Origin: a virus | Lineage: Duplodnaviria; Heunggongvirae; Uroviricota; Caudoviricetes | DNA length: 31,461 bases | Reading direction: 5' to 3' (one strand) | Virus record (IMG/VR): IMGVR_UViG_2778261696_000004 | Coordinates: 1 to 31,461 of that record | In this document: positions 1-31,461 of the stretch, one piece after another | Layout: each line of letters begins with the position of its first letter | How positions within the stretch are numbered: position 1 is the first letter of the stretch | Notes under the pieces: generated by a model | What the model saw: the letters and a program-made list of their open reading frames with translations, nothing else | Told to the model about the DNA's origin: nothing | Databases searched by the model: none | Translations under genes and position numbers: made by a program

Positions 1-68
1 ATTGTAACATTATTTACCACCACCTTTCAATCTTTTTCAATAAATTATTGATTGCAACTTTTGAGTAA

Positions 69-932
69 AGATACTTACGGACTTTCTACACCCATATCTC
101 CGACCAGTACGCGCCCTTCAGTGCCAAGGTGGTCAACGTGGGCATTCGTGATTCAACTTACGTGCTTGATGGCCTGCTGTACCACGAGTCGGACTTGCGC
201 ATCGAGGAACACTACACCGACACGGCAGGCTTCACCGATCACGTGTTTGGCTTGATGCATTTGCTGGGATTTCGCTTCGCGCCGCGTATCCGTGACTTGG
301 GCGAAACCAAGCTATTCATCCCCAAGGGCGATGCCGCCTATGACGCGCTCAAGCCGATGATTAGCAGCGACAGGCTGAACATCAAGCAAATACGCGCCCA
401 TTGGGATGAAATTCTGCGGCTGGCCACCTCCATCAAGCAAGGCACGGTAACGGCTTCGCTGATGCTGCGCAAACTCGGCAGCTACCCGCGCCAGAACGGC
501 TTGGCCGTGGCGTTGCGCGAGCTGGGGCGCATCGAGCGCACGCTGTTCATTTTGGATTGGCTGCAAAGCGTGGAGCTGCGCCGCCGCGTCCATGCGGGGC
601 TGAATAAGGGCGAGGCGCGCAACGCGCTGGCCAGGGCGGTCTTCTTCTACCGATTGGGTGAAATCCGCGACCGCAGTTTTGAGCAGCAGCGCTACCGGGC
701 CAGCGGCCTCAATCTGGTGACGGCGGCCATCGTGTTGTGGAACACGGTATATCTGGAGCGTGCCACCAGTGCTTTGCGTGGCAACGGCACGGCGCTGGAC
801 GACACATTGTTGCAATATCTGTCGCCGCTGGGGTGGGAGCACATCAACCTGACCGGCGATTACCTATGGCGCAGCAGCGCCAAGGTCGGTGCGGGGAAGT
901 TTAGGCCATTGCGACCGCTGCCACCGGCTTAG
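69..932 (+). pseudogene. tnpA: Tn21/Tn3-family transposase TnpA, C-terminal fragment (5'-truncated; frame open from 69, stop TAG 930-932)
   Basis: Translation (…[35 protein letters not shown]…[17 protein letters not shown]) matches my recollection of the C-terminus of Tn21-subgroup TnpA. The stop lies inside the terminal IR, as in Tn3-family elements. The N-terminal ~700 aa are absent. Confidence 0.85.
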
Positions 933-965
933 CGTGCTTTATTTTCCGTTTTCTGAGACGACCCC
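928..965. mobile_element. 38-bp terminal inverted repeat of a Tn21-subgroup transposon (tnpA-proximal end)
   Basis: Sequence cttagcgtgctttattttccgttttctgagacgacccc is the reverse complement of the Tn21-type IR GGGGTCGTCTCAGAAAACGGAAAATAAAGCACGCTAAG as I recall it. It ends at 965, where P1-like sequence begins. Confidence 0.8.
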
Positions 966-1054
966 TACCTGTGTGCTATACTCCTTCTTGATTGATTGGA
1001 TGCGGAATACAAACCCGCTCTTTTGTGCAGCCTGGCTCCTTGCCAGGCTTTTTT

Positions 1055-1366
1055 TTATTTCATCATGGAAGCTGTTAACGCTTTGGACCTTGCTGAACTG
1101 ATTGAAAGAGCATTGTTTACCTTACCCAGGAGTTCGCCAAATTCCCCCATCACTCTAGCAAGCCCGCGCCGCGCTTCCTCCTCCGTTGCATTCATCACAA
1201 AATGTTCAGCACTCCGCATGCTTTTAACGGGGAACGCAACAGATATCGAGTCGATATCAGGCATCCTATCGCTCAACTTTACGGTGACAATGACAGATGG
1301 TGACTGAATTTGAGAGCTTACAGACAGCACCACATATTTTCCGTCTATTTTGAAATCCTTCCGCAT
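1055..1366 (-). CDS. hypothetical protein, 103 aa, downstream of cre
   Basis: ORF with ATG start and a GGTG Shine-Dalgarno-like motif upstream. A C1-operator-like 17-mer sits just upstream at 1383-1399. No recognisable domain. Confidence 0.4.
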   Translation of the reverse strand: MRKDFKIDGKYVVLSVSSQIQSPSVIVTVKLSDRMPDIDSISVAFPVKSMRSAEHFVMNATEEEARRGLARVMGEFGELLGKVNNALSISSARSKALTASMMK

Positions 1367-1382
1367 GTGTCACCATAAATAT

Positions 1383-1399
1383 CAAATAATTAGAGCAAT
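1383..1399 (-). promoter_or_regulatory. C1 repressor operator-like site (ATTGCTCTAATTATTTG, 14/17 to consensus)
   Basis: Matches the P1 C1 operator consensus ATTGCTCTAATAAATTT on the minus strand, between the cre stop and the downstream ORF. Confidence 0.6.
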
Positions 1400-1416
1400 C
1401 AAGCGCAAATGAACGG

Positions 1417-2448
1417 CTAATCGCCATCTTCCAGCAGGCGCACCATTGCCCCCGTTTCACTATCCAGGTTACGAATGTAGTTCATGACAATATTTACGTT
1501 GGTCCAGCCGCCAGCTTGCATGATCTCCGGTATAGAAACTCCGGCGCGGGCCATATCTCGCGCGGCACCGACACGGGCACTATGTCCAGACCAGGCCTGG
1601 TATCGCTGACCAGAGTCATCTTTTGCCCCGTAAATCAATCGGTGAGTTGCTTCAAAAATCCCTTCCAGGGCGCGAGTTGATAGCTGGCTGGTGGATGATG
1701 GCGCGGCAACACCATTTTTTCTGACGCGGCAAAACAGGTAGTTATTCGGATCATCAGCTACACCAGAGACAGAAATCCATCGCTCAACCAGTTTAGTTAC
1801 CCCCAGGCTAAGTGCCTTCTCTACACCAGCGGTGCTAACCAGCGTTTTCGTTCTGCCAATATGGATTAACATTCTCCCACCGTCAGTACGTGAGATATCT
1901 TTAACCCTGATCCTGGAAATTTCGGCTATACGTAACAGGGTGTTATAAGCAATCCCCAGAAATGCCAGATTACGTATATCCTGGCAGCGATCGCTATTTT
2001 CCATGAGTGAACGAACCTGGTCGAAATCAGTGCGTTCGAACGCCAGTGCCTGTTTTGCACGTTCACCGGCATCAACGTTTTCTTTTCGGATCCGTCGCAT
2101 GACCAGTGAAACAGCATTGCTGTCACTTGGTCGTGGCAGACCGGACCGACGATGAAGCATATTTAGCTGGCCCAAATGTTGCTGGATAGTTTTCACTGCC
2201 AGACCACGCGCCTGAAGATATAGAAGATAATCGCGAACATCTTCAGGTTCTGCGGGAAACCACTTCCGGTTATTCAACTTGCACCATGCCGCCCACGACC
2301 GGCAAACGGACAGAAGCATTTTCCAGGTATGCTCAGAAAACGCCTGGCGATCCCTGAACATGTCCATCAGGTTCTTGCGAACCTCATCACTCGTTGCATC
2401 GACCGGTAATGCAGGCAAATTTTGGTGTACGGTCAGTAAATTGGACAT
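1417..2448 (-). CDS. cre: Cre site-specific tyrosine recombinase
   Basis: 343-aa translation is near-identical to P1 Cre as recalled (MSNLLTVHQNLPALPV…GWTNVNIVMNYIRNLDSETGAMVRLLEDGD), with a few substitutions. A loxP site lies about 420 bp upstream. Confidence 0.97.
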   Translation of the reverse strand: MSNLLTVHQNLPALPVDATSDEVRKNLMDMFRDRQAFSEHTWKMLLSVCRSWAAWCKLNNRKWFPAEPEDVRDYLLYLQARGLAVKTIQQHLGQLNMLHRRSGLPRPSDSNAVSLVMRRIRKENVDAGERAKQALAFERTDFDQVRSLMENSDRCQDIRNLAFLGIAYNTLLRIAEISRIRVKDISRTDGGRMLIHIGRTKTLVSTAGVEKALSLGVTKLVERWISVSGVADDPNNYLFCRVRKNGVAAPSSTSQLSTRALEGIFEATHRLIYGAKDDSGQRYQAWSGHSARVGAARDMARAGVSIPEIMQAGGWTNVNIVMNYIRNLDSETGAMVRLLEDGD

Positions 2449-2455
2449 TTAACAC

Positions 2456-2677
2456 TCAGATAATGGTTTTAAGTAAAGTGTACAGGATCGGCTCTGCCTT
2501 TACCTGTTTATGGTTCTCGTCATAGAAACGCCAGCGACCGCGCGTGCGTCCTATTTTCTCTTCACCGCGCGATAATGACAGTTGGCAACTATCACGATCA
2601 AACCCTTTTGCCCGCCAGTAACCACGGTTTTTCTCAAGCTCAAGATGAGTGGACACTTTAGCAGCTGAATATCCCAT
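2456..2677 (-). CDS. hypothetical small protein (73 aa) immediately upstream of cre
   Basis: ATG preceded by GAGGTG Shine-Dalgarno about 5 nt upstream; stop is 5 nt before the cre ATG. No known domain, and it could overlap cre promoter elements. Confidence 0.35.
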   Translation of the reverse strand: MGYSAAKVSTHLELEKNRGYWRAKGFDRDSCQLSLSRGEEKIGRTRGRWRFYDENHKQVKAEPILYTLLKTII

Positions 2678-2773
2678 TTTTCACCTCTGATTGATTGGTG
2701 GTGCTAAGTGCGCTACGCGAAATCTGGAGCACAAACACTGCCAACATTTCGCAGATTTTACGTAGCGCAACCT

Positions 2774-2795
2774 TGATCAAATGATCAAGTGATCA
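2774..2795. promoter_or_regulatory. Three TGATCA hexamers (Dam GATC sites) spaced 8 bp in the cre upstream region
   Basis: cttGATCAaaTGATCAagTGATCAc seen directly. P1 cre promoters are reported to be Dam-methylation sensitive. Confidence 0.5.
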
Positions 2796-2866
2796 CTATT
2801 TGACCTGATAAGGTATTGAACTGTATGGATTTACAGGTAAATTGATCATGTTCAATAACCCTTAAG

Positions 2867-2900
2867 ATAACTTCGTATAATGTATGCTATACGAAATTAT
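2867..2900. other. loxP: loxP recombination site, single-base variant (ATAACTTCGTATA-ATGTATGC-TATACGAAATTAT)
   Basis: 13-bp arm, 8-bp spacer, 13-bp arm. The right arm has A at 2896 where canonical loxP has G (GAAGTTAT becomes GAAATTAT). Confidence 0.9.
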
Positions 2901-2943
2901 CAGGTCCGAAGAGGAGTTTACGTCCAGCTGCGCACAAAAATCA

Positions 2944-2960
2944 ATAATTATTAGAGCAAT
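2944..2960 (-). promoter_or_regulatory. C1 operator (15/17)
   Basis: Reverse complement is ATTGCTCTAATAATTAT, in the loxP-coi intergenic region. Confidence 0.65.
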
Positions 2961-3020
2961 AAATTTTGAGAGAAAAATCCCACTCCACCAGCTAAAAACT
3001 GGATTGTTTTTCATAGTTGT

Positions 3021-3043
3021 TTGACAATTGCTCTAATAAATTA
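3021..3043 (+). promoter_or_regulatory. C1 operator (ATTGCTCTAATAAATTA, 16/17) overlapping a TTGACA -35 hexamer
   Basis: TTGACAATTGCTCTAATAAATTATAG seen directly: -35-like hexamer fused to the operator, upstream of coi-c1. Confidence 0.7.
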
Positions 3044-3281
3044 TAGTTTTGCCGCCGTTACGTAATACGACTTTGGATTCACTATTTAATGTGTCTTCAG
3101 CGTTGTAGAGCGGCTCAGAAGGAAATGAGCAAACAGGGAAACCTTATACAACGGCATTACAGCTATGCATTGCTCATCTTACACACAGCGCAATGTTGTT
3201 AGATTACCCCAGCATGGATCATGGGTGAAACAGTAGGTCAGAGCTTCAGGCTCTGTGTTGTCAATACAGTGAGGCATAATT

Positions 3282-3491
3282 ATGGCTTTCATTCAACCAA
3301 CCATCGACGACGTTAGACATTGCTCTAACGCTTTATCTGTAGACCCTGCCGAAACCGACGCTGCCCGCGCCATTGCTGAACACTACTCAAAGATATCCAA
3401 TCAGGAGTACCGCATCACCCAAGACGACCTGGATGATCTCACTGACACAATCGAATATCTCATGGCAACTAACCAGTTAGACTCACAATAA
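3282..3491 (+). CDS. coi: Coi, C1 inactivator
   Basis: 69-aa ORF immediately upstream of c1 on the same strand. Size and position match P1 coi; the sequence itself was not independently recalled. Confidence 0.75.
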   Translation: MAFIQPTIDDVRHCSNALSVDPAETDAARAIAEHYSKISNQEYRITQDDLDDLTDTIEYLMATNQLDSQ

Positions 3492-3534
3492 ATGCACTAA
3501 TAAATCTATTATTTTTGTTTGATCCCTCTATAAT
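3491..3534 (+). promoter_or_regulatory. Operator-like 17-mer (AATGCACTAATAAATCT, 14/17) plus TATAAT -10 hexamer (3529-3534) upstream of c1
   Basis: Operator-like site at the coi stop, followed by a perfect TATAAT about 70 bp upstream of the c1 start. Consistent with autoregulated c1 expression. Confidence 0.5.
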
Positions 3535-3601
3535 ATAGGTCAGTAATGACCGGTTTTCTCAGCCGGGCGTTATTGACCATGTCAATTCTGGAGGAGGATC
3601 A

Positions 3602-4453
3602 ATGATAAATTATGTCTACGGCGAACAACTGTACCAGGAGTTCGTCAGCTTCAGGGATCTCTTTCTAAAAAAAGCTGTTGCACGCGCCCAACACGTTGAT
3701 ACAGCCAGCGACGGTCGTCCTGTACGCCCGGTTGTCGTTCTACCGTTCAAAGAAACTGACAGCATTCAGGCTGAAATTGATAAATGGACTTTAATGGCGC
3801 GGGAACTGGAACAGTACCCAGACCTCAATATCCCAAAGACTATTTTATATCCAGTGCCTAACATCCTTCGCGGTGTGCGCAAGGTTACAACTTATCAGAC
3901 AGAAGCTGTGAACAGCGTCAACATGACCGCTGGCCGCATTATTCATCTGATTGATAAGGACATTCGCATCCAAAAAAGCGCGGGGATCAATGAGCACAGT
4001 GCGAAATACATAGAGAACCTGGAAGCAACAAAAGAGCTAATGAGGCAGTACCCGGAGGATGAAAAATTCCGTATGCGCGTACACGGCTTTAGCGAAACAA
4101 TGCTGCGCGTCCACTACATTTCCAGTAGCCCTAACTACAATGATGGTAAATCAGTTAGTTACCATGTGCCACTGTGTGGCGTGTTTATCTGCGATGAAAC
4201 TCTCCGTGATGGAATTATCATCAACGGTGAATTCGAAAAAGCAAAATTTAGCCTTTATGACTCCATAGAACCGATCATCTGCGACCGCTGGCCGCAAGCA
4301 AAAATATATCGCCTGGCAGATATTGAAAATGTAAAAAAACAAATTGCCATCACTCGCGAAGAGAAAAAGGTTAAGTCAGCCGCATCAGTTACGCGCAGCC
4401 GTAAAACCAAGAAGGGGCAGCCAGTAAACGACAACCCCGAAAGCGCGCAATAA
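3602..4453 (+). CDS. c1: C1 repressor of lysis (primary immunity repressor)
   Basis: 283-aa translation (MINYVYGEQLYQEFVSFRDLFLKK…NDNPESAQ) matches P1 C1 as recalled. Cognate operators are distributed across the window. Confidence 0.93.
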   Translation: MINYVYGEQLYQEFVSFRDLFLKKAVARAQHVDTASDGRPVRPVVVLPFKETDSIQAEIDKWTLMARELEQYPDLNIPKTILYPVPNILRGVRKVTTYQTEAVNSVNMTAGRIIHLIDKDIRIQKSAGINEHSAKYIENLEATKELMRQYPEDEKFRMRVHGFSETMLRVHYISSSPNYNDGKSVSYHVPLCGVFICDETLRDGIIINGEFEKAKFSLYDSIEPIICDRWPQAKIYRLADIENVKKQIAITREEKKVKSAASVTRSRKTKKGQPVNDNPESAQ

Positions 4454-4456
4454 ATT

Positions 4457-4478
4457 ATGCCCGGCATCAACCGGGCAT
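4457..4478. terminator. Bidirectional hairpin terminator between convergent c1 and the antirepressor gene
   Basis: ATGCCCGG-catcaa-CCGGGCAT, an 8-bp stem, lies between the two stop codons, with a U-rich flank on the minus side. Confidence 0.5.
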
Positions 4479-4485
4479 TCTTCCA

Positions 4486-5601
4486 TTATTCAGCCGCCAC
4501 CGGTTTTAACAAGCCAGCATCGAGCAGTTTACGCGTCAACCACTGCTGGCCTTTACCCGTTAATTGAGGCGTCAACCGTATCTGGTAGCCATCTTCATCA
4601 TCCAGCACCACTTCTTTCACCGTGAAATACCCGGCGTTGATGTATTGCTGGAGCGGTACATTTTTACGCCCGCCGGACGCAATCAGGATGCCGTTCTCCC
4701 GTAACCAGGCAAACAGCGCGTTTTGCTTAAGTCCAACAACCTTTGCAAAATTCCCAATCAGGATCCCTTTAGCTACTGATACCCGGTCGGCAAAATCGAC
4801 TTTAGGAGCGGCGGCCACCAGCTGCTGATTTAGCTGGTGGGCTTTCTGTTCCAGAAGCTGCTTTTGTTCAGCCAGTTCGGCAGCCAGGCGCAGAGCTTCT
4901 GGAAGCGTCTGGGGGATTGCGATCGGTTGCTGTTCTTTTTGTCGGAAGTAGCTGTCTTCCAGTTTTTCAAAGAATGCCCATGCCTGATCGGTTTCGAGCA
5001 TTTTAGCGTGACGGGCAGCTCCTCGTTCTGTCCAGAGGATGAGAGAGCGCGCTTTGGGGGAGACTGGATTTTGTGAGTAGTTTAAAGCTACCCGCAAATT
5101 TTTCAGCTCATCGCCAATAACCTTGAAAAAGTGCTTCGCTTCAACAAAGCGTACTTTGTTCTCATGATGATTCTGGCGAATGCGAATCGCTTCTGTACCA
5201 TACCCCTTAGCAAGAGTTTCGGTTGTTACGACACGCACTCCCTGCCACTCCAGAACGGGAATTTCATCCGGCTGATTCTGAACAACCACCAGTTCCGATT
5301 CCTGAACTGAAGGTGCATAAATTTTTTCTGATTTAACGTTAGTTGCTTTCATTCTGTGTGCCTCCTTGCGTGCTTCGGCTGCGACGGTTGCGTAATTCAG
5401 ATGACCCTGTTCGAGCAGGTATTCACGGATATCGGTTAGCAGAATGCGGTGAACCGCGTGTTTGTCCTTTCTCCGGTAAAGTTGTTTGGTGATCATGAAG
5501 TAGTTGGCAATAACGCCAGGTATATCCCTGGTACTGATACAGGCAGTGTGCTGTTCAATTGCCTCGATCATCTCTTCACGGGTAACTAACGATGTTCTCA
5601 T
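4486..5601 (-). CDS. phage antirepressor (N-terminal Rha/ORF6N-like region, C-terminal KilAC/ANT domain), 371 aa
   Basis: C-terminal segment (AKGILIGNFAKVVGLKQNALFAWLRENGIL…PLQQYINAGYFTVKEVV…LTGKGQQWL) fits the KilA-C antirepressor pattern. Its start overlaps the stop of the upstream small ORF. Confidence 0.7.
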   Translation of the reverse strand: MRTSLVTREEMIEAIEQHTACISTRDIPGVIANYFMITKQLYRRKDKHAVHRILLTDIREYLLEQGHLNYATVAAEARKEAHRMKATNVKSEKIYAPSVQESELVVVQNQPDEIPVLEWQGVRVVTTETLAKGYGTEAIRIRQNHHENKVRFVEAKHFFKVIGDELKNLRVALNYSQNPVSPKARSLILWTERGAARHAKMLETDQAWAFFEKLEDSYFRQKEQQPIAIPQTLPEALRLAAELAEQKQLLEQKAHQLNQQLVAAAPKVDFADRVSVAKGILIGNFAKVVGLKQNALFAWLRENGILIASGGRKNVPLQQYINAGYFTVKEVVLDDEDGYQIRLTPQLTGKGQQWLTRKLLDAGLLKPVAAE

Positions 5602-5819
5602 AGTCCCTCCTGAGCAGAAGCGTTAACAGGGAGGCACCAGTAACTGAGAGAATTGCGTGAATCAGTGGAAAAACGGGCAGAGAAAATACATGGGGCGTCA
5701 GGAAGCTGAGAACGTGCCTCATCTTCTGTCGGTGCAATAACGAAGTGATAGTGACGTTTTTGGCAGGAGTAAAAGCGCCAGATAAATTCAGGATGAGCAG
5801 GGGTAGGGATAGTAGCCAC
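5598..5819 (-). CDS. small protein, Icd/Ash-like (putative cell-division-inhibitor family), 73 aa, GTG start
   Basis: TPAHPEFIWRF…EDEARSQL resembles Ash/Icd-like proteins as I recall them. AAGGAGG Shine-Dalgarno upstream; translationally coupled to the antirepressor, the same layout as icd-ant in P1 immI. Confidence 0.45.
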   Translation of the reverse strand: MATIPTPAHPEFIWRFYSCQKRHYHFVIAPTEDEARSQLPDAPCIFSARFSTDSRNSLSYWCLPVNASAQEGL

Positions 5820-6004
5820 AATGGCAGCCTCCTTTTGCTAATTTAAGGAGCTACCGCGTGAGGTCTCAATCTCAATGGCGGTAGCACTGACTGGGTTGAG
5901 ACTACCGGCGCAAAAGGGAACCGGCCTGCCTTTCGGCAGCCCAGCCAGCACTACCATTGATCTCCGAGCTAAACGCTACGTATGGCTGTGCGATGGCATG
6001 ACAC

Positions 6005-6028
6005 AAAAAAAAGACGCTTTTGGCGTCT
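6005..6028 (-). terminator. Rho-independent terminator (AGACGC-caaaa-GCGTCT followed by a run of 7-8 T) on the minus strand
   Basis: Perfect 6-bp stem and T-run seen directly. Lies about 140 nt downstream of the operator at 6160-6176 and upstream of the icd-like SD. Confidence 0.65.
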
Positions 6029-6159
6029 GTGTCGCCTTTTGCATTATCCGGGGTCTCAATCCCGGCACCCGTTTTAATGAGGTGCCTGATAAGCATAAAC
6101 CGAAAATGCCTCAAGGCGCAAGAGGTCAGGTTCAATGTAACATCGGCAGTTAAAAAACA
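6029..6159 (-). ncRNA. candidate small regulatory RNA (c4-like antisense RNA candidate)
   Basis: ORF-poor segment bounded by a C1 operator and an intrinsic terminator. Contains hairpin CCGGG-ATTGAGAC-CCCGG (6048-6065) whose loop is complementary to GTCTCAA in the icd-like leader (5893-5906). Confidence 0.4.
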
Positions 6160-6176
6160 CAATTTATTAGAGCAAA
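6160..6176 (-). promoter_or_regulatory. C1 operator (TTTGCTCTAATAAATTG, 15/17) directly downstream of the pacB stop
   Basis: 17-mer match on the minus strand, heading the sRNA / icd-like / antirepressor unit. Confidence 0.65.
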
Positions 6177-6179
6177 TAT

Positions 6180-7664
6180 TCATTCATTAAGCCATGCCAG
6201 AGCTTCATCAACCTGCGCTTCGTCTTCGACGCTAAGCACTTCATCCTGGGGAACATAATCCGCCAGCATAGCGAAACAATATGTATCCCAATGGTCTGGT
6301 GAGTGCAGGTTGAGTTTTTTCTTCATATCCTCCTTACTCATCACCTTCCATTGACCTGCGGAATTTATCCCGACCGGTATCTTTGATGCTTCCTCTATAG
6401 TCGCAGCCCCCTTATCAAGCCGCATACGCCCTGATTTTACAGCTTCTGCCGCCTGAATATTCGCGAAAGCGCGCATATCGAAATAAAGGCTTTTATCTTC
6501 ACGGCTGTGCATCTTTTTACCCCAGCGGATACGCTGGACGGTAATACCATAGCGTTCGTACATCAGATCAGCCGTCGATTTCCCCAAGCCATCGCCATCA
6601 ATAGCTATGGTTATGTTCGGGAACCGTTCTGGGTTACATTCTGCGAAAATCTTGGCGGCTAACTGCGTTTCTGTAACGTCTGTGTATTCCAGCATACGAT
6701 AGTTGATTACACGGCGTTTATTTCGCTGGCCGGACACCATCATGATATTAATAACGGACTTATCTCGTCCTGTGCCACCAGCAACGTCAACACATGCAAC
6801 CCAGCCCCATCCTTTGGCAATCTTGACCTTTCGCCGCGTCGCCCGCTCAACCTCATCACGACCAAGAAGAAAGCCATCTTGCGATTTGGGGAATTCACCA
6901 CGTACTTTGATCATGTACATGGGGTTATCACGACCGCCATACTCCGCAAGTTTTGCTCGTATAAATTTTGCATCTACAAGCGGAGATTCTTCACTATTCA
7001 GTATTATCGCAGTAAACAATCCATCAGGATTTCCCGGGCGAATAGCTAGTCTGTGGTGTGAATCGTAGAAATAGCCTGAAGGTCGCGTAGGCTGGGAAAG
7101 AAGCAGAATACGGTTATCCTTACCGGTCAGCGCACCTGTTATCACACTGAATGCTTTATCACTCACACCCGACGCTTCGTCGATGATATACAAGAGATGA
7201 TCGGCGTGTTCACCAGCCAACGCCTCCTCATTTCCGGGGCGACAGGACTTTATCAATATTGTCCAAACACCCTTGCCAGTCACCTCAAAAAAAGACGTTT
7301 CTGTAAGAATGAAATACTTCGACAACCACGGGAATCTGCTAACAGCAGTAGCCCAATTGCTCTTTATGTATTTGAAAATACCATCAAGGACTTGCTGTCT
7401 TTTGTTAGCGACCAGAATGACGCGAGCGCCGGGGAAAAACATGATGAAGAGTATTGCAATGATACTCGTCATATCCGATTTACCAGTACCATGGCCGGAG
7501 GTCACACTTGTCCAACTGCCGTCCTGCTGCGTGGACTCAATGATCTCATCCTGCTGCCAGGTTGGTGTCTTCCCAAACAACACATCAGCGGCCGCAATCC
7601 AGTCATAACGATATAGCGCCACCAGCTCGCGCCAACGTGGGTCCGTTACGCAACTTCTGGCCAT
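6180..7664 (-). CDS. pacB: PacB, terminase large (ATPase) subunit
   Basis: 494 aa with Walker A (SGHGTGKSD). Size and position downstream of pacA match P1 pacB. Confidence 0.88.
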
Positions 7665-8857
7665 TAATCATCATCCCCGTACAGTTTGCGGGTAACTTCT
7701 TCGTCTTCCTCCTCGTCTTCGTCCAGATCCTGTTCAAGCCATGCTTCGTTTGATATGCCTTCCGCATCGACATCACCATAACCACCTGTATCGACGATAT
7801 CGGCAATTTCTTCTCTACGATGCTCAATCCACAATGCCGCATCAGCGCGGCGGCTGGCGGCCCGTTCTCGCGCGATTTTATCCAGATCTTCAAGTGATGG
7901 AGCGCCAGATGCTGTTTGGTTTTCCTCATCATCGGTATTGGTCTTAGGAGCACGCAGATCGGCTTTGATTTGCTCCAGCATCAGGGGCGGCACTTTTCCT
8001 CCATGCGCCTCGATGAATTCAGCCGCTTCCAGCACTGACCAGTTATTTTCACGCTTTCGTTCGTATGCCAGCTTAACAATGCCAGCTTGCCCCATAGATA
8101 AAGCGTGCTTTTCCGCCTCCCGGCTTTCTTTTCGATAGTTATTCCGGATGCTGTAAATGGTGTTGATCAGGCTGCTTATCTGCGCGGAACAGCTGTTTAG
8201 CATGCTCGCGATACGGTATTCAGGCGGAGTACCTTCATCATCGTCTTTTTGCTGATCGCGCATTTCCTGCACCAGGCGAATACACGTATCCCTGGCGTTC
8301 TCCAGCATAAGGAGATGAGAAAGAGACTTTTCCAGAAGAGTGGTTTCCAGAACATCGGCCCCGGACCGACGCAACATAGCGCGCGCGGCCTTCCGCGCTT
8401 CAACGTTATCTATCAGGTAATCGCCAGCTTCGAATTCAAAGCGTTCACCATCATCATCCAGGGTGTCGCGTTCCAGGCGATCACGTAAGGTCCGGTGGGC
8501 GCGGGTGATCACGTCATGATCATCTGAACGATCATTTATGCGCTTATTTTGGCGCTTCGCATTCTCGACTGCGGCACTGACAACGGCATTAACTCTTTGT
8601 TTTTCCGCTGTTTCAGCCGCAATGTGATCACCTGCATGTTGATCATTAGAGTGATCAATGATCATGCTTTTTAGTGGCTTCCTGACTGGCTTATTTGGCT
8701 TGCGGCTGTCCGCTGTCCTGGTGTCTTCTTTGAAGGCACGGAGATAACGACGTGCGGTATTAGGGTTAAGATTAAACTCGGCGGCATACTGTGCGATGGT
8801 GTAACCACCATCTCGCGCCAGGCGAGCAAAATTCTTCTTGTGATCGTCCCAGGTCAC
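7664..8857 (-). CDS. pacA: PacA, terminase small/pac-recognition subunit (GTG start)
   Basis: 397 aa, the P1 PacA size; the pac hexamer clusters lie inside its 5' coding region, as in P1. Confidence 0.85.
8478..8664. other. pac: pac packaging site: two clusters of (T/C)GATCA hexamers carrying 8 GATC Dam sites
   Basis: Left cluster 8478-8534 (CGATCA, TGATCA, TGATCA, CGATCA) and right cluster 8625-8664 (four TGATCA), about 90 bp apart. P1 pac is described as hexamer repeats with Dam sites inside pacA. Confidence 0.75.
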
Positions 8858-8942
8858 TTATGCTTCCTTTCGTAAAAACTCTTTTTGACGCGAGGGTAAC
8901 GAAAGTCACATGTCAAAAGGCCCGGAACGGGCAAGCAATCAA

Positions 8943-9395
8943 TCAGATACGTGCGGATGTGGCATTACCGTAATGACGGTGCTGACGGGCCACCTTATTG
9001 AAAAGTTGACGCGCCATTACCCAAGGCTGGTGCTCCCGGCGTTCCTTTTCGTCCTGCGTCATATAGAGTTCGTTCTGGAGTTTTTCATCAAACCGGCGCG
9101 GAGCGCGGCTGCGGCGAAAGAATTCAGGATTCAGAGAGTGGATCTGAAATCTACGTGGGCGTGTACTGTCATCAATCAAAACAGACGAATACTTAGACAC
9201 AGCGATAGCCTTTAAGCGCAGATAAACATCGCGCTTATCGACATCCAGATGCGGGTATTCCTTTTCAAGAATTGCTGCGAGTTCTTTCGCTGATAGAAGA
9301 GATTTAGTGCGGATCATGTAATCCGCAATCTCGTACGATGTTATTCGTGAGTGATTTATTTCCATGAAGTGGCGTCCCTGCCAGTTAAGTAACAT
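8943..9395 (-). CDS. lpa: Lpa, late promoter activator (gp10)
   Basis: 150-aa ORF immediately upstream of pacA with a C1-operator-like site in front. Size and synteny match P1 lpa. Confidence 0.75.
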   Translation of the reverse strand: MLLNWQGRHFMEINHSRITSYEIADYMIRTKSLLSAKELAAILEKEYPHLDVDKRDVYLRLKAIAVSKYSSVLIDDSTRPRRFQIHSLNPEFFRRSRAPRRFDEKLQNELYMTQDEKERREHQPWVMARQLFNKVARQHRHYGNATSARI

Positions 9396-9465
9396 CCTGT
9401 CACCTACTGATTAGCCCATGTCAACTAATCAACGTGGGATATAATACCATCGATTAAAGAAATAG

Positions 9466-9482
9466 CAATACATTAGAGCAAT
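9466..9482 (-). promoter_or_regulatory. C1 operator-like site (ATTGCTCTAATGTATTG, 14/17) upstream of lpa
   Basis: 17-mer match on the minus strand between pdcB and lpa. Confidence 0.55.
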
Positions 9483-9483
9483 T

Positions 9484-10527
9484 TTATCTAACGCTCGACG
9501 AGTGACTTGTGATAGCGCCGACTCCAAGCGCGTAATCAAAGAACAATCGTTGATGCATCACCAGCCTACCGTGCGTCTTCTCCCAATTATCGCGGTCACG
9601 CTCAATATCACGCTGGCATGACTGGCACAGAGGAATTGCGTAAATGTCATGCGCGCATAATCGACTATGACGAACGATATAAGGCGTAATGTGAGCGCCA
9701 GCTCCCGCAGCTCCACACCCACAGCATGGACGGGAAGCAACAAAGTCCATGTACTCAGGTAATTTTAGCGATTGCAGTTTTGGTATTTTGAAATGCGCCA
9801 TGCCAGGGTCGGAGTCAACATCCACAGGGCATACTTTTGCACGCATCGGCGCGGCGCGTTCTTCCATCATCTGAACATATGCTGTAGCGCGATCGTCATA
9901 CGGGCGAATATCCGCCTCTTTCAGAGGTCCGCTATCCTGCGTTGCGGCTTTCATCTTATTTATTGATATACGGCAAACTTCTTCCGGCATCAGGTGCATC
10001 ATGTTGCGCATGAAAGCCCACCAGCACAGTTCCTGAATACTTAAATCATGGCCATCTGAAAGCCCCATTTCCTGACGGGCGACATCCAGTATCCAGTTAA
10101 CGCGATTATTATGCAGCGTTTCTTTCAGCTCATTAAAACCACGCATCCGGTAATGGTTATCGTGATGCCAGCACAACAACACCGCGCTATTGTCTCGTTC
10201 TGCGTGGACAATATGGTTGTCACACCAGCTACGATCTGCGGCCTGGCATTGCCCCTCTTTCCTGCGCAACCACGCCACCAGCGAGTCAATTCCACCAATA
10301 CGGCGAAACAGTTCATCGCTGTTAAAAAACGGCTGCAACGCCTCATTTGTTGCCATAGTTTGCTCGGAAACAACGAGGCCGTCGTCCATGTGCTCGATTA
10401 ACTCACGCGGCACCGGCTCCATAATAAATTTACGGCCAGCCTCCACCAGCTTTCTGACTTCCTGATCCACTTTGAATGTGGCGACGCCAAGCTCTTTTTG
10501 TACAAAGGGAGTAATTACGGCTTTCAC
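9484..10527 (-). CDS. pdcB: PdcB-like protein (post-doc), Cys-rich, 347 aa
   Basis: Follows doc-pdcA as in P1. Cys clusters (CCGCG, CQSCQ) suggest a zinc-binding or HNH-like module. Name assigned by synteny only. Confidence 0.5.
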
Positions 10528-10554
10528 ATCACACCTTTCATCACTGATTGGGCT

Positions 10555-10755
10555 TTATCTGCTGCCCGGCATTCTCTGTTTAAGCACAACCATTTCCTGA
10601 CGGCATAACACAGCAATAGCGGTCCTGGCACCAATTTGCTTACCAACCAGATATTGCTTTACCTCGCGGCGACTCACGCCATCAAGAAGCATCTTTAACG
10701 CTTCACGGGACAATTTGTTGTATTTACGTGCCATCAATCTACTCCGCGGAACCAT
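10555..10755 (-). CDS. pdcA: PdcA-like small protein, 66 aa
   Basis: Small ORF overlapping the doc 3' end, at the P1 pdcA position. Confidence 0.4.
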
Positions 10756-11119
10756 ACAATCTACGTAACGTGTCGGCGACAGAAGATACAGATATCTCTC
10801 CGGTCGCAGCCCCTACGGTAAGGTCTGCCAGTTCAGGTGAATCAAATACCTGCACCCCGTTACGGCGTAAAAATAGCAGCGCACTGTTTAGCGCGGTACG
10901 CTTATTGGCATCATTGAATATATGCCCTCTCGCTGTAGCCACCAGGTAGGTGGCGGAGACTTCGAAAAGGTCGGTGATCTCTTCGTAGGCAACTCTGGCC
11001 TGAACTCTCCCGATAATGGCCTCTGCCCTACCCGGATCTGACATTCCCGGCAGGCCGCCGTAGCGGTTTATATTCGCATCATGAAGCGCAATAAGTTCTT
11101 CCGGTGATATATGCCTCAT
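10739..11119 (-). CDS. doc: Doc toxin (Fic-fold kinase) of the phd-doc addiction module
   Basis: 126-aa translation ([22 protein letters not shown]…) matches P1 Doc as recalled. Its start overlaps the phd stop. Confidence 0.95.
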
Positions 11120-11340
11120 TATCGGTTAACCAGTTCCTTGTTGGTGGAGTCCAGGGTGTCAAACAGGGATGCAAATTCAGCATCCAGCGCCGCTTTTTTG
11201 TAGGCTTCGAAAGTAGCCTTGCTGACAATTACTGCTGGCTCACGGCCTCTGCGGGTGATTTCAACCTCTTCCCCGGCTTCAACATTGTTGAGCACTTCAG
11301 AAAGGTTGCCGCGCGCGGTACGGAAGTTAATGGATTGCAT
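11119..11340 (-). CDS. phd: Phd antitoxin
   Basis: 73 aa from the ATG at 11340 ([49 protein letters not shown]…) matches P1 Phd as recalled. The ORF track extends 2 codons further to a GTG. Confidence 0.95.
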
Positions 11341-11349
11341 AAACACCTC

Positions 11350-11370
11350 GTGTACTCGTTATGTGTACAC
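11350..11370 (-). promoter_or_regulatory. phd-doc operator: palindrome GTGTACAC (11363-11370) plus half-palindrome GTGTACTC (11350-11357)
   Basis: Two related 8-bp palindromic sites directly upstream of phd. Autoregulation of phd-doc by Phd/Doc binding to palindromic operators is established. Confidence 0.5.
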
Positions 11371-11412
11371 AATTATAAACTTCACAGGCATAAAGCACCA
11401 GCACTTTGCAGC

Positions 11413-11802
11413 TTAAATAACCGGACAATCATCAAATTCCCCACTTCGGGCATCATTGATGACATGCGTGATCACACCAAAAACAGCATTACTGCCCGTG
11501 TATCCATCGTCATCTACTGGTAACGCCTCTTTCTTCCCGGTGCTTAAATCCTCCAGGTGCTGGCGCGGATACTTTCGGTATCTCTTTATGCGATATTCAC
11601 CCTCCATAGCGCAGACAAGCAGCGAACCATCAACCGGAGTAAGCGAAGAATCAACCACCAGCAAAGCACCCTGCAATATTCCCTCACGGTGATGGCTGTC
11701 TGCCGCCCGCATGAAGTAGGTCGCTGATGGATGCCTGATTAGTTGCTGATCAAGAGAAATTCTGCTTTCAACATAATCCGCCGCAGGAGAAGGGAAGCCC
11801 AT
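11413..11802 (-). CDS. humD: HumD, UmuD'-like SOS mutagenesis accessory protein
   Basis: 129 aa with a UmuD-like C-terminal fold; a LexA box lies 20 bp upstream. Confidence 0.85.
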   Translation of the reverse strand: MGFPSPAADYVESRISLDQQLIRHPSATYFMRAADSHHREGILQGALLVVDSSLTPVDGSLLVCAMEGEYRIKRYRKYPRQHLEDLSTGKKEALPVDDDGYTGSNAVFGVITHVINDARSGEFDDCPVI

Positions 11803-11821
11803 AGCGTTTTCACCTCAATAA

Positions 11822-11841
11822 TACTGTTCATTTATACAGTA
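11822..11841. promoter_or_regulatory. LexA (SOS) box TACTGTTCATTTATACAGTA
   Basis: Perfect CTGT-N8-ACAG palindrome immediately upstream of humD and divergent from the ORF at 11977. Confidence 0.85.
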
Positions 11842-11976
11842 TACATTGAAGAGACACCTTTGGTGCAAACGCGTTACGTACATCAACCACCGCTGATGAT
11901 TTTGTGCTCTTTGCTACTATTCATCACCAACGGATCAGCGTAACCTCGTTGCCAATCAGTTAATAAGGAATTAGCT

Positions 11977-12295
11977 ATGCCTAATCGCATTCCTCTCATC
12001 TCTTAACGATATCAACGATGCGTTATATGAATACTGTGAAAAAACGAGCATCACAGATGCACCTGATGCATTTGTCGAGCTACCGGTATATCTCCGCGAC
12101 ATCTATGCAATACGAACACCGCCCGTATCGGTGATTCACATTGGCTATGTCCGCCTGTCCATCGAAGAAGATGAAGATCGTTATATCGTGCGCCACTATA
12201 CATTGGACAGAAAAGAACTTCCTAATGAATGGAACATGAGTAATTTCTACAACGGTGAATATGGCTTAAAATCCGCTAATAATTTACGGTCATAA
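11977..12295 (+). pseudogene. frameshifted or interrupted gene (ATG 11977 with AAGGA SD, stop after 9 codons; +1 frame stays open to 12295)
   Basis: A good SD+ATG opens a 9-codon ORF, while the overlapping +1 frame encodes about 97 aa with no canonical start before a GTG at 12131. Confidence 0.4.
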
Positions 12296-13157
12296 TCTAT
12301 ACAGGCATGCATAACAACAACGAGCCTATTAGCTGTCAACAACGTTATTTTCTCAAATAAGAAAAAGCAGAAAACAAATTGTTTAAGGTCACAAATTGTG
12401 GCCTTGATGGAGGAGGGAGGCTTATTGGCTATGGCTAAAAATCAAATTAGACACTTCATGTTGCTGTAGCTCATCAAGATCCGAGGCCACAAAACCTTTT
12501 CCGAAAAACTTCACAAGTAACTCACTAGCCGCATCATTGTCACCTATTACACGAAAGTCATACGGCAACGTCGCAAGTTGACGATGTAATCCTGCTGAGA
12601 AAGTCGAATCTAACAGCGCCCAGAATTCCCACCGCAGGATAATACTCGCCTCTTAATACTGTATATATGTTGTTACGATATGTTTTTCTGTCTCTAAAAA
12701 AAGATGTTAATAGAATGCTAACCATTGAAGGGGATAAAAATATACAATTCCAACAAACGTTATTTTTAACAATTTTTTTCTTTGCGTTGACTTTCCCGGA
12801 CACCTTGTCTGACCGAAGGTGCGCGAAAGCCACTTTTTCCTTCCTGAGTTATCCACAAAGTTATGCACTTGCAAGAGGGCCATTTTCTACATATTGTGGT
12901 GGCTAACAGATGAAATGAATGTAGATTAATTGAAGATAAGGAGAAAATTTGAGATGCAATCATGACGTTAATAGATAGGGTCTGCATTACAGACCCCACC
13001 CGCATCAAGGAATTAGCCGTTCCCTGATGTTTTTACGAAAACATGTGCCGTAAGCTCACGTTAACGACTTTCATTCACCGAATCCAACTATATAGGGGTT
13101 GGGTTTCTACGTCAACGTGAGCAAGTGCACCTTTACATTTGACAAGGAACCACCTGA

Positions 13158-13295
13158 ATGAACGCTTTTTTTCAGTTCCTGAGTGCATTTTTAGATGCGC
13201 CTATTATTAGCCAGATTCTGGCTATTATCCTCATCATCGTTTTGATTTTGCTTTTAAGGTCAGTAAAAAATGGAATTATGCACTGGCTTACTTAA
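13158..13295 (+). CDS. small hydrophobic membrane peptide, 45 aa (MNAFFQFLSAFLDAPIISQILAIILIIVLILLLRSVKNGIMHWLT)
   Basis: ATG with AAGGA SD 9 nt upstream; one predicted TM helix. Below the ORF-track cutoff. Confidence 0.3.
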   Translation: MNAFFQFLSAFLDAPIISQILAIILIIVLILLLRSVKNGIMHWLT

Positions 13296-13370
13296 TGTTT
13301 CAGTGAAACATTAAAATCTCCTTGATGTGGAAACAATCATTTTCTGTATGTGCTGGTGGGCACCTGTAGT

Positions 13371-13733
13371 TCAGCTTTCGTTGGCATTTAACTTCGTCTT
13401 TGCTTTCTCCACCAGCAACTTCCAGATGCCTATTTCATTAGCAGCCGCCTTGATGGCGGCATAAAAAGCATCTTGCTGATCGTAACGCTGGATCTGTTTT
13501 TTCAGTTTTGCCTCCACCAATTTAATTTCATTACGTGCTTTCTGAAGCCGCATCACCGCCCGGTTACGTCTGTTCTTGTATAGCGTGTTAATCTCTGACA
13601 ATTGCTTTAATTTACCAGCCTGACTGCGGATTATCGCCTCCCTGGCTTCTGCCGTGCGTCTCATCTGATCTCTTAAGAGTTCACCGTTTTCGATAATTCT
13701 TTCAAGGTGTTTGATGTGATCTGCAACTCTCAT
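13371..13733 (-). CDS. hypothetical protein, 120 aa, charged/coiled-coil-like
   Basis: ORF on the same strand as its neighbours; start overlaps the stop of the upstream gene (ATGA). Confidence 0.5.
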   Translation of the reverse strand: MRVADHIKHLERIIENGELLRDQMRRTAEAREAIIRSQAGKLKQLSEINTLYKNRRNRAVMRLQKARNEIKLVEAKLKKQIQRYDQQDAFYAAIKAAANEIGIWKLLVEKAKTKLNANES

Positions 13734-14095
13734 ACTTCACCCTCGCTTGTATCACCAGCGTCCACCAACGACAATAAAGCCCTGGCCATCTTATGAACCA
13801 ACAGTGCATCAATAATGCCAAGCGTATGCCCCGGCTTAATGTTTAATGCTGCCTCAAGATGAGGCCTTTCCAGACCGCTTTTCTCGGCTTGTTTATGATG
13901 ATATGGCGTAATAACGTCGCCCAAAACACGGCTAATTCTTTCTCGTAATTGCTGGGTGCCAGCACACTTGATCGCTGTATCGTGGAGACGGTTAACCAGT
14001 TCGCGATAAACATGCGGCTTAATGCGGATACGTTCACCGGTGACGCCCTTTCCTGGCGCTGGCACCGAACTACCCATGTGCGACGATGCCGCCAA
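13730..14095 (-). CDS. hypothetical protein, 115-121 aa (TTG start at 14095 or ATG at 14077)
   Basis: The ATG at 14077 overlaps the TAG of the upstream 28-codon peptide ORF (ATGGGTAG), suggesting coupling. Confidence 0.5.
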   Translation of the reverse strand: MAASSHMGSSVPAPGKGVTGERIRIKPHVYRELVNRLHDTAIKCAGTQQLRERISRVLGDVITPYHHKQAEKSGLERPHLEAALNIKPGHTLGIIDALLVHKMARALLSLVDAGDTSEGEV

Positions 14096-14156
14096 AAGTG
14101 ATAGAGAACAGCCAGAAATAGATCGCGGCCATAATGATTTTGAATGCCGTGTTCAT
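14070..14156 (-). CDS. small hydrophobic peptide, 28 aa (MNTAFKIIMAAIYFWLFSITFGGIVAHG)
   Basis: AGGAG SD 8 nt upstream of the ATG; first cistron after the operator at 14239-14255. Confidence 0.4.
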   Translation of the reverse strand: MNTAFKIIMAAIYFWLFSITFGGIVAHG

Positions 14157-14184
14157 ATTTTCAGCTCCTGTGATTGATTGGATA

Positions 14185-14215
14185 CATGCCGCGCCTTGCG
14201 GCATGTTTTTATTTT
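14185..14215 (+). terminator. plus-strand intrinsic-terminator-like hairpin (CATGCCGC-gcctt-GCGGCATG followed by TTTTTATTTT)
   Basis: 8-bp perfect stem plus T-run on the plus strand, lying in the 5' leader of a minus-strand operon. Confidence 0.4.
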
Positions 14216-14238
14216 CACTTCCCCTGTCTTAAAAATCA

Positions 14239-14255
14239 AGATTTATTAGAGCAAT
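14239..14255 (-). promoter_or_regulatory. C1 operator (ATTGCTCTAATAAATCT, 16/17)
   Basis: Near-perfect 17-mer upstream of the peptide / 121-aa / 120-aa operon. Confidence 0.7.
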
Positions 14256-14761
14256 TATTGTTGATGAAGAAGCGCATTTTCATACTCCCTGACCATGAAT
14301 GTAAGTACGCCGTGACTCCTGAAAATACGCGCCACTTCAATCTTATCTTCCAGCGCGAACGCGATTTTACTTAGACCAATTTTCTTAAGGAGATCAATCT
14401 TTGCTGGGCCGTCATTTCTGTCATCGGTGGCAGGACGCATAGATAGCAAAGGCTCAGCCCCGTTTGTTACGTACTTCCGCAGCCAGGCTCGTGTTTTATC
14501 CCTTGCGATCTCACAGCGCCCAGTTACAAACCAGACCGTGTAAACGTTAAATAACTGGCGCACCATATCAATAACTGGAGTGATGGGTGTATCGGTGTCA
14601 CAGGCGAGATTAAACTCGTTCCAGTCCTTTGTTAATGCACCTTTACCTGGTGGCGGAAGCAAATGCAGTCTGTCTTCAGTTGCCTCTGATATTGTTCCAT
14701 CAATATCGACTATGACGATATACGGACGTTCCTGGTGTGCGTGTTTATTGAAAATACTCAA
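14255..14761 (-). CDS. HAD-superfamily phosphatase-like protein, 168 aa
   Basis: N-terminal DxDGT motif (IVIVDIDGTIS) typical of HAD phosphatases / polynucleotide 3'-phosphatases. Confidence 0.55.
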   Translation of the reverse strand: MSIFNKHAHQERPYIVIVDIDGTISEATEDRLHLLPPPGKGALTKDWNEFNLACDTDTPITPVIDMVRQLFNVYTVWFVTGRCEIARDKTRAWLRKYVTNGAEPLLSMRPATDDRNDGPAKIDLLKKIGLSKIAFALEDKIEVARIFRSHGVLTFMVREYENALLHQQ

Positions 14762-14833
14762 ATGCCCTCCTCATTGGACGAAAAAAATGCTGGTGGGCGC
14801 ACTCCACCAGCATTAAAAGTGACACTGTAACTA

Positions 14834-16096
14834 TCAGCGAACGTAAATAGTGCCGCCGTTCTCTTTTTCCCATGCATCGCTACGTGCATAGCAAACATCG
14901 AGAAGTCTTCTTGCCGCTGTTTCCTCTAAACCCAATTCGACAACCAACTGCTCATGACGGCGGGTAACCACATCAAACAGGGTATGCAGCCCTTTAGCTG
15001 CCAGATCATCAATAAATTCCGGTTCGAACGGCAGCTCTGCATCTGCCAACATAACCTCTTGCGCCCACTCAACTCGACGGACCAGTTCCGGGCGGCGGCT
15101 TTCCATCTCTTTACAGATCAATTCATGGAAGAACTCTACCCAACCTTCCGGCTGGAACTCGCGGAAAATGGCCAACGGCTGGAAGTTTGGCATCAACCAT
15201 TCGTTGATCCGGATATCAATGGCATAGCCCATGTCGCAGCAGAACTGATAAGCAAAGTCCAGCTTAGAAACGATATAAGGACGCTCGTTATTGAACTCTT
15301 TAGGCGATGAGATCCCATAAGCCAGGAGGCGCGGGAAGAATGAGATTTGCCCTAACGTCGGATGGAGTTTGCTTGCAGGGAAACGGCGCTCAGTAATGCC
15401 ATACATTTCCTTCTTGAGCGTCGCAAATTTGGCGTTTTCATTAACCAGCTCGGTAACCTCTGCTTTCTTATTAGCAAATGCCACGCGCGCCTCGCTTGCA
15501 TCTTTAATAGCCTTTTTGAGCTGTTGGTTAAGGTCGACAATCTGCTTACGCAGTTCCTGTCGCTCGCTTTTGGCTTTGTTATAGCGTTTCTCAAGGTTAA
15601 AAGGATCAAGTTTCATGATCTCTTTATATTGAGATTTTAGAGTTGAAATCTGTGAGTTCCGCAGCACAACCATCGCGGTCATTTCATTGAGTTTTGTTTC
15701 CAGCTCAATGCTTATACGTTCGGCATTATCAGCACGCTGGTTGGCGTCATGCGTCGCATCTTCGATCGCGTCCTGTTGCTGGCGTTTCAAATGTTCAATT
15801 TCCAGCTGAAGCTCTTCAATTTCTTTACCCTTCAGACCGAGATCCAACTGCATATTTTCAGCTGCATCTACCAGGGAGTTATGGCTATCAGCTTCTGCGT
15901 TATAAACATCAATAAGCTGTGCGTGAAGCATCTCCGCTGACTGAACCGCATTATCAAAAAAACGCGCTGTGAGGTCATCACAACTAACGCGGCGTTGCGC
16001 GGCTCGGATGTTCTGGATAATGGCCGGGATACCGGCATTCAGGACGTCAGGGATAGATACATTTTCGATTGATTGGTTTTGTGCTGAAGTGCTCAT
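14834..16096 (-). CDS. hypothetical protein, 420 aa, N-terminal coiled coil
   Basis: Long ORF; heptad-rich 100-230 region; no catalytic motif recognised. Confidence 0.5.
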   Translation of the reverse strand: MSTSAQNQSIENVSIPDVLNAGIPAIIQNIRAAQRRVSCDDLTARFFDNAVQSAEMLHAQLIDVYNAEADSHNSLVDAAENMQLDLGLKGKEIEELQLEIEHLKRQQQDAIEDATHDANQRADNAERISIELETKLNEMTAMVVLRNSQISTLKSQYKEIMKLDPFNLEKRYNKAKSERQELRKQIVDLNQQLKKAIKDASEARVAFANKKAEVTELVNENAKFATLKKEMYGITERRFPASKLHPTLGQISFFPRLLAYGISSPKEFNNERPYIVSKLDFAYQFCCDMGYAIDIRINEWLMPNFQPLAIFREFQPEGWVEFFHELICKEMESRRPELVRRVEWAQEVMLADAELPFEPEFIDDLAAKGLHTLFDVVTRRHEQLVVELGLEETAARRLLDVCYARSDAWEKENGGTIYVR

Positions 16097-16097
16097 T

Positions 16098-16316
16098 TCA
16101 AAGTTCCGTATTAGCTTGTGCTTCGGTCATTTTTCCTAAGTATGAAGGTGGAAGGACTACGCAATTTGTATCCAGTCCCTCACCTATGGCAGCCTGTAAA
16201 ATTCTGGCTAAAGTGAGTCTCTTGTTGCGATACCTGGTGATGACATGCCTGATACCGCCGGTCGGCGTAACAAAGGCGATCAGCCAGTAGTGATATTTCC
16301 GTCGGAATGGCCACAT
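16098..16316 (-). CDS. hypothetical small protein, 72 aa
   Basis: ORF immediately downstream of the operator at 16331-16347 and 2 nt upstream of the 420-aa gene. Confidence 0.4.
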   Translation of the reverse strand: MWPFRRKYHYWLIAFVTPTGGIRHVITRYRNKRLTLARILQAAIGEGLDTNCVVLPPSYLGKMTEAQANTEL

Positions 16317-16330
16317 AGTGCACCTTGTAG

Positions 16331-16347
16331 ATTGCTCTAATAAAAAA
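16331..16347 (+). promoter_or_regulatory. C1 operator (ATTGCTCTAATAAAAAA, 14/17)
   Basis: 17-mer match; left member of an operator pair flanking the hairpin at 16344-16371. Confidence 0.6.
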
Positions 16348-16371
16348 CGTGATGAGTGTACATCACGTTTT
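16344..16371 (-). terminator. Hairpin terminator (AAAACGTGATG-agtgta-CATCACGTTTT) between two C1 operators
   Basis: 11-bp perfect inverted repeat with a flanking T-run on the minus strand, directly after the stop of the 233-aa gene. Confidence 0.55.
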
Positions 16372-16379
16372 AAAAATAT

Positions 16380-16396
16380 GGAATTATTAGAGCAAT
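16380..16396 (-). promoter_or_regulatory. C1 operator (ATTGCTCTAATAATTCA, 14/17)
   Basis: 17-mer match; right member of the operator pair. Confidence 0.6.
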
Positions 16397-16397
16397 A

Positions 16398-17099
16398 TTA
16401 TTCTGATTCTCGCTCAAAAAACGAGCTGATAAGGGGAAGCCAATCCTCTGACACTTCGCGAGGTCGCGGTTTGCCGTGGAAAAAGATTATTCGGCAGTCT
16501 TTTGGTAATGCCCCATTCCCCCTGGAGTAACGCGCGCTCGCATATTTTGAACCAGGTTCCACAACATCGGCCTTGTAACTTACAAACCATCCTGGATACA
16601 GATCCTGAAATGCTGGTGTATCATCGCCCATAACCTTTCGTAAGAACCCCTGGTCACCCCAGCACTCAGTAGTGACACAACGAGAAATCCAACCTTCCGG
16701 ATCTTGCCAGAATGAACTCCAGATATGCGCTTTAACACTATTTGGTATCCACAGGGCACCGCTGCCACGATATTGTGGATGGTAAAAATCCCTAAGCATG
16801 GTGAAGCTGGTTGGTGGATGCTCTAGGATTGGGCGTATATCACCGGCAATAACCGTGTCCAAATCCAGATAGAACAGATCATCGGTTATATCCGGTCGGA
16901 ACAACTCGATTTTCGCCCACCAGCCACGGCACTTTTGCCACTGGTTGATCAATGGGACAACTTTGACGCCAGGTACATGTAAACGCTTCAGGTCTGTCAG
17001 GCAAATAATTTCATAGCCTTTTGGCAGTTGATTAACCAGCCACTGCACATCGGAAGCGTTATAGTCACCACCAGAGCGAAAAACTAAAGCAATCTTCAT
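16398..17099 (-). CDS. hypothetical protein with DxD-like motif (FYLDLDTVI), possible GT-A-type glycosyltransferase, 233 aa
   Basis: DLD motif after a hydrophobic strand is reminiscent of nucleotide-sugar transferases. Weak, motif-level only. Confidence 0.35.
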
Positions 17100-29200: not shown

Positions 29201-29872
29201 ACTTGCCGGGTACGTCTCCGGCGAGGGCTTCCACCTCCGTATGCTTTTCGGCGCACCGCGCCCTGGCTGCAATTCGGTAACAGGGGATGCACAACCCTGG
29301 CTTCCAGCGTGATTAGCGCCTTCAGCATGACGGGATATACCCGTAAATTCGTGGAACTGTACCCAAAGTGCTGTTAAGCACCGCTGTTACGCTGAAAAGA
29401 AAACGCAACAGGAAAGGACGCTGACCAACAGATGGCCCCTTCTCGTTCATCTGGTTAATCACACCAGCGCCCTTACCTGTTGTGCCTCCCCGTTCCCTAA
29501 TACACAGACGGGGACACTCTGCGGTCGATTTTTTGACGGGGGACGACTCATACCCCGTGGCATCTGGCTTCTTAGGCCGCTACCATCATCAGATCATCGT
29601 TTGCATTTACTTTAATGGTCAGTTTCTAAACCGCCGCAAAGTCGCTAACCATGACGAAAACCCTGAAAAAAACGCCCACCCGAAGATGGGCAAACTGGAA
29701 GCTCGTAACGCACTTCGGCGTTGCCACTTAGGCGCATGGTCAACCTGGCAACTCGGTGGTTTGTCTGGGAGGACTAGGCCCAGCCATGCTTACCGCCGCG
29801 CCTGTCGCGGCTAACAGCTAAATCGCTCTATAAATCACGATTCATTGAGGCGATATTACACTAATAAATTTA

Positions 29873-31461
<1,589 letters not shown>

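Follow-up and report, generated by a model that had tools for sequence, protein, structure and literature searches.

A Tn21-subgroup transposon remnant of probable Tn1696-type parentage at the cre-proximal edge of a P1-like phage-plasmid's resistance island

Introduction

In the Tn21 subgroup of Tn3-family transposons, the stop codon of the transposase gene tnpA usually lies inside the terminal inverted repeat (IR). The ARI-A island of IncC plasmids such as pECO-c85f and AB571791 has been described as a derivative of Tn1696 (reference U12338; PMC6591265, PMC6872532). A further fragment, named ΔTnAs2 by Yin et al. for 801 bp with 87% identity to TnAs2 upstream of mcr-3 (PMC5487729), is the same remnant as the one described here, and the module that contains it has been reported with a TACCT duplication as well as with TTTAC, GAGTT and ATGTA (PMC10232291). 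In pOLA52-type modules, the neighbourhood of the remnant's left-hand flank is reported to adjoin a truncated ISEnca1 (PMC5645526).

Here we analyse a 31,461-nucleotide stretch of a caudovirus record (IMGVR_UViG_2778261696_000004; hereafter, the window), the first 965 bases of which carry such a remnant next to the cre region of a P1-like backbone. In our reading, positions 77–965 are very probably a dead right-hand (tnp) terminus of Tn1696 type that was fused to a nimC/bleO flank, whose IR, still usable in trans, became joined to a TACCT pentamer of P1 and was then inherited via recombination.

Results

An intact inverted repeat and a truncated tnpA

Three features make up the left end of the window:

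1–76 (no strand): AT-rich non-coding flank of a nimC/nimA-like PNPOx gene (bleO-nimC module), assigned by identity to relatives
78–932 (+): tnpA pseudogene, codons 707–990 plus TAG stop of a 990-aa Tn1696-type Tn3-family transposase, assigned by Pfam and alignment
928–965 (−): Tn21-subgroup terminal inverted repeat (IRtnp), intact, 38 bp, 38/38 match

The repeat, GGGGTCGTCTCAGAAAACGGAAAATAAAGCACGCTAAG, is a 38-bp terminal IR of the GGGG...CTAAG type that matches without mismatch on the minus strand at 928–965, occurs once in the window and has an expected chance count of 0.00 (100 shuffles); sequence comparison identified the same 38 bp as IRtnp of Tn21 in R100. No insertion of IS4321 or IS5075 was found in 928–965, whereas in IncC relatives the identical IR is split by IS4321 past the position equivalent to 944. 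A second IR with three or fewer mismatches was not found anywhere in the window.

The tnpA frame reads toward this repeat and ends inside it, 78–929 encoding 284 residues and the TAG stop occupying 930–932, and the fragment retains the C-terminal two-thirds of the DDE_Tnp_Tn3 domain (PF01526; E = 1.2e-111; profile 130–389 of 389). Alignment to full-length genes places window position 77 at nucleotide 2,118 of a 2,973-nucleotide tnpA, which leaves 856 nucleotides of the gene and removes the 5′ 2,117 (71%); the terminal 889 bp (77–965) are all that survives of the transposon. The full-length tnpA, tnpR, res and second IR of a complete autonomous element are absent from the window, and a fragment lacking about 70% of TnpA together with tnpR and res would have no self-mobility. 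The equivalent of 78–932 in p1540-3 is called by PGAP as a pseudogene, 'Tn3 family transposase, incomplete, missing N-terminus'. A preliminary description of this DNA had proposed a 38-bp Tn21-type IR terminating at 965 and about 860 bp of 5′-truncated tnpA; both parts and the truncation are borne out by these measurements, while the cut that it set near 69 has to be moved to 76/77, homology beginning at 77.

Parentage of the tnpA fragment

Over 868 comparable nucleotides (77–944), the fragment is 100% identical to tnpA of pECO-c85f and AB571791, compared with 86.6% nucleotide and 93.0% amino acid identity to Tn21 of R100 (the tnpA of which PGAP labels 'TnAs3 family'), about 85% identity with copies of ISPa38 type and 82.5% with those of TnAs1/Tn1721 type. 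In both fully matching sequences the backbone is IncC, intI1 is immediately next to tnpR and the IR contains an IS4321 insertion. The Tn1696 hallmarks of a class 1 integron in res, next to tnpR, and a mer module are visible solely in the full-length relatives, those parts having been deleted from the stub. The identities indicate that the parent is a Tn1696-type member of the Tn21 subgroup and not Tn21, an assignment that draws on Tn1696-derived islands and published statements rather than on an alignment to the prototype U12338. The original placement in the Tn21 subgroup therefore stands, and the comparison with Tn21, Tn1696 and Tn1721 that it called for narrows it to Tn1696 type; a failure of the IR and tnpA to match Tn21-family references, named at the time as evidence against it, is the opposite of what was found (38/38 and, to Tn1696-type copies, 100%).

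Two other parents can be considered. If the fragment were the end of Tn21 itself, a mer operon and an In2-type integron would be contiguous just upstream. The IR is identical at 38/38 positions to that of Tn21, and some relatives have Tn21-type intI1 and tnpR about 13–17 kb leftward, but we regard this parentage as extremely improbable because tnpA shares only 86.6% of its nucleotides with R100 Tn21 as against 100% with Tn1696-type copies, and because the immediate upstream sequence is a nimC/bleO segment and not tnpA/tnpR/res. Tn21 sensu stricto was accordingly rejected on its nucleotide and amino acid distances to R100. Derivation from the Aeromonas transposon TnAs2, following the label in the mcr-3 papers, would give this part of the island an Aeromonas origin and agrees with the published 87% identity over 801 bp (PMC5487729); it too is very improbable, since IncC plasmids of enterobacteria have full-length copies with 100% identity in their Tn1696-derived islands, since TnAs2 at 87% is about as distant as Tn21, and since the closest Aeromonas plasmid hit, from Aeromonas salmonicida, is just 84.1% identical and spans only the fragment's first 224 bp. 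The name ΔTnAs2 thus appears to reflect an 87% best hit rather than the true parent, the comparison with TnAs2 being made through the published figure.

The left junction is a fusion to a nimC/bleO flank

The window opens with 76 AT-rich bases and then switches abruptly to GC-rich coding sequence up to 932. These 76 bases are identical in pOLA52-type, IncR and IncHI2 loci, and all context left of position 1 is taken from relatives, in which the upstream gene encodes a 130-aa protein of the PNPOx family (Pfam), the 'nimC/nimA' of the literature. Where pOLA52, pRGT40-1-78k and pSH16G2457 read ...GATACTTA/TTAAACCCTGCAAG..., the window reads ...GATACTTA/CGGACTTTC... and runs into tnpA, so that the left segment ends at 76/77 with an ambiguity of 1 nucleotide. 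No insertion sequence terminus was found at the joint, beyond which other plasmids extend the nimC flank with a different sequence. Taken together, the junction sequences suggest that the 76/77 joint is an illegitimate fusion of the tnpA end to the nimC/bleO flank. The end of the nimC flank was also considered as the terminus of a mobile unit and rejected, BLAST hits stopping there merely because the query diverges.

Two expectations of the preliminary description bear on this junction. A second rearrangement, which it had read from the truncation, is seen directly as the 76/77 joint when the window is set against loci where the nimC flank continues otherwise. The mer or integron cargo that it had expected beyond the left edge does not border the stub: in every relative sharing the junction, the stub is adjoined by the nimC-like PNPOx gene with bleO and IS26 as neighbours, and integrons, aac(3)-IV/hph, oqxAB, blaNDM-1 and mcr-1 lie farther left as separate IS26-linked modules.

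The right junction lies in the c8-ref spacer of a P1-like backbone

To the right of the IR, the following features were recognized:

966–970 (no strand): TACCT, native P1-backbone pentamer abutting the IR, presumed target, present in the empty site of pEC18-3
966–1054 (no strand): rest of the P1 c8-ref intergenic region, by backbone homology
1029–1049 (+): terminator-like hairpin in the c8-ref spacer
1055–1366 (−): c8-like 'lysogeny establishment' ORF, intact, annotated c8 or lysogeny establishment protein in P1 and RCS47
1417–2448 (−): cre recombinase gene, 343-aa ORF, annotated cre or site-specific integrase in RCS47 and relatives
2867–2900 (+): loxP, sequence match with 1 mismatch, at 2896
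5874–5961, 6007–6085, 27540–27615 and 29047–29200 (−): standard P1 RNA genes (C4, isrK-like, three tRNAs), by Rfam and tRNA scans

Cre-loxP, c8, c1, C4 RNA, pac/terminase and phd-doc in P1 order identify the backbone as that of a P1-like phage-plasmid (Punavirus), and 966–31461 is collinear with pEC18-3. The RNA genes recovered by Rfam and tRNA scans (C4 antisense RNA, an isrK-like sRNA match, tRNA-Met, tRNA-Thr and tRNA-Asn) are standard P1 features. The IR meets the backbone at 965/966, homology from 966 onward being shared with P1, P7, RCS47 and hundreds of P1-like plasmids, in agreement with the earlier statement that the transposon end abuts cre-proximal backbone 90 bp from the ORF downstream of cre, here the c8-like ORF. 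A weak sigma-70-like site (9/12, with TG) at 953–982 (+) spans the joint antisense to c8, and the hairpin at 1029–1049 (+), which has a T-run, lies downstream of it; both are consensus matches.

Transposon-free pEC18-3 reads ...CACTTCAG TACCT GTGTGC... at this site, with one TACCT. Next to the IR, too, only a single TACCT was observed: no second TACCT beside a partner IR was found in the window or its relatives, and IRmer is absent from all P1-lineage loci examined. As only one end survives, the other boundary in the relatives is a Tn2 end and 579 bp of backbone are missing, the partner of the 5-bp target-site duplication that the preliminary description proposed to look for cannot be found.

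The stub bounds a variable island in a small P1-like lineage

Window 1–1400 is identical in six P1-like plasmids (p1540-3, pHNSD133T1, pAH25-2, pA163_p0, pE92-3 and NZ_CP119743). A search for the exact P1 junction recovered it from six PLSDB plasmids and, out of 5,426 complete E. coli genomes, from four. Cargo of the island varies among these plasmids, with a class 1 integron and aac(3)-IV/hph in p1540-3, blaNDM-1 in pHNSD133T1, an mcr-1 Tn6330 insertion in pE92-3 and oqxAB in pA163_p0, while both island boundaries are constant. The far boundary, in ref, consists of Tn2 IRL with 1,343 bp of Tn2 tnpA cut by IS26, and its ΔTn2-IS26-bleO junction is the same as that of pOLA52; between the two boundaries, 579 bp of backbone (RCS47 1918–2496) are missing. 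The stub marks where this variable, IS26-driven resistance island ends on the cre side.

Several further Tn3-family elements have landed independently in the ref-c8 region of P1-like plasmids, again with exact IR ends. In the pEC18-3 locus (L007), landing sites fall within about 700 bp (5457–6155), equivalent to the sequence just left of window position 966:

5457: Tn21 (p204A1-114K)
5575: Tn2
about 5655: Tn1721-type element in CP122701.1, within ref, with a 5–6 bp duplication
6065: Tn1721-type element in pTB402, 90 bp from the insertion point of the window
6155: the Tn1696-type stub

In the P1-like NZ_CP026938.2, 42777–43220 matches the IR portion and the P1 flank of the junction with about 320 bp in between and carries 'recombinase' annotations; another Tn21-family end may have arrived independently close to this position.

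The same module ends precisely at its IR in unrelated contexts

Window 1–965, including the 76/77 joint, recurs at 99.9–100% identity in many plasmids, each time ending exactly at the tip of the IR. Precise ends were found in at least five contexts, with these flanks:

P1 backbone: TACCT, window 966–970
IncHI2 backbone: TACCG, locus L002 8966–8970
Tn2 tnpA in p75PM2: TACCT, locus L021 5966–5970
IS26 interior in pHN8: TAACA
near IRt in p131681: TTTAT

The non-P1 plasmids among these have mcr-3-dgkA within or beside the nimC gene. In p75PM2 (NZ_CP064015.1; L021 1671–5965), the module is part of a 4,295-bp non-autonomous unit, IRmer-ΔmerR-IS26-dgkA-mcr-3.5-ΔnimC-ΔtnpA-IRtnp, which interrupts Tn2 tnpA with a TACCT duplication, as checked against uninterrupted Tn2. 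The ends of this unit are Tn21-type and Tn1696-type IRs, a fact masked by the literature label ΔTnAs2. That the module stops at the IR tip in five or more contexts, and in one of them has a 5-bp duplication, suggests that the stub can move with transposase supplied in trans, and the truncated module would thus be mobilized in trans whenever a partner IR is present.

The pentamers adjacent to IRtnp in P1 (TACCT), IncHI2 (TACCG) and Tn2 (TACCT) are more alike than independent insertions predict. This TACC(T/G) likeness may be due to chance, target bias or a microhomology effect.

Origin of the joint in P1

How the IR came to abut TACCT in P1 can be approached from direct observations, namely the identities of the parts, the positions of both junctions, the empty site, the other contexts and the p75PM2 duplication. 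A transposase-made joint is suggested in P1 by the exact end of the IR. On this basis, the tnpA end, fused to the nimC-like PNPOx/bleO flank by an illegitimate joint at 76/77, keeps an IR on which a Tn21-subgroup transposase produced from another locus in the cell can still act; such a transposase, acting in trans, would have made the IR-TACCT joint. This could have happened by either of two routes. A two-ended unit may have inserted intermolecularly and lost its partner end later, or IRtnp may have attacked the neighbouring backbone intramolecularly, removing the 579 bp of ref in the same step. The joint sits in the non-essential c8-ref spacer.

An alternative interpretation is that no transposase made the IR-TACCT joint, which would instead stem from a microhomology-mediated deletion or an illegitimate recombination event at TACC(T) in an older context with the IR already beside TACC(T), such as Tn2 tnpA in p75PM2 or the IncHI2 backbone. 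The flanking pentamers of the P1, Tn2 and IncHI2 contexts fit this idea, as does the Tn2 IRL fragment with which the P1-lineage island begins, which places Tn2 sequence nearby, and a single deletion would account for the 579 bp of missing backbone. We nevertheless consider it unlikely because it requires a deletion endpoint to have landed fortuitously no more than 5 bp from the tip of the IR, and because the other flanks are unrelated (TAACA and TTTAT here; TTTAC, GAGTT and ATGTA in PMC10232291), which argues that the IR end has been rejoined repeatedly by a terminus-specific process. One 5/5 coincidence among at least eight contexts is expected at about 3% under uniform composition, and more often if sites favour an initial T. 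Moreover, pOLA52 shares the ΔTn2(1343 bp)-IS26-bleO arrangement yet keeps more of the ISEnca1-side sequence, which makes a Tn2-embedded ancestor less parsimonious; a history of IS26 inversion followed by TACCT deletion from a Tn2-embedded unit is possible but, given pOLA52, less parsimonious. A transposase acting in trans on the surviving IR is the reading that we prefer.

It is also conceivable, though somewhat more doubtful still, that the stub is the live end of a non-autonomous Tn21-subgroup unit relocated by resident Tn21-, Tn1696- or Tn1721-type transposases with the transducing P1-like phage-plasmid as shuttle, or that the TACC(T/G) pattern reflects target bias or carry-over of flanking bases.

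A switch between two backbones in an interval overlapping loxP

Window 1–2895 has zero differences from the island-bearing lineage (p1540-3 and its relatives), and its identity to transposon-free pEC18-3 is complete from position 2809 to the right. The interval that holds the crossover, 2809–2895, overlaps loxP (2867–2900, +), and p1540-3 first departs from the window at 2896, the variant base of loxP. This switch of identity points to inheritance of the stub by recombination between two P1-like plasmids and not to a fresh transposition. The exchange was possibly made by Cre-lox; the pattern is compatible with Cre-lox or with homologous exchange.

Discussion

The stub is a real, already annotated and widely distributed remnant, and the scar that it forms is already known in public plasmids; no new biology is implied. 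Its value is for annotation and epidemiology, as a marker of the cre-proximal island boundary in a small lineage of P1-like phage-plasmids, members of which variously carry blaNDM-1, mcr-1, oqxAB, aac(3)-IV/hph or class 1 integrons. The ΔTnAs2 beside mcr-3 would likewise be better read as a Tn1696 tnpA end with an intact IR that is probably usable in trans, and such an IR would explain the 5-bp direct repeats around mcr-3 units.

Set against known systems, the locus matches the ΔTnAs2 module of mcr-3 plasmids, with which window 1–965 shares the same sequence, the 76/77 joint and the IR end; it differs in having no mcr-3-dgkA insertion in the visible part and in being flanked by P1 backbone. 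With the islands in the ref/IS1 variable region (RCS47, pHYEC7-type and the p1540-3 lineage) it shares a non-essential, often-hit site by cre-c8, at which IS26 reshuffles the content, whereas the lineage of the window is set apart from other P1 islands by the combination of its two boundaries, the IRL of Tn2 within ref and the IRtnp of Tn1696 at TACCT. Tn1696 and derivatives of it such as the ARI-A islands, carried by type 1 IncC plasmids, are alike in tnpA and the inner IR (100% to pECO-c85f and AB571791 over the last 868 comparable nucleotides), in IRtnp and in the stop codon inside the IR; unlike them, the stub has no tnpR, res, integron, mer or IRmer, and its IR is whole where that of ARI-A is interrupted by IS4321. 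Tn21 of R100 (NR1), which is flanked by 5-bp duplications (TATTA), has the same 38-bp IRtnp and a tnpA that ends within it, but that gene differs from the stub by 13.4% in nucleotides and 7% in amino acids, and the Tn1696-type parent, unlike Tn21, has its integron beside tnpR.

What the first reader, a model, noticed from the sequence alone, without database searches (positions are those of the whole stretch)
2867..2900. loxP with a single-base asymmetry in one Cre-binding arm
The right arm reads TATACGAAATTAT where canonical loxP has TATACGAAGTTAT (A at 2896); spacer and left arm are canonical. Cre here also carries a few substitutions relative to P1 Cre as recalled. This is either a natural lox variant co-evolving with its recombinase or a sequencing error.
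Basis: partly seen in the sequence, partly recalled or inferred. Interest (0 to 1): 0.45.

Follow-up and report, generated by a model that had tools for sequence, protein, structure and literature searches.

The report
Rare natural one-base loxP variant
This is the ordinary Cre/loxP recombination site of a P1-like phage-plasmid carrying a rare but real single-base polymorphism at a weakly recognised outer position; it travels with the neighbouring c1 repressor side, not with the recombinase gene, so it is neither a sequencing error nor recombinase/site co-evolution.

Summary
Window 2867-2900 is loxP with one change, G->A at 2896 (right half-site position 13'); the spacer and the other arm are canonical. 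The adjacent Cre is P1 Cre with A178S, A252S and L284Q.

The A allele is heritable: it is in five complete E. coli plasmids from two studies and in one further assembly. It is rare, at 5 of about 680 loxP-bearing records, and absent from IMG/VR, JGI metagenome and GTDB contigs.

It does not co-evolve with Cre. All 10 contigs examined that encode exactly this Cre have canonical G. The other carriers of A encode a different Cre allele. A sister haplotype identical over 4.9 kb on the c1 side has G, so A is a recent point mutation.

The window is a mosaic joined at lox. Positions 1-2895 are 100% identical to pAH25-2-type plasmids and 2809-31461 are 100% identical to pEC12-3-type plasmids. The 87-bp crossover interval contains the lox spacer, which fits a Cre-mediated exchange.

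Published Rec-seq data put the cost of G->A at 13' at about 2.6-fold, against about 20-fold at key positions, so the allele is probably near-neutral. This is an ordinary, low-interest finding.

The parts
2867..2900 (+). lox site: 13-bp arm, 8-bp spacer, 13-bp arm. It differs from loxP by one base.
   Evidence: It lies in the same position as the annotated lox of P1, P7 and phiW39.
2867..2879 (+). cre-proximal Cre-binding arm, canonical ATAACTTCGTATA
2880..2887 (+). canonical asymmetric spacer ATGTATGC, where Cre exchanges strands
   Evidence: The start and end of the P1 reference genome map to window 2883/2884.
2888..2900 (+). c1-proximal Cre-binding arm TATACGAAATTAT. The variant base is A at 2896 (position 13'; canonical G).
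   Evidence: G is found in about 675 of 680 E. coli records and in 99 of 104 IMG/VR sites; none of the other five IMG/VR sites has A at this position.
2809..2895 (.). Interval that must contain the crossover between the two parental haplotypes of this mosaic
   Evidence: The last difference from pEC12-3 is at 2808 and there are none after it. There are no differences from pAH25-2 before 2896.
1417..2448 (-). cre (343 aa; P1 Cre with A178S, A252S, L284Q). The protein matches RefSeq WP_000067536.1, inferred from 100% DNA identity to pAH25-2.
2456..2677 (-). cra (73 aa), the ORF upstream of cre
   Evidence: plus the annotations of X03453 and of related phages.
2915..2944 (-). Homologue of P1 promoter P4cre (-35 TTGATT at 2939-2944, -10 TAAACT at 2915-2920). 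It reads through lox toward cra and cre. The variant lies about 12 nt into this putative leader.
   Evidence: Coordinates transferred from the AF234172 annotation. The hexamers are conserved in the alignment. No activity was tested.
2944..2960 (-). Homologue of C1 operator Oc1e (ATTGCTCTAATAATTAT)
3282..3491 (+). coi (C1 inactivator, 69 aa)
3602..4453 (+). c1 repressor (283 aa)

Best explanation
The site is the functional lox site of a P1-like (Punavirus) phage-plasmid. Its job, known from P1 biology, is to let Cre resolve plasmid dimers and circularise infecting DNA.

The A at 2896 is a recent, derived point mutation. It arose on one c1-side haplotype, the pEC12-3 / pXH987-OQX lineage from human urine isolates in Hangzhou. 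It sits at half-site position 13', one of the five distal bases that Cre reads only weakly. It is therefore most likely near-neutral, costing a few-fold at most, and is simply inherited.

The base lies outside the spacer in the c1-proximal arm, so any exchange within lox leaves it attached to the c1 flank and separates it from cre. That is what the window shows. Its cre side is identical to a different lineage (pAH25-2 / pE94-3-type plasmids, which carry resistance genes and normally have canonical loxP). Its c1 side is identical to the pEC12-3 lineage. The switch falls inside an 87-bp interval that includes the lox spacer.

Shown: the sequence, its rarity, its inheritance, the absence of linkage to the Cre allele, and the position of the junction.

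Inferred: that the junction was made by Cre acting on a canonical and a variant lox, and that the variant site is recombination-proficient.
For: - **Identity of the site.** One mismatch to loxP, none expected by chance. Gene order is cre-cra-lox-coi-c1 as in P1.
- **Rarity.** Exact matches to the variant occur in 5 of 673 E. coli complete-genome records and 5 of 663 PLSDB plasmids; these are the same five records. There are none in 14 phage records and none in IMG/VR, JGI metagenome or GTDB contigs. Exact canonical loxP occurs in about 675 of 680 records, and the only five one-mismatch records number the same as the variant carriers.
- **Inheritance.** Window 2809-31461 has 0 differences from pEC12-3. 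The overlapping part of pXH987-OQX (window 2809-22900) also has 0 differences. L245 (GCA_026614445.1) also carries A and is identical on the right side.
- **Derived state.** L247 is identical to the window over 2901-7837 but has G. Eight further loci differ from the window at one site in 2901-4452 and also have G.
- **No Cre linkage.** Different Cre alleles occur with the same variant lox. All 10 contigs with the window's exact Cre have G.
- **Junction.** There are 0 differences from pAH25-2 over 1-2895. The first difference is at 2896, followed by 2901, 2907, 2929 and onward.
- **Reassortment.** Seven loci with at most 2 differences from the window on the left (966-2866) carry at least 4 different right haplotypes. 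Twelve loci near-identical on the right carry at least 6 different left haplotypes.
[quoted passage not shown] The log2 values are G +0.73 and A -0.63, a difference of about 2.6-fold. The paper states that Lys244 at positions 16-17 is the only direct contact with the five distal bases (PMC6486577). Right-arm mutants with 3-5 changes still recombine (PMC2865440).
- **Biological role.** Cre/loxP keeps P1 monomeric (PMC2409434).
Against: - No recombination assay and no raw reads are available, so both function and read support are inferred.
- P1-like elements are mosaic throughout this region. Correlation of pairwise distances between adjacent 400-bp blocks is low everywhere on the cre side. My population-level tests did not show a clean hotspot at lox. 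The junction could therefore have been made by homologous recombination that happened to fall near lox.
- Rec-seq does show a preference for G at 13', so the allele may be slightly deleterious rather than strictly neutral.
- All known carriers may trace to one city, so the 'independent' records are epidemiologically related.
Confidence: 0.85

Rival explanations
1. Sequencing or consensus error at 2896 in the source assembly.
For: It is a single-base transition in an AT-rich inverted repeat. The allele is very rare, at about 0.7% of loxP-bearing E. coli records. Reads could not be inspected.
Against: The same base is present in five complete plasmids of two different architectures (91 kb, and 100 kb with oqxAB) from two accession series, and in a further draft assembly. 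All share a 100% identical flank with the window. About 675 other assemblies read G in the same sequence context, so a systematic error is not credible.
Confidence: 0.03
2. The lox variant and the Cre substitutions (A178S, A252S, L284Q) are a co-adapted site/recombinase pair.
For: Both the site and the enzyme differ from the P1 reference.
Against: - The same Cre protein is paired with canonical lox in 10 of 10 contigs examined and in pAH25-2 and pE94-3.
- In IMG/VR, the window's A178S/A252S/L284Q allele occurs once and sub-combinations of its substitutions (A178S/A252S and others) many times, all with canonical lox.
- The other carriers of the variant lox encode a different Cre.
- DNA-contact and catalytic residues are unchanged.
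- The variant arm is genetically linked to c1, not to cre.
Confidence: 0.02
3. The mosaic junction is real but was made by RecA-dependent homologous recombination, or the window is an assembly chimera of two co-resident P1-like plasmids, rather than a product of Cre acting at lox.
For: The whole cre-lox-c1 region is highly mosaic among P1-like elements. No statistically clean hotspot at lox emerged from my tests. The 87-bp interval is not narrow enough to pin the exchange to the 8-bp spacer.
Against: - The single junction in a 31.5-kb window falls in an 87-bp interval containing lox. That is about 0.3% of the window if junctions were placed uniformly, and lox was the site chosen for examination beforehand.
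- An identical left haplotype is joined to several right haplotypes that diverge within 35-80 bp of lox, and the reverse also holds.
- The two parents share much longer identical tracts elsewhere, for example stretches of 500 bp or more in 6500-8500. Homologous recombination or an assembler switch would be more likely to fall in those tracts.
- From established P1 genetics (my own knowledge, not tested here), loxP is the recombination hotspot that makes the P1 map linear.
Confidence: 0.3
4. The substitution is adaptive or regulatory. It might weaken Cre binding to one arm to bias strand-exchange order or limit exchange with competing P1-like plasmids. Alternatively it might alter transcription toward cra and cre. 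On the cre-sense strand the change turns GATAAC into GATAAT, a better -10-like hexamer, and it lies about 12 nt into the leader of the P4cre homologue.
For: - Rec-seq shows a measurable preference for G at 13' (about 2.6-fold).
- The sequence shows a GATAAT / TGnTAATTT motif in this haplotype.
- P1 annotation places promoter P4cre and operator Oc1e immediately outside this arm.
Against: - There is no suitable -35 at 16-18 bp, and the consensus scan found no promoter-like site in 2400-3700.
- The allele has not spread beyond one narrow lineage.
- The nearest sister haplotypes with G are otherwise identical, which gives no sign of selection.
- Far more drastic one-arm mutants (lox66 type) still recombine.
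Confidence: 0.07

Closest known systems
loxP of bacteriophage P1 (X03453; AF234172), and the identical lox sites of P7, phiW39, SJ46 and other Punavirus phage-plasmids
   Same: 33 of 34 bases. The spacer and the cre-proximal arm are identical. The genomic position is the same, between cra-cre and coi-c1. The adjacent Cre is 99% identical with all catalytic residues intact.
   Different: G->A at half-site position 13' of the c1-proximal arm. The arms are therefore 12/13 rather than 13/13 symmetric.
Engineered right-element (RE) mutant lox sites: lox66, loxJTZ17, loxKR1-4
   Same: The mutation is confined to one arm with a wild-type spacer, and position 13' lies within the block altered in lox66. 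Such sites remain substrates for Cre (PMC2865440).
   Different: The engineered sites carry 3-5 substitutions designed to lower Cre affinity. This site has a single natural transition with a small predicted effect.
lox sites of pEC12-3 (NZ_CP060935.1), the EC15 and EC18 plasmids, pXH987-OQX (NZ_CP102674.1) and the XH989 plasmid
   Same: The 34-bp variant site is identical. The fetched stretches match the window 100% to the right of lox (pEC12-3 to the window's end, 28.6 kb; pXH987-OQX to 22900, 20 kb).
   Different: Their cre side differs from the window at 97 positions in 966-2808, and they encode another Cre allele. The site is not annotated in those records.

Membership tests
loxP-type Cre recombination site (P1 / Punavirus) | Two 13-bp inverted Cre-binding repeats flanking an 8-bp asymmetric spacer, matching the ATAACTTCGTATA / ATGTATGC consensus | tested here: met
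   33/34 identity, with spacer and one arm exact. There is no other such site in the window and none in shuffles.
loxP-type Cre recombination site (P1 / Punavirus) | Adjacent cre gene encoding a tyrosine recombinase with the catalytic residues R173, K201, H289, R292, W315 and Y324 | tested here: met
   A 343-aa ORF at 1417-2448 (-) is 340/343 identical to crystallised Cre (E = 8e-229), with catalytic and contact residues intact.
loxP-type Cre recombination site (P1 / Punavirus) | Conserved genomic context: between cra-cre and the immC region (coi, c1) of a P1-like genome | tested here: met
   ORFs and the annotations of homologous records. The P4cre and Oc1e homologues are conserved.
loxP-type Cre recombination site (P1 / Punavirus) | Cre-dependent recombination at the site | not testable with these tools
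   There is indirect support only. The mosaic junction maps to the 87-bp interval containing the spacer. Rec-seq shows weak specificity at 13'.
Co-evolved recombinase / target pair (as for Dre/rox or VCre/loxV relative to Cre/loxP) | The site variant is consistently associated with a recombinase variant that has altered DNA-contact residues | tested here: not met
   The same Cre occurs with canonical lox in 10 of 10 contigs. The same variant lox occurs with two different Cre alleles. Contact residues are unchanged.

The most novel reading that the evidence does not exclude
The one-base lox polymorphism is a natural genetic marker that catches a Cre-lox exchange between two different P1-like phage-plasmids in the wild. 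That exchange swapped the resistance-island-bearing cre/ref side of one lineage (pAH25-2 / mcr-1 pE94-3 type) onto the c1-to-dam backbone of another (pEC12-3 type). If general, Cre-lox reassortment would be a routine route by which P1-like phage-plasmids shuffle cargo between backbones.
Probability: 0.5. Interest if true: 0.3.

Novelty: already known. Interest (0 to 1): 0.13.

Why it matters
It matters little for mechanism. Cre/loxP is among the best-characterised recombination systems, and the change is at a weakly read position.

There are two modest points of value.

First, natural loxP is almost invariant. About 675 of 680 loxP-bearing complete E. coli replicons have the exact 34-mer, and this G13'A allele is the only full-length one-mismatch class found there. 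It is a convenient lineage marker for a group of P1-like plasmids from Hangzhou.

Second, the SNP lies in the c1-proximal arm. This exposes the window as a two-parent mosaic joined within 87 bp of the lox spacer, a plausible natural footprint of Cre-mediated exchange between phage-plasmids, one parent of which belongs to a lineage that carries resistance genes.

Tried and rejected
1. **Exact-pattern scans for the variant 34-mer** in IMG/VR, JGI metagenome and GTDB genome contigs found no matches.

2. **Full-text literature search** for either strand of the variant arm returned only irrelevant hits: insect barcodes and a Rickettsia primer. I found no description of this allele.

3. **Population-level tests for a breakpoint hotspot at lox** were all inconclusive. 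I counted pairs identical on one side and divergent on the other along a sliding boundary. I computed the Spearman correlation of pairwise distances in adjacent 400-bp blocks. I mapped the end-points of identical tracts of at least 1 kb. The results are confounded by uneven SNP density, by the hypervariable stretch upstream of c1, and by edge geometry. I do not rely on them.

4. **Variable-site density in lox compared with its flanks** gave 5 sites against roughly 9 per 34 bp. I did not use this as evidence of constraint, because many of the loci were retrieved by an exact match to the 24-bp core.

5. **Promoter consensus scan** of 2400-3700 found nothing. It also misses the annotated P4cre, so it is insensitive. 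The GATAAT idea is kept only as a low-probability rival.

6. **The GTDB scan for the loxP core** mostly returned non-P1 contexts in unrelated bacteria, which cannot be used as natural lox variants.

7. **The P1 genome paper** (PMC523184) is not held in the library.

Full report
**1. The observation**

Window 2867-2900 reads ATAACTTCGTATAATGTATGCTATACGAAATTAT. A search for canonical loxP allowing up to 3 mismatches, on both strands, finds only this site. It has one mismatch, and no match occurred in 100 shuffles. The mismatch is G->A at 2896, which is position 30 of 34 and half-site position 13' in the 5-17 numbering. The left arm and spacer are canonical.

The ORF at 1417-2448 (-) is Cre, and it differs from crystallised P1 Cre only by A178S, A252S and L284Q. 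The catalytic and main DNA-contact residues are intact.

**2. Context**

The window is part of a P1-like (Punavirus) phage-plasmid. The gene order is a Tn3-family transposase remnant, a 103-aa ORF, cre, cra, lox, coi, c1, then pacB, pacA, lpa, phd/doc, tRNAs, dnaB and dam-like genes.

Relative to the P1 reference, the window is in reverse orientation, and the P1 sequence start and end fall at window 2883/2884 inside the spacer. The variant arm is the c1-proximal one, equivalent to P1 coordinate about 94788.

The P1 annotation places a C1-controlled promoter (P4cre) and operator (Oc1e) just outside that arm, reading through lox toward cra and cre. Both are conserved here, with -35 TTGATT at 2939-2944, -10 TAAACT at 2915-2920 and the operator at 2944-2960. 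The variant base lies about 12 nt into that putative leader and is not in a promoter hexamer.

**3. How common is the allele?**

| Collection | Records matching the 34-mer | Exact variant |
|---|---|---|
| 5,426 complete E. coli genomes | 673 | 5 |
| PLSDB plasmids | 663 | 5, the same records |
| GenBank phages | 14 | 0 |
| IMG/VR, JGI metagenome, GTDB contigs | – | 0 |

The five carriers are pEC12-3 and the EC15 and EC18 plasmids (CP0609xx), and pXH987-OQX and the XH989 plasmid (CP1026xx). The three fetched or listed with metadata (pEC12-3, pXH987-OQX) are from human urine in Hangzhou.

Searching with the canonical 34-mer gives 675 records at 99% identity or better and exactly 5 with one mismatch. 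In IMG/VR, 99 of 104 sites that share the 24-bp core are canonical. The allele is therefore rare, at about 0.7%, but reproducibly present.

**4. Error or inherited?**

From position 2809 to the end of the window (28.6 kb) there is not a single difference from pEC12-3. The overlapping part of pXH987-OQX, window 2809-22900, is likewise identical. These two plasmids differ from each other in architecture (91 kb, and 100 kb with an IS26-oqxAB insertion).

A further draft assembly (GCA_026614445.1, L245) also carries A on the same haplotype. The nearest sister haplotype, L247 (GCA_025157155.1), is identical to the window over 2901-7837 but has G. Eight more loci differ from the window at one site in 2901-4452 and also have G.

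A is therefore a recent derived point mutation that is inherited. It is not a one-off base-calling error. Reads were not available, so this rests on concordance between independent assemblies.

**5. Co-evolution with Cre?**

No. The carriers pEC12-3 and pXH987-OQX encode a different Cre allele (S110C, Q144L, A249S, A252S) from the window's. Conversely, the window's exact Cre protein was found on 10 other distinct contigs, all with G at 2896. A178S, A252S and L284Q occur in many combinations with canonical lox in IMG/VR. None of the three substitutions is at a listed DNA-contact or catalytic residue.

**6. The window is a mosaic joined at lox**

- Against pEC12-3, all 97 differences lie in 966-2808, with none from 2809 onward.
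- Against pAH25-2 (NZ_CP055258.1, a chicken isolate from Anhui), there are no differences over 1-2895. The same left segment also matches a CRE1540 plasmid (100%) and the mcr-1 plasmid pE94-3 (99.9%). The first difference from pAH25-2 is 2896 itself, followed by 2901, 2907, 2929, 2935, 2945 and about 1.4% divergence thereafter.

The crossover therefore lies within 2809-2895, an 87-bp interval that contains the cre-proximal arm and the spacer where Cre exchanges strands. If a single junction were placed uniformly in the 31.5-kb window, it would land in that interval about 0.3% of the time.

The same pattern recurs in other loci. Seven loci with at most 2 differences from the window on the left carry at least four different right-hand haplotypes. 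Twelve loci near-identical on the right carry at least six left-hand haplotypes, and in several the last left-hand difference is only 1-60 bp from lox.

This fits the classical role of loxP as the recombination hotspot of P1. That role is established knowledge which I cite from memory and did not test here. It also explains why a c1-arm SNP is unlinked to cre.

My attempts to demonstrate a population-wide hotspot statistically were inconclusive, because the whole region is highly mosaic. Homologous recombination near lox remains a real alternative for the junction, at about 0.3. An assembly chimera is less likely, because the two parents share much longer identical tracts elsewhere.

**7. Likely functional consequence**

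[quoted passage not shown] The corresponding values at positions 5-7 and 10 are 3.9-5.9. The log2 enrichments at 13' are G +0.73 and A -0.63, which is about 2.6-fold. The equivalent G-to-A comparison at 10' is about 20-fold (PMC6486577 source data).

The paper notes that Lys244 at positions 16-17 is the only direct contact with the five distal bases. Engineered right-arm mutants with 3-5 changes remain good substrates (PMC2865440).

In its natural job the site recombines with an identical sister copy to keep the plasmid monomeric (PMC2409434). I therefore infer a functional site with at most a modest loss of affinity on one arm.

I noted one speculative regulatory reading. On the cre-sense strand, GATAAC becomes GATAAT. 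This has no supporting -35, and the consensus scan found no promoter-like site.

**8. Comparison with known systems, and verdict**

The site is a member of the loxP/Cre system. The sequence, the adjacent recombinase and the genomic context all meet the defining features. Activity could not be tested with these tools. It resembles engineered RE-mutant lox sites only in having a change confined to one arm.

It is not a co-evolved recombinase/site pair, because that defining feature was tested and not met.

Novelty is low. It is a rare natural allele of a very well-known site, already present but unremarked in public plasmid records. Interest is 0.13. The most novel reading not excluded is that the SNP marks a natural Cre-lox exchange between two phage-plasmid lineages (probability about 0.5, modest interest).

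Noticed in passing
L251 (GCA_052517285.1 DBKBOT010000018.1), lox at locus position 6451 after reverse-complementing; equivalent to window 2884: A P1-like contig encoding exactly the window's Cre has a lox spacer variant, ATGTTTGC instead of ATGTATGC. A spacer change should block exchange with canonical loxP, so it is potentially more consequential than the arm SNP studied here.
   Followed up: no
window 4486-6085 (-): An immI-type module sits between c1 and pacB. It consists of an antirepressor (ORF6N/ANT, 371 aa), an icd-like ORF, an ash-family ORF, a C4 antisense RNA (Rfam RF01695, 5874-5961) and an isrK-like RNA (RF01394, 6007-6085). In pAH25-2 and pE94-3, c1 is followed directly by the terminase gene, so this roughly 1.7-kb module is a haplotype-specific insertion.
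   Followed up: partly
window 1-965: The left end is a Tn3-family transposase remnant (ORF 129-932). In the 100% identical relatives it adjoins resistance cargo: bleO/IS26 in pAH25-2 and mcr-1.1-pap2-ISApl1 in pE94-3. The window's cre side therefore comes from a lineage of P1-like plasmids that carries resistance genes.
   Followed up: partly
window 11803-13370: A stretch of about 1.5 kb between the humD-like gene and the next annotated gene has no ORF longer than 91 aa and no annotation in pEC12-3. At the equivalent position pAH25-2 and pE94-3 carry a type I restriction-modification operon (hsdM/S/R), so this is a variable cargo slot.
   Followed up: no
L105-L184 and further GTDB genome contigs (e.g. 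Gemmata sp. IIL30, Candidatus Paracaedibacter symbiosus, Legionella tunisiensis, Sediminibacterium salmoneum): Many unrelated bacterial draft genomes contain exact loxP cores, often several per scaffold or at contig ends. These are not P1 prophages. I suspect (from memory, not tested) residual loxP linkers from Cre-circularised 454 paired-end libraries, which would make them assembly artefacts.
   Followed up: no
JX564242.1 / NC_049809.1 (Lactococcus phage Q33) 17548-17581: A sequence one base from the window's variant lox (presumably canonical loxP) lies inside the annotated portal protein gene of a Lactococcus phage. It looks like an engineered or linker-derived insertion rather than natural sequence.
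   Followed up: no
L059, L095 (IMG/VR); L033, L051, L078: Other rare natural lox arm variants exist. T31C (…GAAGCTAT) occurs in two IMG/VR contigs. Three contigs have the outer 3-5 bases of one arm replaced, which could be hybrid sites from recombination with a secondary site or could reflect contig ends.
   Followed up: no
window 29873-31384 (-): The dam-family methyltransferase gene is annotated as a pseudogene (missing its N-terminus) in the identical region of pEC12-3.
   Followed up: no

Follow-up and report, generated by a model that had tools for sequence, protein, structure and literature searches.

Immunity in phage P1 is governed by a tripartite circuit that is known from P1 and P7, each of which carries a single immI region. 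In the annotated P1 genome immI occupies 48.1-49.7 kb, whereas pacB and c1 end at positions 93206 and 93231, respectively, and are separated by a spacer of only 24 bp; an earlier, sequence-only reading of the DNA described here had correctly placed pacB and c1 side by side with immI far away. The C4 RNA belongs to Rfam clan CL00128, and C4-type control has been compared with that of satellite phage P4 in work on the Salmonella prophage Gifsy-1, for which the published model stresses trans-activation by the IsrK RNA over C4-type repression (Hershko-Shalev et al. 2016, PMC4825925). An insertion between c1 and pacB has been mentioned in one sentence, naming phage RCS47, by Venturini et al. 2019 (PMC6906374), and this was the only mention retrieved by literature searches on RCS47/antirepressor, pacB/icd/P1-like and c4-a1b1.

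The stretch of DNA analysed here (the window; 31,461 nt) is, from position 966 to 31461, 99.68% identical to plasmid pEC18-3 over 30.5 kb, which was the best match in PLSDB and the complete E. coli genomes. Positions 1-965 are the end of a Tn3-family transposon. In our assessment, positions 4457-6176 of this P1-like phage-plasmid very probably hold a second immunity operon of the immI type, complete in its parts, for which a mechanism like that of P1 and P7 is proposed. The insert of approximately 1.7 kb exceeds the segment first noted (4486-5819) and includes two RNA elements. Judged by its sequence, it is a paralogue that matches P1 immI element by element, the Ant2-type internal start included: alignment against the annotated P1 elements Oc4, P2c4, P1c4, a1, b1, c4, a2, b2, icd, ant1 and ant2 revealed colinearity from the operator through to ant, in agreement with the earlier proposal of an icd-ant architecture as in P1 immI, placed between c1 and pacB and convergent with c1. 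Along the minus strand, the order of the elements is C1 operator and upstream promoter, second promoter, isrK-type leader with its terminator, C4, a2/b2, icd, ant and a terminator. While the sequence-only reading had identified the two open reading frames and the operator, its anatomy was incomplete in that the C4 RNA gene, the isrK-type leader and the four target sites were missed.

The insert is flanked on the left by the c1 master repressor gene (3602-4453, plus strand; a 283-aa ORF with 99% identity to P1 C1), which is convergent with the module, and on the right by pacB (6180-7664, minus strand; a 494-aa ORF assigned to this terminase subunit by alignment of the junction with P1), which is co-directional with it, with 3 nt between its stop codon and the operator. 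Between the stop codons of c1 and ant, a GC-rich hairpin at 4457-4478 (9 pairs, ATGCCCGG-TTGA-TGCCGGGCAT; a terminator-like site on the minus strand) takes the place of the 24-bp P1 spacer. This hairpin is probably the terminator of the ant operon, facing c1, and is possibly bidirectional.

The two protein-coding genes had been described as a 73-aa ORF coupled to a 371-aa antirepressor, and the coupling was confirmed, since icd ends and ant begins within a shared ATGA (5598-5601), a 4-nt overlap as in P1 icd/ant1. The ant gene (4486-5601, minus strand) encodes a 371-aa Ant1-like protein that matches the Pfam ANT/KilAC family (PF03374) over residues 259-360 (E 5.8e-32; 110.7 bits against a gathering score of 25.3) and ORF6N over residues 116-201 (E 3.6e-19), and that aligns with P1 Ant1 from end to end at 56% identity (E 5e-129), thereby upholding its earlier assignment as a KilAC antirepressor; a search of the NCBIfam profiles returned no match for this protein. 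Residues 1-85 and 225-371 resemble P1 Ant1, the termini being 64-92% identical (approximately 92% for the C-terminal 147 aa), whereas the central domain, about a third of the protein, is replaced by ORF6N. The protein is 91% identical to its RCS47 counterpart. A putative Ant2-like in-frame internal product of 288 aa (4486-5352, minus strand) would be translated from Met84 (ATG at 5350-5352), which is preceded by AAGGAGG at 5361-5367, and the P1 ant2 start is the homologous HRM codon 84 of ant1. The icd-like gene (5598-5819, minus strand; GTG start) encodes 73 aa with 81% identity to P1 Icd and a match to the NCBIfam phage_ICD_like family (NF033153; E 2.6e-13, 49.8 bits against a cut-off of 25). 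The former label 'Icd/Ash-like' therefore holds with regard to Icd only, as the 73-aa ORF has no Pfam match, Ash (PF10554) included. The Ash match belongs to a separate 39-aa ORF (5838-5957, minus strand; 29.1 bits against 26) situated within the C4 RNA gene, which RefSeq names 'ash family protein'. RefSeq also reduces ant on identical DNA to a 110-aa C-terminal fragment although the ORF is intact. Both ant and icd are whole in the window, RCS47 and JL22, with dN/dS values of 0.18 for ant (against RCS47) and 0.04 for icd; conversely, ant of 673R5 looks frameshifted and some carriers are degraded chimeras, so that the module is not always maintained in a functional state.

A putative C1 operator, the equivalent of P1 Op51/Oc4, is located at 6160-6176 on the minus strand (TTTGCTCTAATAAATTG), with two mismatches to the 17-bp consensus and in alignment with P1 Oc4. 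The operator claimed earlier at this position thus stands as a predicted site, and at the pacB-c1 junction of P1 it is present neither in the annotation nor in the junction comparison. The window holds 13 C1-like sites with up to three mismatches, compared to 0.15 expected by chance. Alignment of four P1-like copies showed the operator in each of them, identical in RCS47, JL22 and 673R5, whereas the homologous module of phage D6 lacks it. Among 121 module copies an operator-like site was found in 29, exclusively in a P1-like context, and 24 of these 29 also carry the pacB end. Binding of C1 at 6160-6176 is predicted. Downstream of it, a putative C1-controlled promoter (equivalent to P1 P51a/P2c4) is proposed at 6134-6162 (minus strand; TTGTGT-17-TACATT), colinear with P1 Oc4/P2c4 and with its -35 hexamer overlapping the operator. 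A second, putatively constitutive promoter (equivalent to P1 P51b/P1c4 and to PisrK) is proposed at 6092-6121 (minus strand; TTGCGC-18-TATGCT), where the P1 immI promoter lies by positional homology and where the hexamers are conserved in D6 (TTGCGC/TATATT). A consensus promoter scan called neither of them, their hexamers being weak; the activity of both is predicted from positional homology to the promoters annotated in P1, together with conservation in D6.

The C4 antisense RNA gene (5874-5961, minus strand) matches the full Rfam model RF01695 at 75 bits (gathering score 45; E 4e-13), and its predicted fold has a minimum free energy of -46.4 kcal/mol (z -5.6). In this fold b' (5910-5917, CCTTTTGC) is presented in a hairpin loop, while a' (5896-5902, GTCTCAA) lies unpaired in an internal single strand. 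An Rfam search of the rest of the 31-kb window detected no further C4. Upstream of C4, the leader RNA (6007-6085, minus strand) matches the full isrK model RF01394 at 59 bits (gathering score 50), stands where the Rfam c4-a1b1 motif stands in P1 immI, and ends in an intrinsic terminator consisting of a hairpin and T8 (6005-6027; a terminator-like site was called at 6012-6028). It contains the minus-strand sites a1 (6053-6059, TTGAGAC) and b1 (6035-6042, GCAAAAGG), exact complements of a' and b', respectively. Downstream of C4, the minus-strand target sites a2 (5863-5869, TTGAGAC) and b2 (5831-5838, GCAAAAGG) are likewise exact complements of the two loops, and b2 overlaps AAGGAGG, the Shine-Dalgarno sequence of icd. 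Only the cognate module contains such perfect complements to a' (7 nt) and b' (8 nt), each of them twice, once on either side of C4. Duplexes of the b' loop were calculated at -13.9 to -15.1 kcal/mol for cognate and -5.6 to -10.5 kcal/mol for non-cognate partners. Energies of whole-molecule duplexes between C4 and the leader were uninformative, being dominated by long GC stems, and site-level complementarity and loop-only duplexes were used in their place.

Comparison of 102 distinct homologous modules identified 36 alleles of the a' and b' pair, and all four sites were fully complementary to their own C4 loops in 96 of these modules, compared to 0.15% of non-cognate pairings. At the c1-pacB site, three alleles were found. 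The RCS47 allele has GTCAAAGG where the window has GCAAAAGG, b', b1 and b2 all being changed in compensation, and that of 673R5 displays compensatory changes at a', b' and all four targets. In pEC18-3, the one plasmid for which this comparison was made, the loops of the canonical immI (a' CTGCTAA, b' TCACAATC) are unlike those of the module. As the C4 loops of the module and of the canonical copy differ, the two operons are predicted to form orthogonal locks on two related antirepressors directed at one repressor; this orthogonality is a prediction only, because the non-cognate duplex energies are not negligible. We advance only tentatively, and with rather less than even confidence, the view that these phage-plasmids carry two orthogonal C4 locks, two related antirepressors and a single C1, with the c1-pacB lock polymorphic (at least three alleles at that site and 36 family-wide). 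If it is correct, immunity would be combinatorial: a superinfecting phage would break a resident lacking either of its C4 alleles, and a resident would be protected only from phages with alleles matched at both loci. Additionally, since the allele of the window is that of D6, the same RNA could cross-silence the antirepressors of unrelated co-resident phages.

The sequence-only reading had regarded the module as relocated or additional, and as a switch not described in the P1 reference. An additional copy is supported, as a full canonical c4-icd-ant is also retained in pEC18-3, RCS47, JL22 and 673R5, while relocation is not; for the replicon of the window itself, the presence of the canonical copy is inferred from the 99.7% relative. 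The module being the sole immI of its phage, moved beside immC, would accord with the single C4 in the 31-kb window, but the window does not span the canonical immI position and each of these four relatives keeps both copies, rendering this explanation highly improbable. The claim of novelty was not sustained. Approximately 308 plasmids in PLSDB have an occupied c1-pacB site and approximately 314 an empty one, so that about half of the P1-like plasmids there share the arrangement, which is annotated as ant in the RCS47 record and mentioned in PMC6906374. The module is an uncharacterised but unexceptional example of a textbook system, in an arrangement already in print. Plasmids with a single BLAST place were considered as cases in which the module might have replaced the canonical immI, and this was unsupported: the one examined, p276M-CTX-M-55, is a degraded multidrug-resistance chimera in which most of the phage genes are gone. 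A 'variant module' in phi456 was also rejected, as it represents an IS1 truncation.

The anatomy of the module, its homologies, the complementarity and covariation of its sites, the purifying selection on its genes and its prevalence are evident from sequence; the mode of action proposed below follows by analogy with P1. In a lysogen, the constitutive promoter would yield C4 RNA, processed from the same transcript, and the a' and b' sequences of C4 would pair with a2 and b2 and thereby block translation of icd. As ant requires icd translation, no antirepressor would be produced while C4 blocks icd. C1 bound at 6160-6176 would additionally close the upstream promoter. The leader carrying a1 and b1, freed as a short terminated RNA, may compete for C4 in the manner of IsrK of Gifsy-1 and seqA of P4. 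Where C4 is missing or titrated, as upon entry into a cell without this C4 allele, Icd and Ant1/Ant2 would be made, and Ant would inactivate C1 and push the phage towards lytic growth. C4 processing, repression by C4 and the action of Ant on C1 are presumed to operate as in P1, and by the P1 paradigm it is C4 with the four target sites, rather than C1, that would constitute the primary lock on ant. That C1 is the target of Ant is not assured, because the central third of the protein has been exchanged for ORF6N, a domain whose relatives are found in antirepressors of lambdoid/Stx phages.

Alternatively, the module may act mainly as a positive switch of the IsrK type, as in Gifsy-1, in which the read-through mRNA is self-inhibited, the leader opens the icd ribosome binding site in trans and C4 is secondary at most. 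The leader passes the Rfam gathering score for isrK and has an intrinsic terminator at its end, a fold that pairs CUCCUU with the icd Shine-Dalgarno sequence is available to the downstream leader, and in the similar layout of Gifsy-1, where processed STnc1160 takes the place of C4, activation of AnrP is IsrK-dependent (PMC4825925). However, the hairpin sequestering the Shine-Dalgarno sequence is no better than those of shuffled sequences (z -1.4), and the covariation of the four sites tracks the C4 loops, as predicted by C4-centred repression with a decoy leader. Furthermore, the two models are compatible, as the leader would activate through titration of C4. A predominantly IsrK-type switch is considered less likely than not.

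A different target for Ant, namely the repressors of other resident prophages (lambdoid/Stx-type) in place of C1, would make the module an inter-phage induction weapon or an acquired moron. This is suggested by the central ORF6N, of which approximately 117 nt are about 90% identical to ant genes of Stx phages, and by the C4, leader and 5' part of icd, which are 94.8% identical to those of D6, whose antirepressor is Rha-type. It is rendered unlikely by the resemblance of the N-terminal 85 aa and, in particular, the C-terminal 147 aa to P1 Ant1, by the conserved Ant2 start, and by the gain of a C1 operator that is confined to copies in a P1 context and ties the module into the C1 circuit. The impression of a decaying, non-functional recombination remnant is conveyed by the frameshifted ant of 673R5, the truncation of phi456 by IS1 and the fragmentary ant of RefSeq, yet it is hardly credible given that the ORFs are intact in the window, RCS47 and JL22 with dN/dS well under 1, that every RNA element and each of the four target sites is preserved, with covariation among them, and that the module is present in some 308 plasmids.

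The reading of the module as a second immI-type operon implies that roughly half of natural P1-like plasmids possess a second, differently keyed immI beside c1, compared to one in P1 and P7. P1-like plasmids play a large part in carrying resistance genes, ESBL genes among them, and the outcomes of lysis/lysogeny decisions and of superinfection in natural P1-like elements may depart from the rules derived from P1 and P7, including the question of which resident plasmids an incoming one induces or displaces. The practical value lies in annotation: none of the public records inspected marks the C4 gene, the isrK-type leader, the target sites, the operator or the Ant2 start, and the RefSeq records among these shorten ant and call a translated portion of the C4 gene an 'ash family protein'.

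With regard to known systems, the module shares with immI of P1 and P7 the order and spacing of the operator, the two promoters, a1/b1, C4, a2/b2, the icd/ant overlap and the Ant2 start. It differs in lying between pacB and c1, whereas the canonical immI lies between sim and kilA-repL; in lacking the flanking sim, kilA and repL; in its leader, which is isrK-type with a clear intrinsic terminator rather than the c4-a1b1 type of P1; in the specificity of its C4; and in the exchange of the centre of Ant for ORF6N. The non-canonical position defines the locus and not the kind of operon. The second C4-icd module of D6 (orf83/orf82, MF356679 74.0-75.5 kb) is 94.8% identical at the nucleotide level over the leader, C4 and the 5' end of icd, and its a', b' and target sites are identical, so that the same specificity is predicted. 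D6, too, has two C4-icd modules; in contrast to the present one, its second module is devoid of the C1 operator and upstream promoter segment, and it encodes a Rha-type antirepressor of 313 aa that is no homologue of P1 Ant1. The isrK-STnc1160-orf45-anrP locus of Gifsy-1 has in common with the module an isrK-family leader and terminator, a processed small RNA downstream (predicted here) and a short ORF coupled to an antirepressor, but it resides in a lambdoid prophage, has its output via AntQ and carries no C1 operator. For isrK RNAs, binding to Hfq and activation in trans of the ORF downstream are known from Gifsy-1 only (PMC4825925). P4 immunity (CI RNA, seqA/seqC), likened here by description, similarly involves a processed antisense RNA that pairs with repeats on both sides; there, it is transcription termination of the replication genes that is controlled, rather than an icd-ant pair. 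The 'ant' insertions between c1 and pacB in RCS47 and plasmid pTZ20_1P represent this module in the identical place, with 92.9% nucleotide identity in the case of RCS47, and the GenBank record and PMC6906374 are both silent on the C4 and isrK RNAs, the operator and the target sites.

The gene content of the window is that of a P1-like phage-plasmid, with c1 (3602–4453, plus strand; product 99% identical to P1 C1) followed by the ORFs pacB (6180–7664) and pacA (7664–8857), both on the minus strand. In the P1 reference, 24 bp separate the stop codons of pacB and c1, the gap is free of operators and immI lies at 48.1–49.7 kb, in agreement with the map given in the sequence-only reading (pacB and c1 adjacent, immI distant). 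Junction alignment revealed that identity to P1 ends directly after the c1 stop codon and restarts at ATTCATTAAGCC near the pacB stop codon, and approximately 1.7 kb thus takes the place of the 24-bp spacer. Everything that reading had seen was present in the sequence, i.e. two minus-strand ORFs between c1 and pacB and a C1 operator at 6160–6176. Its structural interpretation, the icd-ant architecture of P1 immI placed beside c1, was also correct. Alignment of 5560–6260 (minus strand) to P1 immI demonstrated colinearity from operator to ant. Positions 1–965 of the window are a transposase end of the Tn3 family (TnAs1/TnAs3-like). The window matches the relative pEC18-3 only from position 966 onwards, so it derives from a P1-like plasmid into which a transposon has inserted beside the cre-side genes.

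The two protein genes of this module, icd (5598–5819, minus strand; 73 aa, GTG start) and ant (4486–5601, minus strand; 371 aa), overlap as ATGA, and a terminator-like hairpin (4457–4478, minus strand) faces c1. The Icd-like protein matches the NCBIfam model phage_ICD_like (2.6e-13) and shares 81% identity with P1 Icd, while the proposed antirepressor identity of the 371-aa protein was borne out by a KilAC/ANT domain at residues 259–360 (5.8e-32), preceded by an ORF6N domain at residues 116–201 (3.6e-19). Residues 1–85 and 225–371 resemble P1 Ant1 (approximately 92% in the C-terminal part) and the centre has been exchanged for ORF6N, KilAC being the sole domain in P1 Ant1 and in the canonical pEC18-3 Ant. 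An in-frame Ant2-type start, ATG at 5350–5352 (minus strand; Met84), is preceded by AAGGAGG, and the codon is homologous to the P1 ant2 start. Both genes are under purifying selection, with dN/dS values relative to RCS47 of 0.18 (ant) and 0.04 (icd). The ant ORF is intact, as RCS47 annotates it; pEC18-3 and pXH987-OQX match the window here at 100% identity, and for them the RefSeq/PLSDB gene table is limited to a C-terminal 'KilAC domain-containing protein' of 110 aa (57672–58004 and 39248–39580, respectively), leaving the first 260 codons without a listed gene.

Between operator and icd, an Rfam scan identified two RNAs absent from the sequence-only reading: a full-length C4 antisense RNA at 5874–5961 (75 bits; gathering score 45) and an isrK-family leader at 6007–6085 (59 bits; gathering score 50), both on the minus strand. 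Element positions were read against the P1 annotation and by exact string search. The leader carries the target sites a1 (TTGAGAC, 6053–6059) and b1 (GCAAAAGG, 6035–6042), and a terminator scan placed its intrinsic terminator at 6005–6027. The C4 RNA (MFE -46.4 kcal/mol, z -5.6) presents b' (CCUUUUGC) in its second hairpin loop and a' (GUCUCAA) in an internal single strand. The targets before icd are a2 (TTGAGAC, 5863–5869) and b2 (GCAAAAGG, 5831–5838), the latter overlapping the icd Shine-Dalgarno sequence AAGGAGG; all these elements lie on the minus strand. A 39-aa ORF (5838–5957, minus strand) inside the C4 RNA gene and the a2/b2 leader is a RefSeq 'ash family protein' (WP_071527722.1) matching Pfam PF10554 Phage_ASH (29.1 bits; cut-off 26); the family model appears to fit a conserved RNA gene in translated form, and the annotation is therefore probably spurious. 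Similarly, the 92-aa plus-strand ORF at 5875–6153, which pEC18-3 annotates as hypothetical protein WP_342454468.1, is unlikely to be a real gene, since it is antisense to both RNAs and no family match was found for it.

The operator, an Op51/Oc4 equivalent (TTTGCTCTAATAAATTG, 6160–6176, minus strand), has two mismatches from the C1 consensus and is one of 13 operator-like sites in the window, against 0.15 expected by chance. It is overlapped by the -35 hexamer of a putative upstream promoter (P51a equivalent; TTGTGT-17-TACATT, 6134–6162, minus strand), and a putative second promoter (P51b/PisrK equivalent; TTGCGC-18-TATGCT, 6092–6121, minus strand) has hexamers that phage D6 retains. Both promoters are assigned from position and conservation, and neither was called by a generic promoter scan. 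Transcription continuing out of pacAB may provide an additional input to the module, because pacB runs in the same direction, with its stop codon 3 nt away from the operator. The segment comprising operator and upstream promoter occurs in all P1-context copies and is missing from the D6 module. Among the 121 homologous modules sampled, 29 carry an operator-like site, 24 of these also with the pacB 3' end, while none of the modules from other phages does; the C1 operator is thus a P1-specific addition that would tie the module into the C1 circuit. Elsewhere in the window, a bivalent operator of overlapping, inverted sites (29855–29871, plus strand, 2 mismatches; 29866–29882, minus strand, 0 mismatches) lies upstream of tRNA genes and of the dnaB-like (ban) region, as mapped by pEC18-3 coordinates, and further operator-like sites occur at 1383, 2944, 3027, 3491, 6952, 9466, 14239, 16331, 16380 and 20004. 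The tRNA genes, all on the minus strand, are at 27540–27615 (CAT; Met per ARAGORN), 29047–29122 (TGT; Thr) and 29125–29200 (GTT; Asn).

The module is a mosaic: identity to the D6 module is 94.8% across the leader, C4 and icd 5' end, identity to P1 ant1 is 87% over the last ~330 nt of ant, and ~117 nt of central ant are ~90% identical to ant genes of Stx phages. It had been described as a 'relocated or additional' antirepressor module. The canonical immI position is outside the window, and the second copy was thus read from relatives. The closest match, pEC18-3 (99.68% identity over 966–31461; 100% over 4400–6250), also possesses a canonical icd-ant-kilA-repL block, equipped with a C4 and a c4-a1b1 leader of its own, and RCS47, JL22 and 673R5 likewise each carry both copies; the module is therefore additional rather than relocated. 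In pEC18-3, a few kb from canonical immI, positions 9445–9619 encode a sok antitoxin RNA (Rfam, 114 bits) beside hokD. Phage D6 (MF356679) contains two C4-icd modules (74.0–75.5 kb and 20806–21177), one with the C4 allele of the window and a Rha-type antirepressor, the other with a P1-like c4-icd region (88.9% identity), and duplicate immI-type modules thus extend beyond P1-like genomes.

The single-stranded elements of C4 differ between P1 (a' CTGTCAA, b' TCACTAAC), the canonical pEC18-3 operon (a' CTGCTAA, b' TCACAATC) and the module (a' GTCTCAA, b' CCTTTTGC), and in each case they have exact complements at four sites in their own module only. Cognate loop-only duplexes lay at -13.9 to -15.1 kcal/mol, non-cognate ones at -5.6 to -10.5 kcal/mol. 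The c1-pacB site itself shows covariation: in RCS47, b' is CCTTTGAC and both b1 and b2 are altered to GTCAAAGG; in 673R5 (a' AGGCCAA, b' CCTTGGAC) all four targets are altered to match, two via G-U pairs. Scanning IMG/VR with a conserved leader 17-mer yielded 120 loci, to which the window was added; removal of duplicates left 102 distinct module sequences with 36 (a',b') alleles. Full complementarity at a1, b1, a2 and b2 was observed in 96 of the 102, as against 0.15% of non-cognate trials. This pattern is the mark of a functioning antisense system whose specificity is under diversifying selection, following the logic of P1/P7 heteroimmunity. As the two C4 species differ, the module and canonical operons are predicted to be independently locked; that natural P1-like plasmids display combinatorial two-lock heteroimmunity is a more tentative proposal, which we regard as somewhat doubtful.

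The c1-pacB insertion is common: 308 PLSDB plasmids carry at least 80% of 4400–6250, and 314 have the uninterrupted P1-type junction. The claim of novelty consequently fails, as the ant gene is annotated in RCS47, RefSeq names the Icd-like and KilAC proteins, and Venturini et al. mention the insertion (PMC6906374). No publication was found that describes the RNAs, target sites, operator or allele differences of the second module (the D6 paper being outside coverage). The kind of system is textbook, its RNAs being covered by the Rfam families C4, c4-a1b1 and isrK, and the module is an uncharacterised example of a known operon type. In 673R5 (vB_EcoM-673R5) the c1-pacB ant occupies two overlapping frames of 264 and 210 aa, the result of either a frameshift or a sequencing error; the C4, target sites and icd of this copy are undamaged and carry a third specificity allele, and the leader falls below the isrK gathering score. 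An IS1 insertion in phi456 (OR339795) left only the last 110 codons of ant, with pacAB also gone, and p276M-CTX-M-55 (NZ_CP044294), an MDR chimera, has kept coi-c1 and the module but no longer has pacB or most phage genes. Degraded P1 derivatives still retain the c1-module block.

In P1/P7 immI, the behaviour of which is reportedly documented by Citron and Schuster, Biere et al., Riedel et al., Heinrich et al. and Lobocka et al. and is echoed in the P1 GenBank notes, C4 is released by processing of the operon transcript and its pairing with a2/b2 blocks icd translation, which ant expression needs; the Ant1/Ant2 complex antagonises C1, and Op51 puts the upstream promoter under C1. We infer by analogy that the module works likewise: its C4, processed from the operon transcript, would pair with a2/b2, block icd translation and keep ant off, its Ant1/Ant2-type products would antagonise C1, and the upstream promoter would be under C1 control. 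The isrK-type leader may act as a C4 decoy or activator, by likeness to the roles proposed for IsrK/STnc1160 in Gifsy-1 and seqA/CI in P4 (PMC4825925).

What the first reader, a model, noticed from the sequence alone, without database searches (positions are those of the whole stretch)
5828..6176. Structured leader with terminator, loop-to-leader complementarity and SD-sequestering hairpin: candidate c4-like antisense RNA
Between the operator and the icd-like start, the minus strand has no credible ORF but contains four elements. (1) A hairpin CCGGG-ATTGAGAC-CCCGG at 6048-6065. (2) A strong intrinsic terminator at 6005-6028. (3) A leader segment GGTAGTCTCAACCC (5893-5906) complementary to that hairpin loop, plus a same-sense ATTGAGATTGAGACC copy at 5860-5876. 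(4) A hairpin CTCCTT-N10-AAGGAG (5828-5852) that sequesters the icd-like Shine-Dalgarno. This is the layout expected for an antisense RNA that gates translation of icd-ant, as C4 does in P1/P7, but with a different sequence and therefore probably a different immunity specificity.
Basis: seen in the sequence. Interest (0 to 1): 0.75.

Follow-up and report, generated by a model that had tools for sequence, protein, structure and literature searches.

The report
Second C4 antisense-RNA immunity switch
This stretch of a P1-like phage-plasmid encodes a known kind of small antisense RNA (C4) with its upstream IsrK-like partner RNA, predicted to keep a second anti-repressor operon silent; it is a real but ordinary member of a known family, carrying a recognition code different from P1 and P7.

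Summary
The region is a complete C4-family immunity module on the minus strand. In order it holds a C1 operator and two promoters, an IsrK-like terminated sRNA (6085->6005, Rfam isrK 59 bits) carrying target copies a1 and b1, the C4 antisense RNA (5961->5874, Rfam C4 75 bits), targets a2 and b2 (b2 covers the Shine-Dalgarno), and then icd and ant. Its "leader segment" is C4's own a' recognition element. Its "hairpin + terminator" is the IsrK-like a1/b1 element. It missed the b'/b1/b2 set, which is the one that covers the ribosome site. Twenty different a/b codes in viral contigs co-vary three ways: cognate sites are fully paired in 76 of 80 cases, against about 6.5% for non-cognate codes. The code here (TTGAGAC / GCAAAAGG) differs from P1 and P7 but is shared with D6, JL22 and many plasmids. 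The module sits between pacB and c1. In four relatives and in a near-identical plasmid it comes in addition to the canonical immI. RefSeq records annotate the C4 gene as an "ash family protein", and RCS47 and JL22 annotate no RNA. Verdict: new member of a known kind, of modest interest.

The parts
6160..6176 (-). C1-repressor operator-like site TTTGCTCTAATAAATTG (15 of 17 to the P1 consensus), immediately after the pacB stop codon
   Evidence: 13 operator-like sites in the window against 0.15 expected by chance. It sits in the same position relative to the promoters as P1 Oc4/Op51.
6134..6162 (-). Upstream promoter candidate TTGTGT-17-TACATT overlapping the operator (counterpart of P1 P2c4/P51a, C1-repressible)
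   Evidence: Colinear with the annotated P1 P2c4 (TTGTAT-17-TATCTT). Inferred by position only; the consensus scan did not call it.
6092..6121 (-). Downstream promoter candidate TTGCGC-18-TATGCT (counterpart of P1 P1c4/P51b, constitutive); predicted start near 6085-6087
   Evidence: TTGCGC and a -10 element are kept in D6 although the sequence further upstream is unrelated. Other family members have a -10-like hexamer 7-9 nt before the first hairpin. Inferred.
6005..6085 (-). IsrK-like small RNA / a1-b1 element: hairpin 1, hairpin 2 with a1 in its loop, a single-stranded linker with b1, and an intrinsic terminator
   Evidence: Rfam isrK RF01394, 59 bits (GA 50), full length. The c4-a1b1 model also aligns here but only at 22 bits.
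6048..6065 (-). Hairpin CCGGG-ATTGAGAC-CCCGG presenting target copy a1 (TTGAGAC, 6053-6059) in its loop
6035..6042 (-). Target copy b1 (GCAAAAGG) in the single-stranded linker of the IsrK-like RNA
   Evidence: It co-varies with b' and b2 in RCS47 and 673R5 and across 20 codes.
6005..6028 (-). Intrinsic terminator AGACGC-CAAAA-GCGTCT plus T8, which ends the IsrK-like RNA; read-through is needed to make C4 and the icd-ant mRNA
   Evidence: The read-through requirement is inferred from P1 and Gifsy-1 (PMC4825925).
5874..5961 (-). C4 antisense RNA gene. The mature RNA is predicted to run 5955->5877 (79 nt), by analogy with the P1 annotation (6 nt trimmed 5', 3 nt trimmed 3')
   Evidence: Rfam C4 RF01695, 75 bits (GA 45), E=4e-13. 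The MFE fold equals the Rfam architecture at -46.4 kcal/mol. 26 pairs, 13 with double compensatory changes, none broken.
5910..5917 (-). b' recognition element CCUUUUGC in the loop of C4 hairpin 2
5863..5875 (-). Target a2: TTGAGAC (5863-5869) plus an overlapping G-U-tolerant copy TTGAGAT (5869-5875)
   Evidence: a2 is at a fixed offset in 20 of 20 code representatives.
5828..5838 (-). Target b2 GCAAAAGG (5831-5838) overlapping the icd Shine-Dalgarno AAGGAGG (5828-5834)
   Evidence: b2 is fully paired with the cognate b' in 19 of 20 representatives, against 2.8% for non-cognate codes.
5823..5855 (-). SD-sequestering hairpin GGUAGCUCCUU / AAGGAG-GCUGCC; its loop exposes the 5' half of b2
5598..5819 (-). 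icd-like gene (73 codons, GTG start). Its stop overlaps the ant start (ATGA at 5598-5601), which indicates translational coupling
   Evidence: 81% identical to P1 Icd. NCBIfam phage_ICD_like, 49.8 bits. The overlap is seen.
4486..5601 (-). Antirepressor gene, a mosaic paralogue of P1 Ant1 whose middle is replaced by an ORF6N domain
   Evidence: 56% identical to P1 Ant1 overall, with the C-terminal ~140 residues nearly identical. Pfam ANT and ORF6N.
5838..5957 (-). 39-codon ORF lying within the C4 gene and a2 region, annotated in RefSeq plasmids as 'ash family protein'. Most likely a protein-space shadow of the RNA gene
   Evidence: Pfam Phage_ASH, 29.1 bits (GA 26). PGAP annotation seen. The ORF length from the conserved AUG ranges from 14 codons to fully open among homologues, and its upstream GGAG is not kept in JL22, RCS47 or D6.

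Best explanation
The region is a complete C4-type antisense immunity module that gates a second icd-ant (antirepressor) operon of a P1-like phage-plasmid. Transcription runs leftward on the minus strand from a C1-operator-controlled promoter and a constitutive promoter just after pacB. Many transcripts are expected to stop at the intrinsic terminator, giving an IsrK-like sRNA of about 80 nt that displays a1 (in a hairpin loop) and b1 (in a single-stranded linker). Read-through transcripts contain the C4 structure. By analogy with P1, RNase P cuts it out to give a stable RNA of about 79 nt. C4's loop b' (CCUUUUGC) and joint a' (GUCUCAA) pair with b2 and a2 on the read-through mRNA. Because b2 overlaps the icd Shine-Dalgarno, icd is not translated, and the translationally coupled ant is not made either. 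A local hairpin that already buries the SD adds a second lock and exposes half of b2 in its loop. The a1/b1 copies on the IsrK-like RNA are target mimics that can bind C4. As shown for IsrK in Gifsy-1, excess short RNA would relieve repression. What is shown here: family membership, the fold, the complementarities, their three-way covariation, and the operon context. What is inferred: promoter use, RNase P processing, trans action, and the decoy role of the IsrK-like RNA. The a/b code differs from P1 and P7, so this circuit should be blind to P1/P7 C4. In a near-identical plasmid it coexists with a P7-code canonical immI.
For: Rfam C4 at 75 bits and isrK at 59 bits, both full length and above gathering. 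The MFE fold matches the C4 architecture. The alignment of 11 C4s has 26 pairs, 13 with double compensatory changes and none broken. Exact complements of a' and b' lie on both sides of C4, and 0 of 200,000 flank shuffles reproduce this. Three-way covariation among close relatives: RCS47 has b1 GTCAAAGG, b' CCUUUGAC and b2 GTCAAAGG, and 673R5 has a third a and b set. Across 20 codes from viral contigs, cognate sites are fully paired for a1 17/20, a2 20/20, b1 20/20 and b2 19/20, against 14%, 5.5%, 4% and 2.8% for non-cognate codes, at fixed positions. The layout is colinear with the annotated P1 immI: operator, two promoters, a1, b1, C4, a2, b2 over the SD, icd, ant. Icd is 81% and Ant 56% identical to the P1 proteins, and icd-ant overlap as ATGA. 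Summed duplex energies are -19.4 kcal/mol for the cognate pair against -11.7 (P1) and -13.9 (P7) targets. That gap is as large as the one between P1 and P7, which the literature reports as heteroimmune (PMC12197685, PMC6906374). IsrK pairing with the downstream RNA and activation of antirepressor translation were shown by compensatory mutations in Gifsy-1 (PMC4825925).
Against: There are no expression data for this element, so the RNA ends, RNase P cleavage and terminator read-through are all inferred. Both promoters are weak matches and the consensus scan did not call them. The dedicated Rfam model for P1-type a1/b1 elements scores only 22 bits here against a gathering score of 46.7, so equating the IsrK-like RNA with a1b1 rests on layout, reciprocal sub-threshold hits and covariation. 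In Gifsy-1 the ORF starting at the C4-like AUG is translated (PMC4825925), so a role for the 39-codon ORF is not fully excluded. Whether C4 acts in trans, in cis, or both cannot be told from sequence.
Confidence: 0.85

Rival explanations
1. Gifsy-1-type cis switch. The C4-like segment works mainly as part of the long mRNA: the IsrK portion pairs in cis with a'/b' to lock an inactive fold. The 39-codon ORF that starts at the conserved AUG (5957) is a translated leader whose translation opens the SD hairpin and couples to icd-ant. Short IsrK-like RNA in trans is the activator.
For: In Gifsy-1, orf45 starts at nt 107 of the isrK transcript (roughly where the C4-like 5' AUGG should lie; my inference), is translated, and is needed for anrP expression. 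IsrK-orf45 pairing was proven by compensatory mutations (PMC4825925). Here the ORF 5957->5838 ends with UAA in the loop of the SD hairpin, 19 nt before the icd GTG and in the same frame. In 14 of 20 family representatives that frame is open through to the downstream gene. GGAG lies 4 nt before the AUG in the window.
Against: The AUG is buried in the 17-bp closing stem of C4. The GGAG is not conserved in the nearest relatives: AGAG in JL22, CGAA in RCS47, CAAG in D6. The ORF stops after 14 codons in P1 and 15 in APSE-7. The Gifsy-1 paper itself reports that the nucleotide sequence is conserved while the amino-acid sequence varies. icd has its own strong SD, AAGGAGG. This model is compatible with the best explanation rather than exclusive of it.
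Confidence: 0.2
2. P4 CI-like attenuation. C4 binding to a1/b1 on the nascent leader promotes termination at 6005-6028, so C4 limits its own synthesis and transcription into icd-ant. The upstream sites are control sites rather than decoys.
For: In the window the unconstrained MFE of the leader uses GGCG (just 3' of b1) paired with CGCC of the terminator's 5' arm, and blocking a1/b1 switches the MFE to the terminator hairpin. P1 and the D6 canonical copy behave the same way. The IsrK paper raises this possibility for STnc1160 by analogy with P4 CI/seqA.
Against: In six of ten modules tested (RCS47-2, 673R5-2, phiP27, APSE-7, F039, P7) the terminator forms whether or not a1/b1 are blocked, and 673R5-1 showed no clear terminator when blocked. 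RCS47-2 differs from the window by only a few bases. The energy differences are about 1 kcal/mol in the window. In Gifsy-1, constitutive STnc1160 did not reduce the IsrK effect.
Confidence: 0.15
3. One reading: the hairpin-plus-terminator RNA (6085->6005) is itself the antisense repressor, and the 5893-5906 segment and the SD hairpin are its targets.
For: The loop-to-segment complementarity is real, and the terminated RNA is very probably made.
Against: The hairpin loop has the same sense as the sites next to the SD (a1 = a2, b1 = b2), so it cannot pair with the icd leader. It can only pair with C4. The segment 5893-5906 lies inside a full-length C4 match. In P1 the equivalent upstream sites are annotated as targets. 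In Gifsy-1 the short RNA activates rather than represses (PMC4825925).
Confidence: 0.03
4. The region is protein-coding: the 93-codon ORF 5902-6183 or the 39-codon 'Ash family' ORF 5838-5957 is the functional product.
For: Pfam Phage_ASH, 29.1 bits against a gathering score of 26 for the 39-codon ORF. PGAP annotates it in many plasmids. JL22 annotates a 68-codon version of the other ORF.
Against: The 93-codon ORF is truncated to 68 codons by a 1-nt indel in JL22 and RCS47, is absent in D6 and differs in 673R5, and has no family match. The Ash ORF has no NCBIfam hit and variable length. Variation in the region is compensatory for RNA stems, not codon-like.
Confidence: 0.03

Closest known systems
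C4 antisense RNA of phages P1 and P7 (immI operon; Rfam RF01695)
   Same: Same three-helix fold. The b' element is in the hairpin-2 loop and a' in the single-stranded joint. Target copies a1/b1 lie upstream and a2/b2 downstream, with b2 over the icd SD. The module has a C1 operator plus two promoters, and icd and ant are translationally coupled.
   Different: The a/b sequences differ: TTGAGAC/GCAAAAGG here, TTGACAG/GTTAGTG in P1 and TTAGCAG/GATTGTG in P7. The closing-stem sequence differs. The upstream element scores as isrK rather than c4-a1b1. In this clade b2 includes the SD core AAGG itself. The module sits between pacB and c1 instead of between sim and kilA, and in relatives it is additional to the canonical immI. 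Ant carries an ORF6N middle domain.
IsrK sRNA / isrK-orf45-anrP locus of Salmonella Gifsy-1 (Rfam RF01394; PMC4825925)
   Same: A terminated sRNA of about 77 nt lies directly upstream of a structured RNA (STnc1160/orf45) and an antirepressor gene. The short RNA is complementary to the downstream RNA, and read-through of its terminator makes the mRNA.
   Different: Here a separate icd gene with its own SD lies between C4 and ant, and the C4-overlapping ORF stops before it. A C1 operator controls the module. No experimental data exist for this element. I could not retrieve the Gifsy-1 sequence to map its mutations onto a1/a' directly.
isrK + C4 tandem modules of Stx-converting phages, phiP27 and APSE phages
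   Same: Same isrK-then-C4 tandem upstream of an antirepressor/Rha/BRO-type gene, and the same clade of C4 (b' begins CCUU, b2 includes AAGG). Some records annotate both RNAs and putative a'/b' regions.
   Different: Those are lambdoid or podovirus-type phages without a C1 operator, and they mostly lack icd. Their a/b codes differ, except that APSE-7 shares the a code TTGAGAC.
Second c4/icd region of phage D6 and D6-like plasmid prophages (PMC6799933)
   Same: D6 carries a nearly identical IsrK-like + C4 + icd + ant module (92% identity) with the same a/b code as the window, in addition to a canonical immI-like region.
   Different: In D6 the module lies after ref, not between pacB and c1, and it lacks the C1 operator and upstream promoter segment.
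CI RNA / seqA-seqC immunity of satellite phage P4
   Same: A processed small RNA with upstream and downstream complementary sites. The Pfam 'Ash' family overlapping these RNAs takes its name from P4 (comparison made in PMC4825925).
   Different: P4 CI acts by premature transcription termination. A comparable switch was not consistently predicted here.

Membership tests
C4 antisense RNA (Rfam RF01695) | Covariance-model score at or above the curated gathering score, over the full model | tested here: met
   75 bits against GA 45, model positions 1-87 of 87, E=4e-13
C4 antisense RNA (Rfam RF01695) | Long closing stem enclosing two hairpins and a single-stranded joint, supported by covariation | tested here: met
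   The MFE fold equals the model structure. 26 pairs, 13 with double compensatory changes, 0 broken in 11 sequences.
C4 antisense RNA (Rfam RF01695) | Two exposed elements (a', b') complementary to sites a2/b2 in the leader of the downstream gene, with b2 over its ribosome-binding site | tested here: met
   a' 5896-5902 pairs with a2 5863-5869. b' 5910-5917 pairs with b2 5831-5838, which overlaps the SD 5828-5834. Covariation holds across 20 codes.
C4 antisense RNA (Rfam RF01695) | Second copies of the target sites (a1, b1) upstream of the RNA gene | tested here: met
   a1 6053-6059 and b1 6035-6042. Cognate in 17/20 and 20/20 representatives.
C4 antisense RNA (Rfam RF01695) | Excised from a longer transcript by RNase P to a stable RNA of about 77 nt | not testable with these tools
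   Only sequence hints are available: the conserved AU|GG at the 5' junction and a GCCA tail after the closing stem. The role of RNase P is recalled from the P1 literature, not tested.
C4 antisense RNA (Rfam RF01695) | Represses translation of icd/ant in trans and sets immunity specificity | not testable with these tools
   Predicted from pairing energies: cognate -19.4 against -10.5 to -14.6 kcal/mol for non-cognate targets.
IsrK sRNA (Rfam RF01394) | Covariance-model score at or above gathering; two 5' hairpins, a linker and an intrinsic terminator | tested here: met
   59 bits against GA 50, model positions 1-77 of 77. The terminator was found independently.
IsrK sRNA (Rfam RF01394) | Own promoter giving a primary transcript of about 77 nt | tested here: inconclusive
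   TTGCGC-18-TATGCT ends 7 nt before the model start and is conserved in D6, but it falls below the scan's threshold.
IsrK sRNA (Rfam RF01394) | Hfq binding and trans-activation of the downstream antirepressor | not testable with these tools
   Shown only for Gifsy-1 (PMC4825925).
c4-a1b1 motif (Rfam RF03163) | Covariance-model score at or above gathering | tested here: not met
   22.3 bits against GA 46.7 at 6045-6098. P1/P7-type leaders score 51-56 bits. I therefore do not file it as a member of this model, although it plays the same positional role.
P1 immI operon | C1 operator overlapping the upstream one of two promoters | tested here: met
   The operator at 6160-6176 has 2 mismatches to consensus. 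The hexamers are colinear with P1 P2c4/P1c4. Promoter activity itself was not tested.
P1 immI operon | Genomic position sim - c4 - icd - ant1/2 - kilA - repL | tested here: not met
   Here the order is pacB - module - ant, then a convergent c1. The canonical immI is a separate locus in RCS47, JL22, 673R5 and pEC18-3.
Ash protein family (Pfam PF10554) | A conserved translated ORF | tested here: not met
   The HMM score of 29.1 passes GA 26. However, the ORF from the conserved AUG ranges from 14 codons to fully open among homologues, its SD is not conserved, and it has no NCBIfam hit. The match is best explained by translation of a conserved RNA gene.

The most novel reading that the evidence does not exclude
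P1-like phage-plasmids carry two independent antirepressor operons, each locked by its own C4 RNA with a mutually blind a/b code (here a P7-type code plus TTGAGAC/GCAAAAGG). Both operons are wired to the C1 operator network. The a and b elements reassort combinatorially: 10 a codes and 11 b codes were seen in 20 combinations. The second module would then act as a 'second key'. It would widen the set of superinfecting relatives a lysogen can silence, and it would let the phage break the immunity of lysogens that lack its second code. The IsrK-like RNA would be the natural anti-antisense that tunes the lock. This would place the P1 C4, Gifsy-1 IsrK and P4 CI systems in one mechanistic family.
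Probability: 0.35. Interest if true: 0.55.

Novelty: new member of a known kind. Interest (0 to 1): 0.33.

Why it matters
There are three practical points. First, annotation: hundreds of P1-like plasmids and phages such as RCS47 and JL22 either label this C4 gene as an "ash family protein" or hypothetical ORFs, or leave it blank. The one paper I found that describes the pacB-c1 insertion calls it two hypothetical ORFs plus ant (PMC6906374). Second, biology: these widespread phage-plasmids, which often carry resistance genes, appear to run two antisense-gated antirepressor circuits with different codes. That should shape which P1-like elements can coexist in, or induce each other within, one cell. 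Third, the natural set of about 20 three-way-matched a/b codes is a ready-made panel of probably orthogonal RNA repressor/target pairs for testing specificity rules or for synthetic biology. None of this changes the known mechanism of C4.

Tried and rejected
(1) The 93-codon ORF 5902-6183 as a gene was rejected. It has a frameshift in JL22 and RCS47, is absent in D6, and has no family hit.

(2) The 39-codon Ash ORF as the functional product was rejected as the main reading. It is kept as a minor rival because of the Gifsy-1 orf45 data.

(3) An anti-terminator switch driven by C4 binding to a1/b1 was predicted in the window, P1 and the D6 canonical copy, but not in six of the ten modules. It remains inconclusive.

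(4) A separate promoter for C4 between the terminator and C4: none was found. The only minus-strand promoter-like hit, TTGAGA-18-TAAATT at 5869-5840, lies downstream of C4 and is a bare 9/12 consensus match.

(5) Filing the upstream element under Rfam c4-a1b1 was not justified, since it scores 22 bits against GA 46.7.

(6) Retrieving the Gifsy-1 locus to map the published IsrK mutations onto a1/a' failed. It was not among the listed hits, so the mapping rests on consensus numbering and is only an inference.

(7) Uniqueness of the specificity was rejected. The same code occurs in D6, JL22, 12 distinct viral-contig sequences and plasmids identical over the region.

(8) One literature search failed for a formal reason, a term that was too short.
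Full report
**1. What is in the sequence**

Read on the minus strand, the interval 6176->5819 lies between the stop codon of a pacB-like terminase gene (6180-7664) and a 73-codon icd-like gene (5598-5819). The icd-like gene is followed by a 371-codon antirepressor gene (4486-5601), and a c1 repressor gene converges from the other side (3602-4453, + strand).

- the hairpin CCGGG-ATTGAGAC-CCCGG at 6048-6065;
- the terminator AGACGC-CAAAA-GCGTCT plus T8 at 6005-6028, also called by the terminator scan;
- GGTAGTCTCAACCC at 5893-5906;
- ATTGAGATTGAGACC at 5860-5876;
- the SD hairpin, which is longer than described: GGTAGCTCCTT at 5845-5855 pairs with AAGGAG-GCTGCC at 5823-5834.

**2. What it is**

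A scan of the whole window against Rfam gives two full-length matches above the curated thresholds. C4 antisense RNA (RF01695) matches 5874-5961(-) with 75 bits (gathering score 45). isrK (RF01394) matches 6007-6085(-) with 59 bits (gathering score 50).

The annotated P1 immI region gives the reference anatomy: operator Oc4, promoters P2c4 and P1c4, a1, b1, C4, a2, b2 (over the SD), icd, ant. In P1, b' is the loop of hairpin 2 and a' is the single-stranded joint.

Transferring this to the window gives the following sites:

| Element | Sequence | Coordinates |
|---|---|---|
| b' | CCUUUUGC | 5910-5917 |
| a' | GUCUCAA | 5896-5902 |
| a1 | TTGAGAC | 6053-6059 (hairpin loop) |
| b1 | GCAAAAGG | 6035-6042 (linker) |
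| a2 | TTGAGAC | 5863-5869, plus a G-U-tolerant copy at 5869-5875 |
| b2 | GCAAAAGG | 5831-5838, overlapping the SD AAGGAGG at 5828-5834 |

With C4 held fixed and the flanks shuffled, none of 200,000 shuffles reproduced both site pairs.

The operator TTTGCTCTAATAAATTG (6160-6176) is one of 13 C1-operator-like sites in the window, against 0.15 expected by chance. Two hexamer pairs are colinear with P1's P2c4 and P1c4: TTGTGT-17-TACATT at 6162-6134 and TTGCGC-18-TATGCT at 6121-6092. The second is retained in D6 although the sequence upstream of it is unrelated. Promoter activity is inferred, and the consensus scan did not call either pair.

**3. Evidence that the RNA logic is functional**

*The fold.* The MFE of 5961-5874 reproduces the Rfam architecture at -46.4 kcal/mol. 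In an alignment of 11 C4s, all 26 predicted pairs are kept, and 13 show changes on both sides.

*Natural compensatory series in close relatives.*

| Phage(s) | a1 | a' | a2 | b1 | b' | b2 |
|---|---|---|---|---|---|---|
| window, JL22, D6 | TTGAGAC | GUCUCAA | TTGAGAC | GCAAAAGG | CCUUUUGC | GCAAAAGG |
| RCS47 | TTGAGAC | GUCUCAA | TTGAGAC | GTCAAAGG | CCUUUGAC | GTCAAAGG |
| 673R5 | TTGGCCT | AGGCCAA | TTGGTCT | GTCTAAGG | CCUUGGAC | GTCTAAGG |

*A large sample.* I scanned viral contigs with a pattern that fixes the hairpin-2 stem but leaves a' and b' free. This returned 119 loci, 94 distinct modules and 20 (a,b) codes. Taking one representative per code, the cognate sites are fully paired (Watson-Crick or G-U) as follows:

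| Site | Cognate fully paired | Non-cognate fully paired |
|---|---|---|
| a1 | 17/20 | 14% |
| a2 | 20/20 | 5.5% |
| b1 | 20/20 | 4% |
| b2 | 19/20 | 2.8% |

The sites also sit at fixed offsets.

*SD occlusion.* For the window-type leader the SD has an unpaired probability of 0.11, against 0.37 when the upstream part is shuffled (2 of 100 shuffles were as low). In 19 of 20 representatives the SD is more occluded than the shuffle mean. Two different partner arrangements achieve this.

**4. The ORFs**

*The 93-codon ORF (5902-6183).* It is cut to 68 codons in JL22 and RCS47 by the T8/T7 indel in the terminator tail. It is absent in D6 and different in 673R5. It has no Pfam or NCBIfam match.

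*The 39-codon ORF (5838-5957).* It lies within the C4 gene and a2 region, matches Pfam Phage_ASH (29.1 bits, cut-off 26), and is what PGAP calls "ash family protein" in identical plasmids. It starts at the AUG of the conserved AUGG at the C4 5' junction. From that AUG the frame stops after 14 codons in P1, 15 in APSE-7 and 31 in P7, and is open in others. The GGAG before it is not conserved even among the nearest relatives. I read it as the protein-space shadow of an RNA gene.

There is one caveat. In Gifsy-1 the ORF downstream of IsrK (orf45) starts at nt 107 of the transcript, which is about where the C4-like AUGG should lie, and it is translated (PMC4825925). A leader-ORF role is therefore kept as a minor rival.

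**5. How it most likely works**

*Shown here:* family membership, fold, complementarity, covariation, and operon context. Icd is 81% identical to P1 Icd. Ant is 56% identical overall, with N- and C-terminal parts of P1 Ant1 around an ORF6N domain. The icd stop and ant start overlap as ATGA.

*Inferred from P1 (annotation; review text in PMC12197685) and from Gifsy-1 (PMC4825925):*
- Transcripts start at the two promoters.
- Many transcripts stop at 6005-6028, giving the IsrK-like RNA.
- Read-through transcripts carry C4, which is excised. RNase P involvement is recalled from the P1 literature. The predicted mature RNA is 5955->5877, by applying the P1 annotation offsets.
- C4 pairs with a2 and b2 and blocks the icd SD, so the coupled ant is silent.
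- The IsrK-like RNA displays a1 in a loop and b1 in a linker, the mirror image of C4 (b' in a loop, a' in a joint). It can therefore bind C4.
- In Gifsy-1 this pairing was proven by compensatory mutations, and excess short RNA activates antirepressor translation.

*An alternative I tested.* C4 binding at a1/b1 might favour the terminator, as CI does in P4. Blocking a1/b1 switches the MFE to the terminator in the window, P1 and the D6 canonical copy. In six of ten modules the terminator forms either way. The result is inconclusive.

**6. Specificity**

Summed duplex energies for a' and b' against the downstream leaders are:

| C4 | Target leader | Energy (kcal/mol) |
|---|---|---|
| window | window (cognate) | -19.4 |
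| window | P1 | -11.7 |
| window | P7 | -13.9 |
| window | RCS47 second module | -13.6 |
| P1 | P1 (cognate) | -15.6 |
| P1 | P7 | -6.6 |
| P7 | P7 (cognate) | -16.3 |
| P7 | P1 | -12.8 |

P1 and P7 are reported to be heteroimmune (PMC12197685, PMC6906374). The prediction of a specificity distinct from P1/P7 is therefore reasonable.

The code is not unique, however. It is shared with D6 and JL22, with 12 distinct viral-contig sequences, and with plasmids identical over the region.

**7. Context and distribution**

P1 and P7 match the query only up to the pacB stop, so the module is an insertion between pacB and c1. The same arrangement occurs in RCS47, JL22 and 673R5. In PLSDB, 293 plasmids carry at least 80% of the region.

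RCS47, JL22, 673R5 and D6 also carry a canonical P1/P7-type immI. The plasmid pEC18-3 is 99.6% identical to the window over 24 kb. It has a P7-code C4 next to icd-ant-kilA-repL as well as this module. The window itself does not reach that locus.

The C4 of this module belongs to the clade found with isrK in Stx phages, phiP27 and APSE, where a few records annotate both RNAs. It does not belong to the P1/P7 clade, whose upstream element scores as c4-a1b1. Reciprocal sub-threshold hits indicate that the two upstream elements are related. The isrK model scores 35-46 bits on P1-type leaders. The c4-a1b1 model scores 22 bits on the window and 46 bits on APSE.

**8. Literature**

Venturini et al. 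[quoted passage not shown] RCS47", without recognising an RNA (PMC6906374). A study of D6-like plasmids notes a second region homologous to the antisense RNA and icd (PMC6799933). I found no description of the a/b code of this module, or of dual C4 circuits in P1-like phage-plasmids. The searchable library is limited, so this is absence of evidence only.

**9. Verdict**

The interpretation, a C4-like antisense RNA gating icd-ant with a specificity different from P1/P7, is supported, but with the parts re-assigned. This is a new member of a known kind: both RNAs are recognised by existing curated models, and the mechanism is the established C4/IsrK logic. Interest is modest. It rests on the widespread mis-annotation, the coexistence of two differently coded circuits in one element, and the natural panel of matched codes.

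Noticed in passing
window 5838-5957 (-); L010 2794-2913: RefSeq/PGAP annotates a 39-codon 'ash family protein' that lies within the C4 RNA gene and a2 region. The Pfam Phage_ASH family (PF10554) seems to be built at least partly on translations of C4/CI-type RNA genes.
   Followed up: partly
L003 2574-2653 (phage D6), about 470 nt upstream of its IsrK-like/C4 module: A third, divergent C4-like RNA in D6 (Rfam C4 at 40 bits, below gathering). It has the same three-helix fold and its own cognate downstream sites: TGGAAC, and GGAGTCA over an AAGGAG SD, ahead of small ORFs. D6 may run three C4-type switches.
   Followed up: partly
L067 (IMGVR_UViG_2698536372_000019), 975-1005 and 2541-2571: The whole IsrK-like/C4 module, with identical sequence and code (TTGGCCT/GTCCAAGG), occurs twice 1.5 kb apart on one viral contig. 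This is either a tandem duplication or an assembly repeat.
   Followed up: partly
window 5957 versus 5819; L005 342 versus 471: The conserved AUG at the C4 5' junction is in the same reading frame as the icd start, both here (138 nt apart) and in P1 (129 nt apart). In 14 of 20 family representatives that frame has no stop before the downstream gene. This explains mis-annotated long ORFs such as phiP27 L16. It may simply reflect conserved spacing, and it remains unexplained.
   Followed up: partly
window 1383-29882 (13 sites, e.g. 29866-29882, 3027-3043, 14239-14255): There are thirteen C1-operator-like sites (3 or fewer mismatches to ATTGCTCTAATAAATTT) against 0.15 expected by chance. This is the dispersed C1 regulon typical of P1.
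   Followed up: no
window 27543-27615, 29050-29122, 29128-29200 (-): Three tRNA genes, as in the P1 tRNA region.
   Followed up: no
window 5840-5869 (-): A promoter-like site, TTGAGA-18-TAAATT (9/12 match), lies between C4 and the icd SD. If active it would give icd-ant transcripts that lack C4 and a2. It is probably a chance match.
   Followed up: no
window 1-965: The first ~965 bases of the window are not covered by the otherwise 99.6%-identical match to plasmid pEC18-3, which suggests a local difference or insertion at that end.
   Followed up: no

What the first reader, a model, noticed from the sequence alone, without database searches (positions are those of the whole stretch)
11822..12295. 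LexA box with a divergent gene that appears frameshifted
The perfect LexA box serves humD and possibly the divergent plus-strand gene. That gene has a good SD+ATG (11977) but stops after 9 codons, while the +1 frame continues for about 97 codons. This is either an inactivating mutation in an SOS-regulated gene, a sequencing indel in the homopolymer-rich 11990-12005 region, or programmed frameshifting.
Basis: seen in the sequence. Interest (0 to 1): 0.45.

Follow-up and report, generated by a model that had tools for sequence, protein, structure and literature searches.

The report
Deletion scar beside humD LexA box
The apparent frameshift is the joint left by a 623-base deletion that removed most of two small genes of unknown function next to the SOS-controlled humD gene of a P1-type phage-plasmid; it is an ordinary gene-loss scar in a region already known to be variable.

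Summary
The sequence features are real. There is a perfect LexA box at 11822-11841, 20 bp upstream of humD. A Shine-Dalgarno site plus ATG at 11977 opens a 9-codon ORF, and the +1 frame stays open to 12295.

It is not a frameshift inside one gene. Alignment with phages P7 and SJ46 shows that the window lacks exactly 623 bp, between 11997 and 11998. The left side is the first 7 codons of the lxr homologue (upf94.2, 194 aa). The right side is codons 21-118 of a different gene, upf93.6 (118 aa). The two genes share a frame in the intact form, and 623 mod 3 = 2, so they are now out of frame.

The identical junction occurs in 9 of 5426 complete E. coli genomes, always on P1-like plasmids. It is therefore not a sequencing error. 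About 92 genomes carry the intact pair.

Nothing supports programmed frameshifting: there is no slippery site, and the "fusion" would join two unrelated proteins.

At least three other rearrangements that truncate or remove these genes, and many lxr-less arrangements, occur at the same place in related elements. The humD and LexA-box unit is kept in all 80 loci sampled. lxr is reported to be non-essential, and the region is a published variable region.

Verdict: ordinary pseudogene scar, low interest.

The parts
11413..11802 (-). humD, a UmuD'-like S24 peptidase-family protein of 129 aa; intact
   Evidence: ORF. Pfam PF00717, E = 5.7e-9. Annotated humD in P1, P7 and SJ46 at the homologous position. 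100% tblastn self-match.
11822..11841 (.). LexA (SOS) box TACTGTTCATTTATACAGTA, 20 bp upstream of the humD ATG and 135 bp upstream of the ATG at 11977
   Evidence: 0 of 100 shuffles give a perfect match. Same position as the 'LexA binding site in the regulatory region of lxr and humD' in the P1 record. The CTGT-N8-ACAG core is kept upstream of humD in 80/80 IMG/VR loci.
11838..11868 (-). Weak candidate humD promoter, TTGCAC-19 nt-TATACT; its -10 hexamer overlaps the LexA box (inferred, not shown)
   Evidence: Relaxed hexamer scan. The standard scan found no promoter here on either strand.
11966..11970 (+). Shine-Dalgarno-like AAGGA of the former lxr-type gene
   Evidence: Read. Identical in P1, P7 and SJ46 upstream of lxr/upf94.2.
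11977..11997 (+). Stub: the first 7 codons (MPNRIPL) of the lxr homologue (P7 upf94.2 / SJ46 J46_0083, 194 aa)
   Evidence: Alignment of the window with L001, L002 and L003.
11977..12006 (+). Resulting 9-codon ORF MPNRIPLIS plus TAA; codons 8-9 and the stop are out-of-frame upf93.6 sequence
11997..11998 (.). Deletion junction: 623 bp (SJ46 locus L003 2099-2721) missing; no microhomology at the joint
   Evidence: record span 1924 against 1301 query bases. The identical junction is in 9 E. coli plasmids and 7 PLSDB plasmids.
11998..12295 (+). Remnant of upf93.6: last base of codon 20, codons 21-118 and the stop. It has no start codon and lies in the +1 frame relative to ATG 11977.
   Evidence: Translation identical to SJ46 Upf93.6 residues 21-118. 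The first in-frame canonical start is GTG 12131, with no Shine-Dalgarno site.

Best explanation
The window is part of a P1-like (Punavirus) phage-plasmid of E. coli. In the intact P7/SJ46-type arrangement, the LexA box upstream of humD faces two plus-strand genes of unknown function. These are an lxr homologue (upf94.2, 194 aa) and, immediately after it in the same frame, upf93.6 (118 aa). In the lineage of this window, a single 623-bp illegitimate deletion removed lxr codons 8-194 and upf93.6 codons 1-20. That left the lxr ribosome-binding site, ATG and 7 codons joined out of frame (623 = 3x207 + 2) to upf93.6 codons 21-118. Translation from ATG 11977 therefore ends after 9 codons, and the upf93.6 remnant has no start codon. 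Both genes are dead. humD and its LexA operator are untouched. LexA presumably still represses humD by sitting on or next to its promoter and releases it during the SOS response. Shown here: the deletion, its exact end points, its presence in independent assemblies, and retention of humD and the box. Inferred: the mechanism of deletion, the lack of expression of the remnant, and LexA control itself, which rests on the P1 annotation and the consensus match.
For: - Window 11400-12000 and 11998-12700 align to SJ46 and P7 at 97-99% identity, with 623 bp of the reference missing between them. P1 homology also stops at 12000.
- The stub equals Lxr/Upf94.2 residues 1-7, and the remnant equals Upf93.6 residues 21-118 at 100% identity.
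- A 56-nt junction probe finds 9 of 5426 complete E. coli genomes, all on plasmids, from several studies and sources, and 7 PLSDB plasmids. About 92 genomes have both flanks separated by the extra DNA.
- Window 6000-30000 is 100% identical to four of the plasmids that carry the junction.
- One carrier, UTME-7, has the same junction inside flanks that differ by about 3%.
- PGAP annotates nothing in this interval.
- Other rearrangements in the same interval (L061; L095/L096; L123-type) keep humD and the box.
- lxr was scored non-essential in a P1 CRISPRi screen (PMC10695390).
- The pmgT-humD stretch is one of eight variable regions of P1-like phage-plasmids (PMC9603915). GC content falls to 0.39-0.41 there.
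Against: - No reads or expression data were available, so silence of the remnant is inferred from the lack of a start codon and Shine-Dalgarno site.
- The remnant shows no amino-acid change relative to SJ46. That fits a recent deletion but does not by itself prove loss of function.
- The joint has no microhomology, so the deletion mechanism is unknown.
- No convincing sigma-70 promoter was found on either strand around the box, so the regulatory wiring is not demonstrated.
Confidence: 0.95

Rival explanations
1. A sequencing or assembly indel in a pyrimidine or homopolymer tract shifted the frame of one otherwise intact gene.
For: A short ORF followed by a long open +1 frame is the usual signature of a 1-bp error.
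Against: The difference from intact relatives is 623 bp, not 1-2 bp. The tract has no homopolymer longer than 2. The two halves belong to different genes. The identical junction is in 9 complete assemblies from several laboratories, including one with diverged flanks.
Confidence: 0.01
2. Programmed +1 ribosomal frameshifting joins the 9-codon ORF to the long frame and yields a functional fusion protein.
For: There is a strong Shine-Dalgarno site and ATG, an in-frame stop (TCT TAA C) at the end of the overlap, and an open +1 frame.
Against: The arrangement is a deletion joint, not a conserved recoding site. Intact homologues have two separate genes in one frame. No codon in 11977-12006 allows P-site tRNA re-pairing in +1 (CCU-C, AUU-C and UCU-U all mispair), and there is no internal Shine-Dalgarno stimulator (read). 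The product would be Lxr residues 1-7 plus a Upf93.6 that lacks its first 20 residues.
Confidence: 0.01
3. The remnant is still used. Either an N-terminally truncated Upf93.6 is made from an internal or non-canonical start (GTG 12131 gives 54 aa), or the SOS-driven 9-residue peptide or its transcript has acquired a role.
For: The remnant ORF has no amino-acid change relative to SJ46 and is identical in a carrier with diverged flanks. The upstream region with the LexA box and the Shine-Dalgarno site plus ATG is intact.
Against: There is no Shine-Dalgarno site before GTG 12131 or any other in-frame start. The nearest ATG after the TAA (12018) is in a third frame. Identity is expected for a young deletion. 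Other relatives delete different parts of the same two genes or lack them entirely, which argues that the genes are dispensable rather than re-used.
Confidence: 0.03
4. The short form is ancestral, and the 623 bp in P7/SJ46-type elements is an insertion.
For: None specific; it is only the formal symmetry of an indel.
Against: The extra 623 bp completes two full-length ORFs whose ends lie on either side of the joint. Full-length Lxr is present in P1, P7, SJ46 and 33 of 80 sampled IMG/VR loci. No insertion-element features or target duplication flank it.
Confidence: 0.01

Closest known systems
Phage P7 upf94.2-upf93.6 / Salmonella phage SJ46 J46_0083-J46_0084, next to humD and its LexA site
   Same: Same backbone at 97-99% DNA identity on both sides: the same LexA box, the same Shine-Dalgarno site and ATG, identical first 7 codons, and identical Upf93.6 residues 21-118.
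   Different: These records carry the 623 bp that the window lacks, so both genes are intact (194 aa and 118 aa). P7 additionally has IS903 inserted at the site that corresponds to window 12550-12558.
Phage P1 humD - LexA site - lxr - hot (AF234172)
   Same: humD, the LexA site annotated 'in the regulatory region of lxr and humD', and the lxr start are collinear with window 11400-12000 at 96.5% identity.
   Different: P1 has a full lxr (190 aa) followed by hot and no upf93.6. The window has neither lxr nor hot. P1's annotated PhumD promoter lies inside lxr, in the interval that is missing here.
Other rearrangement alleles of the same interval in IMG/VR P1-like contigs (L061; L095/L096; L123/L126/L155)
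   Same: All keep humD and the LexA box and lose or truncate lxr, with or without upf93.6.
   Different: The end points differ: SJ46 coordinates 2046->2593, 2043->2848, and a homology break at 2144. The first two show 2-4 bp of microhomology (CC, CGTA), whereas the window's joint has none. None of these contigs has the window's junction.
humD-hot arrangement of D6/RCS47-type P1-like phages
   Same: humD and the LexA-box core are conserved.
   Different: Homology ends about 9 bp beyond the box, and no lxr or upf93.6 sequence is present at all. This is the commonest state in the sample, 37 of 80 loci.

Membership tests
Gammaproteobacterial LexA (SOS) box | 20-bp palindrome matching TACTG-(TA)5-CAGTA, with invariant CTG-N10-CAG | tested here: met
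   TACTGTTCATTTATACAGTA at 11822-11841. Both arms are perfect and the spacer is A/T-rich. 0 of 100 shuffles give a match.
Gammaproteobacterial LexA (SOS) box | Overlaps or abuts the promoter of the regulated gene | tested here: inconclusive
   Only weak minus-strand candidates overlap the box (TTGCAC-19-TATACT). The standard scan finds none on either strand.
Gammaproteobacterial LexA (SOS) box | Conserved with the regulated gene in relatives | tested here: met
   The CTGT-N8-ACAG core is at the same place upstream of humD in 80/80 IMG/VR loci, whatever lies on the other side.
Gammaproteobacterial LexA (SOS) box | Bound by LexA, with DNA-damage-inducible transcription | not testable with these tools
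   Rests on the P1 GenBank annotation and on my recollection of McLenigan et al. 1999, which the library does not hold.
HumD / UmuD'-like S24 peptidase family | S24 peptidase domain in an intact ORF of about 129 aa | tested here: met
   PF00717, 36.1 bits against a cut-off of 23.3. Collinear with annotated humD of P1, P7 and SJ46.
Lxr (P1 gp102; phrog_6164) | Full-length protein of 190-194 aa | tested here: not met
   Only codons 1-7 remain. tblastn with Lxr finds nothing in the window.
Upf93.6 (phrog_5797) | Full-length 118-aa ORF with its own start, directly after the lxr homologue | tested here: not met
   Residues 21-118 are present at 100% identity, but the start and the first 20 codons are deleted.
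Programmed +1 ribosomal frameshift site (prfB type) | Slippery codon that re-pairs in +1, next to a slow codon or stop, often with an upstream Shine-Dalgarno-like stimulator | tested here: not met
   A stop is present (TCT TAA C), but UCU to CUU cannot re-pair. No other re-pairing codon and no internal Shine-Dalgarno site occur in 11977-12006.
Programmed +1 ribosomal frameshift site (prfB type) | Two-frame arrangement conserved among homologues, with the product being one conserved protein | tested here: not met
   Intact homologues have two separate genes in one frame. The fusion aligns only from residue 9 onward.

The most novel reading that the evidence does not exclude
Loss of lxr and upf93.6 is not neutral decay but is selected. 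For example, Lxr or Upf93.6 could be costly when SOS-induced, or could be recognised by a host defence. That would explain why several independent rearrangements and replacements remove these genes while always sparing humD and its LexA box. Alternatively, the retained SOS-side ribosome-binding site plus 9-codon ORF could have a regulatory role.
Probability: 0.05. Interest if true: 0.35.

Novelty: already known. Interest (0 to 1): 0.07.

Why it matters
It matters little for biology. The LexA box, humD and lxr are annotated parts of phage P1, the region is a published variable region, and lxr is reported to be non-essential.

The practical value is for annotation. In plasmids identical or nearly identical to this window, PGAP leaves about 1.5 kb after humD empty. 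This work shows that part of it is a two-gene deletion remnant that should be marked as a pseudogene or remnant, not rescued as a frameshifted or recoded gene.

There is also a small evolutionary point. In P1-like elements, the conserved SOS unit is humD plus its operator. The divergent 'LexA-regulated function' lxr is absent or broken in more than half of the loci sampled.

Tried and rejected
- **Homopolymer indel.** Rejected on reading the sequence, which has no homopolymer, and on the 623-bp gap.
- **Programmed frameshift.** Looked for re-pairing codons in the overlap and for conservation of the two-frame layout; found neither.
- **Repeats at the deletion end points in intact SJ46.** No direct or inverted repeat aligns the two end points, only a shared TCTC nearby. 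The deletion mechanism therefore stays unknown.
- **Function of the lost genes.** Pfam, NCBIfam, PADLOC, PHROGs and PDB sequence searches gave only 'unknown function' families or sub-threshold hits.
- **Promoters.** The standard scan found none at the box. A relaxed scan gave only weak minus-strand candidates.
- **Rfam.** Nothing lies in 11000-14000.
- **Junction in IMG/VR.** An exact 38-mer found nothing.
- **Literature.** The papers by McLenigan et al. 1999 and Lobocka et al. 2004 are not held in the library.
- **Independent LexA box for Lxr.** I asked whether Lxr carries its own LexA box elsewhere. The one diverged homologue without humD (L057) has none.

Full report
**1. What is in the sequence**

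- humD (129 aa, Peptidase_S24) lies at 11413-11802 on the minus strand, downstream of phd and doc.
- Twenty bases upstream of its ATG is TACTGTTCATTTATACAGTA (11822-11841), a perfect-armed LexA box.
- The strict pattern TACTGT-N8-ACAGTA occurs once in the 31-kb window and in none of 100 shuffles. The looser CTGT-N8-ACAG is at chance level.
- On the plus strand, AAGGA (11966-11970) is followed by ATG 11977, nine sense codons (MPNRIPLIS) and TAA at 12004-12006.
- The +1 frame is open from 11975 to the stop at 12293-12295.
- The only inaccurate detail is 'homopolymer-rich'. 11990-12005 is TTCCTCTCATCTCTTA, with no run longer than two.

**2. What it really is**

A megablast of 11400-12700 against phage records hits P1-like phages.
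- P1 itself aligns only to 11400-12000.
- P7, SJ46 and three other records cover the whole query, but over 1924 record bases instead of 1301.
- Direct alignment places the break between window 11997 and 11998. SJ46 locus bases 2099-2721 (623 bp) are absent.

In P7 and SJ46 this interval holds two annotated genes.
- upf94.2 / J46_0083 is 194 aa and is the homologue of P1 lxr, 'LexA regulated function'.
- upf93.6 / J46_0084 is 118 aa, starts immediately after it, and is in the same frame.

The window keeps lxr codons 1-7 and upf93.6 codons 21-118, the latter at 100% amino-acid identity. Because 623 = 3x207 + 2, the second piece lies in the +1 frame relative to ATG 11977.

It gives matches only from residue 9 onward, all to Upf93.6, in 7 phage records. 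There is no single-frame homologue, because it was never one gene.

**3. Real or artefact**

A 56-nt probe centred on the joint was short enough that intact alleles fall below the E-value limit.
- It finds 9 of 5426 complete E. coli genomes, all on plasmids: strains EC12, EC15, EC18, XH987, XH989, THO-010, L2_E1649, E1624 and UTME-7.
- It also finds 7 PLSDB plasmids.
- It finds nothing in IMG/VR.
- Window 6000-30000 is 100% identical to four of the nine junction-carrying plasmids.
- UTME-7, from beef in the USA, carries the identical joint and an identical 11932-12309. Its flanks differ by about 3% and its downstream gene content is different.

The allele is therefore real. It has either persisted for some time or moved between backbones by homologous recombination; that choice is an inference. 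About 92 further genomes contain both flanks separated by the extra DNA. PGAP annotates nothing between humD and the next gene in carriers.

**4. Mechanism and consequences**

- The joint has no microhomology: left ...CCTCTC|GATCC, right ...CATGA|ATCTCTT. No repeat in the intact sequence brings the ends together. The event is an illegitimate deletion of unknown mechanism.
- Translation from ATG 11977 stops after nine codons.
- The remnant has no canonical start before GTG 12131, which would give 54 aa and has no Shine-Dalgarno site. The nearest ATG after the stop (12018) is in the third frame.
- I therefore infer that both genes are dead.
- For +1 frameshifting there is no codon in the overlap whose tRNA could re-pair one base downstream. 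The site is also a recent deletion joint rather than a conserved signal.
- humD and the box are untouched.
- Only weak minus-strand promoter candidates overlap the box (TTGCAC-19-TATACT). There is none on the plus strand.
- LexA control of humD is therefore inferred from the consensus match, the P1 annotation and conservation. LexA control of the plus-strand gene is unproven.
- P1's annotated PhumD promoter lies inside lxr, in the interval missing here. If that distal promoter were the real one, humD expression would be affected. I consider the proximal, box-overlapping promoter more likely, but this was not tested.

**5. Wider context**

In 56 IMG/VR loci found with Lxr, almost all have humD and the box 152-154 bp upstream of the lxr ATG. 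One 66%-identical Lxr (L057) has neither.

An unbiased sample of 80 loci found with HumD shows the following.
- The CTGT-N8-ACAG core is upstream of humD in 80/80.
- Full lxr is present in 33.
- No lxr at all is present in 41. Most of these (37) are the humD-hot arrangement, in which homology ends about 9 bp past the box.
- Remnants of three further alleles occur in 6.

Two of those alleles are clean deletions with microhomology.
- L061: SJ46 2046->2593, microhomology 'CC'.
- L095/L096: SJ46 2043->2848, microhomology 'CGTA'.

The conserved unit is thus humD plus its operator, and the genes on the other side are repeatedly lost or replaced. This agrees with published work.
- pmgT-humD is one of eight highly variable, low-GC regions of P1-like phage-plasmids (PMC9603915). 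GC content here falls to 0.39-0.41.
- lxr scored non-essential in a genome-wide CRISPRi screen of P1 (PMC10695390).

**6. What the lost genes are**

Both fall in PHROG families of unknown function (phrog_6164 and phrog_5797). They have no significant Pfam, NCBIfam, PADLOC or PDB-sequence match.

**7. Comparison and novelty**

- The locus works like any LexA-operated SOS gene, with umuD-type regulation.
- It is a member of the P1 humD/LexA-site module.
- It fails membership as an intact lxr or upf93.6 gene and as a programmed-frameshift site (see the membership table).
- Every component is already annotated in P1, P7 or SJ46.
- The particular deletion allele is present but unannotated in public plasmids.

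It is an ordinary pseudogene scar: already known in kind, and of low interest.

**8. Verdict**

- Observation: confirmed.
- Interpretation: partly supported. The genes are inactivated, but by a 623-bp two-gene deletion rather than a frameshift, a sequencing error or recoding.
- Confidence in this explanation: 0.95.
- Interest: 0.07.

Noticed in passing
window 2819-2838: A second LexA-type box, AACTGTATGGATTTACAGGT, lies between loxP and cra/cre. The homologous P1 site is annotated as a LexA binding site that overlaps promoter P2coi.
   Followed up: partly
window 2869-2902: loxP site next to cre (1417-2448, minus strand). The cre-proximal arm is canonical, but the distal arm reads TATACGAAATTAT, a G-to-A difference from the canonical loxP arm as I remember it. 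Whether Cre tolerates it was not examined.
   Followed up: no
window 5874-5961 and 6007-6085 (minus strand): Rfam matches above gathering score to C4 antisense RNA (75 bits) and isrK (59 bits), as expected for the P1 immI region.
   Followed up: no
window 27543-27615, 29050-29122, 29128-29200 (minus strand): Three tRNA genes, found by the Rfam tRNA model at 65-75 bits.
   Followed up: no
window 12296-13370, especially 13158-13295 (+): About 1 kb of low-GC sequence (0.39-0.41) with no gene called by PGAP in identical or near-identical plasmids. It holds a 45-aa, very hydrophobic ORF (MNAFFQFLSAFLDAPIISQILAIILIIVLILLLRSVKNGIMHWLT), which SJ46 annotates as hypothetical.
   Followed up: no
window 12550-12558: This is the site where phage P7 carries IS903. 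The 9 bp are present on both sides of the element in P7, as a target duplication.
   Followed up: partly
L061 2990-3005; L095/L096 2995-3005; L123/L126/L155 about 3628: Other independent rearrangements remove or truncate lxr, with or without upf93.6, and keep humD and the LexA box. Two are deletions with 2-4 bp of microhomology.
   Followed up: partly
L057 3001-3570: A 66%-identical Lxr homologue sits in a different neighbourhood, with no humD and no CTG-N10-CAG box within 400 bp upstream. The Lxr family is therefore not always LexA-linked.
   Followed up: partly
L005 (E. coli UTME-7 plasmid) 2451-2650 against window 11800-12000: Same deletion junction, but with a C-to-A change in the spacer of the LexA box (window position 11829), about 3% divergence in the flanks, and a type I R-M gene downstream. 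This suggests that the allele was transferred between backbones.
   Followed up: partly
L001 3381-3407 (P1), within the interval deleted at window 11997/11998: The sigma-70 promoter 'PhumD' predicted in the P1 record lies inside lxr, about 480 bp from humD, and has no counterpart in the window. A proximal promoter overlapping the LexA box seems more plausible, but neither has been shown.
   Followed up: no
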